Assembly (NCBI GenBank): GCA_965214095.1
Contig: OZ243938.1
Location: forward strand, 736,001-800,000
Reading direction: 5' to 3'
From: Candidatus Poribacteria bacterium
Lineage (GTDB): Bacteria > Poribacteria > WGA-4E > WGA-3G
Length of the DNA stretch: 64,000 nucleotides
Every line of letters starts with the position of its first letter. Within the stretch, counting starts at the first letter, position 1. Below are positions 1 to 64,000 of the stretch, piece by piece. A model generated the notes under the pieces. That model saw only the letters and a list, made by a program, of their open reading frames with translations, made no database searches and was not told where the DNA came from. The position numbers and the translations under genes were made by a program.

Positions 1-644
1 ATTAAGCCGGGTATGTCCGCAAGCACAAAGTTTTGTTCTTGATCAATCCGAACAACACCTAAGTTTGGGATAAGTGTAGTGAATGGATAGGATGCGATTT
101 TGGGGGTAGCAGCAGATGTACGTGCAAGTAAAGTGGATTTACCTGCATTCGGATAACCAACCAGACCGACATCAGCAATGAGTTTTACCTCAAGACTAAT
201 CTCACATTCTTCACCCGGTTCGCCTTTTTCCGCTACACGTGGAACTTGGAAAGTGCTGCTTTTGAACCGTGAATTGCCTTTACCACCTATGCCACCCCGC
301 GCTGCAATAACTGGTTGGTCAGGTTCTGTTAGGTCTGCAAGCAATTCTTCTGTGTCAAAATTTCTGATAATAGTGCCAACAGGCACCCTTATTATCTTAT
401 CATTACCATCAGCACCATCACGTTGTTTTCCACCACCGTGCGAACCGTTTTCTGCAACTTGCCGCGGGTTGTGACGCAAATCTATCAATGTGCTCATGCC
501 GAGAGTGGCGATGACGATAACGTTACCTCCGTTTCCACCATCAGCACCGTCAGGACCACCACGTGGTACATATTTTTCACGACGAAAACTTATACAACCA
601 TTGCCGCCGTTACCTGCTTTGACATATATTCTTGCTGTGTCCAT
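1..644 (-). CDS. obgE: GTPase ObgE, 5' part (runs off window start)
   Basis: Manual translation of the minus strand from ATG at 644: [37 protein letters not shown], with later [14 protein letters not shown] (G1) and [11 protein letters not shown] (G2). Confidence 0.95.
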
Positions 645-689
645 GTCCCACCCTTTCAGATAGAACGTCTATTTCACCTTGTCTTACGA

Positions 690-2306
690 TTAATCCCACC
701 TTTCCTGGTTGGTATGACCTCGGTCTGGTGGTGGGGTACTATCATATTCTCTCATGCTTACTTCTTGCATGATGTTGAATGTTTGACTATTTGGGGCGTA
801 CATCCCGTGAGTCCACCTTATGGTAACAGATATCATTAGTGCACTTGATTTAACGAACATCTGAGTGCTATACGCACTTCCACTTGCGCTACAAGGCGTA
901 TCAAACCAATCATCACGGTTGTCTTGACCAGCTGCACGATTGTCTACTACACTATCAAGCGCAGGTGGACTACCGATAAGTTCGTCGGTGCATTCACCAG
1001 CGGTTTGGCTAAAACTTTGTACCTCACCACCAGTCACGCTGAACGTAAACCCGTAGACCTCTGTAACATTTGGAGTAATAGGATCATCAACTGAAGCTGG
1101 ACCAGTCTGTGGATTAATCGGATACATGCCCAATCCGCGCGGATGTCCTTGCTCAACGTAGTTGTGAGGATAGAATATCCACACTATCCATCCGTCTACG
1201 TTTGCTGGGTCAACAGGATTGTCATCAGCATGTCCATATACTAAATGTGACAGAACATTGTCGGGAGGGTTGTGCCCACTCGGATTAGGATTGCCCGGAG
1301 TGACTCCACCATTATTATTGTTATTATTGTTATTATTGTTATTATTGTTATTATTGTTGCCACCATTGTTGGTGTCGCCATTGTTGGTGTCGCCATTGTT
1401 GCCACCATTGTTGGTGTCGCCATTGTTCCCATCATTATTGGTGTCGCCATTGTTCCCATCATTGTTGGTGTCGCCATTGTTGCCACCATTATTGGTGTCG
1501 CCGTTGTTGCCACCATTGTTGTTGTTATTATTGTTGTTGTTGTCATTTTTGGTATCGCCATTGGTCCCACCATTGTTATTATTGTTGTTGTCATTTTTGG
1601 TATCGCCATTAGTCCCACCATTATTATTATTGTTGTTGCCACCATTATTGGTATCGCCATTGTTCCCATCATTATTGGTGTCGCCGTTGTTGCCACCATT
1701 ATTGGTGTCGCCGTTGTTGCCACCATTATTGGTGTCGCCGTTGTTGCCACCATTATTGGTGTCGCCATTGTTCCCATCATTGTTGGTGTCGCCGTTGTTG
1801 CCACCATCAGTGCCACCACCATCAGTGCCACCACCATCAGTGCCACCACCATTATTAGGGGTTTGCCCACCAGGTGTTTGACCACCGCCACCTATGTTAC
1901 CAGGTGTTTGACCACCGCCACCAACATCATCACGGGGACCGCTGGCAGATTCATCATGTCCATCACCTTTCATATCATCTATCAAGTCAGTGTTATCAGA
2001 CGGTCTTTCAGCCTGCATTATCAAATGTCCTTTGTAGTAAAATAAATAAGTAGTGCTTGAAGGATGTATGTGAATGATGGGTAATAACTGATCCCCTCGT
2101 TTTGGATAAAGGGTCACACAGACTGAATCTGTTCCGTTTAATAGACAGATTTTACCGCCACCTTGATCGCTTAGATACTTGTCTAAATCACCGGGTTGCA
2201 ACATGGAACCCGTATACGGGTTGTCTGAACAACTGGTTATTCCTAAGACAACAACCAGAAGAGTACCGATTATATACATAGAAATTCGTAATCTGTCCAT
2301 TTTCAT
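690..2306 (-). CDS. Putative lipoprotein with long Gly/Asn/Asp/Thr tandem-repeat linker
   Basis: Signal peptide with lipobox-like ITSC; central GGNNGDTNN repeats; N- and C-terminal parts resemble the adjacent ORF 2321-3253. Confidence 0.8.
   Translation of the reverse strand: MKMDRLRISMYIIGTLLVVVLGITSCSDNPYTGSMLQPGDLDKYLSDQGGGKICLLNGTDSVCVTLYPKRGDQLLPIIHIHPSSTTYLFYYKGHLIMQAERPSDNTDLIDDMKGDGHDESASGPRDDVGGGGQTPGNIGGGGQTPGGQTPNNGGGTDGGGTDGGGTDGGNNGDTNNDGNNGDTNNGGNNGDTNNGGNNGDTNNGGNNGDTNNDGNNGDTNNGGNNNNNNGGTNGDTKNDNNNNNNGGTNGDTKNDNNNNNNNNNGGNNGDTNNGGNNGDTNNDGNNGDTNNDGNNGDTNNGGNNGDTNNGDTNNGGNNNNNNNNNNNNNNNNGGVTPGNPNPSGHNPPDNVLSHLVYGHADDNPVDPANVDGWIVWIFYPHNYVEQGHPRGLGMYPINPQTGPASVDDPITPNVTEVYGFTFSVTGGEVQSFSQTAGECTDELIGSPPALDSVVDNRAAGQDNRDDWFDTPCSASGSAYSTQMFVKSSALMISVTIRWTHGMYAPNSQTFNIMQEVSMREYDSTPPPDRGHTNQERWD
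1310..1925. repeat. Intragenic tandem repeats: 27-bp unit (GGNNGDTNN), 15-bp unit (GGTDG), poly-Asn (AAT/AAC)n, GGGGQTP
   Basis: Repeated ggtgtcgccattgttgccaccatt[ag]tt units and (ttattattg)n directly visible. Confidence 0.95.
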
Positions 2307-2320
2307 GCTAGTACTCCTTC

Positions 2321-3253
2321 CTAACGTTCATCGTTAGGTTGCAATTGGAAAGTATACGTATTTTCTGATGAGACTACACCATCTGCCTTGACATAGAATA
2401 TTGCTGTATGTTCATCAATTAAACCGTTCACTTCAATTGATATATCCGCATCCTCAGATTCAACAGTAAACTGGACACCTGGGATTCCATCTGGCCTATC
2501 AATTTGTTTGAAACCTGTAATTTCAAGATCGTCATCGGGATTAACACTTAATTTTTCTCCTTCACCTACTCTAATATCAAGTCCACTTGTTTCGGGTGTT
2601 GTACCACGATCTTTTTCAGGAAATCCATCTGGATAGTATATGTCAATGAGCCATTCACCTGATAAATCAGTTTCATTCTGATTTCCAGTACCACCCTCTG
2701 CTTCATTCTTTGCAGGTAATTGCACTTGACCTGAATCTACCAATTCCTGTATTAGTTCTGTGGTATCCATTACTTTTTCAGCCCGTAATATAGGACGATC
2801 TTCATAGTAAAAAATAAAGACGACACTTGCTGGATGTATATTTACAATGGGTGGTGCGTCCTGACTATCATCTTGCACAACCTTAAGACAGATTGAATCA
2901 AATCCATCTTGTAGGCAGATCGTATCTTCACCGGTAGAATTGAGATACCTATCCACACTATCCACCGTCAATACTGGTCCTGTATATGGCACATCTGAAC
3001 ATCCAATTATACATAGTAGAAAGATAGGTATGATACATGTAAACTTAAGTATATTATCAAATACTTTGGCATTCACTACAGGTATTATGTTAGAGAGTAC
3101 CATATTTTTATTCTTATTCGTCTCTTTTCCTGTCATAGCGTCTATAAACCTTTTTAAATTACCCATACAAGACACTCCTTTGTTTGTTTGCTTTACCGAT
3201 ATGCTCTTTCCACTCATCTTTTTTCCACCTTCCCGATGAGCAAGTGCGTTCAA
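2321..3253 (-). CDS. Putative lipoprotein, paralog of 690-2306 (true start probably downstream of the ORF-track start)
   Basis: Hydrophobic stretch plus IIGC lipobox; CSDVPYTG..DRYL..ICLQDGFDSICL..IHPAS..FYY matches the neighbour's CSDNPYTG..DKYL..ICLLNGTDSVCV..IHPSS..FYY. Confidence 0.75.
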   Translation of the reverse strand: MNALAHREGGKKMSGKSISVKQTNKGVSCMGNLKRFIDAMTGKETNKNKNMVLSNIIPVVNAKVFDNILKFTCIIPIFLLCIIGCSDVPYTGPVLTVDSVDRYLNSTGEDTICLQDGFDSICLKVVQDDSQDAPPIVNIHPASVVFIFYYEDRPILRAEKVMDTTELIQELVDSGQVQLPAKNEAEGGTGNQNETDLSGEWLIDIYYPDGFPEKDRGTTPETSGLDIRVGEGEKLSVNPDDDLEITGFKQIDRPDGIPGVQFTVESEDADISIEVNGLIDEHTAIFYVKADGVVSSENTYTFQLQPNDER

Positions 3254-3326
3254 TGTCTATTGGACAAATGAAGTTAGAAAAGGAAATTATTCCTAAGTTA
3301 TATCCATATAACGATTAATTCCGACT

Positions 3327-3515
3327 TCAGTTGACTATATCACCATGTGGAAATTCGTATTTGCATGAAGGACACTTATGATAGTGTTCACGCATGACAA
3401 ATCCACAATGTGGACATACACGTTTTGCTCGTAGTTGAGTCATGATACGAGATATGATAATCACACCAACAAGAAGGATTATAAGGAAGGCTACCTCCCA
3501 TATTCCTATCTGCAT
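3327..3515 (-). CDS. Small membrane protein with C-terminal zinc ribbon
   Basis: N-terminal TM helix (IGIWEVAFLIILLVGVIII), CPHC...CPSC. Confidence 0.65.
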   Translation of the reverse strand: MQIGIWEVAFLIILLVGVIIISRIMTQLRAKRVCPHCGFVMREHYHKCPSCKYEFPHGDIVN

Positions 3516-3563
3516 ATCATTCCCAAAGATAAGGACATTCCTACGGTAAAGAGACGAGAATAA

Positions 3564-4409
3564 CTATGTTTCATTAATCAAACCACGTAGGGTTGTCAGG
3601 TTTTTACCATGCATGATATTCATTTTCGGTGTTTCTATAATCAGGGGAATTTGGGCAAAACGATAATCATTTAGTATATATGTAAATGCTGTTGTTCCAA
3701 TATTTCCTTCACCAATGTGTTCGTGCCTATCCACACGACTTTGATATGCCGACTTTGCGTCGTTTATATGGAATGCCTTTAATCGTGCCAAGCCAATTAT
3801 TTCATCGAACTTCTCAAATGTCGAATTACAATCAGATTCGGTACGTAGATCATATCCCGCTGCAAATACATGACAGGTATCCAGACACACTCCAAATCGA
3901 GCAGAGTGCTTTGACATACCAATCACATCACGTAAATGTTCAAAACGATACCCCAAGTTCGTTCCTTGTCCAGCAGTTGTTTCAAGTAGAATTTCAACAT
4001 CAGGTGCATCTGAAGTTTCAAAAATCTGATCAAAACTATCACATAACTGTTTTATTCCGAATGCTTCCCCTTCCCCGAGATGTGCACCCAAATGGGTGAC
4101 GATATGTTGAACTCCAGTAACTTGTGAAAGTTCCATCATTCTCTTAAACTGTAGACGCGATTTCCCTAAAACATCTTTTTTTGGAGATGCAAGATTACTT
4201 AGATGGATATCGTGCACAATCACATCCTGAATTGGTGATTTTTTCCAGGCATCAGAGAATTTCTCTATAACTTCCTCAGTTGGTGGTTTGGACTCCCACC
4301 GGTTTGGATTGGCAAGAAAAATTTGGATTGCTTCACATTGAAGTTTATCACCATTTTCAATTGCGTTATGTATACCACCTGCTGTAGATACATGTGCACC
4401 GAGAACCAT
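3564..4409 (-). CDS. nfo: Endonuclease IV (alternative start 4454)
   Basis: LGAHVS.AGG, LLETTAGQG, GVCLDTCH.FAAGYD, HINDAK, DRHEHIGEG, IIETP motifs. Confidence 0.95.
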   Translation of the reverse strand: MVLGAHVSTAGGIHNAIENGDKLQCEAIQIFLANPNRWESKPPTEEVIEKFSDAWKKSPIQDVIVHDIHLSNLASPKKDVLGKSRLQFKRMMELSQVTGVQHIVTHLGAHLGEGEAFGIKQLCDSFDQIFETSDAPDVEILLETTAGQGTNLGYRFEHLRDVIGMSKHSARFGVCLDTCHVFAAGYDLRTESDCNSTFEKFDEIIGLARLKAFHINDAKSAYQSRVDRHEHIGEGNIGTTAFTYILNDYRFAQIPLIIETPKMNIMHGKNLTTLRGLINET

Positions 4410-5119
4410 ATCAACTAAGCAATTTTGAAAAAATACTCTTCCAAAATCCGCCATCTCCTAATTTTCTTTGTGTTTAACATTAGTGTTACAATGTAAGATC
4501 GAAACATTGTCTATGCTAGAATGCATAAGTGTATTGGCATGTCAGTTATTACAATATCTTTCTCTATAATGCCAAGACTCACAACAATAAAAAGGTTTAG
4601 ACAGGATCTTACGTCTAAATTTTAACTAAAAATTTTAATACATGTTACCTATATTTAGGACGTTAAGAATGAGTTAGCGGTTACAGTACCTGAACTAATT
4701 GTCTGGCTTTCGATTCAGTTCGCGGGGAATGTGTTTGAACGATTGAAACTATTCTCCAGAAATACACGAACAAGAGAGGTGCAGATTTATGGTAGGACTA
4801 AAATTGTTAAACTGTTCGACCTCCTATAATTGATTTTGATAGTTCAAATATGTGACAATTCATTTTATCATCCTCTGAAAGAGCCAATTCTAATTGTAAT
4901 TTATTTTGATGAAAAGTCAAATTAAAAGTGTGAAAAAACCTCAATTAATGCTGAAAATATAGGATTCAGAGCAATTTTGTGCAAAAAACTATTAGTTTTA
5001 TTAAGACGTTAACACACATAAGTATATCAGTTATAATATAAATGTCCTAATACGGTTTATCAAAGTTCTTAAATTAACCTGATAATTTATAGGACACTCA
5101 ATTTGGAACAGAAGTCTCG

Positions 5120-6136
5120 TCAGGCACACAAAACCGTTTTGACACCGCGATGGGTAATAGCATTGTCAAATGCTTCTAATCCTTGAACCAAAGGAAATGT
5201 ATCAGTCAAGAGAGGTGTAAAGTTGAAAGTCTTTTGAAGAATATGTTGGCGGGATTCTTCCAGACTAGCACGTGAAAATGCCCACGATGCCATCAATTTG
5301 TGTCCGGTATAATGGAATTCCTCCAAATTAATATGGAGAGTCTCACCTTCGGGGGATAGGCCAAAAAAATTAATACATCCACCTTTTCTAACAAGGTTAA
5401 AAGCAGTGGATATCACAGAGGCATTATTTGTTGTTGAGGAAACAACTGTATCAACCCCTCCACCTGTGATTTCTTTCAAATTGTTGATATCTTCTTGTGT
5501 AATAGCAAAACATTCATCTGCACCAACAGTTTCTGCTGCAAATCTGCGATGGGGTAATGGTTCAAACACATAAACAGATAAACCTTTACGTTTCAACAAC
5601 TGGGTAAAAATCAGTCCGATAGGGCCTGCACCAAGAATCGCAACAGTGTTATTGAAAAGAGTTTCATGCATTGCATTCAGACAGCAACCCAACGGTTCAA
5701 GGAACAGCAATTCTTCTGGCGGGATAGTATCAGGAACACGGATGAGTTTATCTGTATCTACACCGTGTTTCGGCATTCTGATGTATTCTGCATAACCACC
5801 GTCAATATCGTGACCGATTCCTTCAATAGAATCACAGTATTTGTCTCTGTCATTGATGCAGTTGTAACACTTTCCACAGGAAAGCATTGGATTTACCGTA
5901 ACACGTTCGCCAATCTTTACATCTTGATGCCGACTTTCAACTACAATACCTGCCAGTTCATGCCCCATTACAACAGGAGGTGAATAGTCCGATACATCTC
6001 CTCGTAATGCTGCAAGGTCGGATGCACAGATGCCACACAACTCCAGCTGTATAAGGACATCACCAGAATTGAGTTTTGGGATCGGGATATCTTGTAGACG
6101 CAACTGTCTTGTCTTATCAAATACGATTGCTTGCAT
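5120..6136 (-). CDS. Zinc-dependent medium-chain alcohol/sugar dehydrogenase
   Basis: CGICASD, GHELAG, CGKCYNC...C, GAGPIG. Confidence 0.9.
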   Translation of the reverse strand: MQAIVFDKTRQLRLQDIPIPKLNSGDVLIQLELCGICASDLAALRGDVSDYSPPVVMGHELAGIVVESRHQDVKIGERVTVNPMLSCGKCYNCINDRDKYCDSIEGIGHDIDGGYAEYIRMPKHGVDTDKLIRVPDTIPPEELLFLEPLGCCLNAMHETLFNNTVAILGAGPIGLIFTQLLKRKGLSVYVFEPLPHRRFAAETVGADECFAITQEDINNLKEITGGGVDTVVSSTTNNASVISTAFNLVRKGGCINFFGLSPEGETLHINLEEFHYTGHKLMASWAFSRASLEESRQHILQKTFNFTPLLTDTFPLVQGLEAFDNAITHRGVKTVLCA

Positions 6137-6161
6137 TCTTGATATAGGGTAGGTATAAAAG

Positions 6162-6197
6162 GTAGTTTGAGCGAAGCGGAAACTCCGCTCAAACTAC
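6162..6197. terminator. Intergenic hairpin (terminator or GTAG-REP-like)
   Basis: gtagtttgagcg...cgctcaaactac 12-bp inverted repeat. Confidence 0.5.
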
Positions 6198-6215
6198 AAA
6201 GGTTTGCTTTATTTC

Positions 6216-7244
6216 TTATTCAAACTCATAAGGCACTGTTTCAGACTGGTGTGTCTTCGCAGATTTTTCTGCCAAATCCATGACAGCAATAACGCGGCGA
6301 GCAGACTCAGGTGTGACAAGTAATGGTGTGCCATCGTTCAAATGTGAAACAATATTTTCATAATATCTGGGACCGGGTCTTCCATGATGACCGACCTTCT
6401 GTTCCTTCGGATGTCCTTCAACTTCGGATAGAACATGGTATTGTCCACCTTCAGAAACAATAGATCCGTGTGACCCCAGCATTTTCCATTTCGGTCCACC
6501 AACCTTCGCAATGTTAGACATCTGAATATTTGCTGATGCACCATCCGTTACAAATTCACCTTCACCAAATCGTATCACAGCCTGCACGTGATCTTCATTT
6601 GTAATGTCTTTCCAAACAAGATTCGGTTGGAAAAATCCAGTGACGTTAATCATTGGACCATCTATAATGTTGAGTAGCCAATCAAGGAAGTGTGCTCCCC
6701 AATCATAGAATTGTCCACCTGAAACAGCTTTCACACTGCGCCACCAATTTGGATTTGGTCTACCGTAACCACCACTCCACATCTCTGCACAATAGACTTT
6801 TCCAATTACACCTGATTGAACAAGTTCGCGTAGTGTCCAAAAATCTGCATCCCACCTGCGGTTGTGGTGAACTGATAGCATTACATCGTTTTCTTTAGCC
6901 GCAGTAATCATTTCTGTGGCTTCAGCAATTGTGATGCACATCGGTTTTTCAACAACGACGTGTTTTCCAGCATTGTGTGCTGCGACAGTCGGTTCGCAGT
7001 GAAGACTGTGTGGAAGCACATTCGCAACGAGATCAACATCTTCGTCTGCTACGAGGTCTTCAACTTTGTTATAGGTGCGGATATCAGGAAAATCCTGTTT
7101 CGCTGCTTTCGTTCGTTCTGGGTCAATGTCGCACACTGCAACGCATGTGATACCCTCCGTACCCATCATCATATTTGCGTGTGCTTTCCCCATATTAAAC
7201 GCAGCACCATATCCGAGAACAGCACCTTTAATAATATCTGCCAT
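6216..7244 (-). CDS. Gfo/Idh/MocA family oxidoreductase
   Basis: GYGAAF Rossmann start, GKHVVVEKPM, HNRRWD, GGQFYDWGAH. Confidence 0.9.
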   Translation of the reverse strand: MADIIKGAVLGYGAAFNMGKAHANMMMGTEGITCVAVCDIDPERTKAAKQDFPDIRTYNKVEDLVADEDVDLVANVLPHSLHCEPTVAAHNAGKHVVVEKPMCITIAEATEMITAAKENDVMLSVHHNRRWDADFWTLRELVQSGVIGKVYCAEMWSGGYGRPNPNWWRSVKAVSGGQFYDWGAHFLDWLLNIIDGPMINVTGFFQPNLVWKDITNEDHVQAVIRFGEGEFVTDGASANIQMSNIAKVGGPKWKMLGSHGSIVSEGGQYHVLSEVEGHPKEQKVGHHGRPGPRYYENIVSHLNDGTPLLVTPESARRVIAVMDLAEKSAKTHQSETVPYEFE

Positions 7245-7417
7245 TAGTATGTCTTGGCTCCTTAAGTGTATAGGGGTGTCAACCCCGATTTCTTTAATGT
7301 ATGGTTTAGTATAGCATGTATGAAAAAGCGAGTCAAAAATAAAATCAATTACCTTGGGTTATTTAGTTGACTCAGGATCACATTCAATGCTACAATTTAC
7401 CACAAGGAAAATAAACT

Positions 7418-8308
7418 ATGCAAACATCACACAAATATCTCGACCCAGTAGCTCTCTCCAGAATCGGTGGCATGGAACTCGTTGCGCGCCTCGTTGTAGA
7501 AGGTTTCGTCACCGGTCTACACAAAAGTCCATATCAAGGCTTCAGCGTTGAATTTGCCGAACACCGTCAGTATATGCCGGGAGATGAAATCCGTTATATT
7601 GATTGGAAAGTTTTCGGTAAGTCCGACAGGTATTATGTCAAAAAGTTTGAAGAAGAAACCAACCTGAGAGCATATATCCTATTAGACACAAGTGCATCAA
7701 TGAATTACAAACACAGTGATAACACATTGACGAAGTTTGAATACGGATGTTATCTCGCAGCAACACTCACATATCTGATGCTAAAACAACGGGATTCAGT
7801 CGGATTAGCACTATTTGATACAGATATTCATCAATACATTCCACCAAGAGGGGCTGCAACACACCTACGTGCAATTATGTCCGCATTAGAGAATGCAACT
7901 CCTGGTGAAGAAACTGAATTGAGCAGCCTTTTCCACGAACTCGCGAAACGAATCGTCCGACGGGGTTTGGTTATCGTTATATCAGATCTACTTGACGAAC
8001 CTTCAAACGTCATCTCCGCACTCAAACATCTCAGACATCAAAAACATGAGGTGATCGTACTTCACCTTCTTGACCATGCTGAAATGACTTTCCCATACAA
8101 CGGTTCAGTCATTTTTCGTGATATGGAAACCGGACAAACACTCTCTACACAGGCTGATTCACTAAAAGCAGCATATCTTGATAATCTTAATCAGTTTATA
8201 CAAAACTATCGTCGCGGTTGTGGTGCAAGCCAGATTGACTATGTGCAAATGGACACTACGACCCCCTTTGACCACGCACTCTCTGCTTATCTATCCAGAC
8301 GAAAATAG
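7418..8308 (+). CDS. DUF58 domain protein (MoxR/VWA-system associated)
   Basis: GLHKSPYQGFSVEFAEHRQY.PGD.IRYIDWK, EEETN, LLDTSASM. Confidence 0.92.
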   Translation: MQTSHKYLDPVALSRIGGMELVARLVVEGFVTGLHKSPYQGFSVEFAEHRQYMPGDEIRYIDWKVFGKSDRYYVKKFEEETNLRAYILLDTSASMNYKHSDNTLTKFEYGCYLAATLTYLMLKQRDSVGLALFDTDIHQYIPPRGAATHLRAIMSALENATPGEETELSSLFHELAKRIVRRGLVIVISDLLDEPSNVISALKHLRHQKHEVIVLHLLDHAEMTFPYNGSVIFRDMETGQTLSTQADSLKAAYLDNLNQFIQNYRRGCGASQIDYVQMDTTTPFDHALSAYLSRRK

Positions 8309-8435
8309 GTGTCCTGTTTCATCCTTCAAACAACTGACGACATGTAAACCTAAAATCACTCTTGACGTTTACTCCTAAACTTATAGTTGAACACATAGTG
8401 TATAAAACTATCATATACAATAATAGGAGTAAAAA

Positions 8436-9017
8436 ATGAGACCGATACTAAGTTTACTATTTATCGCAACGTTATTTGCTTTCGGTTGCGGCGAAGACAT
8501 AGAAGAAGATAAGGTTGTTGATGAAGAAATGGTTACTGAAGAAGAAATGGTTGTTGAACCACCTACATCTTTGGAAAAAGCGCAAGAGGATATGGAAGGT
8601 GTAAGAGATAGAAGGTTTGAAGTTTACGAAGAAGCAGAGAAGTCAGGTGATTTTTCTGTGTTATTTACAGCTGCTGATGAAATCTTCCAAGAAGAACTCG
8701 ACTTTGAAAAGGAATTCTGGCAAGATTTAGTCAATATCTGGGAAAATATACAGATGGCAAAATTCCAAGCGGGTGAACTTGACGAAGATGTCGCAAATAG
8801 ATATATAGATTTCTTTAACACACATACTGAGAAATTTCTTGATAGAACCCTCGCAAAGGACTATTTTGATTTTGTTGCAGCTTATGACAATATCATCATA
8901 GAGTATCTACGACTCTCTTATGAATTTCCTGATAGTAGTAAAGATGAACTCATAGAACAATTCAAGGAATCCGTTCAAGAAACAGATATAGAAATACTTT
9001 ATCCAGAAGGTTTTTGA
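8436..9017 (+). CDS. Acidic hypothetical lipoprotein
   Basis: AGGAG RBS, signal peptide with FAFGC lipobox, Glu/Asp-rich. Confidence 0.75.
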   Translation: MRPILSLLFIATLFAFGCGEDIEEDKVVDEEMVTEEEMVVEPPTSLEKAQEDMEGVRDRRFEVYEEAEKSGDFSVLFTAADEIFQEELDFEKEFWQDLVNIWENIQMAKFQAGELDEDVANRYIDFFNTHTEKFLDRTLAKDYFDFVAAYDNIIIEYLRLSYEFPDSSKDELIEQFKESVQETDIEILYPEGF

Positions 9018-9055
9018 CATATAGACATGTCATCCTTTCCACAAGGAAGTAGCCT

Positions 9056-10207
9056 ATGAAAACATACCGGATAGCAATATTGGGTTGTAGAGGAAGGGGA
9101 ACTGCTGCAGCACGAGCATATCATGCACACCCACGAACACAGATAGTCGGACTCTGCGATCTAATTTCGGAAAGATACAACACATTAGGCGAAGAACTCA
9201 ACGTCTCAGCACGTTTTACTGACCTTGATGAGATGATTGAGCAGACCTCACCAGACATCGTAGCGATTCCTACAGCAACTGAGTTACACTACGATTTATG
9301 TATGCGTGTTTTAGAACACGGTGTCAACATTGAAGTTGAAAAGCCGATGTGTGTTGATCTCAATCAAGCAGATGAAATAATTGCGAAAGCAGAAGAAAAA
9401 GGCGTTCAGGTTGCTGTGCATCATCAAGGCAGAGTTGGCGCGTCAATGCAAGCAATTGCCCGCGCATACAATGCCGGAAAGATCGGCAATTTACGATATA
9501 TTTACGGTAGTGGTAAAGGCTATTACGGTGGGTATGGCTTGATGAATATCGGCACACACATGCTCAACAACATGCTTCATTTTGGAAAACGTTGTAATAG
9601 TGTTGTCGCACATCTCACGACAGGTGGAAAATCGATTACACCCGAGGACGTTGCCCCATCGCCAAGCGGTATGGGAACTATCGCAGGTGAATTCATCACC
9701 GCAACAATGCAATATGAAGGCAATGTTACTGGAACATTATTACAGCACCGTTTTGATAAAATGGATACGAATGCCTACACAATGGAACTTTTTGGCACTG
9801 AAGGAAGACTATTCTGGAGAATGGGTGGTGCATATTATTTACCAACACCACACTATCTGCCTGATGGCAACAATGACAAATGGGAATCGTTAGAATTAAT
9901 GTTTCCCGAACATTACAATCCGAACAGCAGTGCGTCTGAAATGGATTACTGGTTTGTTGAGGATTATGTTAATGCTTTGGATGAAGGTAGGCCGCATGTG
10001 TGTAGTGGTCATGAGGGAAGACACGTCATTGAAATGATGATGGGTATTTTTGAATCAGCTGCTTACGGTAAGCGGGTAACTTTACCGCAGACTGATCGTA
10101 CACATCCGTTACTACGGTGGCGTGCGGAAAATGGATTAAATCCGCCTGAAGATATGCCGCGTGGATACGGTGAATGGTTAACGCAGGAAATCAAACGGAT
10201 CAGTTAA
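9056..10207 (+). CDS. Gfo/Idh/MocA family oxidoreductase
   Basis: AILGCRGRG, VEKPM, GLMNIGTH. Confidence 0.9.
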   Translation: MKTYRIAILGCRGRGTAAARAYHAHPRTQIVGLCDLISERYNTLGEELNVSARFTDLDEMIEQTSPDIVAIPTATELHYDLCMRVLEHGVNIEVEKPMCVDLNQADEIIAKAEEKGVQVAVHHQGRVGASMQAIARAYNAGKIGNLRYIYGSGKGYYGGYGLMNIGTHMLNNMLHFGKRCNSVVAHLTTGGKSITPEDVAPSPSGMGTIAGEFITATMQYEGNVTGTLLQHRFDKMDTNAYTMELFGTEGRLFWRMGGAYYLPTPHYLPDGNNDKWESLELMFPEHYNPNSSASEMDYWFVEDYVNALDEGRPHVCSGHEGRHVIEMMMGIFESAAYGKRVTLPQTDRTHPLLRWRAENGLNPPEDMPRGYGEWLTQEIKRIS

Positions 10208-10208
10208 C

Positions 10209-11177
10209 TCAATCTTGCATTATCTTTGCCATAATCGCGTTCGTTTCTAAACCCAATTCACCAGTGCATCGGACAGGTTCACCAGTCTTAATATGATTAA
10301 CAAAATCTTGGACAAGTCCAGTATGCGTATGCGGTAAAGGTGTTTGAGATAACGCCTTCACACCATCAGATTTTGTTTCAAGTGTCAGACTCCCAGAATT
10401 CAAAGGTGAACACCTTAGATAACCTTTTGTGCCATATACCTCAATATCGTCAATACCAACACCTACATTCCAATTGATATTCGCAGCGGCATGTGCACCA
10501 CTTTCAAAACGGAGGGTAAACACAGCAGAATCGTCAACGGCAGCATCTAAGTGCACAGTTTCAGCATATCCTTTTACTGACGCTACATCTCCCATCAGAT
10601 ACTGCAATAGACTGATACGATGACTACCAATATCCATCAACACCCCGCCGCCGCTTATCTCAGGATTGATACGCCAATTCTTCAAGTCTTGACGATTTGG
10701 GTTATAGTAACCGGTGCAGTTGATACGAGCAAGCACCACATCACCAATTACACCATCATTCATCAAGGCTTTCATTTTCTCTACATTCGGATAGTGATTA
10801 CGGTAGTAGGCAAGCATCAAGGTAACACCTGCATCACGGCATGCATCCACCATCTGTTGACACTCGCTAACAGACAATGCCATCGGTTTTTCACAGAGTA
10901 TATGTTTACCAGCGCGTGCGGCACGGATCGTCTGTTCACAGTGGACATGTGGCGGGGTTGCAATGTAAATCGCATTGATTTCATCATCTGAAAGGAGTTT
11001 TTCTACATCTGTATAGACGCGTTTTGCACCGTGTCTTTCAGCGAAATCTTCTGCTTTTGCTTGATCACGCCGCATCACTGCGATGAGTTCTGAATCCTCA
11101 ACGGAATAGAGTGGTGGACCGCCTTTATGTTCGGCGACATTTCCGCAGCCGAGTATACCCCATCTGAGTATTGCCAT
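10209..11177 (-). CDS. Gfo/Idh/MocA family oxidoreductase
   Basis: WGILGCG, GKHILCEKPMA, GGGVLMDIGSH; RBS before ATG at 11177. Confidence 0.9.
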   Translation of the reverse strand: MAILRWGILGCGNVAEHKGGPPLYSVEDSELIAVMRRDQAKAEDFAERHGAKRVYTDVEKLLSDDEINAIYIATPPHVHCEQTIRAARAGKHILCEKPMALSVSECQQMVDACRDAGVTLMLAYYRNHYPNVEKMKALMNDGVIGDVVLARINCTGYYNPNRQDLKNWRINPEISGGGVLMDIGSHRISLLQYLMGDVASVKGYAETVHLDAAVDDSAVFTLRFESGAHAAANINWNVGVGIDDIEVYGTKGYLRCSPLNSGSLTLETKSDGVKALSQTPLPHTHTGLVQDFVNHIKTGEPVRCTGELGLETNAIMAKIMQD

Positions 11178-11225
11178 GATTTGTAATCCTTTCTGATTCA
11201 CATCGTTTTATGGAAAAGGAGAATT

Positions 11226-11624
11226 ATGATGAATAACGATATTACACTTGAGAAAATCTACCCATTTTTCATCGTTGACAACCTTGCAGAATCTATTGAC
11301 TTCTACAACAGCAAACTCGGCTTTCAGACAGATTTACTTGTGCCTGAAGAAGACCCATTTTTCGGTATAGTGGCTCGCGATAACGTCAGGATTCTGCTGA
11401 AACAGATAACAGAGTATATCCATTCAGTGCCAAACCACACGCGGCATGAGTGGGCACGATGGGATGCATATATTTATACGTCAAATCCTGATGGTCTCTA
11501 TGCAGAGTATCAGTCTCGTGGATTAGAATTCCATGAACCACTTGCGGATACAAGCGATGGCTTACGTGCTTTTGAGTTAAAGGATCATGACGGATATGTG
11601 CTGTGTTTTGCTAAGCCGATATAA
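11226..11624 (+). CDS. VOC/glyoxalase-bleomycin resistance family protein
   Basis: FY..KLGF, GLRAFELKDHDGYVLCF. Confidence 0.85.
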   Translation: MMNNDITLEKIYPFFIVDNLAESIDFYNSKLGFQTDLLVPEEDPFFGIVARDNVRILLKQITEYIHSVPNHTRHEWARWDAYIYTSNPDGLYAEYQSRGLEFHEPLADTSDGLRAFELKDHDGYVLCFAKPI

Positions 11625-11641
11625 TTCAATTTGTGGTACTA

Positions 11642-12778
11642 TCACTCCCCACCAACCTTCAGCTCCTTAGCCAAATCCAAAGCCATATCCATATCCTTCT
11701 TCCATCCATCCATATCCCCAAGTGCGCGTTTCGCAGTACCACGATTAATATAAGCATCAACATATTTTGGATCAAGTCGGATCGCCTCATCATGGTCAAC
11801 AACTGCCTCCTGATGCCGTCCAAGTGCTCCCTTTGACACCCCACGATGTGTATATGCCACTGGAGAATTCGAATCCAATCGGATCGCCTCATCAAAGTCA
11901 GATATCGCTGCCTCATGCTGATTTAGAGAACGATTCGCAGTGCCACGATTGATGTATGCCTCAACAAAATTCGGATTCAGTCGGATCGCTTCACTGTAGT
12001 CAGCAATTGCCTCCTCAAGATTACCAAGTGAACTTTTCACTGCACCACGACTGGTATAAGCATCCGCGAAATTCGGCATCAATTCAATTGACTGATCATA
12101 AGCAGAAACAGCCTGATCATTCTCATTTAGTTGCGTATGGAGAAAGCCTATTGAAAAGAAAGCACGCGCAACCAACTCATTATTGACACCTTGTGCTGTG
12201 TTTGCGATAGAACGCCATTTCTCAATAGCATCTGCGAGTTCCCCCTCCTTCTGAAGTCTATACGCTTCAATGATTGCCTTGTCCTCAAGAGAAATTATTG
12301 GATTATTTAATATATCTTCAATCGTTGATTGAAGAATGGCAACTTTATTTGGATTTGTGAAATCTTTACTTGTTAACTTTGCTACAATTCCTTTGACTTT
12401 GGTATGATGTTCCTTGATTTCCTTGAGATATTTTCCCGCTTCAGATGCTTGCGTTGCAGCGTCAGATGAATGTTGTTCTGCTGCCTTCACGTGTATTAAC
12501 ATTTGTGATTGTAAATCCCCAAACCGATCATAAACAAAATATGCAGCAATCCCAGTTATGACAGGAATGAGTATTGTGAAGAATACCAGCACTACACATA
12601 TAAATCCCAACCATCTGTTGATAGATTTCGACTGGGAATCCAAATATTCACTCCGTAAGTCATTAAATCGCTGCTGTATTGATGTATATGCATCTGGTTC
12701 TTCATCCATCTCGTTTGACTCTTGCTCAATTGTTTGTTCAGTTTCTTCAACTGATTCATCAGCTGTATTATCTTTCAT
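11642..12778 (-). CDS. Membrane-anchored tetratricopeptide repeat protein
   Basis: TM helix near the N-terminus, then about 5 34-aa repeats (AY.NRG.A...LG..EEAIADY.EAIRLNP). Confidence 0.9.
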   Translation of the reverse strand: MKDNTADESVEETEQTIEQESNEMDEEPDAYTSIQQRFNDLRSEYLDSQSKSINRWLGFICVVLVFFTILIPVITGIAAYFVYDRFGDLQSQMLIHVKAAEQHSSDAATQASEAGKYLKEIKEHHTKVKGIVAKLTSKDFTNPNKVAILQSTIEDILNNPIISLEDKAIIEAYRLQKEGELADAIEKWRSIANTAQGVNNELVARAFFSIGFLHTQLNENDQAVSAYDQSIELMPNFADAYTSRGAVKSSLGNLEEAIADYSEAIRLNPNFVEAYINRGTANRSLNQHEAAISDFDEAIRLDSNSPVAYTHRGVSKGALGRHQEAVVDHDEAIRLDPKYVDAYINRGTAKRALGDMDGWKKDMDMALDLAKELKVGGE

Positions 12779-12980
12779 TATTGACCACCTTTCTTCATAA
12801 GAATTTTTCTTTTCTAAAGATATAGATATTTTCTCAATATTAATTGATTATTTGACAGAATGTAAATTCACCAATTATCACATTTGGATTCTATCACATC
12901 CGTATGTTTAGGTCAAATATATTATCCATCAGCCGGGGGTATTTAGTCTTAAGAATACCTAATCATTAATGTTACCCTAA

Positions 12981-13195
12981 AGTTAAGAGACTGGATCGAA
13001 CTCATCATTGAATTTAGTGGGTTTATTGATTCTTGTCTGAACAAGGATTTGCAGGATGGACAGATGGACAGGATAAGCGTCTGAAACATCAAAGTGCCAT
13101 CCAGAAAATAAACATCAAACTGTCAATAGGGACTTAGCAGAGCCAAACTCATAATCCTGAAAATCTACTAATCCTGCAAATCCTGGTTCAGACAA
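12981..13195. mobile_element. MITE-like repeat family C with long imperfect inverted arms (TGTCTGAAC.AGGATT...AATCCTG.TTCAGACA)
   Basis: Inverted arms about 13033-13074 and 13153-13195; homologous to 45616-45712; agggacttagcag (13128-13140) is near the reverse complement of ctgttaagtccct (45616-45628). Confidence 0.7.
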
Positions 13196-13325
13196 AAATA
13201 AGAAATTCCAATAAATTCACAAAACCAAAATAAAAATTTGACAACAGCAATCATATACGGTAACATATCAACACGGGACATTTCAAAAGCACAAATTCAG
13301 AATATGTAGGAGAGAATATTCTTCA

Positions 13326-14144
13326 ATGCCAATTAAGGACGCATTACCAGATCTCAATCGGGAACTAAAGTTCTTTCCAGCTGAAAACGAATTTCCATCA
13401 ACATTAACAACAGAGCAGATCCAACATTTTAATGATTACGGCTTTCTATCTCCATTAGATGTATACTCCGATGACGAAATATCACAACATCGTGAGTATT
13501 TCAACAAACTGATGGATAAAGTCTTAGCAGAAGGTGGAAACAGTTATTCCATTAACGGATGGCATACGCGCTGTGCAGGAATCCACGATCTTATCACTGA
13601 AGACAGAATATTAAATCATGTCCAGGACTTACTCGGTGAAAACCTAATTTGTTGGGGTACACACTACTTTTGTAAACTACCCGGTGAAGACAAACAAGTG
13701 AGTTGGCATCAGGATGCATCCTATTGGCCCCTTTCACCAAGTAAGACTGTCACTGTTTGGTTAGCAATTGATGACGCTTCTGTTGAAAACGGGGCAATGA
13801 CTGTTATACCGAAATCACACAGACACGGACAGATTGAATTTGAACGGAGTACCGCAGAAGAAAAGAACGTACTAAGTCAAACTGTCATTCAACCGGAACA
13901 GTATGGGGATGATCCTTATCCTTTTGAGATGAAAGCAGGACAAATGTCTCTGCATTCAGACCTATTATTACACGGATCTGAACCAAACACATCAGATCGG
14001 AGAAGGTGTGGTCTGACAATGCGATTTGTTCCGCCAGAAGTCCATGCAGCTAACAATTGGAACCAACGCGCTATAATTGCAAGAGGAAGCGACCCTACTG
14101 GACATTGGGTTCATAACCCACGTCCTGATGACGATACAATATAG
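13326..14144 (+). CDS. Phytanoyl-CoA dioxygenase (PhyH) family Fe(II)/2-OG dioxygenase
   Basis: WHQDASYW, TVWLAIDD, HGSEPN, RRCGL. Confidence 0.92.
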   Translation: MPIKDALPDLNRELKFFPAENEFPSTLTTEQIQHFNDYGFLSPLDVYSDDEISQHREYFNKLMDKVLAEGGNSYSINGWHTRCAGIHDLITEDRILNHVQDLLGENLICWGTHYFCKLPGEDKQVSWHQDASYWPLSPSKTVTVWLAIDDASVENGAMTVIPKSHRHGQIEFERSTAEEKNVLSQTVIQPEQYGDDPYPFEMKAGQMSLHSDLLLHGSEPNTSDRRRCGLTMRFVPPEVHAANNWNQRAIIARGSDPTGHWVHNPRPDDDTI

Positions 14145-14200
14145 ATGTTCTGGACCAAAGCAATACAATATCTTAATTCTATGAGTCAAAGAGTTCATTA

Positions 14201-15478
14201 ATGTTCCCAAAACGTATCATCTATGCCGCCTTTGCAATCGCATTCGCTGCCAGTTTTCTCCTATGTGGATACGAATTTATACGAGCCGTTTCAAAATCAT
14301 TATTCATTGAGGCATATTCAGCAGCAAATCTGCCTTTCGCATGGACTGCAGCAACACCCTGTCTCATACTGTTCCTCTATATATATGGACGTCTACTATC
14401 TGCTCATGGGGCAACACGTACTTTAGCCATAACTTCTGTTTTGTCAGGTGCTTTGATATTTGCTTGTTATATCAGTCTAATAAACAATATAAAAATTACT
14501 GCAGCTTTTATTGTTATTTTTCGTGAAGTATATATCGTAATAATCATTGAACAGTATTGGTCTTTTGTCAACAGCACACTCACTGAAAAACAAGCAAAAA
14601 TCATCAATGGACCATTTTGTGCGATCGCCTCCGTTGGCTCCGTTGTTGGAGGACTTCTCGTCGGACGATGGGCGGTATCTATGGGAACTGAAACACTGCT
14701 TGTCTTCGCAGCTGCATCACTATTACCCGCTGCATTTTTTGGTGTCATGGCATACAGATTCGCAGGTGAACCAAAACCATCTATTGCTGAAGAAGGTGGA
14801 CGACGAGGACATTTAGGTGTAAAAACACTGTTTAGTTCCAGATACCTTATCTTTATCGGTATTCTCATCTTATGCACACAATTAATTTCTACTGTACTTG
14901 ATTTAAGATTCAACTTGTTGATCGAAAAAGAACTGACTGAAACAGATATAAGGACTGCATATTTTGGGAACTTTTATGCTGGTCTCGGTGGTATCTCTGC
15001 TGTTTTGCAACTCATTATTGTACCGATTGCACTCAGTTTTGTCTCGCTGAGAATAATTCATGCGGGGATACCCGTAATACATCTAATAAATGGACTTGTA
15101 CTAACACTCAATCCGTCTCTCCGAACTGGTGGAACAGCATTTCTAACATTTAAAGCACTTGATTATTCACTATTTCGCGCAGGTAAAGAACTTTTTTATA
15201 TGCCACTCACCTATGACGAAAGATACCGCGCAAAACAGATAATTGACTCTTTTGGATACCGTTTTGGAAAAGGTGGGAGTTCAGGTGTCATCTCATTAAT
15301 AAATCTTGGTCTAAGAGCATTTACACGTAATGTACGATCTGTTCCTGGCGCAGCTTTATCCATAACTGCTATGGTTGCCTCGTGTATATGGGGCGGTGTC
15401 GTGTCCAATTTGACATTACAATATCAAAAATTAGTACAAACTGATAAAAACCTTGACAATAAGAATCCACTTGTGTAA
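14201..15478 (+). CDS. NTT/TLC (ATP/ADP translocase-like) nucleotide transporter family MFS protein
   Basis: About 12 TM helices; WSFVN, KALDYSLFRAGKELFYMPL...RYRAKQIIDSFGYRFGKG signature. Confidence 0.8.
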   Translation: MFPKRIIYAAFAIAFAASFLLCGYEFIRAVSKSLFIEAYSAANLPFAWTAATPCLILFLYIYGRLLSAHGATRTLAITSVLSGALIFACYISLINNIKITAAFIVIFREVYIVIIIEQYWSFVNSTLTEKQAKIINGPFCAIASVGSVVGGLLVGRWAVSMGTETLLVFAAASLLPAAFFGVMAYRFAGEPKPSIAEEGGRRGHLGVKTLFSSRYLIFIGILILCTQLISTVLDLRFNLLIEKELTETDIRTAYFGNFYAGLGGISAVLQLIIVPIALSFVSLRIIHAGIPVIHLINGLVLTLNPSLRTGGTAFLTFKALDYSLFRAGKELFYMPLTYDERYRAKQIIDSFGYRFGKGGSSGVISLINLGLRAFTRNVRSVPGAALSITAMVASCIWGGVVSNLTLQYQKLVQTDKNLDNKNPLV

Positions 15479-15518
15479 AATATAATATAGTATCAAATGG
15501 AAAAGGAGAACATGGTTC

Positions 15519-16277
15519 ATGCATTTCATTGTGCGAAGAAGTTGGAAGTTACATTTTCTGAACTTATGTCTACTTATTCTGACTGGTATCATGTTATTTG
15601 GGTGTGCTGTAGCACCACAACCGTCTGTAGACATTTTTTTTGAAGCGGTTGAAGGACAGGCAAACTCAAAAATTGATCCTGAAACGGGTGCTGTCACCAC
15701 TGTTCAGAAAGGTGTAGCTGTTATAATTGAACCACTGGATGAAGTAGAAATATACGCATTAACCGATAATCCTCATATTAATCCGTATGTGGTTGTTGAC
15801 AGAGGCGGAAATGTTGAACCAATTTACACGATCTTTGATGTAACCGTCCTGAACATTGATACGCCACGCGTATTAGTGGATGAATCCGCTACACTCATTG
15901 ACAAGAATGGTGCACAATATGCAAACCTACCTTATACATTCTTTAAAGACCTATACGAAAATATCAATAAATCTGAATACAACACCGACCAACACTCAAG
16001 ATATCCGCACTACTATTCCCATTATCCGAGATACCATTCATACTTAGATGTTGAATCTCTGGAAGAAGGACATGCAATTGTGGCGGAAACTCTTTTTGAA
16101 AGTGGTAAGTTGTTCAAGGGGGCAAAGAAACGTGGACTCCTTATCTTTGATCGTCTTCACAACGATACAACTGATTTAAGGATTATAGTTACCGATATTC
16201 ATGTAGTAGACTCAGATGGAAAACAGGAAAAATTGAAATTTAAATTCGACTTTAGACAGGTCGTCGCAGAAAATTAA
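15519..16277 (+). CDS. Hypothetical lipoprotein
   Basis: AGGAG RBS, LFGC lipobox. Confidence 0.7.
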   Translation: MHFIVRRSWKLHFLNLCLLILTGIMLFGCAVAPQPSVDIFFEAVEGQANSKIDPETGAVTTVQKGVAVIIEPLDEVEIYALTDNPHINPYVVVDRGGNVEPIYTIFDVTVLNIDTPRVLVDESATLIDKNGAQYANLPYTFFKDLYENINKSEYNTDQHSRYPHYYSHYPRYHSYLDVESLEEGHAIVAETLFESGKLFKGAKKRGLLIFDRLHNDTTDLRIIVTDIHVVDSDGKQEKLKFKFDFRQVVAEN

Positions 16278-16293
16278 AGGGAGTTTATGTAAG

Positions 16294-17511
16294 ATGAGAA
16301 ATTGGCTTGTTGGATTGCTGATAGTGGGACTTTTATCCTTTTGGGGATGTCAACCTCCAGACAAGAAAACTGAAGTAAGTTCAGATGCAACTGAAGCATC
16401 ATCTGAACAGGTGAAAGTTGCAGTCGCAGGACCTTTTACAGGTACTGCTGCAGCATTCGGTGAAATGATTAGAAGGGGTGCTGAACTCAAAGCAAAACAG
16501 ATTAATGAAGCTGGCGGAATCAATGGAAGGGAATTGATCCTTGCTTTTGGTGACGATGCTGGCACAGAAAAGGAAGCGAAAAGTGTTGCTACAAGGTTCG
16601 CTACGGATAAACAAATTCTGGCTGTCGTTGGGCATTTTAACAGTTCATGTTCATTGGCAGGGAAAGAAATCTATAAAGCTAATGGCATCGTTGAGTTGTC
16701 ACCCGGATCTACCAATGTAAGCGTGTGTGAAGGTAGTGACTGGACATTTCGAAATCTTTATAGAGACGATTTTCAAGGGATGTTCATTGCAAGATACATC
16801 AGTCAAGTGCTATCCGATTATAAAGCCGTTGCTGTACTATTTGATAACGATGATTACGGCAGAGGTTTAAGAGATGCGTTCACAGCAGAAGCGAAGAAGA
16901 TTAATCTTGATGTGGTAACATCTGTTGCTTATGATCGAGAAAATACGGATTTTAGTACACAGTTGACCAGTATTAAAGGCAAGAAACCCGATATTATATT
17001 TATTTCTGGTTTATATGAACAGGCAGCCTTAATAGTAAAACAAGCACGTCGACTCGGGGTCAAAGCACAATTCTTTGGGGCTGATGGTATTGATTCACCT
17101 AATTTTATAAAAAATGCTGGCATTTCTGCTGATGGCACATATTTGACTACACCCTTTACGTTTGGTGCGGGTGGTGAAGAAGCAGCGAATGTTGCAGCAG
17201 CATTTGAAGCAGAATTCAAGGTGCCACCAGATACCTGGGCGGCATTAACCTACGATGCAATGGGTATGATTGCCGAAGCAATCGAAAAAACTTATAACAA
17301 GGATGCAACCCTTGCAGAAAATCGGAAAGCAATACGAGATCATTTAGCATCAATAGATACTCCTGAAGAAGGGTATAAAGGTATTACGGGCTTGACCTAT
17401 TTTGATATCAATGGAGATACAGTTAATAAACCGGCCTATGTAAAATTAGTAATAGATGGTAAGTATACAACCGCACCTGAGCAAATGCTAGATTTAGACG
17501 CATTTAAATAA
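16294..17511 (+). CDS. Branched-chain amino acid ABC transporter substrate-binding lipoprotein
   Basis: GPFTG..AAFG, INEAGGING, VVGHFNSSCS, YDA; LivJ/K-type motifs. Confidence 0.9.
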   Translation: MRNWLVGLLIVGLLSFWGCQPPDKKTEVSSDATEASSEQVKVAVAGPFTGTAAAFGEMIRRGAELKAKQINEAGGINGRELILAFGDDAGTEKEAKSVATRFATDKQILAVVGHFNSSCSLAGKEIYKANGIVELSPGSTNVSVCEGSDWTFRNLYRDDFQGMFIARYISQVLSDYKAVAVLFDNDDYGRGLRDAFTAEAKKINLDVVTSVAYDRENTDFSTQLTSIKGKKPDIIFISGLYEQAALIVKQARRLGVKAQFFGADGIDSPNFIKNAGISADGTYLTTPFTFGAGGEEAANVAAAFEAEFKVPPDTWAALTYDAMGMIAEAIEKTYNKDATLAENRKAIRDHLASIDTPEEGYKGITGLTYFDINGDTVNKPAYVKLVIDGKYTTAPEQMLDLDAFK

Positions 17512-17594
17512 TGACTATCAACTAATGTGTAAGCATACACATTGGGAAACTTATTAAAATCTAATTATTGCGACACAATGTGAGAAAATAGATT

Positions 17595-18626
17595 ATGGAG
17601 CAATTTTTCCAGCAGCTGATAAACGGTCTTGTGCTTGGTGGAATTTATGCACTCATCGCTGTTGGATATACCATGGTATATGGTATTATCCAATTGATAA
17701 ATTTCGCTCACGGTGAAATTTTCATGTTAGGTGCATACATCGCATTTACGTTGGTCACCTTTTTTCCGATACCAATTTGGGTTGCAATACTTGCTGGTAT
17801 GGTATTTTGTGCTGGTGTGGGCATGCTCATGGATTATGTTGCCTACAAGCCACTGAGAAATGCCCCCAGACTGTCAGCACTCATCACTGCAATCGGTGTA
17901 TCAATCGGATTACAAAACCTTGTCCGTATGATATGGGGTGCAAACCCACAAACTTTTTCTGAAGCCTCTTTACCAAAATTCTTTCAACAACTCAACCCAT
18001 TAGTTGAACCTACATCACCCTTTTCCTTTCTTGGAACATCATTCACTGAAAATGCTATTCAATTTACTGAAAATGTCTCCTTAGCTTACCTTGATCTGAC
18101 TATCATCATACTCGCTATTGTTCTGATGGTAGGATTAAACCGTTTAGTTACCCTTACAAAAATAGGTAAAGCTATGCGTGCATGTGCACAGAACAGAGTC
18201 GCGGCCAATTTGATGGGCATCAAAACCAATCAAGTCATTGCTATTACTTTTGCAATCGGTTCCGCTTTAGGGGCTGTCGCTGGTGTAATGGTTGGTGTTC
18301 GCGAAAACATAAATCCATTAATGGGTTTTCACAAGGGTGTCGCAGCATTTGCAGCAGCTGTGCTTGGTGGTATTGGGAATATAACAGGGGCAATGGTTGG
18401 CGGTTTACTCATGGGTCTTGCTGAAGTTTTTGGTGCAGGATATATTGATAAGTTTATTGGGTTGTTTTTTCACATTATCGGGCTTGGTGAATTTTATGAT
18501 GCTGAAAATATATCACATAGTTATGGATCAGGCTATCGAATAGCAATTTCATATATCGTTATGATAATTGTCATTTTAATTCGTCCTACAGGACTCTTTG
18601 GTAAATCCTCTGCACATCGCGCATAA
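17595..18626 (+). CDS. livH: BCAA ABC transporter permease LivH
   Basis: QQLINGL.LG.IYALIAVGYTMVYGIIQLINFAHGE, AAVLGGIG, RPTGLFG. Confidence 0.93.
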   Translation: MEQFFQQLINGLVLGGIYALIAVGYTMVYGIIQLINFAHGEIFMLGAYIAFTLVTFFPIPIWVAILAGMVFCAGVGMLMDYVAYKPLRNAPRLSALITAIGVSIGLQNLVRMIWGANPQTFSEASLPKFFQQLNPLVEPTSPFSFLGTSFTENAIQFTENVSLAYLDLTIIILAIVLMVGLNRLVTLTKIGKAMRACAQNRVAANLMGIKTNQVIAITFAIGSALGAVAGVMVGVRENINPLMGFHKGVAAFAAAVLGGIGNITGAMVGGLLMGLAEVFGAGYIDKFIGLFFHIIGLGEFYDAENISHSYGSGYRIAISYIVMIIVILIRPTGLFGKSSAHRA

Positions 18627-18677
18627 ATCAATTTTGTCTGAGAATGAAGGATCAACACAGTTTTCAACGGTATAAAT

Positions 18678-19745
18678 GTGATGCAAAATAATGAAACACC
18701 CACAAATAAAAATAAGCATGAGTTGAAACGCATTGTCACACGAGTGATGGATGTGGCAAAGTCAAAGAACTTGATATTCATTATACTGGTCTGTGCCATA
18801 CCGTTGCTTACATTGGCAATGGATGGTATTTCAAGTATATTTTCAAATTGGAACATCTTTCTACCCATACCTTCAGGGAATTATATCCTTTATATCACCG
18901 TGCAAGTTTGTGTATATATTTTACTTGCAGTCGGATTAAACATTGTTTGTGGTTATGCCGGTCTACTTGATCTCGGTTATGTCGCTTTTTATCTCGTCGG
19001 AGGCTATACTGCCGGTCTTTTGATGAGACATCTGGGGGTTCCATATTGGTTCATACTACCGATTGCAATTCTCAATGGCGCCCTTTGGGGTTTGATACGC
19101 GGTGCTCCAACATTACGACTCACAGGAGATTATTTTGCTATCGTTACTTTCGGTTTTGCAGAGGTACTCTTTAGAGTTGTAAAGAATGAAATTTGGTTAA
19201 TTCGGGACATCAATGGATTTGTAAAAGATATTCCACGTGCTTCCATTTTTGGTTTAGAACTCAATCAGAATTGGCAACATTTTTATCACATCCTCATCCT
19301 CACAGGTATAGTTATTTTTGTAAGTCACCGTTTGCAACACTCACGCATAGGACGCGCCTGGATTGCTATACGAGAAGATGAACAAGCAGCGGCATCAATG
19401 GGAATTAATGTCAGCCGCTACAAATCGCTTGCTTTTGCTATCAGTGCAGCGATTGGTGCTCTTGGAGGTGCTTTCTTGGCACAGTTCTATGGAACCCTGA
19501 GCGCGAAAACATTTGAATTCTGGGAGTCTATTCTCGTTCTATGTATGGTCATCTTGGGAGGAAAAGGTAGCATAAAAGGGGCTATCTTAGGTGCGGTAAT
19601 TATTGGTTCGTTAAGTGAAGTTTTGCGCGAGATTCTACTTAGTTTCCCGCCAGATTATGCTGGTGCCCGTTACCTCATATTTGGTATCATCTTAGTATTG
19701 TTGATGCGATTCCGTCCTGCGGGGTTGATATTCAAGAGAACGTAA
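18678..19745 (+). CDS. livM: BCAA ABC transporter permease LivM
   Basis: GLNIVCGYAGLLDLGYVAFY, LRLTGDYFAIVT, GRAWIAIREDE, RPAG. Confidence 0.93.
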   Translation: MMQNNETPTNKNKHELKRIVTRVMDVAKSKNLIFIILVCAIPLLTLAMDGISSIFSNWNIFLPIPSGNYILYITVQVCVYILLAVGLNIVCGYAGLLDLGYVAFYLVGGYTAGLLMRHLGVPYWFILPIAILNGALWGLIRGAPTLRLTGDYFAIVTFGFAEVLFRVVKNEIWLIRDINGFVKDIPRASIFGLELNQNWQHFYHILILTGIVIFVSHRLQHSRIGRAWIAIREDEQAAASMGINVSRYKSLAFAISAAIGALGGAFLAQFYGTLSAKTFEFWESILVLCMVILGGKGSIKGAILGAVIIGSLSEVLREILLSFPPDYAGARYLIFGIILVLLMRFRPAGLIFKRT

Positions 19746-19756
19746 AGGATTCTTTA

Positions 19757-20773
19757 TCACATCCGTTCCTTTATCAGTATCTCAATGAATATTTCTCCGA
19801 ACAATAGGAGTAGTGCTAACCCCACAAACCATTGAAACCTATCTTGCAATTTACCACCAGCACGTACTCTATACTTCTGTTTCTCAAGTCTTTTCAAATC
19901 CTTCGTTAGCGGTGTAATCCCCGCAGTCTCATGATAATACTTACCGTTTCCTGTGTTCGCAATGTCACGTAATCCTGCCGAATCCAATGCAGTTAGCACG
20001 ACTTTCCCCTGTAAATCCCGTTTATATCCTGCTTTTTCATCTACAAGTGGTATAGGCACAGATTGATCTGAACCACCTACCCCAACGCAGTAGATGTGTA
20101 TCCCTTTATTTTTCGCTGTTTCTGCTGCAGTAATTGTATTCCCATCATGATCTTCACCATCCGTGAACAGTATCAATACCTTTTGTCCAGTAGAAGCAGG
20201 ATCTACAAAGGTTAGGTCATTCTGTTCTAAGACGAGACGTTCTGTTGCTACATCTATAGCATTACCTATGTTGGTACCTCTATGAACAAGTGTTTCAGGG
20301 GTCATCGCAGTCAAATATTCATGCAACGTACCTGCATCCCTTGTCAATGGACATACAACTACACTCGCTTCTGCAAAGTAGAGCAGACCAACACGATCAC
20401 CCTCAAGTTGTTCCATCAAAGAGAACACAATTTCCTTTACTCGGGTTAACCTCCGGGAAGAACTACCATCTAATGCCAACATACTTGTTGAAATATCCAT
20501 AGCAAACATGACATCCAAACTTTCATCCACTGTCTCAGGCTTTCTACCCCACTGCGGAAATGCAATCGCAAATGCCACACACAGAAAACTCATCATTAGC
20601 AATACACCTTGAAGTTTCATTCGTTTCAGGTGTATTGCATTGGAATTGGACTGGAAAAGGAGCAGTGCTTCGCGTTTCAGGTACAATCCATATATGATCA
20701 AAAAAACAACAATCGGAAGTACTACCCATAAGAAAAAAAGGATATCAGGATTACCGAAACGGAACCAATTCAT
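19757..20773 (-). CDS. VWA domain membrane protein (BatB-like)
   Basis: MIDAS DISTSM, DRVGL..FA, TDGEDH, N- and C-terminal TM helices. Confidence 0.88.
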   Translation of the reverse strand: MNWFRFGNPDILFFLWVVLPIVVFLIIYGLYLKREALLLFQSNSNAIHLKRMKLQGVLLMMSFLCVAFAIAFPQWGRKPETVDESLDVMFAMDISTSMLALDGSSSRRLTRVKEIVFSLMEQLEGDRVGLLYFAEASVVVCPLTRDAGTLHEYLTAMTPETLVHRGTNIGNAIDVATERLVLEQNDLTFVDPASTGQKVLILFTDGEDHDGNTITAAETAKNKGIHIYCVGVGGSDQSVPIPLVDEKAGYKRDLQGKVVLTALDSAGLRDIANTGNGKYYHETAGITPLTKDLKRLEKQKYRVRAGGKLQDRFQWFVGLALLLLFGEIFIEILIKERM

Positions 20774-20820
20774 GTTTCAATTTCTTTTATTTTTTTGGAG
20801 ATAATGTGAAGAAAAAGTGT

Positions 20821-20954
20821 TATAGTAAAAATCATAATTATTTACACACGACGGTAGGTTCGGTTTCCTAACCGAACCGGTGTCTGTTCTGTCTCATAGA
20901 TGCGGTTAGGAAACCGCATCTACCGCGGAGTGTGAACGTATACATTTCACTATA
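20821..20954 (+). mobile_element. MITE-like element family A carrying an inverted GTAG-REP doublet (copy 1)
   Basis: Ends TATAGTAAAA...TTTCACTATA; internal GGTAGGTTCGGTTTCCTAACCGAACC and inverted GATGCGGTTAGGAAACCGCATCTACC. Confidence 0.9.
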
Positions 20955-20977
20955 AAGGTAGTATAAATAAGGAGAAA

Positions 20978-22399
20978 TTATATGTCTTTCTTCAGCGCAG
21001 TAACTATCATTTCCGCATGATCAGATACTTTACGAATTGCTGTAAGTATCCGTTCAGCCGCACCATCAAGAGGTTTCGTCAATAGTGGTAGGAAAATTAA
21101 CTGTGTACACACTTTCTCAGTGATTGGCAAATCTCCCGCTGAATATCCTTCATAGTCTCCACCCATTTCAGTCGTGCAAAGTGATCCGCGTCCATTTGTA
21201 AATATATCGAGTCCTTCTGAGAATAGCGGTAGTGTATGCAGCAGTGGATATGGGTTGCTATTACTTGGAATATCCTTTGAAATAACAGGTACACCTTCGC
21301 CAACAAGATATGGATACGGATTATTGTTCGCTAACACACCTTCCTTCCGCAATGCTTCGGCAAATACGGGGGCAGGCATACCGGACATCTGTTCTTGAAC
21401 ATAAAGAATAGGAAATCCATAAAATGCTGCAGGTTCTGACCCCTCATATCTTTCAACAGGACGAACGCCTGAGATATCCTTCAATCCATCTGTAATTTCT
21501 TGAATATACGCACGACGATTTTCATTGAGTTCGGCAAGTTTATCCAACTGTACCGATGCGATTCCAATCGCTAAAGGATGTGCACGATATTTTACACCTA
21601 AACCCATTGGTGGAAGTTGTGCATATCGGAGCGCAGAAGGATCCAATTCAGGATCACCGATGCTGTTTATCGCACGATTAACCTGTCCTAATAGACATGC
21701 TCTTTCAAATACCTCAATTTCATTTGTTGCAAGCACACCGCCTTCACCGGCACTCAATGCTTTGTTCCCTTGCAAACTCCAAGCACCCGCATGTCCAATA
21801 CTACCAACAGGTGTGCCTTTGTAGGCTGCACCATGCGCGTGTGAACAATCCTCTATCACTGGCACACCAGTTTCCGCACTCAGTGCCATCAAAGCATCCA
21901 TATCACATACATTACCCCACAGATGCACTGCCACAATTGCTTTTGTTCGGGAAGTAATTCTCTTCCGAACATCCTCTACATCTAACAACAATGTCTCAGG
22001 ATCAACTTCACAAAAGACAGGTCTTGCATTCAGCATCAATGCAGGTGTTATAGATGCCATCCATGTGTAAGTCGGACAGATCACTTCATCACCTGGACCA
22101 ACACCAACGCCGAACATAGCACTATGTAGTGCAGCGGTTCCATTGGTAAGACTCACAGCATATTTAGTCTGATGTCTGTCACGCCATTTACGCTCAAATT
22201 CCTGAACTGTTGTAGAATTACTTGACAACTCGTTTCGCATCGTCATCTCATAGACGACCTGTGCTTCTGCTTCAGTAATCTGTTTCCAACAATCCAGATT
22301 CGGAAAAGGCATCTCTTTAGATATTGAGAAAACGGGATTTCCACCTAAAATCACGGGGAGATTAAATTTCTTTGTATTTGATAATTGAGTATTATTCAT
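20978..22399 (-). CDS. DegT/DnrJ/EryC1/StrS family PLP aminotransferase
   Basis: NGTAALH, GVGPGDEVI, IEDCSHAHGA, SLQGNK.LSAGEGG. Confidence 0.92.
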   Translation of the reverse strand: MNNTQLSNTKKFNLPVILGGNPVFSISKEMPFPNLDCWKQITEAEAQVVYEMTMRNELSSNSTTVQEFERKWRDRHQTKYAVSLTNGTAALHSAMFGVGVGPGDEVICPTYTWMASITPALMLNARPVFCEVDPETLLLDVEDVRKRITSRTKAIVAVHLWGNVCDMDALMALSAETGVPVIEDCSHAHGAAYKGTPVGSIGHAGAWSLQGNKALSAGEGGVLATNEIEVFERACLLGQVNRAINSIGDPELDPSALRYAQLPPMGLGVKYRAHPLAIGIASVQLDKLAELNENRRAYIQEITDGLKDISGVRPVERYEGSEPAAFYGFPILYVQEQMSGMPAPVFAEALRKEGVLANNNPYPYLVGEGVPVISKDIPSNSNPYPLLHTLPLFSEGLDIFTNGRGSLCTTEMGGDYEGYSAGDLPITEKVCTQLIFLPLLTKPLDGAAERILTAIRKVSDHAEMIVTALKKDI

Positions 22400-22620
22400 A
22401 TTATTGCATGGTGTATAAAGACTAAGAAAGAACGAAAATTAATGGTGAAGTTATTTTTGATTCAATACTATTTGTATTTCTTGCTAACTTATGGTATACT
22501 GACAACTGATGAAATATATAACAGCAATAGAAGTCAGACTTATCTTTTCTAAATCTGAAACATGATAGCACGGTACTATAAATCTGTCAATTCTATGTGT
22601 CATAAACTCTTCACAACTCT

Positions 22621-23715
22621 GTGAATATATTGAAAGTCCACCACTACATATTACATAATCTCAACAATATCTTTGTTAAAGTCCGACAACTGCTCATAAA
22701 CTGTATGCCGCCGGTACTTGCTATCTGCGGTTTTTTTTTGTTATGTGGAATAGTCCTAATCCTGCGTGGACAGAACGCTTTTGAATTTTACAAAACAATC
22801 TTTCTCAGTGGGTTCTCCAACTTTGATGAATTCGGTAGCGTCCTATTTAATGCTACTCCGCTCATCTTTACAGGTCTTGCAGTTGCTGTCGGATATAAGA
22901 CAGGTTTATTCAACATCGGTTGTGAAGGACAACTCTATGTCGCAGCCTTTGCAGCAGCATGGGTTGGGATACATGTCAACCTTCCTTCAGTTTTGATGAT
23001 ACCTCTCTGTTTATGTGCTGCATTGTTAGCAGGGGCAATATGGGGAGGTATTCCAGGTATCATAAAGGCAAAATTCGGAGCACACGAAGTAATAAACACG
23101 ATAATGATGAACTTCATCGCCTTAGCAATAACCAATTTCTTTGTTACTTCTGTATATAGAGAACCCGGACAGATGATTCCTCAAACATCTCAGATCGCTG
23201 AATCCGCACAGTTACCACGTTTAGCAGGAACGTTATTTTTCATCCCAGACAGCAACTTATTGAATGCCAGTTTCATAATTGCCTGTATCTGTGTTATATT
23301 CTGTTATATTTTGTTCAAACACACACGTTGGGGGTACGAACTCAGACTGGTTGGAAATGTCCCGGATGTTGCAGAATATGGTGGTATAAATCCTCGTGTA
23401 GTAACAGTCTGGGTGATGGCATTGAGTGGGGCAATTGCAGGCTTAGCAGGTGTCGCTGATGTCATGGGATATCGATACAGATTTGCAGATAGTTTCTCAT
23501 CGGGATGGGGATTCACTGGAATTGCAGTTGCTCTATTGGGAAGAAACCACCCATTTGGTGTTTTCGCAGCAGCACTCTTATTCGGACTACTCAATAAAGT
23601 AGCATTGGATATTGAGTTGTTCTTGAATGTGCCGCGTGGATTATTCCTTGTCGGTCAAGGATTACTCATCATCTGGTTAGTATGTCAGGAAGGCTTAACA
23701 AAAAGGAAAACATGA
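22621..23715 (+). CDS. Nucleoside/sugar (CUT2, BMP-dependent) ABC transporter permease
   Basis: PLIFTGLAVA...GLFNIGCEGQ, EVINTIMMNF, GFTGIAVALLGRNHP. Confidence 0.9.
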   Translation: MNILKVHHYILHNLNNIFVKVRQLLINCMPPVLAICGFFLLCGIVLILRGQNAFEFYKTIFLSGFSNFDEFGSVLFNATPLIFTGLAVAVGYKTGLFNIGCEGQLYVAAFAAAWVGIHVNLPSVLMIPLCLCAALLAGAIWGGIPGIIKAKFGAHEVINTIMMNFIALAITNFFVTSVYREPGQMIPQTSQIAESAQLPRLAGTLFFIPDSNLLNASFIIACICVIFCYILFKHTRWGYELRLVGNVPDVAEYGGINPRVVTVWVMALSGAIAGLAGVADVMGYRYRFADSFSSGWGFTGIAVALLGRNHPFGVFAAALLFGLLNKVALDIELFLNVPRGLFLVGQGLLIIWLVCQEGLTKRKT

Positions 23716-24545
23716 TACTTGATATAATTCCAAGCACTCTCCGAATGACAACACCGATTGGATATGCAGCTCTCGGTGGCATATACTCAGAACGTTCAGG
23801 TATTATCAATCTTGCACTTGAAGGCATGATGTTGATGGGTGCTTACGGGTATGTGATTGGTGCACATGCCTCTGGTTCGGCATGGATTGGCCTCACTGTT
23901 GGTATTGGTTTAGGTATTATTATGGCATTGTTGCATGCCGTGGCTACGATAACATTTCACGCTGAACAAATAGTAACAGGAATAGCAATTAATATTCTGG
24001 CTTTAGGAATTACTGAGTATCTCATACCATCAACAGAAAGAGTTCCCGGATTACCAGATATCACGTTACCACTTATTGGTTCCTTTAGTATGCTTGTCTA
24101 TTGCCTACCTATATTGATGATAGGAAGTCATATCTTCATATATAAAACACCATGGGGATTACGTCTACGAGCGGCAGGAGAATCAACAGAGGCATTAAAA
24201 ACTCTCAGTTTGAGTCGGGCAAAGTGGCAATATTTTGGAGTTATTCTGAGTGGAATCTTTGCTGGATTAGGTGGATGTTTCCTTGTTTCAGATGTTCACA
24301 TCTTTACAAAAGGCATAATCGGTGGAAGAGGATATGTTGCATTGGCAGCCGTAATTTTTGGTAATTGGCGACCACTGTACGGTGTTGCAGCATGTCTCTT
24401 TTTCGGGTTTGCATCTTCATTAGATCTGATTGACCTATGGAATATACCGGATCAACTCATAAAAATCCTACCGTACATATTAACGATGGTTGTTCTTGCT
24501 GGTCTTGTCGGTAGATCGCGCCCACCCGCCGCATTAGGTAAATGA
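23712..24545 (+). CDS. Nucleoside/sugar ABC transporter permease (second subunit)
   Basis: SERSGIINLALEG, GLRLRAAGE, GRGYVALAAVIFGNW, PPAALGK; ATGA overlap with upstream stop. Confidence 0.9.
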   Translation: MILDIIPSTLRMTTPIGYAALGGIYSERSGIINLALEGMMLMGAYGYVIGAHASGSAWIGLTVGIGLGIIMALLHAVATITFHAEQIVTGIAINILALGITEYLIPSTERVPGLPDITLPLIGSFSMLVYCLPILMIGSHIFIYKTPWGLRLRAAGESTEALKTLSLSRAKWQYFGVILSGIFAGLGGCFLVSDVHIFTKGIIGGRGYVALAAVIFGNWRPLYGVAACLFFGFASSLDLIDLWNIPDQLIKILPYILTMVVLAGLVGRSRPPAALGK

Positions 24546-24569
24546 AATCCTAAATTCCTATTGATCTAT

Positions 24570-26930
24570 TCATGATCCCACCTCATCGGGTAATTGGTAA
24601 TATTCGGAGTGCTTTGTGTAATAACCATAGGATTTAGCATGCTTAGGATTTATCATATTGCACAAAACACCAATCCCTTTTGAAGGTAATACTTCCTTTA
24701 GATGTTTGAGACCAGTCAACACATCAAAACGTTTAGTCTTTGTAATGTCAAACACATAAACAACAGCATCAGCCACAGTTGCCAAAATAACCGGATCTGC
24801 AACTGCCCGAACTGGTGGGGAATCAATGACAATCACATCATATTCAGATTTAGCCATTTCCAATAATTGTGTCATCATATCAGAATTCAACAGTTCAATC
24901 GGATTAGGTGGGACAGTGCCACCTGGAATGAGATGTAGATTAGCAATTCCAGTCTGCCGGACTGTTGAATGCAACACTTCATAACCGTTCTCATCATTTA
25001 GACTGATTAATGCTTCACTCAAGCCGGGTTTACGCGTGTCACTATGAGTAACTACTGAGGAGTCGTCAAAAGTCTCTTCATTCGCTTGTGTACTAATCTG
25101 TAGCAGTTGTTCAGTTGGAAATGCAGTATGTTGTGAAGGTCTACGCATATCGGCATCTATGAGTAGCACTTTATTCCCTTTTTGGACAAGTGTAGCAGCA
25201 AGATTGGAGGAAACAGTACTCTTCCCTTCACCACGTGTTGAACTTGTCACCAATACAGTTTTCAGGTCACCACTGAGGTTAAGAAATGGTAATTTTGCCG
25301 CAATCACACGAAATGCATCAGACGTTCTGTTGGTAGGAGCATCATTAACAATGAGTGGAATACGATACGTGCTACTTTTCTTAATGGATGGTATAACTCC
25401 GAGAAAATTTGGGGGTTCTGGCAGGGAATCTAATTGACGAACAGAATCCTCTAAACGCAAATAGGTGTCTTTTAAATAGTTCTTTACAACAGCAAATGTC
25501 AAACCGAGTAATCCACCCAACATCGCGCCCAAAACCAAATTTATCTTCATCCGCGGTTTGATCGGTTCTTCAGAAAGGCGAGCCTGATCCAATACTTTAA
25601 GTGTTTCTGAACGAGTTTCATCAATTATTTCTGACTCTCGTACTCTTGTTTCCAAAGCAAGCAACTGGGCACCATATAATTCCACATCGCGCTTACGTTT
25701 GAACAGATCAAGTTGTTGATCAGACCACCCACTGAGTTCATTAACATGTTCATCTATCTGGGCAGATACTGTGGCTATTTGCTCTTTTAATCCTACAATA
25801 GAAGCTTCTGTTTCATTCACTTTTTCTGTAAGAAGTTGGTGGAGGGGATTATATGATGATGTTGTACTTTTTATCTCTCGCTCCTCATTTTTAAGTCGTT
25901 CTTTTGTCTCATTTATCTTTTCATCAAAAACAGTAATTTCAGGATGCTTGACATCACCATATTTTCCAATCAATGCTTTACGTTCAATTTCAAACTCGTT
26001 CAGATTATCTTGTAACTTAGAATAACTCGGATTCTTTGTAGTAGATTCGGATATAAGCTGTTCCTCAACATCAGTAAGTTCATCCTGATATGCCTTCAGT
26101 CTCAATTCCGCTCCAATCAGATGGCTTGCAAGTTCATTTTCACTCAGCTGCAATGCTAATATCACTTGTGCTTGTGTACCGCCTTCTGCATTAATGGTTA
26201 TTTCTGGATGAGACTTTTGAAACTCAAACAGTCTCTTCTCTGCCTCATTCAATTGTTGTTTGGCTTTAGTAATCAATTCTTGAGCTACCGGTTTTTCCCA
26301 CCAACGCATGTTCTCCGCTTTTTCTGTTTCTACAACAAGTATCAACACTTCAGCGATCTTATTGCTCAATATTTGGGCATATTCGGGATTCCTGTTTCTT
26401 ACCTTCAGTATTATGACGTTTCCATCCTGTGACTCTTCAACAGTTATTTTTTCGTCAATTAGTGTTTTTACGAAATAATCTCTCCATTCTTCATCTGTAA
26501 GATCTCCTTGCTCAGTAAGCGTAGTATCTAATGCTATGTTGAACAGATCCGATAACCATCTGACAGATCGACCACGATGCACAGGGAGTGGTTTCAATTC
26601 ACCCGAATTGATAAGCTGATCAACTGCAGGAGTGATGACCAAGTCGCGAGACTGCATGAGAGTAGCAAAAGTACCTAACGATGGACTCTTAAAAAGTCCA
26701 GTCAGTGGGAGTCCTGACAATAATGAAGAAGGTCCTTGTTCATCAAGTATACGAACAGTCGTTTCCGATTGATAAACAGGTGGAGTGAAGTCGGTGACAA
26801 GGAATGCCGCGATTATACACAATAAAAAGATTGCGATGACACTCCATTTATTCCGCCATAAAATCCAAAAATAATCTAATAATCGTATTTCAGTTATTTC
26901 TTCAAGTTGCTTGTCATTAGTCTCTGACAT
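24570..26930 (-). CDS. Polysaccharide co-polymerase/tyrosine autokinase (Wzc/GumC)
   Basis: Two TMs, coiled coil, SSTRGEGKST Walker A, IDADMRRP, DSPP, C-terminal Tyr cluster YGYY..EYY; RBS supports ATG at 26930. Confidence 0.92.
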   Translation of the reverse strand: MSETNDKQLEEITEIRLLDYFWILWRNKWSVIAIFLLCIIAAFLVTDFTPPVYQSETTVRILDEQGPSSLLSGLPLTGLFKSPSLGTFATLMQSRDLVITPAVDQLINSGELKPLPVHRGRSVRWLSDLFNIALDTTLTEQGDLTDEEWRDYFVKTLIDEKITVEESQDGNVIILKVRNRNPEYAQILSNKIAEVLILVVETEKAENMRWWEKPVAQELITKAKQQLNEAEKRLFEFQKSHPEITINAEGGTQAQVILALQLSENELASHLIGAELRLKAYQDELTDVEEQLISESTTKNPSYSKLQDNLNEFEIERKALIGKYGDVKHPEITVFDEKINETKERLKNEEREIKSTTSSYNPLHQLLTEKVNETEASIVGLKEQIATVSAQIDEHVNELSGWSDQQLDLFKRKRDVELYGAQLLALETRVRESEIIDETRSETLKVLDQARLSEEPIKPRMKINLVLGAMLGGLLGLTFAVVKNYLKDTYLRLEDSVRQLDSLPEPPNFLGVIPSIKKSSTYRIPLIVNDAPTNRTSDAFRVIAAKLPFLNLSGDLKTVLVTSSTRGEGKSTVSSNLAATLVQKGNKVLLIDADMRRPSQHTAFPTEQLLQISTQANEETFDDSSVVTHSDTRKPGLSEALISLNDENGYEVLHSTVRQTGIANLHLIPGGTVPPNPIELLNSDMMTQLLEMAKSEYDVIVIDSPPVRAVADPVILATVADAVVYVFDITKTKRFDVLTGLKHLKEVLPSKGIGVLCNMINPKHAKSYGYYTKHSEYYQLPDEVGS

Positions 26931-27064
26931 TTTTCCCTCATGATCAAAATCTATTGTTCCAACAGTATACAGTCCAAATAAAACACAGTATACTGCTGCA
27001 AACTCAGTTCCTTCTTTAATCCAAACAGTGTGCATCTGTAAGCCAATATTAGATTACGTTCTTT

Positions 27065-28240
27065 CTATCTGTATCTAAGCCAAACACTAACGACTAAGTT
27101 TGTTAGCGAGGCAGCAAAAGACAACACACGCCAATCAATGCGCGTTCGTTCCAATATACGTAGTTGATCATTTGGATAGAGAAGAACTTCTGATTGCACC
27201 AAATTATAGTTCAGTTCCTCTTGCGTTCCATTTGCGCGAGTAAGAATGCATTTCTTGGGATTAGCTTTTTCTTCATTCAATCCACCAGCCATTGCAACGG
27301 CATCTCTTAACAGAGTCGGTTCTGTAACAACATATTGACCAGGCTTATCAACTGCTCCGACTACACTTATTTTCGCTTCTGCAAGCGGAACATATAATGT
27401 ATCCCCTGGTGCCATTGTCATCGCTACATCAACAGCGGTGAGATCCACAGTTGTATTCCCATCCTCAGTGATGATTTCTGCCTTTTTTAAATCTGCAAAG
27501 TCTGCTCTCGATCCTCCAGCAAGTTTCAAAGCTTGCGTTGCAGCAATTTCTTGACCCGTGATCGGATAATTACCCGGAACCATGACTGCACCAATTACTC
27601 GTATTCGACGTTGGGCAAAAATTGATGGCACGATGACAACATCATAATCCTTTAAGGGAATATCTATATTACCTGATTCCATTTGCTCTTCAAAATTAAC
27701 TGTTGTGTGCACCTTCCCATCACGCCAAACAACAACCTTGGTCAGATCAGCAATTTCATTATTAATTCCTGCCGCTGCCAATGCTTGTATCAGATAAACT
27801 TGACCGGTTTCAAACACATGTAAATTGCCGCGAGGTCTTTGGTCAACTGCACCAAATACCAGAATATTGCGTCTCGGTTGCATTAGAGTAACAAACACAC
27901 GGGCACTCGGTAGTTTCTCAGAAAACACTTTATGCATCGCATCCTGAAGCTCAGGTACAGTTAAATCCGTTGCCTTTATCAGACCAATGAGGGGATATGA
28001 GATAAACCCATCAGGTTGAACAGGAACGGGGACACGGTCTTTCGTGTATTCTGGATATCCTTCAACCGTAACTACTATACTATCCCCAACCTGTAATTTA
28101 TATGTAGACATCTTAGGGTAATCTAGACTTTGAGTGACAATATTCTCGTCAGGAGGATCTTCTGAAAAAACTTGGATAGTAAAACTGAACTGACTTATTG
28201 TAAACAGAAACAGTATAATAAAACGCAAATGCATCTTCAT
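27065..28240 (-). CDS. Polysaccharide export protein (Wza-like, SLBB domains)
   Basis: YKLQVGD, VQPDGFISYPLIG, repeated GAV.PG SLBB motifs. Confidence 0.88.
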   Translation of the reverse strand: MKMHLRFIILFLFTISQFSFTIQVFSEDPPDENIVTQSLDYPKMSTYKLQVGDSIVVTVEGYPEYTKDRVPVPVQPDGFISYPLIGLIKATDLTVPELQDAMHKVFSEKLPSARVFVTLMQPRRNILVFGAVDQRPRGNLHVFETGQVYLIQALAAAGINNEIADLTKVVVWRDGKVHTTVNFEEQMESGNIDIPLKDYDVVIVPSIFAQRRIRVIGAVMVPGNYPITGQEIAATQALKLAGGSRADFADLKKAEIITEDGNTTVDLTAVDVAMTMAPGDTLYVPLAEAKISVVGAVDKPGQYVVTEPTLLRDAVAMAGGLNEEKANPKKCILTRANGTQEELNYNLVQSEVLLYPNDQLRILERTRIDWRVLSFAASLTNLVVSVWLRYR

Positions 28241-28509
28241 CTATTATATGTTAACCCTTTTATATCGCTTTTTTGAATATGTTTTTGACAGAACTTAGAT
28301 TTTTGATGTTATTTAATCGTATATTCTTCATTAATTCTTGAGGATATTCTGTAAATTTCCAATACAGTAGATTTTAACTTCTATAATTTGAAAGTTCAAT
28401 ACAAATAATACCTTCCTATTTTAACAGCACTAAAGCAAAAACACAAGTGAAAACAGCAGAAATCAGAATGTTTGTTGATTAACCTATTAAGTTATGGTAA
28501 TATAATCTT

Positions 28510-29562
28510 GTGAACTACAATAATATACTTACTCAATTTCAAGATAAACAGATAATGATTGTAGGTGATATCATTCTGGATGAATATATTTGGGGTGATG
28601 TTAACCGTATTTCTCCTGAAGCTCCTGTTCCAGTAATTGAGATATGTGGCGAAAGATTAGGTTGCGGCGGTGCCGCAAATGTTGCACAAAATATCGTTAG
28701 TTTAGGAGGAAAAGCTGAACTTATCGGGGTTGTTGGAAAAGATAGAGATGGAGAACAGATGCTCCAAATGCTAAATTCTATAGGGATTGGAACAACTGGC
28801 ATTTGTGTAGATGTCCTAAGACACACGAGCAAGAAAACTCGCGTTATCGTCCAATCTGACAACACAGATTCCATACAAATACCATACAACAACAAACCGG
28901 ATGACGATGTTCCACACCACGGACAACATCTCCTACGTATTGATAGGGAAACTAAGCATGAAATCACCGGATTAGGAAGAACTGGGGTAACAAATGCTTT
29001 CCGTTCACAATTAACGCATACAGATGCAATAATTTTTGCCGATTATGATAAAGGTGTCTTTAGTTCAAAACTAATAAATGATCTTGTCAATCTTGCTAAA
29101 TTATTCAGTGTCCCAATCGTCGTAGATCCAAAGCATGATAATTTTTGGCATTATAAAGGTGTAACTGCACTGACCCCCAACCACAAAGAAGCTGGTGATG
29201 CTATACAAAAAGAAATCACCGATGAATCCAGTCTAATTGAAATTGGCGTTAACATTTTAGATCGACTGTCTCTATCCACATTGTTGATTACGCGTGAAGA
29301 GAAAGGAATGTCACTTTTTCTGCGTGACTCAAATGGGGATTTGCAAGTTGAACACATACCTCCTCATTCAACTGATGTCATTGATGTTACAGGTGCTGGA
29401 GATACGGTTGTATCAGTTTTTACACTTGCACTCGCTGCTGGAGCAGATTTCTATAAGGCAGCGATTCTTTCAAGTATTGCTGGTGGAATCGTAATAGGAA
29501 AAATGGGATGTGCCAATGTCACGCCTGATGAAATCCATGATGCTATAGTGAAATGGAAATAA
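28510..29562 (+). CDS. rfaE1: D-glycero-D-manno-heptose-7-phosphate kinase (RfaE domain I/HldA-like)
   Basis: GD.ILDEYIWG.V.RISPEAPVPV, GGAANVA, DYDKG, TPN, DVTGAGDT. Confidence 0.9.
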   Translation: MNYNNILTQFQDKQIMIVGDIILDEYIWGDVNRISPEAPVPVIEICGERLGCGGAANVAQNIVSLGGKAELIGVVGKDRDGEQMLQMLNSIGIGTTGICVDVLRHTSKKTRVIVQSDNTDSIQIPYNNKPDDDVPHHGQHLLRIDRETKHEITGLGRTGVTNAFRSQLTHTDAIIFADYDKGVFSSKLINDLVNLAKLFSVPIVVDPKHDNFWHYKGVTALTPNHKEAGDAIQKEITDESSLIEIGVNILDRLSLSTLLITREEKGMSLFLRDSNGDLQVEHIPPHSTDVIDVTGAGDTVVSVFTLALAAGADFYKAAILSSIAGGIVIGKMGCANVTPDEIHDAIVKWK

Positions 29563-29626
29563 GAAATAAAAGTCAATTTCCTAGATTCTTACAAATATAT
29601 CACATCGTGTCCAATGGAGAAACAGT

Positions 29627-30193
29627 ATGAAAACCATCTTTCTGGATAGAGATGGTGTAATCAATGAGAATCCGCCGAATAGGGGCTATGTCTGCTCTTG
29701 GGACGATTTTAGTTTCCTACCGAATGCATTACAAGCTATCAATATCTTGACAAAGAGTGGTTTTCGTGTTTTTTTGGCAACAAATCAAGCAGGAATTGGA
29801 AAAGGGATTTTCACAGAGAAACAACTTTCAGACATCCATCAACGGATGCTGACTGAAATCATTAGTAATGGTGGAGATATTGAAAAAATCTATTACTGTC
29901 CACATCCTCCAGATGAAGGCTGTCCTTGTCGTAAACCGAAACCGGGAATGTTGAAAACCGCAGCGCATGAGCACGGATTTGATATATCACACACATTTTT
30001 TGTTGGTGATTCAATTACAGATATATCAGCTGCACAAAGTGCGGGGGCATCACCAATACTTGTTCTTACTGGACACGGACGAGAAACATATAACTACTTT
30101 ATCAAGTCTGATTCAAACAACAAAATAGGTATCCCAGATAAAATATTCACAAATCTATATTCAGTTTCACGATGGTTACAGAATAAAAGATAA
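29627..30193 (+). CDS. gmhB: D-glycero-D-manno-heptose 1,7-bisphosphate phosphatase
   Basis: FLDRDGVIN, TNQAGI, YCPH...CPCRKPKPGM, VGDS..D. Confidence 0.9.
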   Translation: MKTIFLDRDGVINENPPNRGYVCSWDDFSFLPNALQAINILTKSGFRVFLATNQAGIGKGIFTEKQLSDIHQRMLTEIISNGGDIEKIYYCPHPPDEGCPCRKPKPGMLKTAAHEHGFDISHTFFVGDSITDISAAQSAGASPILVLTGHGRETYNYFIKSDSNNKIGIPDKIFTNLYSVSRWLQNKR

Positions 30194-30276
30194 CACAAAC
30201 TTCCACCAACTTTTATGGAAGGGTTTGAAACCCCAGGTTATTAAGAAAAATATAACCAACAATTCACTCTGAGAAC

Positions 30277-31599
30277 ATGCTAATAAATAAAATAGAATCT
30301 TGTAGAATACATGCAGGGGTCATTGGACTCGGATACGTTGGATTACCACTCATGGTTGCTATGGCAAATGCAGGATTCAGAGTGACAGGCATTGATATCT
30401 GTCAGGAAAAACTTGAACGTTTGAGACAAGGAATCTCCGATGTCCCTGATGTCCCTAACACAATTCTTGAAAAACTGATAAAGTCAGAACAGATACAAGT
30501 GACCAATGACTTTAGTGTTCTTAGTAAACTTGATACCGTCAACATCTGTGTTCCAACACCATTGGATGAAAATAGAATACCGGATATGCAATATATAAAG
30601 GCTGCTGTTGAAAAAGTAGCCCAGAATATGCAATCCGAACAACTGATTATCCTTGAGAGCACTACCTTTCCCGGTACTACAGAAGAAATTGTCCTACCAA
30701 TGCTCCTATCCAATTCCAACATACAACAAGCTGATTCGTTAGAAGTAGGTCATGACTTTTATCTCGCTTATTCACCAGAACGGATTGAACCCGGTAATAG
30801 CACTTATTTTATGACAAATACACCTAAAATTGTTGGAGGCGTTACAGAAAAATGTACGCAGGTTGCAAAGACCTTTTATGAACAATTTATCAATAAGACT
30901 CACACTGTGTCTTCACCGAGCATTGCTGAAATGGCAAAGTTATTAGAGAATACTTTTCGCAGCGTGAATATAGGATTGATTAATGAAGTTGCGTTGATTT
31001 GCGATAAGATGGAATTGGATGTTTGGGAAATAATAGATGCTGCTGCAACAAAACCATTTGGTTTCATGCCATTTTACCCAGGTCCCGGTCCAGGTGGACA
31101 TTGTATTCCAATTGATCCACATTATCTCTCTTGGAAAGCTCGAACTTACCAACACAATGCAAAGTTTATTGAACTCGCAAGTGAGATCAATAACAGTATG
31201 CCAAAATTTGTCGTTGACAAAGTCATCAACGCACTAAATCTAAATAAAAAACCTATCAATGGTTCAAGAATATTGATTATTGGCGTGGCATACAAAAAAG
31301 ACATCGGTGACACGCGAGAATCACCTGCTTTTGAAGTTATAAGATTAATGCTTGACAAAGGTGCACAAATTTTATATCATGACCCACACGTTTCAAAAAT
31401 TATCCTTAGGGGAGTGGATATTTATCATTCCGAAACGTTGACTTCTTCAGTAATTGAAAATGTCGATTGTGTTGTAATCCTCACAGATCACACTGCTATA
31501 GACTATAACCTGATTGTACAATATGCTGATGTTGTCATTGATACTCGCAATGCTACTCGCTCCATCCCTATTGGATCCAACAATATAATTAAATTATAA
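30277..31599 (+). CDS. Nucleotide-sugar dehydrogenase (UDP-GlcNAc/GalNAc 6-dehydrogenase family)
   Basis: GLGYVGLP, CVPTP, ESTT.PGTT, SPER, KLLENTFR, GGHCIPIDP, DTRESP. Confidence 0.92.
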   Translation: MLINKIESCRIHAGVIGLGYVGLPLMVAMANAGFRVTGIDICQEKLERLRQGISDVPDVPNTILEKLIKSEQIQVTNDFSVLSKLDTVNICVPTPLDENRIPDMQYIKAAVEKVAQNMQSEQLIILESTTFPGTTEEIVLPMLLSNSNIQQADSLEVGHDFYLAYSPERIEPGNSTYFMTNTPKIVGGVTEKCTQVAKTFYEQFINKTHTVSSPSIAEMAKLLENTFRSVNIGLINEVALICDKMELDVWEIIDAAATKPFGFMPFYPGPGPGGHCIPIDPHYLSWKARTYQHNAKFIELASEINNSMPKFVVDKVINALNLNKKPINGSRILIIGVAYKKDIGDTRESPAFEVIRLMLDKGAQILYHDPHVSKIILRGVDIYHSETLTSSVIENVDCVVILTDHTAIDYNLIVQYADVVIDTRNATRSIPIGSNNIIKL

Positions 31600-31755
31600 T
31601 GCTTAGGGTACCGTAATATACGGTATAAGCAATCTATAGATTTATCCACATTAGGAGGCATAACAGCATAATATTTCATCTTTATTAGATATAGACTATC
31701 TCGTTGATGTTTTCACATCAACACGAAACATAAATAAAAATATTGGAGGACACTC

Positions 31756-33336
31756 ATGACTAAACACGATATAAAATCATTAATACCCAGCGAACAACTC
31801 AAGTGGTTATTTAATATCCTCTTTACTGAGAAAGAGGCATTTCAACTACTTATGGACGCTGATATTATTACAGAACCAGATAAAATACGGTCATCTTCAA
31901 AAGATGAACTGGTAAATAGGTTAACTGAAGTTTTTTTCAATCAATCTACAATTTACGAAATAATTGTTGAAAATCTATCGCAAAAAGCAGAAGCCGCAAT
32001 TTCACGAATAGGCTATATGTTAGTTGATGAAATAAAGACATTCTTCAAAGCACCTGCAACCCTAATTGAATCAGGGGAATTTGGAAATGTCGTGTGGGCT
32101 CTCATAATTGACTCACGTGAGGATGTACACGCTCACGGTTTCCACTTGATGTCAACTGCCTATGAGGCATATAAAAACCCAGAGGATTCAACAAATACTC
32201 TGACGGAAATTACAGAATATCCTGCTAAAAAACAAACGTCTTCTTCAGATGTTCAAGATGTCCAACAGTTGTATACGAACCAATTAGACCAGAACCTTTC
32301 TGAACTTCATGAAAAACACATAGAAATAGAAAGACTTGGGAACGTAATAGATGAAATAAAAGCACAACAAGGAGCACTTCAAAAAAAGAATAAACGGTTG
32401 GAACAACATTGCAAATTCCTGGTTGAAGAGAACGACAGATTGAAAAATAGAATTTCTACTTTTCAAGAAAAAGAAGAAAGACTTGTTATATTGCAAAAAG
32501 AAAATGAAAGCCTAAAGCAAGTTACGGATCAATATGCTCAAACATCTACAAATCTTGAAAAATTAGATGCTGAACATCAAAATCTATTAACAAAACACGA
32601 AGAAATTACTGCGCAACTCCACGAACTTGATCAATTCAAAGCATCTACCGAGTCATTCATGGTTGAATTGAAGTTAGTTGAAGAAGCAATATTCAAGGAA
32701 AACAATGTACTAACACAATTAAAGTCCGATATACAAAACCATTTTGAGCTGATAGACAAATCGCAAGAGGAATCAAGGGTTGCCCTAAACAAAATTAGAA
32801 TGACAGTTAAACATATTGAAATTCCTGATATGGAATCAACTCATGAAACTAATAAGAATACAACTCATGAACGGGTAGGGGTTTTTGTGGATGTACAAAA
32901 TATGTTCTACGCTGCAAAAGACCGTTTTGAGCGAAGAGTTGATTACATCAAACTTCTTGACCTGATCGTCGGTCCGCGCCAACTCCTCTGTGCTTATGCA
33001 TATATCGTACAAATTCCAGAAATAAAACAAGGCAATTTCATTTCTCTGTTAGAACACAATGGATACACAATACGCAGTAAAGACTTGCGATTACGAGGGG
33101 ACGGTTCCGCAAAAGGTGATTGGGATGTCGGAATTGCTGTTGATGTTGTTTCAATGCTCAGATCATTAGATGTTGTAATTTTGGCAAGTGGAGACGGGGA
33201 TTTCTGTCCTTTGGCTGAACTCATTAAACAACAACAAAAAAGAATAGAGGTCGTGGCATTTGAGCATAACACATCAATGGACTTGCAAGCAATGGCTGAC
33301 CAATTCTTCCCAATCGGTGAAGAATTATTGATGTAG
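31756..33336 (+). CDS. Coiled-coil protein with C-terminal NYN (LabA/DUF88, PIN-like) domain
   Basis: C-terminal VFVDVQNMFY, KGDWDVGIAVD, LASGDGDF; central heptad-rich region. Confidence 0.85.
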   Translation: MTKHDIKSLIPSEQLKWLFNILFTEKEAFQLLMDADIITEPDKIRSSSKDELVNRLTEVFFNQSTIYEIIVENLSQKAEAAISRIGYMLVDEIKTFFKAPATLIESGEFGNVVWALIIDSREDVHAHGFHLMSTAYEAYKNPEDSTNTLTEITEYPAKKQTSSSDVQDVQQLYTNQLDQNLSELHEKHIEIERLGNVIDEIKAQQGALQKKNKRLEQHCKFLVEENDRLKNRISTFQEKEERLVILQKENESLKQVTDQYAQTSTNLEKLDAEHQNLLTKHEEITAQLHELDQFKASTESFMVELKLVEEAIFKENNVLTQLKSDIQNHFELIDKSQEESRVALNKIRMTVKHIEIPDMESTHETNKNTTHERVGVFVDVQNMFYAAKDRFERRVDYIKLLDLIVGPRQLLCAYAYIVQIPEIKQGNFISLLEHNGYTIRSKDLRLRGDGSAKGDWDVGIAVDVVSMLRSLDVVILASGDGDFCPLAELIKQQQKRIEVVAFEHNTSMDLQAMADQFFPIGEELLM

Positions 33337-33381
33337 TACCATATCTGAAATATAATAGTTGATTAAGAAATTAAACCGTTT

Positions 33382-33404
33382 GTAATCGCGCAATTTATTC
33401 CGCC
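33382..33404 (+). repeat. REP family B (degenerate copy)
   Basis: gtaatcgcgcaatttattccgcc vs gtagtcgcgcaattcattgcgcc at 63501. Confidence 0.6.
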
Positions 33405-33420
33405 CTTATACTCTTCATCT

Positions 33421-33558
33421 TATAGTGAAATGTAAAAATCCGTGCACACTCCCCGGTAGATGCGGTTTCCTAACCGCATCTATGAGACTGAACAAACACC
33501 GGTTCGGTTAGGAAACCGAACCTACCGTAGTGTGTAAATAATTATGGTTTTTACTATA
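33421..33558 (-). mobile_element. MITE-like element family A (copy 2, reverse orientation)
   Basis: Reverse complement closely matches 20821-20954; ends TATAGTGAAA...TTTTACTATA. Confidence 0.9.
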
Positions 33559-33611
33559 ATGTTAACCTATAATTCCACAAAGAAGTCTTATTTTTCTGGA
33601 CTGTTATTATT

Positions 33612-35036
33612 ATGTATCCCAGAATCAATATAGTCAATGTAACTTCATCGCGAATAATATATCGAAATATCATTCCTTTTTTCTGCATGCTTCTATCTAT
33701 AGTACCCTATACTGGTTACACAGAATGGAAACATACTGAAAACCTACCAATATGCACAGCTGAAAGCGAACAATATTTCCCTACAATTACAACTGACGGA
33801 AGAGATGGTGCCATTATCACTTGGCGCGATGGACGAAATGGCAGTTATGATATTTATGCACAACGAGTTGACAGCAATGGTGACATTGTTTGGGAAGAGA
33901 ACGGTATCCCAATATGTACGCATAAAGCATCTCAAAGTAACCCAGTAATCGTCTCTGACCTAAACGGTGGGGCAATCATTGTTTGGGGAGATACAAGAAA
34001 CGGATCCCAAGACAGCTATGCACAACGTATCAATACACAAGGAGAAAAACTGTGGAAACAGGACGGTGTCTCAATCTGCATAGAACCTAACTTACAAGAC
34101 GATTTTACTGCGATATCCGATGGAAAAGGTGGCGTTATTATTGTCTGGGAAGATTGGCGTTCAGGTAATCAAGATATCTATGCACAGAAATTGGCTACGG
34201 ATGGCTCCATAGTTTGGGAACAGAACGGGATTGCCGTGTTTAAAGGGAATGGAGACCAATACGATCCTGCTATAATCAGCGATGGTGATGGCGGAGCATT
34301 CATTGTATGGTGGGACATCAGCACTCCTGATTGGAATATATTTGCACAACGGATTGATAGCAAAGGTAATGAAGCATGGGATTCTCCTATTGCTGTATGC
34401 TCAGCACAAGGTAACCAAGGTGCTCCTGCGATTGTAACGGATGGCAACGGTGGTGTGTTCTGTGTCTGGGCAGACTATCGCAATGATCCTAATTTTCTAA
34501 CCTCCGCACAACTGTATGCACAACATCTAACTGCTGATGGACAAACCCTATGGATTAAAGACGGAATACCTATCGGTGAAGTCACTGCTAATCAACAACA
34601 ACACAATTGCGTCAGTGATGGAGATGGCGGGTTTATCGTGGCGTGGTGGGACGATCGGGATATTTTTCCAGACATATACGCACAACGCATTAATGTTGAT
34701 GGAAAGATACTTTGGGATAAAGAAGGCATCCCAATTTGCACTGAAGGAGGAGTCCAGCAAAATCCCATGCTTGTTACTGATGGGGTCGGTGGTGCAATCG
34801 CCTATTGGGTTGACTTTAGAGAAGATATCGGTAACGCTACTGAGGATGCAATATATGCCCAACGTATTGGTTCTGATGGAAATGTGCTTTGGCAGGAAAA
34901 CGGTGTACCAGTATCTGCTGCTGAAAAAGAGCAGATCTCACCACGGGCAATTTCTGTCGGCACTGGCAGTGCAATCGTTGTATGGAGTGATGCCCGTGGA
35001 AAAGACCATGACATCTATATCCATCGTGTTCAATAA
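33612..35036 (+). CDS. Secreted repeat protein, probable beta-propeller
   Basis: About 7 repeats of roughly 60 aa, DG.GGAII.W.D.R...DIYAQR...G...W. Confidence 0.8.
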   Translation: MYPRINIVNVTSSRIIYRNIIPFFCMLLSIVPYTGYTEWKHTENLPICTAESEQYFPTITTDGRDGAIITWRDGRNGSYDIYAQRVDSNGDIVWEENGIPICTHKASQSNPVIVSDLNGGAIIVWGDTRNGSQDSYAQRINTQGEKLWKQDGVSICIEPNLQDDFTAISDGKGGVIIVWEDWRSGNQDIYAQKLATDGSIVWEQNGIAVFKGNGDQYDPAIISDGDGGAFIVWWDISTPDWNIFAQRIDSKGNEAWDSPIAVCSAQGNQGAPAIVTDGNGGVFCVWADYRNDPNFLTSAQLYAQHLTADGQTLWIKDGIPIGEVTANQQQHNCVSDGDGGFIVAWWDDRDIFPDIYAQRINVDGKILWDKEGIPICTEGGVQQNPMLVTDGVGGAIAYWVDFREDIGNATEDAIYAQRIGSDGNVLWQENGVPVSAAEKEQISPRAISVGTGSAIVVWSDARGKDHDIYIHRVQ

Positions 35037-35074
35037 TCAGCGACAGAAACGCACTACTTATACAAGGACATTAT

Positions 35075-37021
35075 TCATTCTAATTCTGCTAATCTTGATA
35101 GATGCCAATTTGGATCTTCTAATGCTTCGTAGACTACACCACCCTCTACATTTGCAGGCATCGGAAGACCTAAAAGATAACAGAGCGTCGGTGCAACATC
35201 TACCACACGCACTTGTCGTTCTAACGCAATCCCCTGACGAACACCAGCACCAGAAAGGATAAACGTTGAATGTTGTCCACCGATCCCAAAACTTACCGAT
35301 GGCAACTGCTTTCCGTGTGCTCCATCAAACTCAGGACGAAGTGCATAGACAACATCCCCCACAAGATTACCATGTAGATTCAACATCTCAGCATCCTCCC
35401 GAGTTACAGCCAATGAAAAAGGATGCTTACCTGTTTCTGGATCACGGTATGCGTGGAGTGCTGCGATTATCTCACGTTGTGTTGCTTCGTAATCTTCCGC
35501 TGCAACAATTCCATTGGGTTCGCGTCCCTTAAGGTTTATGAAGATATGTACCAAACCGACATTAAGTGCACGCGTTCTCGTCCAGTCAATATCACCCCTA
35601 TCTTGCCTGACAATAAATCCTGTCTCCTCCAACACTTTTTCAATATCAACTGCACGGAATTGATTCGGTGTGCCGCCATGATCAGCGCAAATTAACACAA
35701 CCGTTTCGTCATCAGCAAGTTCTGCTATCTGTCCAATCATTCGGTCTACAGATTCATAAGTACGGCGCAGCCCCTCGCGACACCGATGGACTGTCTCTTC
35801 CGATGCCCCACTAATTTCATCTGCTTGACTTAAGAAAAAATGACTTGCGTAGTCCGGCGCATGTGTCTCAACCATGAGTACATCCCAATCATTTTCGGAT
35901 GCAAGATAAGTTGCCACATCAGCCAAACGTTGATGGTGATAGTCTAACAATTCAAAATACGTATCATCATCCACCTGACCAAGTGCATCGCGAGCCGGAT
36001 TCTGAAGGAATGATCCAACATGCTTGTCAATTGATGTTGCGACATCAGGTGGAACCGTATAATCAGCACGGGGCCATATCTGTGGCACGAAAAGTTCAAA
36101 GGAATCCGCAGTTGATGTCAATGTGACGAGTTTCATGCGGACGTATCCTTCAACGGTATCTCCATCAATCTCAAAAGAATCAAGCCACCACTCACTCCAA
36201 TCTCCGACACCGAGATCAGCAACAGCATCATCACCTGAACGACTGCTATATACTTTTATCCTATCATACCCATTATCATTAGTTGCAAGAATAAGTCCAT
36301 AGAAAGGTTTAGGGACACCGGTTTTGCCACGGTTCATATTCTCTCTTCCGCGTGCTAAAGGATGTATCGTAAGTTCTACTTCAAGCACAGGTTTGTTAGA
36401 CTTAGGTAATGTTCCTTGCCATTTTTTCTCATCTACAGGGTTGATTGTTACCGAATCGATGTGTTTAATCTTCTGCAATGCACTTGGATCAAGTGATTCA
36501 GGGTCGCGTTGTCCTCCTATCGGACGTGGTGCCCATTTCCCTGAAACAAATAGATGATAACCTGCAACTTGATGATGATTAGATACACCTGGACCTGTAC
36601 CCTCAACTTGTATACCTGTTTTCACAGTTGGCGGCCATGACATCTCCCATTTGACTAAAATCGGTTTTCCACCTATTCGTTCAACAAGGTTCCAGATATA
36701 TTCCGATTTGCACAATCCTGTATTGATTCCCCACACGGTTTCATCAAGTTCCTGCCCAACTGCACGAATGTTAAAATCCATTACTCTATGCGTCCCAGGC
36801 CATGAACCTGTTGAGAGTGCTGTCCAACCCGGCGGGGTTAAAGTTGGAAAAACTCCGATCATTGGACGATACACACCCTTTTCGCGTAACTCCCGCATAT
36901 TAGGGGCGTGTCCCCAATCAATCATATTGTTAACAAGTTCCATGCTTGCACCATCCATACCAATGATGATAGCACGTTTCGCGGGAGAATGTAGACTGCG
37001 TTTCACAATCGCTCCTTTCAA
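35075..37021 (-). CDS. Alkaline phosphatase superfamily nucleotide pyrophosphatase/phosphodiesterase
   Basis: IIGMDGA, PTLTPPGWTALSTG, ADHGG, DVAPT. Confidence 0.85.
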   Translation of the reverse strand: MKGAIVKRSLHSPAKRAIIIGMDGASMELVNNMIDWGHAPNMRELREKGVYRPMIGVFPTLTPPGWTALSTGSWPGTHRVMDFNIRAVGQELDETVWGINTGLCKSEYIWNLVERIGGKPILVKWEMSWPPTVKTGIQVEGTGPGVSNHHQVAGYHLFVSGKWAPRPIGGQRDPESLDPSALQKIKHIDSVTINPVDEKKWQGTLPKSNKPVLEVELTIHPLARGRENMNRGKTGVPKPFYGLILATNDNGYDRIKVYSSRSGDDAVADLGVGDWSEWWLDSFEIDGDTVEGYVRMKLVTLTSTADSFELFVPQIWPRADYTVPPDVATSIDKHVGSFLQNPARDALGQVDDDTYFELLDYHHQRLADVATYLASENDWDVLMVETHAPDYASHFFLSQADEISGASEETVHRCREGLRRTYESVDRMIGQIAELADDETVVLICADHGGTPNQFRAVDIEKVLEETGFIVRQDRGDIDWTRTRALNVGLVHIFINLKGREPNGIVAAEDYEATQREIIAALHAYRDPETGKHPFSLAVTREDAEMLNLHGNLVGDVVYALRPEFDGAHGKQLPSVSFGIGGQHSTFILSGAGVRQGIALERQVRVVDVAPTLCYLLGLPMPANVEGGVVYEALEDPNWHLSRLAELE

Positions 37022-38775
37022 CTAACTTCGTTGTGTAGAATCTGAAGTAGATCCTCTAACGGATAAGTATTGATAACATCGTCTTTTGTCAATCCACTAC
37101 GTCGCGCAACATTCACGCCATACCTATATCGTTCAGATTCTGGTAGTGAATGCGCATCGGTATTTACTGCAATCAACACGCCTGCATCTTTGGCTTTTCG
37201 CACATATTCAGGACCTAAATCTAAACGACTCGGTGAACCATTTATCTCCAAAACTGTTTTGTTCTCTGCCGCCGCAGCAATTACTTCGTCAAGATTAATT
37301 GGATATCCTTTCCTTCTACCAAGCAATCGTCCAGTTGGATGACCGATAATCATGACATACGGATTCTCAATTGCACGAATCACTCGTTTCGTCATTTCTG
37401 TTTCCGATAGTGTAAAAAGACTATGCACACTTGCAACGACGATATCAAGTTGGACAAGAATTTCATCAGAAAAATCAAGCGACCCATCTCTACGGATATC
37501 CACCTCTGAACCCGCTAATAGTTTTATTCCATCTGTTTCCTCATCTAATCTATGCACATATTCTATCTGTTTCAATAACCGTTCTTGATCCAATCCATTT
37601 GCAACGGATGACGAAACAGAATGATCCGTAATCGCATAGTACTCTAATTGGCGTTTGATGGCAGCTGCAACCATGTCTTCCATAATATGTGCACCATCAC
37701 TCCAGTCAGTGTGCGTATGTAAATCTCCTCGTAGGTCATTATAGTCTATCAATACAGGTAATTCGTCATCACATGCTAAGGCAACAGAATCAGGATATTT
37801 CCGCAGCTCCGGTGGTATAAATGACATCCCTAAATTATCAAATATTTCAGATTCTGTTTTATTCCGTGAAGCAATTAAGAAATCTGAACTTTCACTTTGT
37901 CCACTTACATTAGGGTATTCAGCAAGATGTTCATTCGTTGGTGTTGTCAGGAATAGGAGTGACTCAAAATCTTCTGCCTTGCACAAATAGACAGTAACAG
38001 GAAAACCGTTGTCAACGAGGAGATGTATTTTCTCTAATGAGTCTGATGGGGGAATTTTATCTTTATAGTTCTTGTCTTTGCTGATTTCAGGCTGAAGTGG
38101 TTGTTTATGTGTCAAAAATGTCTCAATTAGTGCACTTTGGACTTCACCAATGCTATCTTGGCATTCCACTACGATTTCAATACAACGACAGACCTCTTCA
38201 AGTCTACGTACATCACCTGTAAATTCAAATCGTTCAACTGAATCACATGCATTAATGATTTCAGATAAATGTGCTGACAAATCTAAGCATCTTGCAAGAA
38301 TACGAGTCCCTTTATGGGTGTTGAGAAACTCAAGACTTTCCGAAATAGTTACCAGTGTCTTTTTTCCAATACCTTTTATCTCCTGAAGTTTTCCAGATTC
38401 AAGCATATCAGAGAGTTGATTTAGGTTATTGATACCAAAATCATTATAGAGTAGGCTTGCTGTCTTGCCGCCGATCCCTTTCAATTCCAATAGATCCAGC
38501 ACTTCAACTCCCATTTCTGCTATAAGTTTTTCATAGGCTTGACATGTGCCTGTTTCCAAAATCTCTTTAGACTTTTCCTCTATCGTCTTTCCAATACCAG
38601 AAATGTTCTGGAATTTGCCCTCCTCAATCAATATACTAACATCTTCAGCCAAATCACTGATAATATCTGATGCTTTCTCATAAGACCTTATTCGGAATGA
38701 TGGTTCACCTTTTATTGTCAGGAATTTAGCAATATTCTTAAAGATAATACTTATTTCAATGTTTTTCATTATCAA
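37018..38775 (-). CDS. polX: PolX-PHP family protein with degenerate polymerase active site
   Basis: HhH GIGK motifs, FIPPELR, PHP motifs DLHTHTDWSDG, TDHS, GSEVDI, GHPTGR, NTDAH. Confidence 0.9.
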   Translation of the reverse strand: MIMKNIEISIIFKNIAKFLTIKGEPSFRIRSYEKASDIISDLAEDVSILIEEGKFQNISGIGKTIEEKSKEILETGTCQAYEKLIAEMGVEVLDLLELKGIGGKTASLLYNDFGINNLNQLSDMLESGKLQEIKGIGKKTLVTISESLEFLNTHKGTRILARCLDLSAHLSEIINACDSVERFEFTGDVRRLEEVCRCIEIVVECQDSIGEVQSALIETFLTHKQPLQPEISKDKNYKDKIPPSDSLEKIHLLVDNGFPVTVYLCKAEDFESLLFLTTPTNEHLAEYPNVSGQSESSDFLIASRNKTESEIFDNLGMSFIPPELRKYPDSVALACDDELPVLIDYNDLRGDLHTHTDWSDGAHIMEDMVAAAIKRQLEYYAITDHSVSSSVANGLDQERLLKQIEYVHRLDEETDGIKLLAGSEVDIRRDGSLDFSDEILVQLDIVVASVHSLFTLSETEMTKRVIRAIENPYVMIIGHPTGRLLGRRKGYPINLDEVIAAAAENKTVLEINGSPSRLDLGPEYVRKAKDAGVLIAVNTDAHSLPESERYRYGVNVARRSGLTKDDVINTYPLEDLLQILHNEVS

Positions 38776-38806
38776 GGGATGTCCTAAACTGTATATTGAA
38801 TTCAGT

Positions 38807-38943
38807 TATTGTAAAACCATAATTATTTACACACGACGGTAGGTTCGGTTTCCTAACCGAACCGGTCTTTGTTCAGTGTCATAGATGCGGTTAGGAAACC
38901 GAACCTACCGGGGAGTGTGCACATATTTTTACATTTCATTATA
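38807..38943 (+). mobile_element. MITE-like element family A (copy 3)
   Basis: Closely matches 20821-20954, including both REP hairpins. Confidence 0.9.
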
Positions 38944-38992
38944 AATAGTGATATATCGTGAGATCAGTATAATTATAACCTGCCTATGCAGC

Positions 38993-39859
38993 TTACCTGT
39001 TTTTATAGGTCTTTGCATACTTACGAAATGCGGAAAAACCAGAAAAAACACCAATAATCACACCTGTAACCACAATCGCAATTAGTTGATAATATGGAAG
39101 GAATTCAAGAACACCGATTTGGAAAGTAAAAATGCAGTAAAGCAAATAGAAACAGGCTATACCTAACAGAGGACCGAAAAATCCCAGAACGAATCCTTGA
39201 ATGAGGAAAGGAAAACGAATATATCCGCGAGTTCCACCGATAATGTTAATTAGGTGTATTTCATCATCTCGCGTTTGACCTGTTTTCAATACTGCAGCGC
39301 GTATCAATATAAATGAGATGAGAACTGTAAAGACAATACATGCGATTGTCATACGACTCGTTTGACGATAAAAATCTGTCAAGATACCGTGTCCTGTAAA
39401 AACTACATCATCAATTGTGTCATAGGCTTCTATATCAAAAGCAATATCTTCCAACGTTCTTCGTGATAAATTATCAGAGTTAACATAAATCTCTAATGAT
39501 GCTGGGAAAGGATTACTGCCGGAAAAACCATTCTTTATCAATTTACCGAGAGGTCCAAACTGCTTCTCTGCACGGTTCAAGTTTTCTTCTTTTGAAATAA
39601 AATCTATATATAAAATCTTTTCATTTTTCTGAATCTGATTAGCAAATACCCTTGCATCATCTTCAACGACTGTATCATTGGCAAATGCTACAAGTGGAGC
39701 TTCAGTCTCTTTCAATGATAGTTCCTTATATATGGAACTGTAATTGAATAGAAATGTATTCATTATTAAGATGAAAAAAGTAAGCGCAAGAAGGCATAAG
39801 ATGTTATTTGATTTTGTCAGTCCTAAATGCAGCAGTGCGTTTTGAATCAGGTGTCGCAT
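38993..39859 (-). CDS. ftsX: Cell division permease-like protein FtsX
   Basis: FISKEE, NPFPASLEI, EIHL...GG..YIRFPFL.QG; downstream of ftsE. Confidence 0.85.
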   Translation of the reverse strand: MRHLIQNALLHLGLTKSNNILCLLALTFFILIMNTFLFNYSSIYKELSLKETEAPLVAFANDTVVEDDARVFANQIQKNEKILYIDFISKEENLNRAEKQFGPLGKLIKNGFSGSNPFPASLEIYVNSDNLSRRTLEDIAFDIEAYDTIDDVVFTGHGILTDFYRQTSRMTIACIVFTVLISFILIRAAVLKTGQTRDDEIHLINIIGGTRGYIRFPFLIQGFVLGFFGPLLGIACFYLLYCIFTFQIGVLEFLPYYQLIAIVVTGVIIGVFSGFSAFRKYAKTYKNR

Positions 39860-39964
39860 TATATATTTGAAATTATCTATTGTAGGTTATGAGTTATAAT
39901 ACAAAATGTATCAGTCTTTATTTGCGTGTGTATGTACGTGTATTAGTTGTAATTGTTCGGTAAG

Positions 39965-40648
39965 TTATGTTGATATATGTCCATCTTTTAGTGTAAATAC
40001 CCGTTTGGGTGTGGCGTTTTGGGCACGTATATATCTTTCAGGGAGTTCAGGGTCCGTGGTAGAAACCAATACTGTAGTGCCTTGAAAATTCAGTGCATCA
40101 AAAAGCGCGAGCATTTCATGTGTAAGTGATGGATCAAGTGTATCCGTTGGTTGGTCAGCAATGAGTAACAATGGACTATTAATAATCGCTCTTGCAATTG
40201 CAAGTCGCTGACGTTCATTGTTGGATATTTGACTTGGAAATGCTCGTTTATGGTGAACCAATCCCATTTGGTGTAATAGATTATTAACATTTTCACGCAA
40301 AATCTGTATTTTTGTTTTGACTAATTTCTGAGGAATAGCAAGATTCTGTTCTACAGTTTTGTACTCAATAAGATTGCGGTCTTGAAAGACCACACCGATT
40401 TTGCGTCTGAAGTAGGGCAGTGTAGATGGCGTGAGATCAGCAAGGGATTGACCAAGAACATTTACAGAACCAGATGTTGGTGTTAAGGCTCCATATAAGA
40501 GTTTAAGCAGCGTCGTTTTCCCAGATCCGCTTCCACCTACGAGGAACCCGAACTCCCCAGGTTCAAGCCGAAAACTGGCTCGTTCCAACACACTGAGGTC
40601 ACGATAACTAAAATTAACTTGATGTAGTTGAATCATATTACATCTCAA
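39965..40648 (-). CDS. ftsE: Cell division ABC ATPase FtsE (degenerate catalytic motifs)
   Basis: FLVGGSGSGKTTLLKL, RRKIGVVFQD, IARAIIN.P.LLIAD; adjacent to ftsX. Confidence 0.85.
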   Translation of the reverse strand: MRCNMIQLHQVNFSYRDLSVLERASFRLEPGEFGFLVGGSGSGKTTLLKLLYGALTPTSGSVNVLGQSLADLTPSTLPYFRRKIGVVFQDRNLIEYKTVEQNLAIPQKLVKTKIQILRENVNNLLHQMGLVHHKRAFPSQISNNERQRLAIARAIINSPLLLIADQPTDTLDPSLTHEMLALFDALNFQGTTVLVSTTDPELPERYIRAQNATPKRVFTLKDGHIST

Positions 40649-40677
40649 GTGAAAAAATCAAACTTGTGAATGTCCGA

Positions 40678-42957
40678 CTATTCTGCTATTGCTTTTGTAA
40701 AATTACATTCTTTTGAAGCACAGGTGTGAATCGGATCACTATCTTTTGGTGTTTTCTCTACAATATAGGGAGCATCACATTCTGGACAAGGTTCTGCAAT
40801 CGGTTTATCCCAACTGGCAAAACCACAAGTTGGGTAGTTACTACAACCATAGAAGATTCTGCCGCGTTTACTGCGACGTTCTCCTAAATAACCATCACAA
40901 TCGGATTCTGGACAATCAACACCCATTGGTATCGGTTTTGCATTCTTACACTTTGGATAGTCACTACATGACATGAATTTTGCCCCAGCACGACTCTGTT
41001 TGATCACCATCTTCTCACCGCACTTATCACAAAGTTTATCTGTCTTTTCAGGTTCTGCGGCTGCAGTATCATCACCATTGAGTCGTTTGATGTTTTCACA
41101 TTCAGGATAATTGGAACATCCGAGGAAACGTCCATATTTCCCCCATTTTATAATCATGTTTCCACCGCACTTTTCACACTCCTCACCCGATTCCTCCTCC
41201 ATTGCTTTTCGTGCTTCGTACATCTTATCGGGTGCGTCCTTCAAAGCTTCTTCAAATGATGGATAAAATTCTCCAAGTGTCTCCACCCATGCAGTCTTCC
41301 CTTCTGCAATAGTATCAAGTTTCTGCTCCATCTCCTTAGTAAATTCAACATCAACAATATCAGGAAAACCGTGAATCAGAAGTTTATTCACAAGTTTCCC
41401 AACATCAGTAGGTAAGAGGCGGCGTTGTTCTTTCTCGATGTATCCACGATCCTGAATCGTAGAGAGAATTGTTGCATAAGTGCTTGGTCTACCTATACCA
41501 TTGGCTTCCAATGCTTTGACAAGTGTTGCTTCGTTATATCTCGGAGGCGGTTGCGTATAGTGTTGTTTTTCATCCAACTTACGTAAATCAAGTGTCTCAC
41601 CTTCCTTAACATCAGGCAGATTTACGTTCTCATCACTATCTCCATTCCCCTCACTCGTAACATCGTCTTGTCCTTCCATATATATACGTCTGAACCCATC
41701 AAACTTGATAACAGAACCAGTAGCGCGATATATATATTTCCCAGCCTTAATATCAATTGTTGTCGCATCAAGAATAGCGGGATTCATCTGACACGCAATA
41801 AATCGCTTCCATATCAGTTCATAGAGACGGAACTGGTCTTTGCTCAAAAATGATTTGATGGATTCAGGTGTACGCAATTGTAAAGTGGGACGAATCGCCT
41901 CATGAGCATCTTGTGCATCTTTTTTGCTCTTATAATTAATAACACGACCAGGTAAGTAATCAGAACCGTATTTAGTCTTGATATACTTTCGGACTGCAGT
42001 CAACGCATCTTGTGCAATACGGGTTGAATCAGTACGCATATAAGTGATTAGACCAACACTACCTTCATCTCCGATTGTCAAACCTTCATATAGCTGCTGT
42101 GCGATCATCATAGTTCTTTTTGCTGTAAAACGGAGTTTTCTGGACGCTTCTTGCTGGAGAGTACTCGTAATAAATGGGGGAACAGGTCTCTGTTTGCGTT
42201 CACGCTTTTGAACTTTCTCAACAACAAAGGTTTGTTCTTTTGCATCAGCAGATAATTCCTTTGCCCGTTCTTCATCTATACGAAATCCGTAATTATTTAT
42301 TTCACCTTTCTTCGTACCAATCTTATGTAGTTTTGCTGGAAAGAGATGTTCCTTTGGAGTAGGTGTGAGTGTTGCTGTTAATGTCCAATATTCTACTGGT
42401 TTGAAGGCTTCTATTTCCGCTTCACGTTCACAGATAAGTCGTACTGCAACAGATTGCACACGACCTGCACTCAACCCAGGTTTAATGCTTCTCCACAAAA
42501 TTGGACTGATCTTCCATCCAATAAGTCTATCTAAAACACGTCGTGCTTGCTGCGCATCCACAAGTGCTTGATCTATTGTTCCAGGATTTTCAATCGCTTC
42601 TAAAATTGCACTCTGCGTCACCTCATTATATATAATGCGGTAGATGGGTTTTTTCGATTTTTTCAACTCTGTCGCGAGATGCCAACAAATCGCTTCACCT
42701 TCTCTATCCGGGTCTGCTGCGAGATAGATACAATCCACCTTTTTTGCTTTTTCCTGGATTGCCTTAACGACGGGTCCTTTTCCACGAATAAGTACGTATT
42801 TTGGTGAGAAGTTATTATCAACATCAACCCCCAGTTCTTTTTTCGGAAGGTCTCGAATATGTCCAACTGAGGAATCAACTATATAGTCTTTTCCTAAAAT
42901 CTTCTCAATTGTTCTCGCTTTTGCTGGAGATTCTACAACTACTAATGATTTCGGCAT
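40678..42957 (-). CDS. topA: DNA topoisomerase I
   Basis: VVESPAKA, DPDREGE, SAGRVQS, GLITYMRTDS, AHEAIRP, GIGRPSTY, C-terminal Zn ribbons. Confidence 0.98.
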   Translation of the reverse strand: MPKSLVVVESPAKARTIEKILGKDYIVDSSVGHIRDLPKKELGVDVDNNFSPKYVLIRGKGPVVKAIQEKAKKVDCIYLAADPDREGEAICWHLATELKKSKKPIYRIIYNEVTQSAILEAIENPGTIDQALVDAQQARRVLDRLIGWKISPILWRSIKPGLSAGRVQSVAVRLICEREAEIEAFKPVEYWTLTATLTPTPKEHLFPAKLHKIGTKKGEINNYGFRIDEERAKELSADAKEQTFVVEKVQKRERKQRPVPPFITSTLQQEASRKLRFTAKRTMMIAQQLYEGLTIGDEGSVGLITYMRTDSTRIAQDALTAVRKYIKTKYGSDYLPGRVINYKSKKDAQDAHEAIRPTLQLRTPESIKSFLSKDQFRLYELIWKRFIACQMNPAILDATTIDIKAGKYIYRATGSVIKFDGFRRIYMEGQDDVTSEGNGDSDENVNLPDVKEGETLDLRKLDEKQHYTQPPPRYNEATLVKALEANGIGRPSTYATILSTIQDRGYIEKEQRRLLPTDVGKLVNKLLIHGFPDIVDVEFTKEMEQKLDTIAEGKTAWVETLGEFYPSFEEALKDAPDKMYEARKAMEEESGEECEKCGGNMIIKWGKYGRFLGCSNYPECENIKRLNGDDTAAAEPEKTDKLCDKCGEKMVIKQSRAGAKFMSCSDYPKCKNAKPIPMGVDCPESDCDGYLGERRSKRGRIFYGCSNYPTCGFASWDKPIAEPCPECDAPYIVEKTPKDSDPIHTCASKECNFTKAIAE

Positions 42958-43338
42958 TTTTTACTTCAATTGTCCTTATATGATAGATATTATTTTAAAA
43001 GTGGAATATAATCACTCGTCTACATATTGTAATGCTTTTTCATATATCATAAGTTCTTCAGCTGCTTTTATTTAAAACGTCAGAATTCTAATATAGTGAC
43101 AGAAAAAGGCGTGATTTCACAATTCATCCACTATTGTATTCTTTTAAGAAGGAGCAAAACGCTATTCTACTGTTTGACGATGAATCTACACAATAGTTGG
43201 ATTCTGCGATAATATATCTCAAGTTTCATATCACAGAAGGTGGAAACGAGGAGCTATTTAAACAGATATTTCTATAGATAGAGTCGCATTCAATGAATGT
43301 AAATGAAAAGGGGTTAGTGAACCACATTTCAATCTGGA

Positions 43339-44112
43339 TCACTCAACGAATGAGAGCAGATCAATGAGTAACTTTCTCATTCCTGTGCGGTGAACTATAT
43401 GGTCAATAAATCCATGCGCGACCAATGACTCAGCTTTTTGGAAGTTTTCTGGTAATTCTTCTTGTAAACTCGCAACAGCCAAGGGACCTGCAAACCCGAT
43501 ACGAGCACCAGGCTCAGCAACTATAATGTCACCAAGTGATGTATAACTTGCAGTTGCTCCTCCAAACGTAGGATCTGTGACGATGGAGATATAGAAACCA
43601 CCATTTTTAGCGAATTCAGCACATGCAGCCGCTGTCTTTGCCATCTGCATTAACGCTAATGTGCCTTCTTGCATCCGCATCCCGCCACTCACAGAGACAA
43701 TAACGAGAGGTAAATTATTTTTACCGGCATACTCAATACAACGGGTAACTTTCTCACCAATGACAGCACCACAGGTTCCTCCGATAAAACCGACATCACC
43801 AATCGCAATCGCAGTCGTATTCCCACCGACTTCTGCTATTCCTGAAAGCATCTCGGATCTGAGTCCAGTTTTAGCAATGTCTCGTTCAAGTTTATCAGGG
43901 TATTCAGGGAATTCTAACGCATCTATAGAGTACAAGTTTACGTCTGTTTCTTGGAAACTGTCTTTATCAACAAGTAGGTCCAACCGTTCATGTGCACTCA
44001 TAGGGTAATGTGCATCACATTCAGGGCAAACCTTTAGGTTCTTGGTAAATGCCTTTACTTTGATATCTGCATCGCAATGTCTGCATGTGAAGGATTCGGG
44101 GGTCTTGTCCAT
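43339..44112 (-). CDS. accD: Acetyl-CoA carboxylase carboxyltransferase beta subunit
   Basis: CRHC..CPEC zinc finger, GEKV, SGGMRMQEG, LMQMAKT, AEPGARIGFAG, HGFID. Confidence 0.92.
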   Translation of the reverse strand: MDKTPESFTCRHCDADIKVKAFTKNLKVCPECDAHYPMSAHERLDLLVDKDSFQETDVNLYSIDALEFPEYPDKLERDIAKTGLRSEMLSGIAEVGGNTTAIAIGDVGFIGGTCGAVIGEKVTRCIEYAGKNNLPLVIVSVSGGMRMQEGTLALMQMAKTAAACAEFAKNGGFYISIVTDPTFGGATASYTSLGDIIVAEPGARIGFAGPLAVASLQEELPENFQKAESLVAHGFIDHIVHRTGMRKLLIDLLSFVE

Positions 44113-44266
44113 GTTATACGCCTAATGATGGTATACAATTCATTCCTTTTAATGATACTCTCAACAGTCGGGTTTGTCAACCTAAATATCCCCTTATCCA
44201 ACATCAGAAGTCTGGACAAGAGGATATGAGATAGAAAGAATACCTTAAATTATTCACTTTGTAGAA

Positions 44267-45028
44267 TTATTGAGCAGAAATAGAACCTTTAATTTGTCCC
44301 CACCGTGTAGCAAGTTTCCCTTCAGCCTCTACTGACAAAAACGCATCAAAACCATCACCTAATGCGTTGATCTCATCCTCATTGAGTGCTCGTGAAAGAA
44401 TTACAGCATCATCTATTGCACCACCATATCCTTCACCACCTTCACCACCGAGACGGTAGGTTGTATTAGCACCGCGGGTTTCTTGAAAGTCTGTTTCTTT
44501 CGCCAACTTGCCATTAACATATATCCTGTATTTCTTACCATCACTTTGAACGACAGCATGACTCCACTCACCTTGTTTGATGTCACCACCATCGGTTTGG
44601 CATAGGATAGTCCAACCCCCGACTTGTCCTCGCCATGACAATAGACCTTGTACGGAGTTAACAAAGAGAGTATTATGACCTGCGTCACCCGGTAGACTTC
44701 GCCAGATTTGTTGCCATTCTCCACCCTCAAATGTCGGATTGATCCATACAGAAAGAGTAAATGGGTCTGTCTTGAATAGATCCCCATGCAATGTTTCAGA
44801 TACCGTCATCTCAACGTGTGTACCGACATCAAGATGAATTGCTTCTTTAAATTCTCCATTATCCCAATTTGAACCACCTTTAATCACGCCATGGTTTTCG
44901 TTTCCTGATGAATCTTCTGCATCACCATCAAATGAATAGTATGCGACTAAAGCATCTTCTGCTGAAACACCAGTAATCAAGCACATAAGAAAAGCAGAAC
45001 ATGCCAATACAAATAACGTTCTTTTCAT
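44267..45028 (-). CDS. Secreted LamG/concanavalin A-like domain protein with C-terminal TxWGxxK motif
   Basis: Signal peptide, LVAYYSFDG.AEDSSGN, FTLSVWI, WSHAV, YVNG, IDD...RAL; ends VEAEGKLATRWGQIK. Confidence 0.88.
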   Translation of the reverse strand: MKRTLFVLACSAFLMCLITGVSAEDALVAYYSFDGDAEDSSGNENHGVIKGGSNWDNGEFKEAIHLDVGTHVEMTVSETLHGDLFKTDPFTLSVWINPTFEGGEWQQIWRSLPGDAGHNTLFVNSVQGLLSWRGQVGGWTILCQTDGGDIKQGEWSHAVVQSDGKKYRIYVNGKLAKETDFQETRGANTTYRLGGEGGEGYGGAIDDAVILSRALNEDEINALGDGFDAFLSVEAEGKLATRWGQIKGSISAQ

Positions 45029-45092
45029 CTAATCTTCGGGCAGGAGACCCAATCCTTTAGGTTTGGGAGGAATGCCCGCTCCTATGTTTTTC

Positions 45093-45121
45093 TTGACAAT
45101 AAATGTCAAACTTGCTAAAAT
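45093..45121 (+). promoter_or_regulatory. Sigma70-type promoter inside the element
   Basis: TTGACA-17 nt-TAAAAT. Confidence 0.75.
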
Positions 45122-45126
45122 ATATT

Positions 45127-45434
45127 CGGAAAGTTCAATCACACGTAGTCGTGTGTGAGGTTGTCCGCAGTCTTTGGTGCTATATGTTGCGGAGCATAAA
45201 ACTGAAAAACATATACGCTCTCACTACCATAGACACATAACAATTGAGTGGTAGGGACATGGGAGGTAAAAAACCCAGTCCGAAAAACACACTCTCAAAT
45301 AATAAGTTGCTCTTTTAGAGCAAGTGAGGTTGCTTAGAACCCACTGTGGAGACGAAATAAGACGGATGATCCTTTTGGTGAAACGCAACGTCTATGAAGC
45401 ACAAGCCCAACCCTTTAGGTTTGGGTACTATGAC
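45127..45434 (+). ncRNA. Candidate stand-alone omega-RNA (about 300 nt) with structured 5' extension
   Basis: Serial hairpins; 3' core TGTG-G-AGACG...CGTCT-ATGAAG-CACA plus terminal hairpin resembles IS605/TnpB right-end RNA. Confidence 0.6.
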
Positions 45435-45533
45435 CGTATACACTCCTTTTTGATCTCATTTTCAATATATTCTGTGAATTTTCGACACTATAGAAACAAT
45501 TAGACACTTTGTGCAAGTTTTTTTCTTTTAGCA

Positions 45534-45562
45534 ATACTATCACACATAAGAAATAATGTCAA
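45534..45562 (-). promoter_or_regulatory. Native sigma70-type promoter of the LamG gene
   Basis: Minus strand TTGACA-17 nt-TAGTAT; original RBS AAAAGGAG at 45443-45450. Confidence 0.6.
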
Positions 45563-45615
45563 TTTTGGCAGGTGTCTTCAAATTTTAAGGATTCGTAAAT
45601 ATAGAGGTTAACTTT

Positions 45616-45712
45616 CTGTTAAGTCCCTGAATCGGTTCATCACTGAATTTATTGGATATATTGATTCTTGTCTGAACCAAGATTTTCAGGATTAGTAGAT
45701 TTATAGGATTAT
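45616..45712 (+). mobile_element. MITE-like repeat family C (partial copy 2)
   Basis: Shares tcatca.tgaattta.tgg...attgattcttgtctgaac..gatt..caggat with 12981-13074. Confidence 0.7.
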
Positions 45713-45747
45713 GCTTCTGATGTTACAAGGTGGTATTTGAAGATAGA

Positions 45748-45771
45748 CAGCACGCGGAGCGTGCCTACTAC
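45748..45771 (-). repeat. GTAG-type REP (family D)
   Basis: Minus strand GTAGTAGGCACGCTCCGCGTGCTG hairpin. Confidence 0.55.
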
Positions 45772-45804
45772 TATGAATGTAAGGTTTACTAAATTTACTA
45801 AAGA

Positions 45805-47877
45805 TTATTGTTGTTGCTGTAATATCAGATTCTCATACGAATCAACATAAGCAGAAAAATTGGGGGGAACGACCGAAGTAGCACTAAATTCGACGATGAC
45901 GGCAGGTCCTGCAATCCGATTGCCGGGTCGCAGTGACTCACGTTGATAAAAATTGGTCGAATATGTTTCACCTTCAAAATCCATGGGGTGTGTAGCAATT
46001 GGTGCATCAGAAAGTTCAACATCTGTCAGTGTATTCGACTTGATTTCTGGTTTATCCGTTTCACCGATTGCTGATAGACGGAGATTCACCACCTCCACCG
46101 ATGCTTCAGGACGCGCATAACTAAATCGCTGTTCGTGTAAGGAATGAAATTGGTTTACAAAATCGGAGTTTTCATTTTCATAACTAACATTTAACTCATA
46201 AGATTGACCTTCATAACGTATATCAAGTGAACGTTTGATTATGAGTTGAGAGAATTCAATATCCTCCATATCCATATCAACTTCGGCAAGTGCAACTAAT
46301 GTTTCAAAACCTTTCTCCAATTGTGTATGTATATCTATGTTGTCAACAGCAATTTTCAATAACACCGTCTGTGAATAATCTTTGACAACATCAGCATATA
46401 ACATGCCGTAAGCAGAAAGAAGACCACCATTCGGTGGTATCAACACATTTTGCATACCGAGGTTTTCCGCAAGAAACGCTGCATGCAAACCACCTGCACC
46501 ACCAAACGAAATGAGTGTAAAATCGCGAGTATCATACCCCCGTTCAACAGAAATCACTTTAATTGCACGTTCCATCGTTGCATTTGCGATTTTCAATATG
46601 CCATCAGCAGTATCACGTGGAGATAATCCCAGGTTTTCAGAAAACTCATGTATATACTGACGCGTCATATCAGATTCAAGCGACATCCTTCCACCTAAAA
46701 ATAGTGTCGGTAAAATACGACCTAAGAATAAATTCGCATCCGTAACAGTTATGTCTTTTCCGTTGTTTCCATAACATATCGGTCCAGGGTCAGCACCGGC
46801 ACTTTCAGGACCAACACGCAACGCACCACCAGAATCTACATAAGCAATTGAACCACCACCAGCACCCACCGTATGAATATCAATAAGAGGTACTTTGATA
46901 GGCAACCCACTGATATTACTTTCGGTTGTCATCGAGATATCACCATCACATAAACTCACATCAGTTGATGTTCCACCCATATCAAAAGTGATAATCTTTT
47001 CATACCCTGCAGTTTTAGCAATATGATATGCACCCATCACGCCTCCTGCAGGACCTGAAAGCACAGTTTGAATTCCAGCAGATTCAAAATTATTCGTTGA
47101 AATACATCCACCATTGGATAGCATCAATTGGAAAAATTGGGGAAAATCATCGGAATTCCTTAGTGTAGAAAGATGTTTTTCTAATGTCGGACGAATATAC
47201 GCGTTGGCAACAGTGGTACTAAATCGCGCATACTCACGATATTCGGGTAAAATTTGGTGAGAACATGAAATCGGTATATTCAAACGATTAGTTAGATATT
47301 CCGAGACAACCAACTCATTAGTAGGATTGATATAGGAAAAGAGAAAACAAATCGCAATTGCATCTAAGTCTAAAGATAAAAGCCGTTTAACCAGATCTTC
47401 AAGATCGGATGTCTTTATTTCAGTCTGAATCTCACCAGTGTGTAATGTCCGTTCAATAATACCGAATCGCAGATCTACAGGCACGAGCGGAGGTGGACGT
47501 TGAACATTTATATCATATAGATGAGGACGCGCCTGTCTACCTATTTCTAAAATATCTTCAAAACCCATTGTCGTAACAACTGCGATCCGTGCACCTCTAC
47601 GTTCCAGCAATGCATTTGTAGCAACGGTAGAACCGTGAACGATATCCACATCTTGATATGAATTGATATTATGCTGACTTAGGATTTCGCTAACACCCTT
47701 AATAACAGCAAGAGCAGGATTTTGAGGTGTCGACAAAACCTTATGTGTGAAGAGATTCTGATTCACAGACATCACAATATCTGTGAAAGTGCCACCGGTA
47801 TCAACACCTATTTTTCTAATTCCATTCTTTTCTTGCATGTGTTGGCTTTTCATTTGGAAGGGGTTGCATACAATCAT
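45805..47877 (-). CDS. Hydantoinase/5-oxoprolinase subunit A family protein
   Basis: GVDTGGTFTD, HGSTVATNALLE, SGPAGG, DMGGTSTD, GAGGGS, GPESAGADPGP. Confidence 0.93.
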   Translation of the reverse strand: MIVCNPFQMKSQHMQEKNGIRKIGVDTGGTFTDIVMSVNQNLFTHKVLSTPQNPALAVIKGVSEILSQHNINSYQDVDIVHGSTVATNALLERRGARIAVVTTMGFEDILEIGRQARPHLYDINVQRPPPLVPVDLRFGIIERTLHTGEIQTEIKTSDLEDLVKRLLSLDLDAIAICFLFSYINPTNELVVSEYLTNRLNIPISCSHQILPEYREYARFSTTVANAYIRPTLEKHLSTLRNSDDFPQFFQLMLSNGGCISTNNFESAGIQTVLSGPAGGVMGAYHIAKTAGYEKIITFDMGGTSTDVSLCDGDISMTTESNISGLPIKVPLIDIHTVGAGGGSIAYVDSGGALRVGPESAGADPGPICYGNNGKDITVTDANLFLGRILPTLFLGGRMSLESDMTRQYIHEFSENLGLSPRDTADGILKIANATMERAIKVISVERGYDTRDFTLISFGGAGGLHAAFLAENLGMQNVLIPPNGGLLSAYGMLYADVVKDYSQTVLLKIAVDNIDIHTQLEKGFETLVALAEVDMDMEDIEFSQLIIKRSLDIRYEGQSYELNVSYENENSDFVNQFHSLHEQRFSYARPEASVEVVNLRLSAIGETDKPEIKSNTLTDVELSDAPIATHPMDFEGETYSTNFYQRESLRPGNRIAGPAVIVEFSATSVVPPNFSAYVDSYENLILQQQQ

Positions 47878-48833
47878 ACAACCACATTTTGTGGATTACC
47901 GTTTAAGAATGCGATGATATTGTCAACTGCACCTTCATTAAGCAAATCAACGCCTTCAGGAGTCATATCTGCACAATGGGGTGTCAAAATTACCTGTTCA
48001 CAGGATAGCAGTGGATGGTCTTTTGGAATCGGTTCTTGATCATAGACATCAATTGCTGCCCCACCAAGATGTCCATTATTTAATGATTGGATTAATGCGT
48101 CTGTATCTAAAACTTGTCCGCGTGCTACATTAATTAGGAGAGCATTTGGTTTCATCATTGTAAATTCACGTTCACCGATAAGATGATAACTTTCTTCTGT
48201 CAATTTAACATGAAGACTCACAACATCAGATAAACGTAGCAGATCATCAAAGGATACATATTTTACACTGAGTTGATTTGCACGTTCTGAGGAAGGATTG
48301 TATGTCCACGCAATGACGTTCATTCCAATTGCATTCGCAAGCCGTGCCATTTCAGAACCGATATGTCCGGTACCGATAATCCCCAAAGTTTTACCTTGCA
48401 GATACACATTATCCATTCTTGGCCAGTCACCAGTTTTCAACGCAGATGTCATGAACGCAGCACGTTTCGCAAGTGCGAACATCAAACCGAAACCATGTTC
48501 TGCAACGACAGGGGCAGTTCGACCCGGTTGATTGCAAACGACAACCCCTCGCTCTTTTGTTACTTCAAGATCAATCATATCTGTCCCAATTGAGCAGAGT
48601 GAAATCATCTTGAGTTTTGGCAAATGAGGCAAGACATCTGCATGCCATTTTACCATCCCTCGTGAGTTGATAAGAATATCTGCTTCAGATGCACGACTAA
48701 TCTTTTCTACAACAGTTTCTGGTCGATCCTTATACAGTACAATATCGCCATAAGGTTGGAGACGATTTAAATGTGGAGATCCTTGAATCTGGGGCGGTGA
48801 GTCACCAGGAACTACAATCTTGAGTCTATCCAA
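47874..48833 (-). CDS. D-2-hydroxyacid dehydrogenase family protein
   Basis: VAEH, GIIGTGHIG, INVARG, DVYDQEP, TPH. Confidence 0.9.
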   Translation of the reverse strand: MDRLKIVVPGDSPPQIQGSPHLNRLQPYGDIVLYKDRPETVVEKISRASEADILINSRGMVKWHADVLPHLPKLKMISLCSIGTDMIDLEVTKERGVVVCNQPGRTAPVVAEHGFGLMFALAKRAAFMTSALKTGDWPRMDNVYLQGKTLGIIGTGHIGSEMARLANAIGMNVIAWTYNPSSERANQLSVKYVSFDDLLRLSDVVSLHVKLTEESYHLIGEREFTMMKPNALLINVARGQVLDTDALIQSLNNGHLGGAAIDVYDQEPIPKDHPLLSCEQVILTPHCADMTPEGVDLLNEGAVDNIIAFLNGNPQNVVV

Positions 48834-48845
48834 AAATTCTATTCC

Positions 48846-49850
48846 TTACTTTTCGTCAGATTTCGTTTGTGAACGTAAATGTGGGACCGTAATTCCACCT
48901 TTTACAATTTTCTTCTTGAATTCCTCAACCTTATTGAGTATTTCCGCAGACAACAGTGATTTATTGTCTTTATCTACAATGTATTCTATTCCACCCTCTT
49001 TTAGACCGTAGTTTTTCATACCACCGGTAAAAGTATCAGATACAACATGTTCAATCATCTGATAAACTGACAGTTCCACGCCTTTAATTATACTGGTGAG
49101 CACTTGACCTGGAAGTAAACCGTTTCCATTGGAATCTACCCATATAATATATTTCTTCGTCTCTTTCGCAGCTTCAAGCACACCTAATCCACTCGCGCCA
49201 GCAGCAGCGATAATTATATCAGCACCTTTTTTATATTGGGCAAGAGCCAATTCTTTTCCTTTAGCAGGATCATCAAATGCCTGCGGTGTTACTCCTACAT
49301 AATTCACAAGGAGTTCGATTTCTGGATCTGTTGCTTTGATACCAGCAGCAAAACCAATTTCAAATGCTTCAACAAGAGGAATTTTCATTCCACCTACAAA
49401 CCCAACTTTTTTCGTTTCTGTTTTCATCGCTGCGATAACACCTGCGAGAAATGTCCCTTCGTGTGCTTTATATATCAACGAAGCAACGTTTTCAGGTTTA
49501 GCAACAGCATCAATCAATGCAAAGTTGACATCAGGGAAATCAGGCGCGACTCGTTCCATCGGTTCTCGAAAAAGAAAACCGACCCCAATGATCAGATCAT
49601 ATTTTAATTTTGCAAGTCGGCGAACAGCCATTTCCGTATCGGTGTTCTGTACAGGATTTATTTCGGTCAGTTTGATATCCCATTTTTCTTCAGCCTTTTT
49701 TGCACCAGCATACGCGGCATCACAAAAAGACAGGTCACCACGTCCGCGCACATCATAGATAAGTCCAACTTTAATCTTTGCAAATAATGATTGACTGATT
49801 ACAAGCACACTGATACATAAACATAAGATTAGTAAGAAATTTTTCCTCAA
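48846..49850 (-). CDS. BMP family ABC transporter substrate-binding protein
   Basis: GRGDLSFCDAA, IGVGF, EGTFLAG, VGFVGG, AAGASGLG, WVDS. Confidence 0.9.
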   Translation of the reverse strand: MRKNFLLILCLCISVLVISQSLFAKIKVGLIYDVRGRGDLSFCDAAYAGAKKAEEKWDIKLTEINPVQNTDTEMAVRRLAKLKYDLIIGVGFLFREPMERVAPDFPDVNFALIDAVAKPENVASLIYKAHEGTFLAGVIAAMKTETKKVGFVGGMKIPLVEAFEIGFAAGIKATDPEIELLVNYVGVTPQAFDDPAKGKELALAQYKKGADIIIAAAGASGLGVLEAAKETKKYIIWVDSNGNGLLPGQVLTSIIKGVELSVYQMIEHVVSDTFTGGMKNYGLKEGGIEYIVDKDNKSLLSAEILNKVEEFKKKIVKGGITVPHLRSQTKSDEK

Positions 49851-50580
49851 GACTATCCCTCCTGAAATAAAATGAAAAGGTTTCTTTGATGAGATACAAT
49901 ATTGGAAATATGAAAGATTATATAATTAGAATACACCATTGAGAATACGAATGCAAGATATTTCCAATTTGAATACAACATGAAGGAGATGTGGCAAAAG
50001 CTAAATGTTACTACTATAACAATTGTAAAAATAAGTTTAAATTCGTTCACTTTTGACACAGAAAAAATAGTGTTAGATAATTACACTTATACAACACTAT
50101 CCTAAATTAGGATATGTTAATCTTGTTAACATTGATAAGAGCCGATTTTTCATACCATACGCACCTCATTAACAAATCTGTTATAGTTCATCAAACCATT
50201 GACGTTGATAGCATTGCGTGGTAAAATAAATGAAATAATTCTTGAACTAACCATATCGTATAGTATCAGAACATCCAAATACAATTACCAAATCTGCTAT
50301 ATTCACACTAAATCCGGTGTTTTATACGAAAGCAGTTAAAAAACTGAGTATAGACAGAATATCCATAGATAAATTTTTAGCCAAAATTTGAAACTTTACT
50401 TTATTCGCATATTTCAGTGTTTTTGTGTGTATTATATATGACAAGTAACAAAAAATGCGTTGTACGCCAACGTGAGCATTAAAATTTCAAGTGATTTTCT
50501 AAGGTTTTTCTCATACATACAATTTTCCTGTTTTGTTGTTTAATTTAAAATTCTCTCCCAATCATTATCATTTGACTCCT

Positions 50581-50823
50581 ATGCAAAATAATTTTCCTAT
50601 TATTTTTCTCATTTTGTCTGCAATACTATTTTCAATCGGACCAGAAATTGGTAGAACACAAAAACCTCCTGTGATTCATGATAGTGTGAAGTTCACAGAT
50701 ATTACAAAAGAAGCTGGTGTCCAATTTCGTGACGAAAATGGGGAAAGTGGAAAGAAATATTTTATTGAAGCAATCAAGAGTTGGTTTGTTCGAATGCATT
50801 GTGATAAAAAACTTAGAAAATAA
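50581..50823 (+). pseudogene. Truncated N-terminal fragment of a CRTAC1/FG-GAP(ASPIC-UnbV)-like secreted protein
   Basis: Signal peptide plus FTDITKEAGVQF..ENGESGKKYFIE, then an abrupt unrelated tail and stop. Confidence 0.6.
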
Positions 50824-50925
50824 CATTGAAGGTTATCGTTACTTTTTTAGTTTGACTTTTTTACACATAAAGCGTAAGTTATAAGCGGGATTCCTAATAT
50901 GTGTTGTGTGTATGATCCTTGAAAA

Positions 50926-51651
50926 GTGTCAAGAAAAGAAAACATAAAATCAAGAAATGAAGTTGCGTTTAGAATGATGACAATTAAATTACGTAGATTA
51001 ATACTCATCTGTTTATGCATGCTCTTGTCTTTAATTGCATCTCAACTATTGTACGCTGGTTCCATATTTTGGGATTTTGATAATGTTGCTAAGGACTGGA
51101 AAGTTGTTAACGGGAATTGGGAAGTAAAGGATGGGGTATATCAAGTCACCAGAGATTTTGATATTGAATATTCACTTGTAGGTGATGAAGATTGGAATGA
51201 TTATACTATTGAAGCAAGAATTCGAATTGATGAGAACAATTGGGCAGGAATTGTTTTTCGGGCAAAAAGCAATATGGAGTATTACGTTTATTACCTGAGT
51301 GTGCTTGATAATAGAACTGAACTTTGGAAACACACTGCAGGAGCATGGGTAAACCGTGAAAAAATAGCACAGATACCTACAGTTGATGGAGTTCAACTAA
51401 AGAATGGTGAATGGTATGAAATGAGACTGGACATCAAAGACGACATCTTTTCGTATTATATTAATGGAAAATGGCAAATGGATAATAGTGACCCTGACTA
51501 CAGTAAAGGTAAAATCGGAGTTTGGGCATGGAAAACTACAGCAAGTGTAGACTATTTTTCTGTAGAGGGAGACAAGATTAAGAACACACAAGATGTTAAT
51601 CCTGCGTCTAAGGTGGCAACTACCTGGGGAACTCTCAAGCGCGTATTCTAA
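50926..51651 (+). CDS. Secreted DUF1080-like (3-keto-disaccharide hydrolase fold) protein with C-terminal TxWGxxK motif
   Basis: G.W.V.DG, W.DY.IEA, AGIVFR, YINGK, GKIG; ends DVNPASKVATTWGTLK. Confidence 0.8.
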   Translation: MSRKENIKSRNEVAFRMMTIKLRRLILICLCMLLSLIASQLLYAGSIFWDFDNVAKDWKVVNGNWEVKDGVYQVTRDFDIEYSLVGDEDWNDYTIEARIRIDENNWAGIVFRAKSNMEYYVYYLSVLDNRTELWKHTAGAWVNREKIAQIPTVDGVQLKNGEWYEMRLDIKDDIFSYYINGKWQMDNSDPDYSKGKIGVWAWKTTASVDYFSVEGDKIKNTQDVNPASKVATTWGTLKRVF

Positions 51652-51839
51652 TACCACTACATATATACGCGTTAATTTGCTTCAGAAAAGGGGATTATAA
51701 AACAGCCGAAACATCAATTCGAAAAGTTATTACACTTGATTCAACGAACACAAATTATCAAGAAGGATTGAAACAAATCCAAAAGATAAAGTCTCAACAA
51801 TAATAAAGATGTACGCATAATTAAAGTTTAGAGGTGAAC

Positions 51840-53285
51840 ATGGCATATTCCAGTCTCAGAGAATTTGTAAAAGCACTTGAACGTGCGGATGAACTCAAAC
51901 GCATAAAAACAGAGGTCTCACCGGACCTTGAAATTGCCGAGATTACTGACCGTGTTAGTAAAGCAGAAGGGCCTGCACTGCTATTTGAAAACGTTGAAGG
52001 CAGTGATATGCCGCTGCTGATTAATGCCTTCGGTTCGTATTCACGAATGGCGATGGCACTCGGTGTGGACGACCTATCCAGAATTGCCTATGAAATTGAA
52101 GGGATGATCAAGATCGGACCGCCTGAGTCACTGCTGGACAAGGTAAAAATGCTACGTATCCTATCTCAACTTACTAACTTCCCACCCAAAACAGTCAAAC
52201 GTGGTGTATCTCAAGAGGTAGTTTTAACAGGTGAAAATGCTTCGTTAGACAGACTACCATTGATCAAGTGTTGGCCAATGGATGCTGATAAATATATCAC
52301 TTTACCACAAGTATTCACCCACAGTCTAAAAACTGGACAACGCAATGTCGGCACATATCGCCTACAGAAACTAAACCCACACGCATTAGCCATGCACTGG
52401 CAGATACATCATGACGGAGCAGCACATCATCGAGAATACAGACAGGCGGGAGAACAGATGCCAGTCGCAATCGCAATCGGGGGAGATCCGATTATGTCAT
52501 ATATCGGCACAGCACCCCTGCCTTCAGGTATTGACGAACTCCTATTCGCAGGCTTCCTACGAAAAGCAAATGTTGAGATGGTAGAAGCAAAAACGATAGA
52601 TATGAAGGTTCCCGCAGAGGCTGATATTGTGATTGAAGGATTTATCGAACCCGATGAAACTTGTATTGAAGGACCTTTCGGCGACCACACAGGCTTCTAT
52701 TCTATGCCAGATGAATACCCAGTTTTCCGTATCACAGCCATCACGCACCGAAAAGACCCGATCTATCAAACCATCATCGTAGGTAAGCCTCCGATGGAAG
52801 ATTGCTACATGGGCAAAGCAACCGAACGCATTTTTATGCCCTTGATAAAAACACAACTCCCTGAACTTGTTGATATGAATCTGCCTTTATTCGGTGTATT
52901 CCACAACTTTGCCTTGATTTCAATAGACAAACGCTATCCATACCAAGCCAAAAAGATGATGCATAGTTTCTGGGGACTTGGTCAACTCATGTTTAGTAAA
53001 TTCATTATCATTGTTGATAAGGATGTAGATGTTCAAAACGTTGAGGAAGTCCTATTTTATGTCGGTAGCAATGTTGACCCAAAACGGGATGTGACAATCG
53101 TTGAAGGTCCCGTTGATGTGCTTGACCACGCCGCACCCCTGCTCGGTGCCGGTTCCAAGATGGGTATTGATGCCACAACAAAATGGCCTGAAGAAGGATA
53201 CCACCGTGATTGGCCCCCAGAAATTCAGATGTCCGATGAAATCATTGAACTCGTCAATGAACGTTGGAAGAAATACGGTCTGTGA
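51840..53285 (+). CDS. UbiD-family decarboxylase (menaquinone/futalosine pathway type)
   Basis: GPALLFENV, RNVGTYR, MHWQIHHDG, EGPFGDHTGFYS, GKPPMED, LDHA, KMGIDAT. Confidence 0.93.
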   Translation: MAYSSLREFVKALERADELKRIKTEVSPDLEIAEITDRVSKAEGPALLFENVEGSDMPLLINAFGSYSRMAMALGVDDLSRIAYEIEGMIKIGPPESLLDKVKMLRILSQLTNFPPKTVKRGVSQEVVLTGENASLDRLPLIKCWPMDADKYITLPQVFTHSLKTGQRNVGTYRLQKLNPHALAMHWQIHHDGAAHHREYRQAGEQMPVAIAIGGDPIMSYIGTAPLPSGIDELLFAGFLRKANVEMVEAKTIDMKVPAEADIVIEGFIEPDETCIEGPFGDHTGFYSMPDEYPVFRITAITHRKDPIYQTIIVGKPPMEDCYMGKATERIFMPLIKTQLPELVDMNLPLFGVFHNFALISIDKRYPYQAKKMMHSFWGLGQLMFSKFIIIVDKDVDVQNVEEVLFYVGSNVDPKRDVTIVEGPVDVLDHAAPLLGAGSKMGIDATTKWPEEGYHRDWPPEIQMSDEIIELVNERWKKYGL

Positions 53286-53347
53286 TTGCTATCCTATCCG
53301 AATGACATATATATGATACCACATTACTTGAATAAAATTAAGGCTTT

Positions 53348-53404
53348 TGGCAGTGTTTCATCCCAAGTCTAAAGACTTGGGCTTCACACCGCAACGTTTG
53401 GTAA
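53348..53404 (-). mobile_element. Orphan IS200/IS605-type left end
   Basis: Minus strand TTAC, then 19 nt, then hairpin CCCAAGTCTTTAGACTTGGG with outer stem GCGGTGT/ACACTGC. Confidence 0.6.
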
Positions 53405-53474
53405 ACATTTTAATTGTTTCTGTAGTTATATCATCCACATATTCGTTTATATTTAATACATTGGAGTAAAAAAA

Positions 53475-54548
53475 ATGGCAGAAACAATTTACGATGTTGC
53501 TGTGATTGGTGCTGGTCCAGCTGGAACGCAAGCAGCAGTATCTGCAAGTCATCAGATGCGGCATGTGTTAGTGCTACATTCAGGTAAAGTTAGTTTCAGT
53601 CGTGGTAGAGCATATTGGTCTAAGTCGGTTGAAATTGAAGATGCCCCTGTCTTTCCCGGCATAATCGGCCCACATTTCGCTAAAGAACTCATGAAGTGGA
53701 TGGAAAGCAGACCGGTAATGGATTTTATGCTCGGAGAAGAACATCGGAAGACAGGAATTGATGTCAGAGACGGCATGGTTACCTGTCTAACACAAAACAA
53801 CGGTATCTTTGAATTAGAGGCATCAACAAAAACCATAAAGAAAGACAACTCGCTACAAATTGAACATTTCAAATCTCGTACCGTCGTCGTTGCATCCGGT
53901 TTTGATGACAAATGGCCCGATATAGAATTCCAAGCAGATGCTGAACGATTATATAAGCAGTATGCTACCGTGTTCCGTTATGCTGGAAATCGTAAAGGAT
54001 GGCACGTCTGTATCCGATGCGATGGACACCTGCATGTTAATGAACATTTAGCACTACTCGGAGTTGGCGACTATATCTATGAAGCAGCGATTGGCGCACA
54101 GGATTTCACCGACAAAATCACTATCCTTACCAATGGACGACCCCATGGGATGTCTCCCCCAATTCTAAATCAAATTAAAGAGAGAAACATCCAAATCATT
54201 GAAACAAAGATAAAGCAGCATATCGGAGAAAAAACCGATCTACTCGGTTTTGAAATGGATGATGGATCAGAGTTATTCTTCCACGGATTTCTCGTTGATG
54301 AAGGCTTAATACCAAATACAAAGTTCTTGGATGGATGGGTTTACCAAAAGGACGAGGAAGGTTTGATCATCGCAAATGAAGATATGCAAATGTTGGACAC
54401 AGATGGAGAACCAATTCCTGGTCTCTTTGCTGCAGGCGATATAATCTCTGGTGAACGAAATCTGATAGCAACTGCCTTCGCACTCGGTCAAGAAGCAGGT
54501 TTATCCGCATCCGACTCACTCCGAAAATGGCATTACCCCAAAGACTGA
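53475..54548 (+). CDS. Thioredoxin reductase-like FAD/NAD(P) oxidoreductase
   Basis: DVAVIGAGPAG, VVASG, CIRCDG (CxxC), PGLFAAGD. Confidence 0.85.
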   Translation: MAETIYDVAVIGAGPAGTQAAVSASHQMRHVLVLHSGKVSFSRGRAYWSKSVEIEDAPVFPGIIGPHFAKELMKWMESRPVMDFMLGEEHRKTGIDVRDGMVTCLTQNNGIFELEASTKTIKKDNSLQIEHFKSRTVVVASGFDDKWPDIEFQADAERLYKQYATVFRYAGNRKGWHVCIRCDGHLHVNEHLALLGVGDYIYEAAIGAQDFTDKITILTNGRPHGMSPPILNQIKERNIQIIETKIKQHIGEKTDLLGFEMDDGSELFFHGFLVDEGLIPNTKFLDGWVYQKDEEGLIIANEDMQMLDTDGEPIPGLFAAGDIISGERNLIATAFALGQEAGLSASDSLRKWHYPKD

Positions 54549-54610
54549 TTATAATGGCGTAGATGCGTTAGTTAACAACATCTATCGCAAATTTCTATAA
54601 GGAATACTCT

Positions 54611-57439
54611 ATGATACCAAACGACAGTTCAAAGACCCTCTATATTATAGACACACTCGCTGAAGTATTTCGTTCATTTTACGCAATCCAAACCCGTTTA
54701 GTAAGCGGTGTAACAGGTGAACCCACCAACGCAATCTACGGGTTTATGACAAGTGTCATGAAGCTGCTGACTGACTACAAAGCAGAATATATTATCGCTG
54801 CAATTGATATGCCCGGCGACACCTTCCGTAATGAGATGTATGAAGAATACAAAGGGCATCGCAGAACCCCACCTGATGACCTTGTTACACAGATTCCTCG
54901 TATCCAACAGGTGCTTGAAACACTGCAAATCCCCGTTATAGGAAAACCGGAACTTGAGGCAGACGATATCATCGCCTCTGTTACCCAATACATTTTGGAT
55001 TCACCTGACACACAAGATGTGCATGTGAGTATTATCTCTAAGGACAAAGACCTTGAACAATTGTTATGTGACCAAGTGACAATGTTAGACTTACGTAAGG
55101 ACGTAACGATTGATGTAGCAGCATTATGGGAAAACAAAGGTATCACACCTGACCAAGTTATTGACACACTTGCACTAATGGGTGATACTTCTGACAACAT
55201 ACCGGGTGTTGAAGGGATCGGATTGAAAACTGCTGCGAAGTTAATCCAAGAGTTTGGCTCTATTGAGAATATCTATGCCAATATTGATCAGATAAAGGGA
55301 AAACGAAGAGAGAATTTAGAGAAAGCACAAGAATATATTTCTCTATCACAACAACTTGTTACACTAAAACGTGATGCTGATTTAGGTTTTTCTATGGAAC
55401 AAGCACGATTCAAAAAACCTGACCTTAGCAAAATCAACCCTTTGTTAGAACAACTTGAACTCAAAAGGTTTTACAATCCGCTTGCCGAACTTGCATCAGG
55501 CAGCACTGTATCAGACCAAGTTAAAACTGAAGTGAAAACTACCCGAAAAGAACGATTAGAGGCAATGGAAAAAGAAAAAGACGCTATCATAGAAGAGGGA
55601 AAATTCACGACCGCAGCATCCGGGGACTACACTGCAATTACGACTGAATCGGAATTGGACGCACTCGCAGAAACACTGACAACGCAACCAATCATCGCTG
55701 TTGATACAGAAACTGATGGACTGTATCGAAATTCAGCACTGTGTGGGATAAGTTTCTCTTGGAAACCGCAGCAGGGTGTCTATGTACCCATCCGTTCCTC
55801 CAATCCTGAAAACCATTTAGATGAAGAAACTGTGATTGCCAAACTCAAACCGATATTAGAAAATCCTGAATTGCCTAAATGTGGACACAATCTGAAGTTT
55901 GATGCAAGCATCTTCATTCGCCACGGTGTTCAATTGCAAGGGGTTGTTTTTGATACGATGTTGGCAAGCCAACTTGTTGACCCACGTCAACCTTCACACA
56001 ATCTGGACAATCTTGCACTGCTACACTTAAATCATAAAATGATTCCACTATCAGACTTGATTGGGAAGGAGGGAGACTCTACATCCATTGACAAAGTACC
56101 TTTTGAAGATGTCACAAGATACGCTTCGGAGGATACAGATGTAGTTCTCCAACTCTATCACTATTTTAAGCCGAAACTTGAGGAAACCGAAACGACTGAA
56201 TTAGTAAGAGAAATAGAGTCACCTCTCGCCCCAATTCTAGCACTCATGGAGTTCAACGGAGTCGTATGTGACACAGAGGAATTGGAGAAGCAGGCCAATG
56301 TAGTGCGACAACTCGTTGTTGAACGCCAAAAAGAAATCCACGATTTAGTCGGCTACGAATTCAATATAGATTCACCATCACGATTGGCTGATATATTGTT
56401 TGATGACATTGGCTTTAAACCTGTTAGACGCACAAAAACTGGGAAGAATTCTACCGATGTAAATGTTCTTGAAGCACTCGCAGCACAAGAGGACATAAAC
56501 AACCCAAAAACATCTGTTCCACGACTGATTATTGAATATCGTCAATACAGAAATCTACAGAGCACCTATCTTGGCAATTTACGACATTCAGTAAATAATG
56601 ATACGAAACGCATTCATACGCATCTCTATCAACTCACGACTGCGACCGGACGACTGAAATCCGATAGTCCAAATCTACAGAATATCCCTATCCGATCAGA
56701 GATAGGTAGACAATTACGAAAGGTATTCATAGCACCGGATGGACATAAACTGATTTGTGCCGACTATTCGCAGATTGAACTTCGTGTTCTGGCACACTTC
56801 AGTTCTGATCCTAAATTGATGGAAATCTTCACTAATGATATGGATATCCATACATCCGTTGCAGCAGAAGTATTCAAGATTGAACCCGATAATATATCAA
56901 AAGAGATGAGAGACAAAGCCAAGATCGTGAATTTCGGTATCATCTACGGCGTTTCACCATCTGGATTAGCACGAAGAATTCAGGGAATGAATGTCAATGA
57001 AGCGAGAGAGTTGATCACTGACTATAAAGCACGTTTTCCGGGTATCAACACATTTTTCCAAAATTGCGTCCAACAAGCATTAGATCAAGGCTATGTGTCA
57101 ACGTTAACAGGTAGACGCCGGGCTATTCCTGAACTCTTTGAACATTCCCAAAGCAGGCAAAATCTCGGAGAACGGTTGGCAATCAATACCGTAATTCAAG
57201 GGACAGCAGCAGACCTCATTAAAGCAGCAATGGTCAAAGTTCAACACAGAATTGATCGTGATCAGTTAGAAATGAAATTACTACTGCAGATACACGACGA
57301 ACTCGTGCTTGAATCCCCCATAGATTTAGTAGAAGAACACGCTGTCATCGTCTCAGAAGAGATGGAAAATGCCTTGAAACTCAATGTACCACTCCGTACT
57401 GAAACAGGTATCGGGGATAACTGGATGGATGCGAAATAA
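54611..57439 (+). CDS. polA: DNA polymerase I
   Basis: 5' nuclease (EADD, GDTSDNIPGV.GIG.KTA), exonuclease (DTETDG, HNLKFD), polymerase motifs ADYSQIELR, K..NFGIIYG, QIHDEL. Confidence 0.98.
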   Translation: MIPNDSSKTLYIIDTLAEVFRSFYAIQTRLVSGVTGEPTNAIYGFMTSVMKLLTDYKAEYIIAAIDMPGDTFRNEMYEEYKGHRRTPPDDLVTQIPRIQQVLETLQIPVIGKPELEADDIIASVTQYILDSPDTQDVHVSIISKDKDLEQLLCDQVTMLDLRKDVTIDVAALWENKGITPDQVIDTLALMGDTSDNIPGVEGIGLKTAAKLIQEFGSIENIYANIDQIKGKRRENLEKAQEYISLSQQLVTLKRDADLGFSMEQARFKKPDLSKINPLLEQLELKRFYNPLAELASGSTVSDQVKTEVKTTRKERLEAMEKEKDAIIEEGKFTTAASGDYTAITTESELDALAETLTTQPIIAVDTETDGLYRNSALCGISFSWKPQQGVYVPIRSSNPENHLDEETVIAKLKPILENPELPKCGHNLKFDASIFIRHGVQLQGVVFDTMLASQLVDPRQPSHNLDNLALLHLNHKMIPLSDLIGKEGDSTSIDKVPFEDVTRYASEDTDVVLQLYHYFKPKLEETETTELVREIESPLAPILALMEFNGVVCDTEELEKQANVVRQLVVERQKEIHDLVGYEFNIDSPSRLADILFDDIGFKPVRRTKTGKNSTDVNVLEALAAQEDINNPKTSVPRLIIEYRQYRNLQSTYLGNLRHSVNNDTKRIHTHLYQLTTATGRLKSDSPNLQNIPIRSEIGRQLRKVFIAPDGHKLICADYSQIELRVLAHFSSDPKLMEIFTNDMDIHTSVAAEVFKIEPDNISKEMRDKAKIVNFGIIYGVSPSGLARRIQGMNVNEARELITDYKARFPGINTFFQNCVQQALDQGYVSTLTGRRRAIPELFEHSQSRQNLGERLAINTVIQGTAADLIKAAMVKVQHRIDRDQLEMKLLLQIHDELVLESPIDLVEEHAVIVSEEMENALKLNVPLRTETGIGDNWMDAK

Positions 57440-57556
57440 TGGGAAGGAAAAAGAAAATAAAAGGACATCCTTAATTCAATTAGCGAAGATTATCTAACAT
57501 CGTTTATTATTAATGAGTACGTTTTTATACATTACCTAATTTGTAATAAATCAAAT

Positions 57557-57585
57557 TTGACAAATTTGCTAATTTATAGTATACT
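57557..57585 (+). promoter_or_regulatory. Sigma70-type promoter of the RRM gene
   Basis: TTGACA-17 nt-TATACT. Confidence 0.7.
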
Positions 57586-57837
57586 GTTTATGTTTATGAC
57601 AAAGTTTGGGAAATGTGACGGTGTCTGCGAAACACGTTATGCGTAGTATTTTGACAGTTTTACGATTGGAACCAGAAGCATTCTTGATGATTGTGCGGCT
57701 TCCGAATAAGATTGATGAGAATCCCGAGTTCATTTTTACCAATCTTAGCACTGCCAAACGCCTGCCTATAGAACATGCTGACAGTACTCAGTTTTCTCAC
57801 ATTCCCGTTTATTTACAATTTCAAAAGGAGAAACGAG

Positions 57838-58137
57838 ATGAACATCTACGTTGGCAATGTGCCCTATGCAGCCACAGAAACAGACTTGGAAGAAATGTTT
57901 GAGCCGCATGGACCACTGGCATCTGTAACAATTATCCGTGACCGCTATGATGGTCGTTCAAAAGGGTATGGATTTGTTGAGATGGAAAACCAAGAAGACG
58001 GTGAACGCGCGATTGAAGCTCTTGACGGCCAAGAAGTAATGGGTCGTCCATTGAAAGTCAATCCAGCACGTCCACGCGAACGTCGCTCAGAACCCCGATA
58101 CCAAAACCAAAACCGAAGCCGCTACGAAGAAGAGTAA
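57838..58137 (+). CDS. RRM-domain RNA-binding protein
   Basis: RNP2 IYVGNV, RNP1 KGYGFVEM, GRPLKVNPARP; AGGAG RBS. Confidence 0.93.
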   Translation: MNIYVGNVPYAATETDLEEMFEPHGPLASVTIIRDRYDGRSKGYGFVEMENQEDGERAIEALDGQEVMGRPLKVNPARPRERRSEPRYQNQNRSRYEEE

Positions 58138-58190
58138 TCAAACACGGTGAGGAATTCCTCACTACATTTTAGATAACACTTCTCGAAGTT

Positions 58191-58228
58191 ATTATGCTCC
58201 TGTTGTTGTAAAACAACAGGAGCATAAT
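58191..58228. terminator. Hairpin between convergent genes (likely bidirectional terminator)
   Basis: attatgctcctgttgtt / aacaacaggagcataat inverted repeat. Confidence 0.75.
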
Positions 58229-58296
58229 GCCTTAAACAGTTGTGGATTCCTTCCTCTTTCCTTCATTCTTCCTAATCACCATTCACCACTACAATA

Positions 58297-60147
58297 TCAC
58301 GCACTCAAACCAAGTTCCTTACTCAGTTCCATCAAGCGATTATTTATCTTTGTCTTGTCTATCTTGTTATCTTCAACGAACTCTTGGTATGGACGTGGGA
58401 GTCTGTCCGGTATCATAGCACGAGAATTTGCCTCTTGTAGTGCTAACAAAGACATAAACATCTGCATCTCAGCAGAATGATCAGGCATATAATCCGCTAC
58501 AACCTGACGCAAATCCTCTTCTATAAAGGTATTGCGATTCTTGCGTTTAGCTAAATTATGACTACGGTTCGCTATCTGCGCAAGATCACCGACACTCACA
58601 CCGCGTAACTTCTGATCTCTTGCTATCTCTTGGAAATTCATCTCTTCGCGTGTGTGAAGTCTGCAAAAGAACTGTAGAATACCTGCGCGACTCTCACGCA
58701 TAGGTGGAAGAAGTACCAATTTATGGTTAAATATCTCTGGTTTCCGAAAAATCGGCGGCATCAAATCGGGACGACTGCATGTACCAACCCATATTACTTT
58801 TCCGTGTAAAGAAGCATCACTGATTGCATTTGTTAACAGAATAGGGAAACCGTGTTCCCTACTGCCTTGCTGCATTCCTGTATGGGGAGATGCACTTTCA
58901 ACTTCATCCATAAAAACTACTACAGGAGCAAGTCCCCTTATAAAATTGATGGCAGAATTCAAATTTCTTTCGTAACTATTCCCATTCTCACTAATAGTGA
59001 GTGTTACTTCGCTTACTTGACTTGCATAACGGAGTTGAACAAACGCCATGTTTGTCTGTCCAGCAAGCATTCGTGCCGCAAACAGGTTCCCGTTTCCTGT
59101 TGGACCAAGCATCAGAATCCCACGCGGCACACGTTTCATATCATTCTCTTTTAATCCTTCGGCAACGTCTTCAATCACTCGTGTGATATGACTTGACCAA
59201 TGTTGTTTCGGTTCCATTAAGGGTTCATTCACCTCAATTATTCCGTGGCTAAATGTCCTGACGCTTTGCCTTCGATAGTTGACGAGTAGAGGTCCTTCTA
59301 CTTTCTGTTTTATGGATGCAGCGTGCCGAACCAAATCATGTATACCAAAGAGATTCAGACCGGAAGTATCTCGGGCTAATGTTTGTCTATCCCGATCATT
59401 ACCCAGATTTAAGTTCACTTGAACTTTTTGGTCTGGATTATCTTGGTGTGAAATCTCCTGAGGTATTTGAGCCAAGTGATTAATAAACTTCAAACGTTCA
59501 TCATAGTCTGGAAAAGGAATTTCAACAATAGGTATTTCCTGATTCACAAGAAAATGTGGATGAATGTCGTAGGTATTCTGTGTGAGAAGTAAGATGATGT
59601 GTTTCTTTCTACGAATTTCCAGGTCTGCTGCCCAATTCTGTAATTGAAATAGGAAATATTGTTGATTGTCTTTTGCTGCACCTTCAAAAACGGGATCACT
59701 CGGGGCAATTTGCTCCAAGTGATTGATAACTAAACCTACTCTTACCCTATCCTGTTTCAGGAGTTCATGCATCTTATTTGCTAAATCTTTCGTCGGTATC
59801 GGATCACTTTTGTAAAATGGATCCTCATGTAGTTTATTGAGTGCAAGCGTGCTGTTTATTCGCTTTCTATGTTCTGTCTCATCGGGGACTGCCTGTTCTT
59901 TTGGAATGAGTCCTAATATTTTCTGAGTATCTACCCACCGACCCGTCCCTGGCCACATAAACCCTTGCGTAGCATTATAGCCGAGAACTAAACGACACCC
60001 GAGAACATTCATCTGTTCCATCAAGTAGTCCAGCGCGGGCAAATAACCGAAATGTTCGTCAAATTGCAAATCGCCAACATTAAAATGTAGCAAGAATTGA
60101 TGTGCTGCAGCAACCTTATATTGTGATTCTATCTTCTCCCAAAACAT
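58297..60147 (-). CDS. AAA+ ATPase-like protein with degenerate Walker A
   Basis: VPRGILMLGPTGNGN, PVVVFMDEVE, RPDL; N-terminal degenerate AAA-like domain. Confidence 0.8.
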   Translation of the reverse strand: MFWEKIESQYKVAAAHQFLLHFNVGDLQFDEHFGYLPALDYLMEQMNVLGCRLVLGYNATQGFMWPGTGRWVDTQKILGLIPKEQAVPDETEHRKRINSTLALNKLHEDPFYKSDPIPTKDLANKMHELLKQDRVRVGLVINHLEQIAPSDPVFEGAAKDNQQYFLFQLQNWAADLEIRRKKHIILLLTQNTYDIHPHFLVNQEIPIVEIPFPDYDERLKFINHLAQIPQEISHQDNPDQKVQVNLNLGNDRDRQTLARDTSGLNLFGIHDLVRHAASIKQKVEGPLLVNYRRQSVRTFSHGIIEVNEPLMEPKQHWSSHITRVIEDVAEGLKENDMKRVPRGILMLGPTGNGNLFAARMLAGQTNMAFVQLRYASQVSEVTLTISENGNSYERNLNSAINFIRGLAPVVVFMDEVESASPHTGMQQGSREHGFPILLTNAISDASLHGKVIWVGTCSRPDLMPPIFRKPEIFNHKLVLLPPMRESRAGILQFFCRLHTREEMNFQEIARDQKLRGVSVGDLAQIANRSHNLAKRKNRNTFIEEDLRQVVADYMPDHSAEMQMFMSLLALQEANSRAMIPDRLPRPYQEFVEDNKIDKTKINNRLMELSKELGLSA

Positions 60148-60331
60148 GCTAACTCTCCAAGTAATACCAAAGTTTAATAGGATAATAACCGATACTGAAT
60201 GTCATGCCTCTGTCAAATAGAATACCACATGAACCATTACAAAGTCAAACGATTCAGATTGACAATAAAGCCGAAAAATGATACGTTATACCTGCTATAC
60301 AATAATCTATAATTTGGAACACACATAAATA

Positions 60332-60979
60332 ATGACAAAAGAGGAAACATATAAACCGATTATCATTGGAATTATGGGTGGGTCAGCATCGGGCAAAACT
60401 ACCTTCGCCACTGCCTTGTCAGAACAACTTTCTGAGTATTCACCTATTACATTACACCAAGACTTATATTTTAGAGATTGGTCAGAATTCTCATCTGAAG
60501 AACGAGAAAAGGTGGTAACAGCCAATCATCCAGATGCTGTCCGTTGGGATGTATTAATTTCGGATGTAGAAAAGTTACGAGCATATAATCCTATTGAGAC
60601 ACCGGCACCCGGCACACGTGCTGCAAGTCGTGGTGATGAAATGAAAACAACACAACCCTCTCCAGTGGTGATTGTTGAAGGACACCTAATCTATTGGAAT
60701 GAACAACTTCGAGATCTAATTGATATGAAGTTATTTCTTGATGTAGATGCACATGAACGTGTGCTCAGACGTTTGCTCCGTGATGTTGGTACACGCAGCG
60801 CAAACCTTGAAAGTGCAATCAGTTGGTACCGACGTGACGTACTCCCTAATTTCCCCATATACACAGAACCTTGCAAGCAATACGCCGACTTGATTATCCC
60901 CTTCCTCAACGATAATCCTATAGCACTACAGACAGTTGTCGCAGGTATACGTGCAATACTTTCTGATAGAAAACAATAG
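60332..60979 (+). CDS. udk: Uridine kinase family protein
   Basis: IIGIMGGSASGKTT, HQDLY, NHPDA, VEG, RRLLRD, EPCKQYADLIIP. Confidence 0.85.
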   Translation: MTKEETYKPIIIGIMGGSASGKTTFATALSEQLSEYSPITLHQDLYFRDWSEFSSEEREKVVTANHPDAVRWDVLISDVEKLRAYNPIETPAPGTRAASRGDEMKTTQPSPVVIVEGHLIYWNEQLRDLIDMKLFLDVDAHERVLRRLLRDVGTRSANLESAISWYRRDVLPNFPIYTEPCKQYADLIIPFLNDNPIALQTVVAGIRAILSDRKQ

Positions 60980-61020
60980 ATCGCATCATATCATACCTAC
61001 TCATTATCAAATAGGTGTTT

Positions 61021-61043
61021 GTAGTCGCACAATTCATTGCGCC
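61021..61043 (+). repeat. GTAG-type REP family B
   Basis: gtagtcgcacaattcattgcgcc. Confidence 0.7.
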
Positions 61044-61284
61044 TCTTCAGAAACTTAGATGATAACGACACTCAATACGATAGATTTTAAACACCTTCTC
61101 AATATGCCTGTTTGACACATACCCTATATCATTATGACATAGATTGTCATTGTGGCAGATAGGCACTTCTCTCATTACACATCAACATTTCGGATTATCC
61201 ACCAAGAATTACATTTGAAGAACCTTTGTGTTTGTCTATTGTTACTGCTACTGATAGATATATGTAGAGATTCATTTTGTGTTT

Positions 61285-61351
61285 TGGCATTATATTTGCT
61301 TATATACAAAATAGTTAGAACTTACTGAGCAAATGTTGGCATAGAAATTGC
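61285..61351 (+). promoter_or_regulatory. Two tandem sigma54-type (-24/-12) promoter motifs upstream of hsp20
   Basis: TGGCATTATATTTGC (61285) and TGGCATAGAAATTGC (61337), both GG-N10-GC. Confidence 0.6.
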
Positions 61352-61393
61352 CTATTGTATTACAGAAACAAATCAATAAAAAAGGAGAAAAAA

Positions 61394-61849
61394 ATGACTT
61401 ATTTAACCTTACGCAGACCGGTAGCAACCCCTTTCAGATTTTTCAACGCACCTTTCACCTTTCATCGTCCATTCGCAGTGACAGGTGAATATAAATGGAA
61501 TCCCTCGGCAGATATAACCGAGACGGATGATACCTATGAAGTTCGTGCTGAACTCCCCGGTGTTTCAAAAGACAATGTCCAAATCTCTGTCAAGGACGGT
61601 CTCTTATCTATTAAGGGTGAAAAGCGACAGGAAAATATGGACGACGGAAAGAATTACAAACGGATTGAAAGACAATACGGCACTTTTGAACGGAACTTCA
61701 CACTCCCACCAAAAGTTGTAGCAGACAATATCAATGCAAAATTCAACGATGGGGTGTTGACCGTTTCTATCCCAAAACCGGAAGAAGTAAAACCGAAAGA
61801 AATTCCGATCAGTACTGAAACGGTTGTGGATGCATCTGAAGAAAAGTAA
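61394..61849 (+). CDS. Hsp20/alpha-crystallin small heat shock protein
   Basis: P.ADI.ET, AELPGV, ERQYGTFERNFTLP, A.FNDGVL.VSIPK, C-terminal EIPI. Confidence 0.93.
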   Translation: MTYLTLRRPVATPFRFFNAPFTFHRPFAVTGEYKWNPSADITETDDTYEVRAELPGVSKDNVQISVKDGLLSIKGEKRQENMDDGKNYKRIERQYGTFERNFTLPPKVVADNINAKFNDGVLTVSIPKPEEVKPKEIPISTETVVDASEEK

Positions 61850-61860
61850 TCATCAGTTTA

Positions 61861-61910
61861 GTAACAGGAACAGGTTGGCATAATCAGTTATGTCAACCTG
61901 TTCCTGTTAC
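61861..61910. terminator. 23-bp-stem hairpin between tandem hsp20 genes
   Basis: gtaacaggaacaggttggcataa / ttatgtcaacctgttcctgttac. Confidence 0.65.
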
Positions 61911-61985
61911 AACATATATCACGAACAAATTACAATTTCAGTAGTCTTATCAAGTGAAAGAAAACTAAAATTAAGGAGAATTATT

Positions 61986-62615
61986 TTGAGAAGATCACAA
62001 CAGAATAGACCAAGAGGAGAATTTCAAGGACAACGTCCTAACAATCACAGAAAAGGACGCGGTAGAAGACATCCTGAAGGAGAACGACAAGGTCCTCCAC
62101 ATCAGAAAAGACGAAACCGTAGAAGGAACCCCCAAGCAGGTCATAGAAACCGAGACAATCGTCCACCGAGAAGAAGAAATCGACAACGTTCAGCAGAACA
62201 TCCAATCAGAGAACACTTTCCACATCATAATAGAATGCAAGAAGGTTTTGGTGGAGAAGTGCCATTTCAACGGAGAAGAGGTAGATTTAGACCTATTGCC
62301 GGTTTTACCGCTTATGATGACAGGTTTGAGATTGAAGTTGAACTTCCCGGCGTTAAAGAAAAGGATATTAGTGTTGCCGTTGCAGGTAAAAGGTTGATAG
62401 TAAAAGGTAAAAAGCATCGGAAGCAATCTGACGAAAATCATAACATCCGTAGATCAGAATTAAAGTATGGTAGATTTCAACGTGCATTTCCACTACTACC
62501 AATGGCTAATACTGAAGGTATTAAGGCTGATTTTAAGGATGGTATTCTAACGATAGTCATACCGAAGAAGGAAGAAGCAAAACCGAAAGAAATACCTATC
62601 AATGCGGATACCTAA
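61986..62615 (+). CDS. Hsp20 with long Arg-rich N-terminal extension
   Basis: AGGAG RBS plus in-frame TTG at 61986; ELPGV, YGRFQR, ADFKDGIL.I.IPK, EIPI. Confidence 0.85.
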   Translation: MRRSQQNRPRGEFQGQRPNNHRKGRGRRHPEGERQGPPHQKRRNRRRNPQAGHRNRDNRPPRRRNRQRSAEHPIREHFPHHNRMQEGFGGEVPFQRRRGRFRPIAGFTAYDDRFEIEVELPGVKEKDISVAVAGKRLIVKGKKHRKQSDENHNIRRSELKYGRFQRAFPLLPMANTEGIKADFKDGILTIVIPKKEEAKPKEIPINADT

Positions 62616-62732
62616 ATCTTACCTAATTGTTGGGATGGTCTCTGTGCCATTTACGCTTTATACCTATAAAACCTCATACGACACAAAGACCCATCCTACA
62701 ATGGTCAAGGAAATGTTCGGTCAATAACTCCC

Positions 62733-63407
62733 TCAACTATCCTTGCCTTCTGCCATCCCAAGATAGAGTAATGCGGCAAGTACTGCACCAACACATGGAC
62801 CAACAAAGTACAACCATAAATCAGCATAATTGTTTGCAGCGATCGCAGGTCCCAATGTCCGTGCTGGATTAAAAGATGCACGTGTCAAAGGTCCACCCAT
62901 TAGGATACAAGCGATCAATGATAACCCGATTGCAATTCCTGCGAAATTCCCTGCTTTTCCACTAACTGCAGTATTGAAAATAGTAGTGACAAGAAAGAAT
63001 GTCAGTATGATTTCAACAACGAGACCTTGTATTACAGATACATTCTCTGCCAAAATGGTAACCCCTAAATCTCCATCTATAGGTAGCAATCCTTTCAGCA
63101 CCAATGCCCCAGCAATTCCACCAGAGAACTGAACAATCCAATACCCAATAGCAGTAACTAAGCGGATCTCACCAGCCACCAAGAAACCAAGTGTTACAGC
63201 AGGATTAATATGTGTCCCTGATATATGTCCATAAGCATACACAAAAGCAATGACGACAAACCCATGAGCAAGTGCTACCCCTAATAGATTTTCAAGTCCA
63301 TAAGAGTGTCCATCTAAGTTATTACCAGTGATTGCTAATGCACCCGCACCAATAAAGATCAATGCAAAGGTGCCAATAAATTCTGCAACATATTTCCCAG
63401 TATCCAT
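62733..63407 (-). CDS. Aquaporin (MIP family)
   Basis: AEFIGT, SGTHINPAVT, second NPAR. Confidence 0.95.
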   Translation of the reverse strand: MDTGKYVAEFIGTFALIFIGAGALAITGNNLDGHSYGLENLLGVALAHGFVVIAFVYAYGHISGTHINPAVTLGFLVAGEIRLVTAIGYWIVQFSGGIAGALVLKGLLPIDGDLGVTILAENVSVIQGLVVEIILTFFLVTTIFNTAVSGKAGNFAGIAIGLSLIACILMGGPLTRASFNPARTLGPAIAANNYADLWLYFVGPCVGAVLAALLYLGMAEGKDS

Positions 63408-63500
63408 AACGTATTATCTTCTTTCTACACTACAGCAGAACCTTCCTATTATAGTGAATTATAATATTATGTGAACATTTGCTTAAGAACTACGGTGTTC

Positions 63501-63523
63501 GTAGTCGCGCAATTCATTGCGCC
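63501..63523 (+). repeat. GTAG-type REP family B
   Basis: gtagtcgcgcaattcattgcgcc. Confidence 0.7.
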
Positions 63524-63571
63524 TCTTACATTCCAGTAATAAGAATAATCATCTATAAGAATAACACTGTA

Positions 63572-64000
63572 TCAAAGTGGCCAACGGTTCTGAAATTGCT
63601 CAACCATTGCATCAGGTCCACCATGTTGACCTAAGAACGCTAAGAATGCTTGGTATAGCCTACGTGCTTCGTCATTGTCCGACTCAAATCGATTATGCAT
63701 CTGGTCTGGATCAGATGAAAGATGGAACAGACTTTTCGGTGCACCTTGATTTTCCAACAACAACGACCATTCACCATCCGTAATACTCCCATGTGGACTT
63801 CCACCATCAGGACTCCAACCGCCACCCCACGCACCGTGTGTGATCGCATAATCCCTACACTTATCTGTATCACCAAGGACAGTAGGCAGTAAACTAATAC
63901 CCTCAACCTGTTTTCCTCGTTCTGCACCAAAGACATCAATCACAGTCGCAGGTATGTCAATAATACTGGCAATGGCATCTGTCCGTCGCGGTGTAACTTC
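63572..64000 (-). CDS. Sulfatase family protein, C-terminal part (runs off window end)
   Basis: DIPATVID, EGISLLP, LFHLSSDPDQ..N. Confidence 0.75.
   Translation of the reverse strand, partial: EVTPRRTDAIASIIDIPATVIDVFGAERGKQVEGISLLPTVLGDTDKCRDYAITHGAWGGGWSPDGGSPHGSITDGEWSLLLENQGAPKSLFHLSSDPDQMHNRFESDNDEARRLYQAFLAFLGQHGGPDAMVEQFQNRWPL

Follow-up and report, generated by a model that had tools for sequence, protein, structure and literature searches.

IS200/IS605 elements with TnpB and omega-RNA cargo are among the commonest prokaryotic mobile elements and are ancestors of Cas12. In IStrons, a group I intron is fused to IS605- or IS607-type ends, and the interrupted mRNA is restored by splicing. 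Another group, the PATEs, often encode omega-RNAs, with a TTCAT motif given for one Geobacillus element, according to parts of a preprint (Meers et al. 2023). For the left end of IS200, excerpts of one study (PMC4513863) describe a hairpin that acts as a bidirectional terminator and a structured Shine-Dalgarno (SD) sequence of tnpA that is sequestered. In phage T4, a split SD has been described in which a hairpin cuts the SD-AUG distance from 22 to 5 nt (gene 38) and from 27 to 11 nt (gene 25) (PMC3014915, in part), and Neisseria REP2 or Correia-type repeats lie immediately upstream of ORFs, with a promoter, a ribosome-binding site and, in the case of REP2, an ATG (sections of PMC3184786).

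Here, we analysed a window of 64,000 nt from Candidatus Poribacteria (contig OZ243938.1, positions 736,001-800,000 of the forward strand; assembly GCA_965214095.1), in which an insert sits antisense to a gene for a LamG protein (Laminin_G_3, E 3.2e-22; signal-peptide-like N-terminus), precisely between the native SD with its 8-nt spacer and the ATG (Table 1). Sequence comparison identifies the segment 45029-45434 as a gene-less derivative of a tnpB-only IS200/IS605 element; four copies, tnpB-element ends and empty alleles bear out the ORF-less IS200/IS605 identity that a sequence-only reading of this DNA had proposed. The genome carries four full copies (99-100% identity) and one left-end fragment, each of them immediately preceded by (T/C)TCAT, and the left end is 89-94%, the right end 78-80% identical to 1386-bp elements encoding a 373-aa TnpB. 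The coding capacity is nil, the ORF list holding only chance ORFs of 42-59 aa, and a tblastn search with 19 TnpB proteins found no TnpB coding remnant in the element (nothing below E 0.1). Subterminal hairpins of one type lie at both ends, both on the + strand, and covary in relatives; terminal inverted repeats are absent. Profile searches of the genome matched TnpA (Y1; PF01797) at 5 loci and TnpB (PF07282) at 22 loci, and elements that bear tnpA share a related hairpin core with it but differ in their end, GTTGAAT. A gathering search of the whole window gave no match to group I introns or any other Rfam family, and an E-value search of 44950-45520 gave one chance match (E 2.5); an IStron or group I intron identity was ruled out because these searches found no intron core. 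Like the PATEs, the element has no ORF, carries the end hairpins of its parent IS, inserts 3' of a 4-5-nt target without duplication, is presumed to be mobilised by TnpA in trans, and has a 3' part homologous to a tnpB-linked RNA region; a difference from PATEs as so far reported is that 65% of TCAT-type sites here are at antisense start codons. From the known mechanism of the family, mobilisation in trans would fall to the Y1 TnpA of the genome, and the 3' RNA would be used by a TnpB in trans.

The junctions could be read from empty alleles. LamG orthologues (95% identity) in two related genomes, G032 (L059) and G021 (L060), read ...AAAAAGGAGTGTATACG followed immediately by ATGAA..., with nothing between, so that the bounds of the element are 45029-45434 (a one-base c/c ambiguity remains), and comparison of the flanks with both alleles reveals no target duplication. 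The LamG start, ATGAA, is the reverse complement of the transposon target. The native site, AAAAGGAG-TGTATACG on the minus strand, follows beyond the right end; its SD is contiguous with the ATG in the empty alleles and now lies 406 nt away from it, and the host promoter-like site is upstream of this displaced SD. Both genomes show the junctions that the sequence-only reading had predicted, namely a seamless insertion 3' of TTCAT between SD and ATG, and removal of the element indeed restores a native AAGGAG with 8-nt spacing. RNA-library contigs resembling LamG are 94-98% relatives that end near 44945, and at 100% identity no RNA contig covers either the coding region of LamG or this copy's left junction, which says nothing about LamG expression.

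Table 1. Features at the LamG locus, in window coordinates
Feature	Position	Strand	Basis
Host gene, secreted LamG/Laminin_G_3 protein, 253 aa	44267..45028	-	ORF list; Pfam PF13385
Target pentamer TTCAT, element integrated 3' of it	45024..45028	+	junction fixed by empty alleles
ORF-less non-autonomous IS200/IS605-family element (PATE), 406 bp	45029..45434	+	4 copies 99-100% identical, tnpB-element ends
8-nt linker AAGATTAG (mRNA AAGAUUAG), hairpin foot to host ATG	45029..45036	-	sequence
Left-end compound hairpin, 42 nt	45037..45078		RNA fold, covariation
Outer stem CGGGCA/TGCCCG	45037-45042/45073-45078		covariation
5x5 internal loop, GGAGA (putative target guide) + AGGAA	45043-45047 + 45068-45072		RNA fold
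Inner TnpA-type hairpin CCCAATCCTTTAGGTTTGGG (CCCAA...TTGGG)	45048-45067	+	sequence, covariation
SD-like AGGAG, directly 5' of outer stem	45079..45083	- (host mRNA)	kept among left ends
Element's promoter-like site TTGACA-17-TAAAAT with TG extension	45093..45121	+	11/12 matches
Structured non-coding 3' half, omega-RNA-like, conserved	45245..45434	+	alignment of 14 sequences
Weak terminator-like hairpin, 7 pairs (3 G-C), U-rich tail	45307..45323	- (host mRNA)	scan
Right-end hairpin CCCAACCCTTTAGGTTTGGG (45406-45425) + 9-nt tail TACTATGAC to cleavage site	45406..45434	+	covariation
Displaced native spacer (TGTATACG) + native SD AAGGAG (45448-45443)	45435..45448	-	sequence
Host promoter-like site TTGACA-17-TAGTAT, TG extension	45534..45562	-	10/12 matches, consensus match only

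Read on the host mRNA strand, the left end presents AGGAG, a 42-nt hairpin, 8 nt and AUG, in the predicted fold the layout of a split SD, and every sequence statement that had been made about this module proved correct. In the minimum-energy RNA fold, the hairpin forms and AGGAG remains unpaired; the inner hairpin begins at a distance of 19 nt from the left junction. In a covariation analysis of 53 distinct left ends, pairing holds in 95.6% of cells and compensatory change occurs in 9 of 13 pairs, a score that 0 of 500 shuffled controls reached, and for the outer stem these figures are 99.1% and 4 of 6 pairs. An SD-like pentamer is found in 50 of the 53 (AGGAG 31, AGGAA 13, AAGAG 4, AAGGG 2, other 3), and at 78 start-codon sites the foot of the hairpin is separated from the ATG by 8 nt in 39, 7 nt in 34 and 9 nt in 5. 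The expectation that AGGAG beside the outer stem would be conserved with covariation thus held, with AGGAG or AGGAA kept and 7-9 nt left to the ATG. Downstream of the hairpin, the mRNA strand reads AAGAUUAG and not a U-tract; on the top strand, CTCCT comes next, with a run rich in T. Outer-stem G.U wobbles are biased to the mRNA-sense strand (11 vs 2) and inner-hairpin ones to the top strand (17 vs 4; Fisher p 3e-4 for the contrast, with events that are partly related by descent); the asymmetry drops to 13 vs 4 (p 0.049) after left ends from a later scan were added by eye. AGGAG is present at 65 of 78 start sites vs 26 of 42 non-start sites (p 0.013), a comparison that is given no weight and is confounded by subfamily, the third batch of sites having been found with a motif-containing pattern. 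A sister subfamily, with a guide block ending in G, targets TCAC and keeps AGGAG/AGGAA, the stem and the 8-nt spacing without favouring starts, so AGGAG and the stem may serve the element itself. As in T4 genes 38 and 25, the SD is distant in sequence and an intervening hairpin would give a working distance, but here a 42-nt transposon end (50 to 8 nt) is mobile and delivered to many genes as a candidate split SD. With the IS200 left end the module shares its family, a left-end hairpin and structures involving an SD; the difference is that its SD-like motif is on the opposite strand and faces outward to the host gene, without a U-tract.

The right half of the element resembles the RNA-encoding part of its relatives. 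In an alignment of 14 sequences (A1), 6 of 20 predicted pairs show compensatory change, homology links the final ~110 nt to the right-end segment just 3' of tnpB genes, and related right ends all end in CTATGAC. RNA-library contigs, which carry no strand information, span 45073, 45114 or 45149 to 45434 with 0 mismatches and extend 26-27 nt into the flank of copy 4. The promoter-like site inside the element, a strong consensus match, runs from the left end towards the right end and is convergent with the host gene; the equivalent position is occupied in a full-length relative (L110, 65-93). The terminator-like hairpin covaries in relatives and forms, on the + strand, part of the conserved RNA. 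Both this strong convergent promoter-like site and the weak terminator-like hairpin on the mRNA strand speak against a module built for rescue, as does the presence of motif and stem in the TCAC-targeting subfamily.

Insertions of this lineage are concentrated at start codons. All four full copies in the genome lie at SD-ATG junctions (ORFs of 253, 735, 996 and 704 aa), the right flank of each containing an SD-like motif, and 8 of the 12 TCAT-type left ends of this genome are at ORF starts (p 0.003). We pooled 151 de-duplicated sites, counting an insertion as a start site if it abuts the ATG of an ORF with 90 aa or more: among TCAT-type sites, 78 were at starts, 42 were not and 2 were unknown, i.e., 78 of 120 classifiable sites (65%) against an operational null of 25% from non-coding ATGAR sites (p 3e-20). 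These tallies show STATISTICALLY that, for the TCAT-targeting lineage, some two thirds of the independent sites are antisense start codons. The association with antisense start codons, which the sequence-only reading had put forward as targeting, is upheld for this lineage, in the four copies here as in the pooled survey, and is not seen in the TCAC subfamily with the same motif, where 4 of 26 pooled sites are at ORF starts (null 0.08, p 0.07). Almost all TCAT-type sites are in Poribacteria genomes. One record with a typical left end is titled only 'uncultured bacterium', and pattern-scan records from Synergistaceae, Chloroflexota, Lyngbya and Bryobacteraceae were rejected as left ends. The insertion density at start codons is ~9x that at other non-coding TTCAT sites and ~200x that at in-gene sites, with 78 sites at starts vs ~8 inside genes although in-gene sites are ~21 times more numerous. 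Motif frequency was rejected as the cause, ATGAR at called starts making up 3.8% of all sites and 20-25% of non-coding ones, and under a stricter ATGAAA-type null of 0.32 the start excess still has p 1e-13. All 16 reconstructed empty sites are non-coding and 14 are at ORF 5' ends, those 14 with an in-frame stop 1-29 codons upstream, and in 5 of 6 metabolic proteins behind insertions (NifU_N, PEPCK_N, glycerate kinase, glucosamine isomerase and PNK3P) the Pfam match begins at profile position 1-8 and residues 3-10, the sixth, a GHMP-kinase domain, being matched from residue 90.

Two natural cases concern the ribosomal protein gene rplO. In G020, an ORF-less relative of ~464 nt lies between AAAGGAA plus spacer and the ATG of a single-copy rplO (Pfam L15), a site found empty in G003, whose flanks are 97.9% identical, and in the other 27 genomes read for the genus; its outer stem, CGGTGT/ACACCG, represents three compensatory pairs. 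In L184, identical to G135, just 92 nt are left between rpsE and rplO-secY, closing with AGGAG, left-end hairpin, 8 nt and ATG. There the native TAAGGAATGGAG, present in 29 related genomes, is gone, and the left-end remnant is the sole SD-like motif. The layout of SD, hairpin and AUG is found at rplO in both L184 and L247, and the occupied rplO alleles lie upstream of secY. The rplO argument comprises two genomes, both metagenome assemblies, and L15 may not be strictly essential, since E. coli mutants lacking L15 have been reported. Within this scope, the single-copy rplO start sites lend indirect support to the view that insertion may be compatible with expression.

We consider it somewhat probable that the left end is a portable translation-initiation region, acting as a replacement ribosome-binding site for the host gene. 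Host transcripts would read through the element from the side of the host promoter and would have an A-rich tract, together with AGGAG, immediately 5' to a stable hairpin, whose 3' foot would be 7-9 nt from the host ATG. Folding of the hairpin would bring AGGAG to SD distance, i.e., form a split SD, so that the host gene would stay translated and start-codon insertions would be nearly harmless. That this genome makes use of SDs, with one at ~63% of called starts vs ~7% of random positions, speaks for this reading. Such a rescue would account for tolerance relative to in-gene sites, not for the ~9-fold excess relative to the remaining non-coding TTCAT sites. At the A/U-rich junction, initiation may instead be SD-independent. 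IStrons belong to the same superfamily and limit harm to the interrupted gene, as the Poribacteria element would; by contrast, the latter stays in the 5' leader, and rescue, if any, would act at translation initiation. The Neisseria repeats, too, are small repeats upstream of ORFs that supply expression signals, but they are not IS200/IS605 ends and bring their own ATG or promoter, with no seamless start-codon insertion described in the sections cited above, whereas the Poribacteria element reuses the host ATG. We found no literature report of a start-codon bias or of a ribosome-binding role for a left end; the supplements of Meers et al. may list insertion contexts.

The concentration at starts could also arise during integration, with TnpA, a host factor or a TnpB-linked factor directing insertion to TTCAT at start codons, the role of the left end being irrelevant and occupied orthologous sites spreading by homing or recombination. 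This has in its favour the ~9-fold excess, for which tolerance cannot account, and the history of shared sites: different species carry, at the same start codons, elements far younger than the sequence around them (99.2% identical vs 93-95%; in a second comparison, 1 difference in 396 nt outside hairpin blocks vs flanks of 83-94.5%), and at one site two genomes differ in the subfamily present (own copy 3 vs L072). For the same reason, i.e., the youth of shared-site elements relative to their flanks, purifying selection on host genes behind old insertions is unusable as evidence. The signals that might guide such integration do not set start sites apart, however. T is only mildly enriched at -5 to -7 (preferred at -5, 60-77%, and only mildly at -6 and -7), by which a longer T-rich target was rejected. 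Pairing with an antisense SD was rejected as well, an SD-like motif occurring in 8-11 of 14 start sites, like the ~63% of called starts genome-wide (vs ~7% of random positions), as was single-strand accessibility, the target being predicted unpaired with a mean probability of 0.56 at starts, 0.59 in intergenic and 0.58 in coding sites (250 sites per class, RNA parameters as proxy). Moreover, the mechanism known for the family reads 4-5 nt only (parts of PMC7290912). For the idea of replication orientation, GC skew proved too weak to place the replication origin. Every feature compared leaves the ~9-fold excess unaccounted for. We regard integration preference as a rather unlikely explanation. 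We give still less credence to a reversible on/off switch, i.e., phase variation of accessory genes by insertion and seamless excision kept by host-level selection. Precise excision is established for the family, empty and occupied alleles coexist among close relatives, and many of the hit genes encode secreted or regulatory proteins. Yet hydrophobic N-termini are not enriched beyond the ATGAR motif (42 of 78 vs 45% expected, p 0.16), and a secreted-protein bias was rejected on this count; core genes are hit too (rplO, NifU-like, PEPCK), and the G135 allele, reduced to a left end, cannot switch.

An ordinary tolerated PATE insertion would instead leave the gene knocked down or out, with AGGAG, stem and spacing being features of transposition or insulation, the SD look being the purine-rich complement of a pyrimidine-rich tail, and any residual translation being SD-independent. 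That motif and stem are equally conserved in the TCAC-type subfamily, with its lack of preference for starts, fits this account, as do the CTCCT and T-rich run after the hairpin on the top strand and the convergent promoter together with the terminator-like hairpin on the mRNA strand. The IS200 left-end hairpin, moreover, is a bidirectional terminator against impinging transcription (again from excerpts of PMC4513863), and the copies are all young (99-100%), so that intact ORFs prove nothing. On the other hand, nulls would predict far more in-gene insertions than the ~8 seen against 78 at starts, given ~21 times more sites; the single-copy rplO is hit in two genomes, in one of which the left end is the sole SD-like motif; and the AAGAUUAG that follows the hairpin in place of a U-tract, like the wobble bias of the outer stem towards the mRNA-sense strand, speaks against this account. 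We judge simple tolerance unlikely. It is quite improbable, finally, that the left end drives the host gene from inside the element by an outward promoter, whether or not an SD comes with it. The -35 region is palindromic (TTGACA-N5-TGTCAA), so that a TTGACA faces the left end too, and the G020 rplO element has TATAAT 6 nt upstream of AGGAG, but the matching -10 positions are otherwise poor and not conserved (CATAGG, TATAGG, GACAGG), consensus scans of the window element, L110 and L247 find no outward site near the left end, and a transcript starting there would put AGGAG at or before its 5' end.

Beyond the split SD as a replacement ribosome-binding site, we suggest, tentatively and with more doubt than confidence, that for a lineage in sponge-associated Poribacteria start codons may be a safe harbour, preferred ~9x, where a portable split SD would operate without splicing and remnants may be domesticated, leaving core genes such as rplO with no other ribosome-binding site. 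The choice of target in IS200/IS605 elements is generally taken to depend on just 4-5 nt. If true, the proposal would add a third route to transposon harmlessness, beside neutral safe sites and the self-splicing of IStrons, and would account for the presence of such elements inside core operons. Studies of initiation across large hairpins would gain a split-SD module that is natural and portable, and annotation a warning: an insert of 0.4-1.4 kb before an ATG need not mean a dead gene.

The element in front of the LamG gene belongs to the IS200/IS605 PATE kind, an identity that is firmly supported. Its left ~80 nt share 89-94% identity with the left end of 1386-bp elements encoding a 373-aa TnpB, its terminal ~110 nt share 78-80% identity with the stretch just 3′ of tnpB in those elements, and the same type of hairpin stands at both ends (at 19 nt from the junction on the left side and at 9 nt on the right side); no credible ORF and no TnpB coding remnant was found in the element. 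In the LamG orthologues of two genomes of the same genus (G032 and G021; 95% identity), we observed an empty site, AAAAAGGAGTGTATACG directly followed by ATGAA, and the insert is accordingly exactly 45029-45434 (406 bp), without target duplication. The sequence-only reading of an ORF-less element lodged between a ribosome-binding site and a start codon is thus borne out by the matching ends, the missing ORF, and the seamless junction. On the mRNA strand, 8 nt (AAGATTAG) separate the left-end hairpin from the LamG ATG, and the strand past 45434 reads AAAAGGAG-TGTATACG; the order AGGAG, 42-nt hairpin, 8 nt, ATG is the one described earlier.

Features of the LamG locus and of the left end of the element (window positions)
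Feature	Position	Strand	Remarks
LamG host ORF	44267-45028	-	253 aa; Laminin_G_3/LamG, Pfam E 3e-22
Target TTCAT	45024-45028	+	LamG start ATGAA read on + strand
Left-end hairpin, 42 nt	45078-45037	mRNA strand	between AGGAG and 8-nt linker
Internal-loop block GGAGA	45043-45047		not complementary to AGGAA block
Internal-loop block AGGAA	45068-45072		not complementary to GGAGA block
SD-like AGGAG	45083-45079	- (mRNA strand)	upstream of LamG ATG
Strong promoter-like site TTGACA-17-TAAAAT with TG	45093-45121	+	inward from left end
Palindrome TTGACA-ATAAA-TGTCAA	45093-45109		contains -35 hexamer of the promoter-like site

The genome of the window (G000; 5.2 Mb, 41% G+C) holds four full copies, 99-100% identical, plus a left-end fragment of 76 nt; (T/C)TCAT directly precedes every one of them. 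Matches to PF01797 (Y1 TnpA) occur at five loci in this genome, in IS605-type elements whose hairpin core is related and whose terminus differs. The 3′ half of the element (~45245-45434) is kept in other ORF-less relatives, its final 110 nt also in tnpB-linked right ends, and 6 of its 20 predicted pairs show compensatory change; no Rfam family matched the element, which we read as a PATE retaining a putative omega-RNA-like gene. RNA contigs from three sponge RNA libraries (two studies) cover 45073/45114/45149-45434 with 0 mismatches and continue past the right end for 26-27 nt of another copy's flank; as they carry neither strand nor transcript ends, all they show is the presence of the element in RNA libraries.

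Several variants accompany the element. The palindrome around the -35 hexamer is kept in several subfamilies (e.g., CTTGAC-N7-GTCAAG) and could serve as an operator or as a -35 used in both directions. In some copies (G000:C1:3279455-3279539 and 959495-959579, and the loci L029, L042, L145, and L223), the internal loop is converted to a perfect stem, GGAGA/TCTCC or TTCCT/AGGAA, and opposite conversions in two genomes at one orthologous site make up 10 of 11 differences in 406 nt. The conversion looks like template-switch correction of a quasi-palindrome and would be expected to abolish or hide the putative target guide. TCAC rather than TCAT is the target of a sister subfamily (G000:C1:915852, 2068374, 2163215, 3328842, 5063022, and relatives). 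A 48-nt mini-element (G000:C1:1717515-1717562), preceded by ...AATCA|T, joins the first half of a left-end hairpin to the second half of a right-end hairpin and a tail GCTATGAC; at G000:C1:1931295, a left end follows ...TTCAT-CTCCT, where AGGAG on the other strand abuts the ATG of a 251-aa ORF. Right-end-like hairpins with CTATGAC termini and no adjoining tnpB match (G000:C1:3131649, 3142553, 4067608, 4578179, 4999223) may be further ORF-less elements or remnants, and contig C2 (32 kb, 64% G+C versus 41% for the main contig) may be foreign or mis-binned.

All four full copies adjoin the ATG of long ORFs (253, 735, 996, and 704 aa) with signal-peptide or ECF-sigma N-termini, and their right flanks open with a 6-8-nt spacer followed by an SD complement; of the 12 left ends of TCAT type in this genome, 8 have a junction ATG that begins an ORF of 90 aa or more. 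We pooled left ends from 28 loci of relatives, 40 fetched stretches, and 102 loci identified by pattern-scanning a single genome for each species (9 matches without a recognisable junction, 1 at a locus edge), in which true left ends lay nearly all in records titled Candidatus Poribacteria. Removal of identical flanks reduced 167 junctions to 155, and merging of orthologous sites to 151 site clusters. TCAT-type sites fell at an ORF start in 78 cases and elsewhere in 42 (2 unclassified), TCAC-type sites in 4 and 22 (0 unclassified), and three sites of other type were all unclassified. For the null we used the window's genome with a crude gene annotation of 3770 ORFs (100 aa or longer), where 28,708 ATGAR sites divide into 1083 called starts, 4339 intergenic sites, and 23,286 in genes; the chance that a non-coding ATGAR begins an ORF of 90 aa or more is 0.25 (0.14 over all ATGAR sites), against which 78/120 gives p = 3e-20. 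Per-site density at starts is ~9x that of other non-coding sites, and in-gene density ~0.04x; ~8 of the 42 non-start TCAT-type sites may be in-gene. The 16 empty sites that were reconstructed all lie outside coding sequence; 14 of them mark the 5′ end of an ORF and are preceded, 1-29 codons away, by an in-frame stop. In several proteins with an element at the start, Pfam domains begin at the N-terminus. The association of TCAT-type elements with start codons is firmly supported.

Among the genes with an element at the start is rplO, encoding ribosomal protein L15. In the one-contig genome G020, the native AAAGGAA plus spacer is separated from the rplO ATG by a ~464-nt ORF-less relative; the site is empty in G003 (97.9% identical flanks) and in the 27 other genomes of the genus that were compared. 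The outer stem of the inserted relative, CGGTGT/ACACCG, includes three compensatory pairs, with AGGAG retained. On the host-mRNA strand, this element (L247:1941-2405) also has a perfect TATAAT, 6 nt before its AGGAG; scanning revealed no strong promoter-like site pointing inward. The second case, locus L184, is 100% identical to G135:C1:118700-118960, from a one-contig genome of a sister genus. Its operon runs S8, L6, L18, S5, 92 nt, L15, SecY, and the gap ends with AAAAAAAGGAG, the left-end hairpin, AAGATTTG, and ATG; no right end or element body was found in the 92 nt. In 29 other genomes of that genus, a native TAAGGAATGGAG plus 8 nt precedes the rplO ATG without a left end, and this native stretch is absent from G135, where the left-end module is the sole remaining SD-like signal before rplO. 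rplO is single-copy in all three genomes. On general grounds, a gene of this type located upstream of secY is expected to be expressed, with the caveat that L15-deficient E. coli mutants have reportedly been obtained, and the insertions are therefore compatible with expression. These two cases are the strongest, though indirect, support for the left end acting as a replacement SD.

In an alignment of 53 distinct left ends, taken in host-mRNA sense, 99.1% of outer-stem cells are paired and 4 of the 6 pairs vary in a compensatory way; 0 of 500 shuffles matched the covariation of the whole structure. As the pentamer 5′ of this stem, 31 left ends have AGGAG, 13 AGGAA, 4 AAGAG, 2 AAGGG, and 3 another sequence; AGGAG/AGGAA beside the covarying stem is conserved. 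At the 78 start sites, the stem foot lies 8 nt from the ATG in 39 cases, 7 nt in 34, and 9 nt in 5. The predicted minimum-energy fold of the leader contains the hairpin and leaves AGGAG unpaired, and the genome is a strong SD user. G.U wobbles of the outer stem fall on the mRNA-sense strand in 11 cells and on the top strand in 2, versus 4 and 17 for the inner hairpin, whose top strand is the TnpA substrate (Fisher p = 3e-4, with partly non-independent events; left ends from a later scan add 2 and 2 by eye). The motif might, alternatively, have no dedicated ribosome-binding role: The TCAC-type subfamily retains the same module, the block GGAGA is best read as a target guide, and the element carries a convergent promoter-like site and, on the mRNA strand, a weak hairpin of terminator-like type. 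The block ends in A in the TCAT type and in G in the TCAC type (GGAAG), in agreement with the family's guide-target pairing rule. On balance, it is plausible, with indirect support, that the left end rescues translation, and we lean slightly toward this reading.

None of the site properties examined accounted for the excess of starts over other non-coding sites. T-rich sequence 5′ of TCAT showed only a mild preference, antisense SDs were not commoner at occupied starts (8-11 of 14 versus 63% of starts generally), predicted target accessibility was the same across site classes, and the GC skew of the genome is too weak for testing replication orientation. Different species carry elements at the same start codons; these elements are far younger than the flanks, and one site holds different subfamilies in two genomes, a pattern that suggests spread by homing or recombination, or else strong re-use of sites. 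At orthologous starts (G000:C1:959174-959579 versus L029; L031 versus L076/L116), elements are far less diverged than flanks, for example, 99.2% identity versus 93-95%, or 1 difference in 396 nt versus 83-94.5%, consistent with homing or recombination rather than vertical descent; beside one such element, ~100-200 nt of flank are near-identical.

The left-end layout agrees with the split SD of T4 genes 38 and 25, as portrayed in PMC3014915. IStrons, a known relative of the idea, rescue by splicing. Parts of PMC4513863 describe the IS200 left end as a terminator that sequesters tnpA's own SD, and parts of PMC3184786 describe Neisseria REP2 and Correia repeats as suppliers of expression signals. 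Omega-RNA-only elements and the TTCAT target motif are already in print, in sections of a preprint by Meers et al. Full-text searches of open-access main texts returned no prior report of a start-codon niche or of an outward SD-hairpin module; within that scope, these two points are what is new here.

What the first reader, a model, noticed from the sequence alone, without database searches (positions are those of the whole stretch)
45093..45455. Promoter-driven stand-alone omega-RNA with an unusual non-coding 5' extension of about 220 nt
Seen: a consensus TTGACA-17-TAAAAT promoter is followed by serial hairpins (tcacacg/cgtgtg, tccgca/tgcgga, ctacca/tggtag, ggac.tggg/ccca.gtcc, ttgctc/gagcaa). 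The region ends in a TGTG-AGACG/CGTCT-CACA stem plus the terminal hairpin and TGAC. I found no recognisable tnpB C-terminal remnant (no DRD.NAA motif) by eye. Known: TnpB omega-RNAs come from the IS605 right end and take their guide from the downstream flank. Inference: this is a dedicated guide-RNA cassette acting in trans with a TnpB or TnpB-derived regulator. Its guide (cgtatacactcctttt...) is antisense to the host gene's original RBS, and it is transcribed convergently against the native promoter at 45534-45562.
Basis: partly seen in the sequence, partly recalled or inferred. Interest (0 to 1): 0.7.

Follow-up and report, generated by a model that had tools for sequence, protein, structure and literature searches.

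The report
Guide-RNA-carrying miniature IS605 transposon
This is a 406-base protein-less mobile element of the IS200/IS605 family that carries its own promoter and a TnpB guide-RNA scaffold, a kind already described, but this family lands with odd regularity between a gene's ribosome-binding site and its start codon.

Summary
The feature is the body and right end of a 406-bp non-autonomous IS200/IS605 element (PATE/MITE), window 45029-45434. It has four copies at 98.5-100% identity in this genome. It lies 3' of TTCAT with no duplication, and two relatives have the empty site. Its last ~190 nt form a structured RNA with strong covariation: 21 of 40 pairs compensatory, 0 of 500 shuffles as high. 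The last ~107 nt are homologous to the right ends of TnpB-encoding IS, including the last ~11 codons of tnpB. The promoter is the parent IS's left-end promoter. The lineage-specific leader is ~120 nt, not 220. Contigs from RNA libraries cover the element and run 26-27 nt into a copy's flank. Most likely, TnpA moves the element in trans. Each copy makes a site-specific omega-RNA that a TTCAT-type TnpB uses in trans to re-cut the emptied site. PATEs that encode omega-RNAs are already in print, so this is a new member of a known kind. Unexplained: 10 of 10 independent insertions of this family sit between a Shine-Dalgarno and its ATG.

The parts
45024..45028 (+). Target / transposon-adjacent motif TTCAT. 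Its last three bases are the reverse complement of the host gene's ATG.
   Evidence: All four copies are preceded by (T/C)TCAT. G021 and G032 have TTCAT joined directly to the right flank.
45029..45434 (+). 406-bp non-autonomous IS200/IS605-family element (PATE/MITE, here 'MITE413')
   Evidence: Four copies at 98.5-100% identity plus one solo left end. No target duplication. Empty sites in relatives. No blastx match to any of the 22 TnpB frames of the genome (best E 2.1). No ORF longer than 59 aa.
45037..45078 (+). Left-end imperfect hairpin (inner stem CCCAATCC tta GGTTTGGG, 45048-45067), the presumed TnpA recognition structure
   Evidence: Inverted repeat I3 and direct repeat D1 shared with the right end. 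86% identical to the left end of the TnpB IS at C1:325900.
45093..45121 (+). Sigma-70-type promoter TTGACA-17-TAAAAT, with predicted start near 45128-45130
   Evidence: Equivalent hexamers are kept in the G022, G025 and G015 homologues but not in G006. The same position in the TnpB IS left end reads TTGACA ... TATACT ahead of tnpB.
45128..45245 (+).
   Evidence: Alignable only with G032 (99%) and G006 (76%). G022, G025 and G015 have a different sequence here.
45246..45434 (+). Omega-RNA-like scaffold. Helices: H1 45246-50/45290-94, H2 ~45254-62/45273-81, H3-H4 45305-14/45319-25, H5 45326-31/45338-42, H6-H7 45345-54/45389-403, H8 45405-13/45418-26.
   Evidence: RNAalifold on 15 TnpB-less elements gives 40 pairs, 21 with compensatory changes. 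97.3% of cells are paired, 0 of 500 shuffles reach the observed values, and slid controls give 2-7 pairs. Coordinates.
45328..45361 (+). Remnant of the last ~11 codons of tnpB (the AAYDPVVEQT* region of the parent), with an in-frame TAG
   Evidence: Alignment with 9 TnpB-linked right ends. The TnpB stop lies 77 nt (ISB type) or 93 nt (ISA type) before the element end.
45405..45426 (+). Right-end hairpin GCCCAACCC tta GGTTTGGGT, followed by ACTATGAC at the cleavage end
   Evidence: 4 of its 9 pairs show compensatory changes.
45435..45454 (+). Predicted guide (flank CGTATACACTCCTTTTTGAT), antisense to the host 5'UTR including the SD (CTCC at 45443-45446)
   Evidence: Assigned by position next to the right end. 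Matches the empty site of G021/G032 after TTCAT. Only one 12-nt match in the genome.
44267..45028 (-). Host gene: 253-aa protein with a signal-peptide-like N-terminus, cut off from its SD by the insertion
   Evidence: Orthologues found in 35 of 39 other genomes of the genus.
45534..45562 (-). Native promoter of the host gene (TTGACA-17-TAGTAT), convergent with the element's promoter
   Evidence: The sequence is kept upstream of the uninterrupted orthologues in G032 and G005.

Best explanation
Window 45029-45434 is a 406-bp non-autonomous IS200/IS605-family element (a PATE/MITE) derived from a TnpB-only IS. It keeps the parent's left end (TnpA hairpin plus sigma-70 promoter) and right end (TnpA hairpin). 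Between them is a ~190-nt TnpB omega-RNA scaffold in place of the tnpB gene. Shown: it is repeated, it is inserted precisely 3' of TTCAT, its sites are empty in close relatives, it has a promoter-like site, and its 3' half is a conserved structured RNA homologous to TnpB-linked right ends. Inferred: a Y1 TnpA encoded elsewhere in the genome excises and inserts it as single-stranded DNA. Transcription from ~45128 runs through the right end into the flank, so each copy makes an omega-RNA whose guide is its own flank. A TnpB made elsewhere, most likely the TTCAT-flanked one at C1:326077-327213, loads that RNA. After TnpA excision, TnpB cuts the restored TTCAT+flank site, so that recombination with the sister chromosome puts the element back. 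The guide is site-specific, so every copy must carry the scaffold and promoter in cis even though both proteins act in trans. This would explain why protein-less copies keep a covarying RNA.
For: Copies and borders: 4 full copies at 98.5-100% plus a solo left end. All are preceded by (T/C)TCAT and end in CTATGAC. G021 and G032 have the empty site TTCAT|CGTATACACTCC. Ends: the left-end and right-end hairpins share CCCAAnCCtttaGGTTTGGG. The left end is 86% and the right end 78% identical to the TnpB IS at C1:325900-327290, whose own flank is also TTCAT. Proteins in trans: 5 Y1_Tnp matches, four of them 138-aa TnpA frames, of which 2 keep the HVH motif. There are 22 TnpB-type matches. The TTCAT-type TnpB hits PF01385 and PF07282 and ISDra2 TnpB structures 8h1j/8bf8 at E 3.4e-38. 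In the one alignment printed by that call, to the top hit 9yyg (an AI-designed nuclease), the query stretches GIDFG, AAETL and HDRDINAA line up with its GVDLG, AVEDL and HDRDENAA. That these are the RuvC motifs is recalled. RNA: promoter 11 of 12, kept in 4 of 5 diverged lineages. Across 15 TnpB-less elements (14 distinct), 97.3% of cells pair and 21 of 40 pairs have compensatory changes, against 11.1 +/- 1.5 in shuffles (0 of 500) and 2-7 in slid controls. G-U pairs at three positions fit only the + strand. The same 3' helices appear in 9 TnpB-linked right ends. Model R1 finds 19 scaffolds in the genome, 5 beside TnpB frames and 14 without. RNA-library contigs cover 45073-45434, 45081-45368, 45128-45425 and 45149-45434 in four runs. 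In two runs they continue 26-27 nt into the flank of the copy at C1:959174. Guides: none of the four has a second TTCAT-flanked match. Co-occurrence: a TnpB at least 73% identical to the TTCAT-type one was found in 5 of the 6 genomes that hold this MITE type. Literature: a Discussion passage of PMC10055086 states that PATEs often encode omega-RNAs that TnpB from other IS elements would have to act on in trans.
Against: No strand-specific data and no RNA ends. The only expression evidence is contigs from RNA libraries, which cannot show strand, start or end. The two studies may be one data set filed twice. Two contigs begin upstream of the -35 hexamer (45073, 45081), so not all of this RNA can start at the predicted promoter. 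The single-sequence fold is not better than shuffles (z -1.52; 8 of 100 shuffles fold as well). Only the last ~107 nt are sequence-homologous to TnpB-linked right ends. Model R1 scores 162-182 bits on TnpB-less elements but 66-92 bits on TnpB-linked ones. So the upstream helices H1-H4 are not shown to match the part of the omega-RNA that lies inside tnpB. Binding and cleavage by any TnpB are untested. The G006 homologue lacks the promoter, and the best match to this TnpB query in G006 was only 57% identical. Rfam has no model that recognises even the TnpB-linked right ends here, so a curated-model test was not possible.
Confidence: 0.8

Rival explanations
1. A decaying, functionless deletion derivative. 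TnpA still moves the element, but the RNA structure is only an inherited relic and no TnpB uses the transcript.
For: Only the last ~107 nt match TnpB-linked right ends. R1 scores are much lower on TnpB-linked ends. One lineage (G006) has lost the promoter. TnpB binding is untested.
Against: Compensatory changes in 21 of 40 pairs among protein-less elements of several sub-families show that selection on the fold continues without a coding constraint. The helices outside the TnpA hairpin have no known role in transposition. The promoter is kept in 4 of 5 lineages. Contigs from RNA libraries cover the scaffold.
Confidence: 0.08
2. A domesticated guide or antisense RNA that regulates the host gene. 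The transcript would read out of the right end and pair with the gene's 5'UTR and SD, or it would guide a nuclease-dead TnpB relative to repress the gene.
For: The flank is antisense to the SD at all 10 independent sites. Transcription is convergent with the native promoter.
Against: The insertion already separates the SD from the ATG by 406 bp, so little is left to regulate. The copies are 98.5-100% identical and their sites are empty in the nearest relatives, so the insertions are recent rather than fixed regulators. On the chromosome each guide's match is preceded by TATGAC, not TTCAT, and has no second site. The matching TnpB keeps its RuvC motifs. No inactivated TnpB stands next to any copy.
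Confidence: 0.05
3. A reversible off-switch. The family is selected, or targeted, to land between SD and ATG. This silences the gene, and scarless TnpA excision restores it. The omega-RNA/TnpB arm sets how often the gene stays off.
For: 10 of 10 independent insertions of this MITE type lie between SD and ATG. 13 of 20 related left ends in four other genomes abut an ATG with at least 98 open codons. The insertion is scarless, as shown by the empty sites. No outward promoter towards the gene was found, and a terminator-like hairpin lies on the minus strand at 45323-45307.
Against: There are no expression data for the host genes and no evidence of excision in a population. The pattern could come from target choice alone (TTCAT is the complement of ATGAA, in easily melted AT-rich DNA) with no benefit to the host. 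This reading adds to the main explanation and does not replace it.
Confidence: 0.07

Closest known systems
Palindrome-associated transposable elements (PATEs) of IS200/IS605 that carry omega-RNAs (Meers et al., preprint PMC10055086; passages read)
   Same: No protein-coding gene. IS200/IS605 left and right ends with hairpins. Multiple copies. The omega-RNA must be used by a TnpB from another IS, and mobilisation is by TnpA in trans.
   Different: Here the scaffold is documented by covariation across at least four protein-less sub-families of one genus. The upstream half of the scaffold has no sequence likeness to the tnpB coding region. The family shows a start-site insertion pattern, which the passages I read do not mention. 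I could not see that paper's Extended Data or supplements.
TnpB omega-RNA of IS200/IS605 elements such as ISDra2 (structure paper PMC10097598 seen in a search listing only; details recalled)
   Same: It lies at the right end and overlaps the last codons of tnpB. The guide is the flank 3' of the element. The adjacent motif equals the TnpA target. The partner protein is a close structural-family relative (8h1j/8bf8, E 3.4e-38).
   Different: The RNA is made from a dedicated left-end promoter ~300 nt upstream, not processed from a tnpB mRNA. Most of the region that would lie inside tnpB is replaced by non-coding hairpins.
TldR, TnpB-derived RNA-guided transcription factors (10.1101/2023.11.30.569447; search listing and abstract only)
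   Same: TnpB-family guide RNAs that can sit near promoters or 5'UTRs.
   Different: TldR proteins are nuclease-dead and fixed next to their guide. Here no such protein is adjacent, the candidate TnpB keeps its catalytic motifs, and the loci are mobile and polymorphic.
IStrons (10.1101/2023.11.20.567912; passages read)
   Same: IS605/IS607-family elements that lessen or modulate the cost of sitting inside host transcripts, with a TnpB/omega-RNA retention arm. PATE derivatives are shown for them too.
   Different: No group I intron was detected (Rfam). The host gene reads the element in antisense.

Membership tests
IS200/IS605-family non-autonomous element (PATE/MITE) | Subterminal imperfect hairpins at both ends instead of terminal inverted repeats | tested here: met
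   Left end 45037-45078 and right end 45405-45426 share CCCAAnCCtttaGGTTTGGG in the same orientation.
IS200/IS605-family non-autonomous element (PATE/MITE) | Insertion 3' of a conserved 4-5 nt motif without target-site duplication | tested here: met
   (T/C)TCAT precedes all 4 copies. G021 and G032 have TTCAT joined directly to the right flank.
IS200/IS605-family non-autonomous element (PATE/MITE) | No transposase or nuclease gene inside | tested here: met
   Longest ORF touching the element is 59 aa. blastx against the 22 TnpB frames of the genome gives best E 2.1.
IS200/IS605-family non-autonomous element (PATE/MITE) | Several near-identical copies, and a Y1 TnpA elsewhere with similar end hairpins | tested here: met
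   4 copies. 4 TnpA frames of 138 aa, 2 of them with HVH. Their IS ends carry CCCAAGTCtttaGACTTGGG-type hairpins. Whether this TnpA actually acts on these ends is inferred.
TnpB omega-RNA | Lies at the right end and is homologous to the RNA region that overlaps the 3' end of tnpB in full-length elements | tested here: met
   The last ~107 nt are 77-82% identical to TnpB-linked right ends, including the last ~11 codons of tnpB. The same helices occur in 9 TnpB-linked ends.
TnpB omega-RNA | Conserved secondary structure maintained by compensatory change | tested here: met
   21 of 40 pairs compensatory, 97.3% of cells paired, 0 of 500 shuffles as high.
TnpB omega-RNA | Transcript continues ~16-20 nt into the flank to give the guide | tested here: inconclusive
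   RNA-library contigs in 2 of 4 runs run 26-27 nt past the right end of the copy at C1:959174. Contigs show neither strand nor true ends.
TnpB omega-RNA | Bound by TnpB, which it directs to cleave TAM-flanked DNA | not testable with these tools
TnpB omega-RNA | Match to a curated covariance model | tested here: inconclusive
   No Rfam hit for the element, but also none for three TnpB-linked right ends used as a positive control.
TldR-type RNA-guided regulator locus | Nuclease-inactive TnpB homologue next to a guide that matches a promoter elsewhere | tested here: not met
   No TnpB-type frame lies beside any copy. The guides have no second TTCAT-flanked match. The candidate partner keeps GIDFG/AAETL/HDRD.
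IStron | Group I intron at the 5' end of the element | tested here: not met
   No Rfam match at gathering score in the window. Only three chance-level hits at E 1.7-3.5 in 44900-45700.

The most novel reading that the evidence does not exclude
This IS605 lineage, meaning the TTCAT-type TnpB IS and its omega-RNA-only miniatures, picks out translation start regions. It inserts between the Shine-Dalgarno and the ATG far more often than its 5-nt motif and purifying selection can explain. This uncouples a gene from its RBS in a scarless, reversible way and automatically gives each copy a guide antisense to that gene's 5'UTR. If so, there is either a still unknown determinant of target choice in IS200/IS605 transposition or a host-level use of these elements as reversible gene switches.
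Probability: 0.35. Interest if true: 0.7.

Novelty: new member of a known kind. Interest (0 to 1): 0.45.

Why it matters
On its own, the finding is an ordinary example of a described class: protein-less IS200/IS605 elements that keep an omega-RNA. It does provide a clean natural data set. Several protein-less sub-families in one genus have scaffolds that covary without any coding constraint, which shows which parts of a TnpB guide RNA are needed once it no longer overlaps tnpB. In this genome protein-less scaffolds outnumber TnpB-linked ones 14 to 5. This fits the view that guide and nuclease are modular and that retention by homing selects on the guide in cis. The start-site insertion pattern matters more if it holds up. 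It would bear on how IS200/IS605 transposases choose targets and on what these elements cost or offer the host.

Tried and rejected
Rfam at gathering score over the whole window and at E up to 10 over 44900-45700 gave nothing relevant. Three TnpB-linked right ends were equally blank, so this negative says nothing.

blastx of the element against the 22 TnpB frames of the genome found no decayed coding sequence (best E 2.1).

The single-sequence fold of 45128-45454 gave z -1.52, no better than 8 of 100 shuffles, so I did not use it as support.

In read laying the flanks 44848-44995 and 45440-45800 had no cover in any of the four runs.

I asked whether the ISA-type TnpB (three copies, right end 82% identical) could be the partner. 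Its elements are flanked by TTAAC, not TTCAT, so I prefer the ISB type.

The third protein was given with wrong coordinates and turned out to be a flanking amidohydrolase. The intended IsrB-like ORF was redone.

In one search my left-end pattern found no left/right-end pair in 6 of the 7 loci of other protein-less families (L059, L065, L060, L044, L049, L066). These six were dropped from the insertion-site count. The one that was found (G034 L061, 754 bp) is not at a gene start.

Searches for papers on SD/ATG targeting by IS605 elements listed nothing on the subject, judged from titles and the starts of abstracts only. I opened none of these papers except 10.1101/2023.11.20.567912, where a term search found no occurrence of 'start codon'. 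One search failed on a term-syntax error.

I did not use structure prediction, fold search, complex prediction, the large protein searches or the collection scans, because the answer did not depend on them.

Full report
The features are in the sequence where stated. TTGACA (45093-45098), a 17-nt spacer and TAAAAT (45116-45121) match the sigma-70 consensus at 11 of 12 positions, with TG before the -10. The listed hairpins can be read. The unit ends in CTATGAC at 45434. A TTGACA-17-TAGTAT promoter lies on the minus strand at 45562-45534. Rfam gives nothing here. It also gives nothing for three TnpB-linked right ends of the same genome, so that negative carries no weight.

**What the unit is.**
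- The finding starts 64 nt too late. The stretch 45022-45434 matches three other places in the genome at about 99% identity, and there is also a solo left end.
- Aligning the four copies with their flanks puts the borders at 45029 and 45434. Every copy is preceded by (T/C)TCAT and ends in CTATGAC, with unrelated sequence beyond.
- Positions 45029-45092 hold an imperfect hairpin whose core, CCCAATCCtttaGGTTTGGG, recurs in the same orientation at 45406-45425. Matching subterminal hairpins of this kind are the IS200/IS605 end architecture.
- The two nearest relatives with the orthologous gene, G032 and G021 (95% and 94% identical over the gene), have TTCAT followed directly by CGTATACACTCCTTTTT. 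So the insertion is precise, made no duplication, and is recent.
- No ORF touching the element exceeds 59 aa. blastx against all 22 TnpB-type frames of the genome finds nothing (best E 2.1).
- This is therefore a 406-bp protein-less IS200/IS605 element, a PATE/MITE.

**Parents and helpers.**
- The left end is 86% and the last 107 nt are 78% identical to a 1.39-kb TnpB-only IS at C1:325900-327290. That IS is also flanked by TTCAT.
- Its 378-aa frame hits PF01385 and PF07282. It matches the ISDra2 TnpB structures 8h1j/8bf8 at E 3.4e-38. The one alignment that call printed is to the top hit, 9yyg, an AI-designed nuclease; there the stretches GIDFG, AAETL and HDRDINAA line up with the corresponding stretches of the chain. 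That these are the RuvC motifs is recalled.
- A second TnpB IS type (three copies) has a right end 82% identical to the element's. It is flanked by TTAAC and has a different left end, so it is a less likely partner.
- TnpA is present in four tnpA-tnpB elements. Two of the four 138-aa frames keep the HVH motif and two read YVH. Their end hairpins have the same CCCAAnnCtttaGnnTTGGG shape.
- That this TnpA moves the element is an inference.

**The RNA.**
- In the TnpB IS, the tnpB stop lies 77 nt before the element end. The miniature element is homologous from about 30 nt upstream of that point. It thus retains the last ~11 codons of tnpB as DNA, now with an in-frame TAG.
- Full-length homologues of the miniature element were found in G032 (99%; orthologous to the copy at C1:959174), G006 (76%) and G022 (69%). 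Shorter matches in G025 (three copies) and G015 bring the set to eight sequences.
- These sequences, plus further protein-less families in G022, G006, G013, G002, G025, G034 and G000 itself, share a conserved block that corresponds to window ~45235-45434.
- On 15 such sequences (14 distinct), RNAalifold predicts 40 pairs in eight helices, and 21 pairs show compensatory double changes.
- For that structure 97.3% of cells pair. None of 500 column shuffles reaches the observed values (shuffled mean 11.1 +/- 1.5 pairs with double changes). Sliding the partners by 1-3 columns leaves 2-7 such pairs. The structure was derived from the same alignment and the sequences are related, so the controls overstate the case somewhat. 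The margin is still large.
- G-U pairs at three positions fit only the + strand.
- The four 3' helices recur in nine TnpB-linked right ends.
- A covariance model built from the protein-less set finds 19 scaffolds in this genome, 5 beside TnpB frames and 14 without. It scores TnpB-linked ends far lower (66-92 bits against 162-182). So the equivalence of the upstream helices with the part of the omega-RNA inside tnpB is not shown.
- The true lineage-specific leader runs from about 45128 to 45245, roughly 120 nt. It is replaced by other sequence in G022, G025 and G015. With one diverged homologue I cannot test its structure.
- The promoter hexamers are kept in G022, G025 and G015 (displaced in G015) but not in G006. 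The TnpB IS has TTGACA ... TATACT at the same place ahead of tnpB. The promoter is therefore inherited, not acquired.

**Expression.** Four RNA-library runs, from two studies that may be one data set, hold contigs identical to the element over 45073-45434, 45081-45368, 45128-45425 and 45149-45434. In two runs the contig continues 26-27 nt into the flank of the copy at C1:959174. This fits an RNA that reads through the right end into the guide. Contigs show neither strand nor ends, and two of them begin upstream of the -35 hexamer.

**How it most likely works.** Each copy makes an omega-RNA whose 3' end is its own flank. On the chromosome that flank is preceded by TATGAC, so it is not a target. 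After scarless excision by TnpA it is preceded by TTCAT, so it becomes one. None of the four guides has another TTCAT-flanked match in the genome. That fits homing and retention, not regulation of a distant site. [quoted passage not shown] The Discussion of their preprint states that PATEs often encode omega-RNAs which TnpB from other IS elements would have to act on in trans (PMC10055086, passages). A PATE derived from an IStron is also shown in 10.1101/2023.11.20.567912 (legend passage). A TnpB at least 73% identical to the TTCAT-type one was found in 5 of the 6 genomes that hold this miniature type. G015's copy has an internal TAG, and in G006 the best match was 57%. Related genomes are not independent, so this counts for little.

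**The unexplained part.**
- TTCAT is the complement of ATGAA. All four copies in this genome sit exactly between the ATG of a minus-strand gene and its Shine-Dalgarno.
- Three of the four N-termini look like signal peptides and one looks like an ECF sigma factor; these are judgements by eye. All four right flanks carry the SD complement 7-12 nt from the junction.
- The same holds for 6 of 6 independent sites in G006, G022, G025 (three) and G015. That makes 10 of 10.
- In chromosome C1, 1,074 of 28,704 YTCAT sites (3.7%) have an ATG with at least 80 open codons and an SD 4-mer at -17 to -4. For TTYTCAT the figure is 7.5%.
- With crude gene calls, 946 YTCAT sites are at called starts, 22,340 are inside genes and 5,422 are intergenic. 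Even if every intragenic insertion were purged, only about 15% of the remaining sites would be starts.
- The distance to the SD varies, which looks like real start regions and not a fixed DNA motif.
- The bias extends, less strictly, to the TnpB IS itself. Of 20 related left ends fetched from G032, G007, G003 and G020, 13 abut an ATG followed by at least 98 open codons, against 15% expected.
- In G032 one of these, a 1,386-bp TnpB IS, occupies the very site (the ECF-sigma-like gene start) that the miniature element occupies in G000.
- An insertion here should cut the gene off from its RBS. I found no outward promoter towards the gene, and there is a terminator-like hairpin on the minus strand at 45323-45307. 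So simple tolerance is not an obvious explanation.
- I found no paper on such targeting (titles and abstract starts only).
- I cannot tell whether the cause is target choice, for example easily melted AT-rich DNA, or selection, for example a reversible switch.

**Verdict.** It is an omega-RNA unit that works in trans, but as part of a mobile PATE, which is a kind already in print. Supplements of the cited papers could not be seen.

Noticed in passing
window 45024-45448; G000 C1:5082155, 3279134, 959174; loci L029, L031, L041, L057, L058, L062: All 10 independent insertions of this miniature-element family lie exactly between a Shine-Dalgarno and the ATG of a gene on the opposite strand. Only 3.7% of YTCAT sites in the chromosome have that context.
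   Followed up: partly
L079 (G032:C4:742215-744155) versus G000 C1:3279134-3279546: The same site, the start of an ECF-sigma-like gene, holds a 1,386-bp TnpB IS in G032 and the 406-bp miniature element in G000. Flanks are 91-96% identical. This is either site re-use or replacement by recombination through the shared ends.
   Followed up: partly
window 45037-45078 and the same stretch of the other three copies: The left-end hairpin has a 6-nt mismatch bubble (AGGAGA opposite AGGAAT) in the window copy and the copy at 5082155. The copies at 3279134 and 959174 each have a perfect hairpin, corrected to one arm or to the other, as if by templated repair within the hairpin.
   Followed up: no
G000 C1:915772, 2163221, 3328848, 5062942, 2068294: A second protein-less family (~340 bp, five copies at 97-100%) has a related left end, its own TTGACA promoter and a (T/C)TCAC flank. 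Its right end resembles that of the tnpA-tnpB IS. Model R1 does not hit it.
   Followed up: partly
G000 C1:173948, 1931291, 2601006, 4128125, 4220959 (L019:410-1504): Five copies of a ~1,275-bp element with a related left end and TCAT-type flanks in 4 of 5. It encodes, on the reverse strand, a 364-aa protein with PF14239 RRXRR (E 2.4e-35) and no HNH hit, so it looks IsrB-like.
   Followed up: partly
G000 C1:2385597-2386022 and 2170024-2170449: Two of the four TnpA frames read YVH where the other two read HVH (the HUH motif), so they are possibly inactive transposase copies.
   Followed up: no
window 45307-45323, minus strand: The TTGCTC/GAGCAA hairpin, read on the minus strand, is followed by a T-rich run and scores as terminator-like. 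It would stop transcripts from the host gene's native promoter before they reach the ATG.
   Followed up: no
G000 contig C2 (32,066 bp): This contig has 64% G+C against 41% for the 5.2-Mb chromosome. It may be foreign DNA, a plasmid or a binning contaminant.
   Followed up: no
G000 C1:2451771, 2759589, 3207780, 3362215, 3413998: Five frames of 478-549 aa with a Cas12f1-like TNB domain match, all containing MKERLNISAQ or a close variant near the N-terminus. This is a larger TnpB/Cas12-like family that I did not examine.
   Followed up: no
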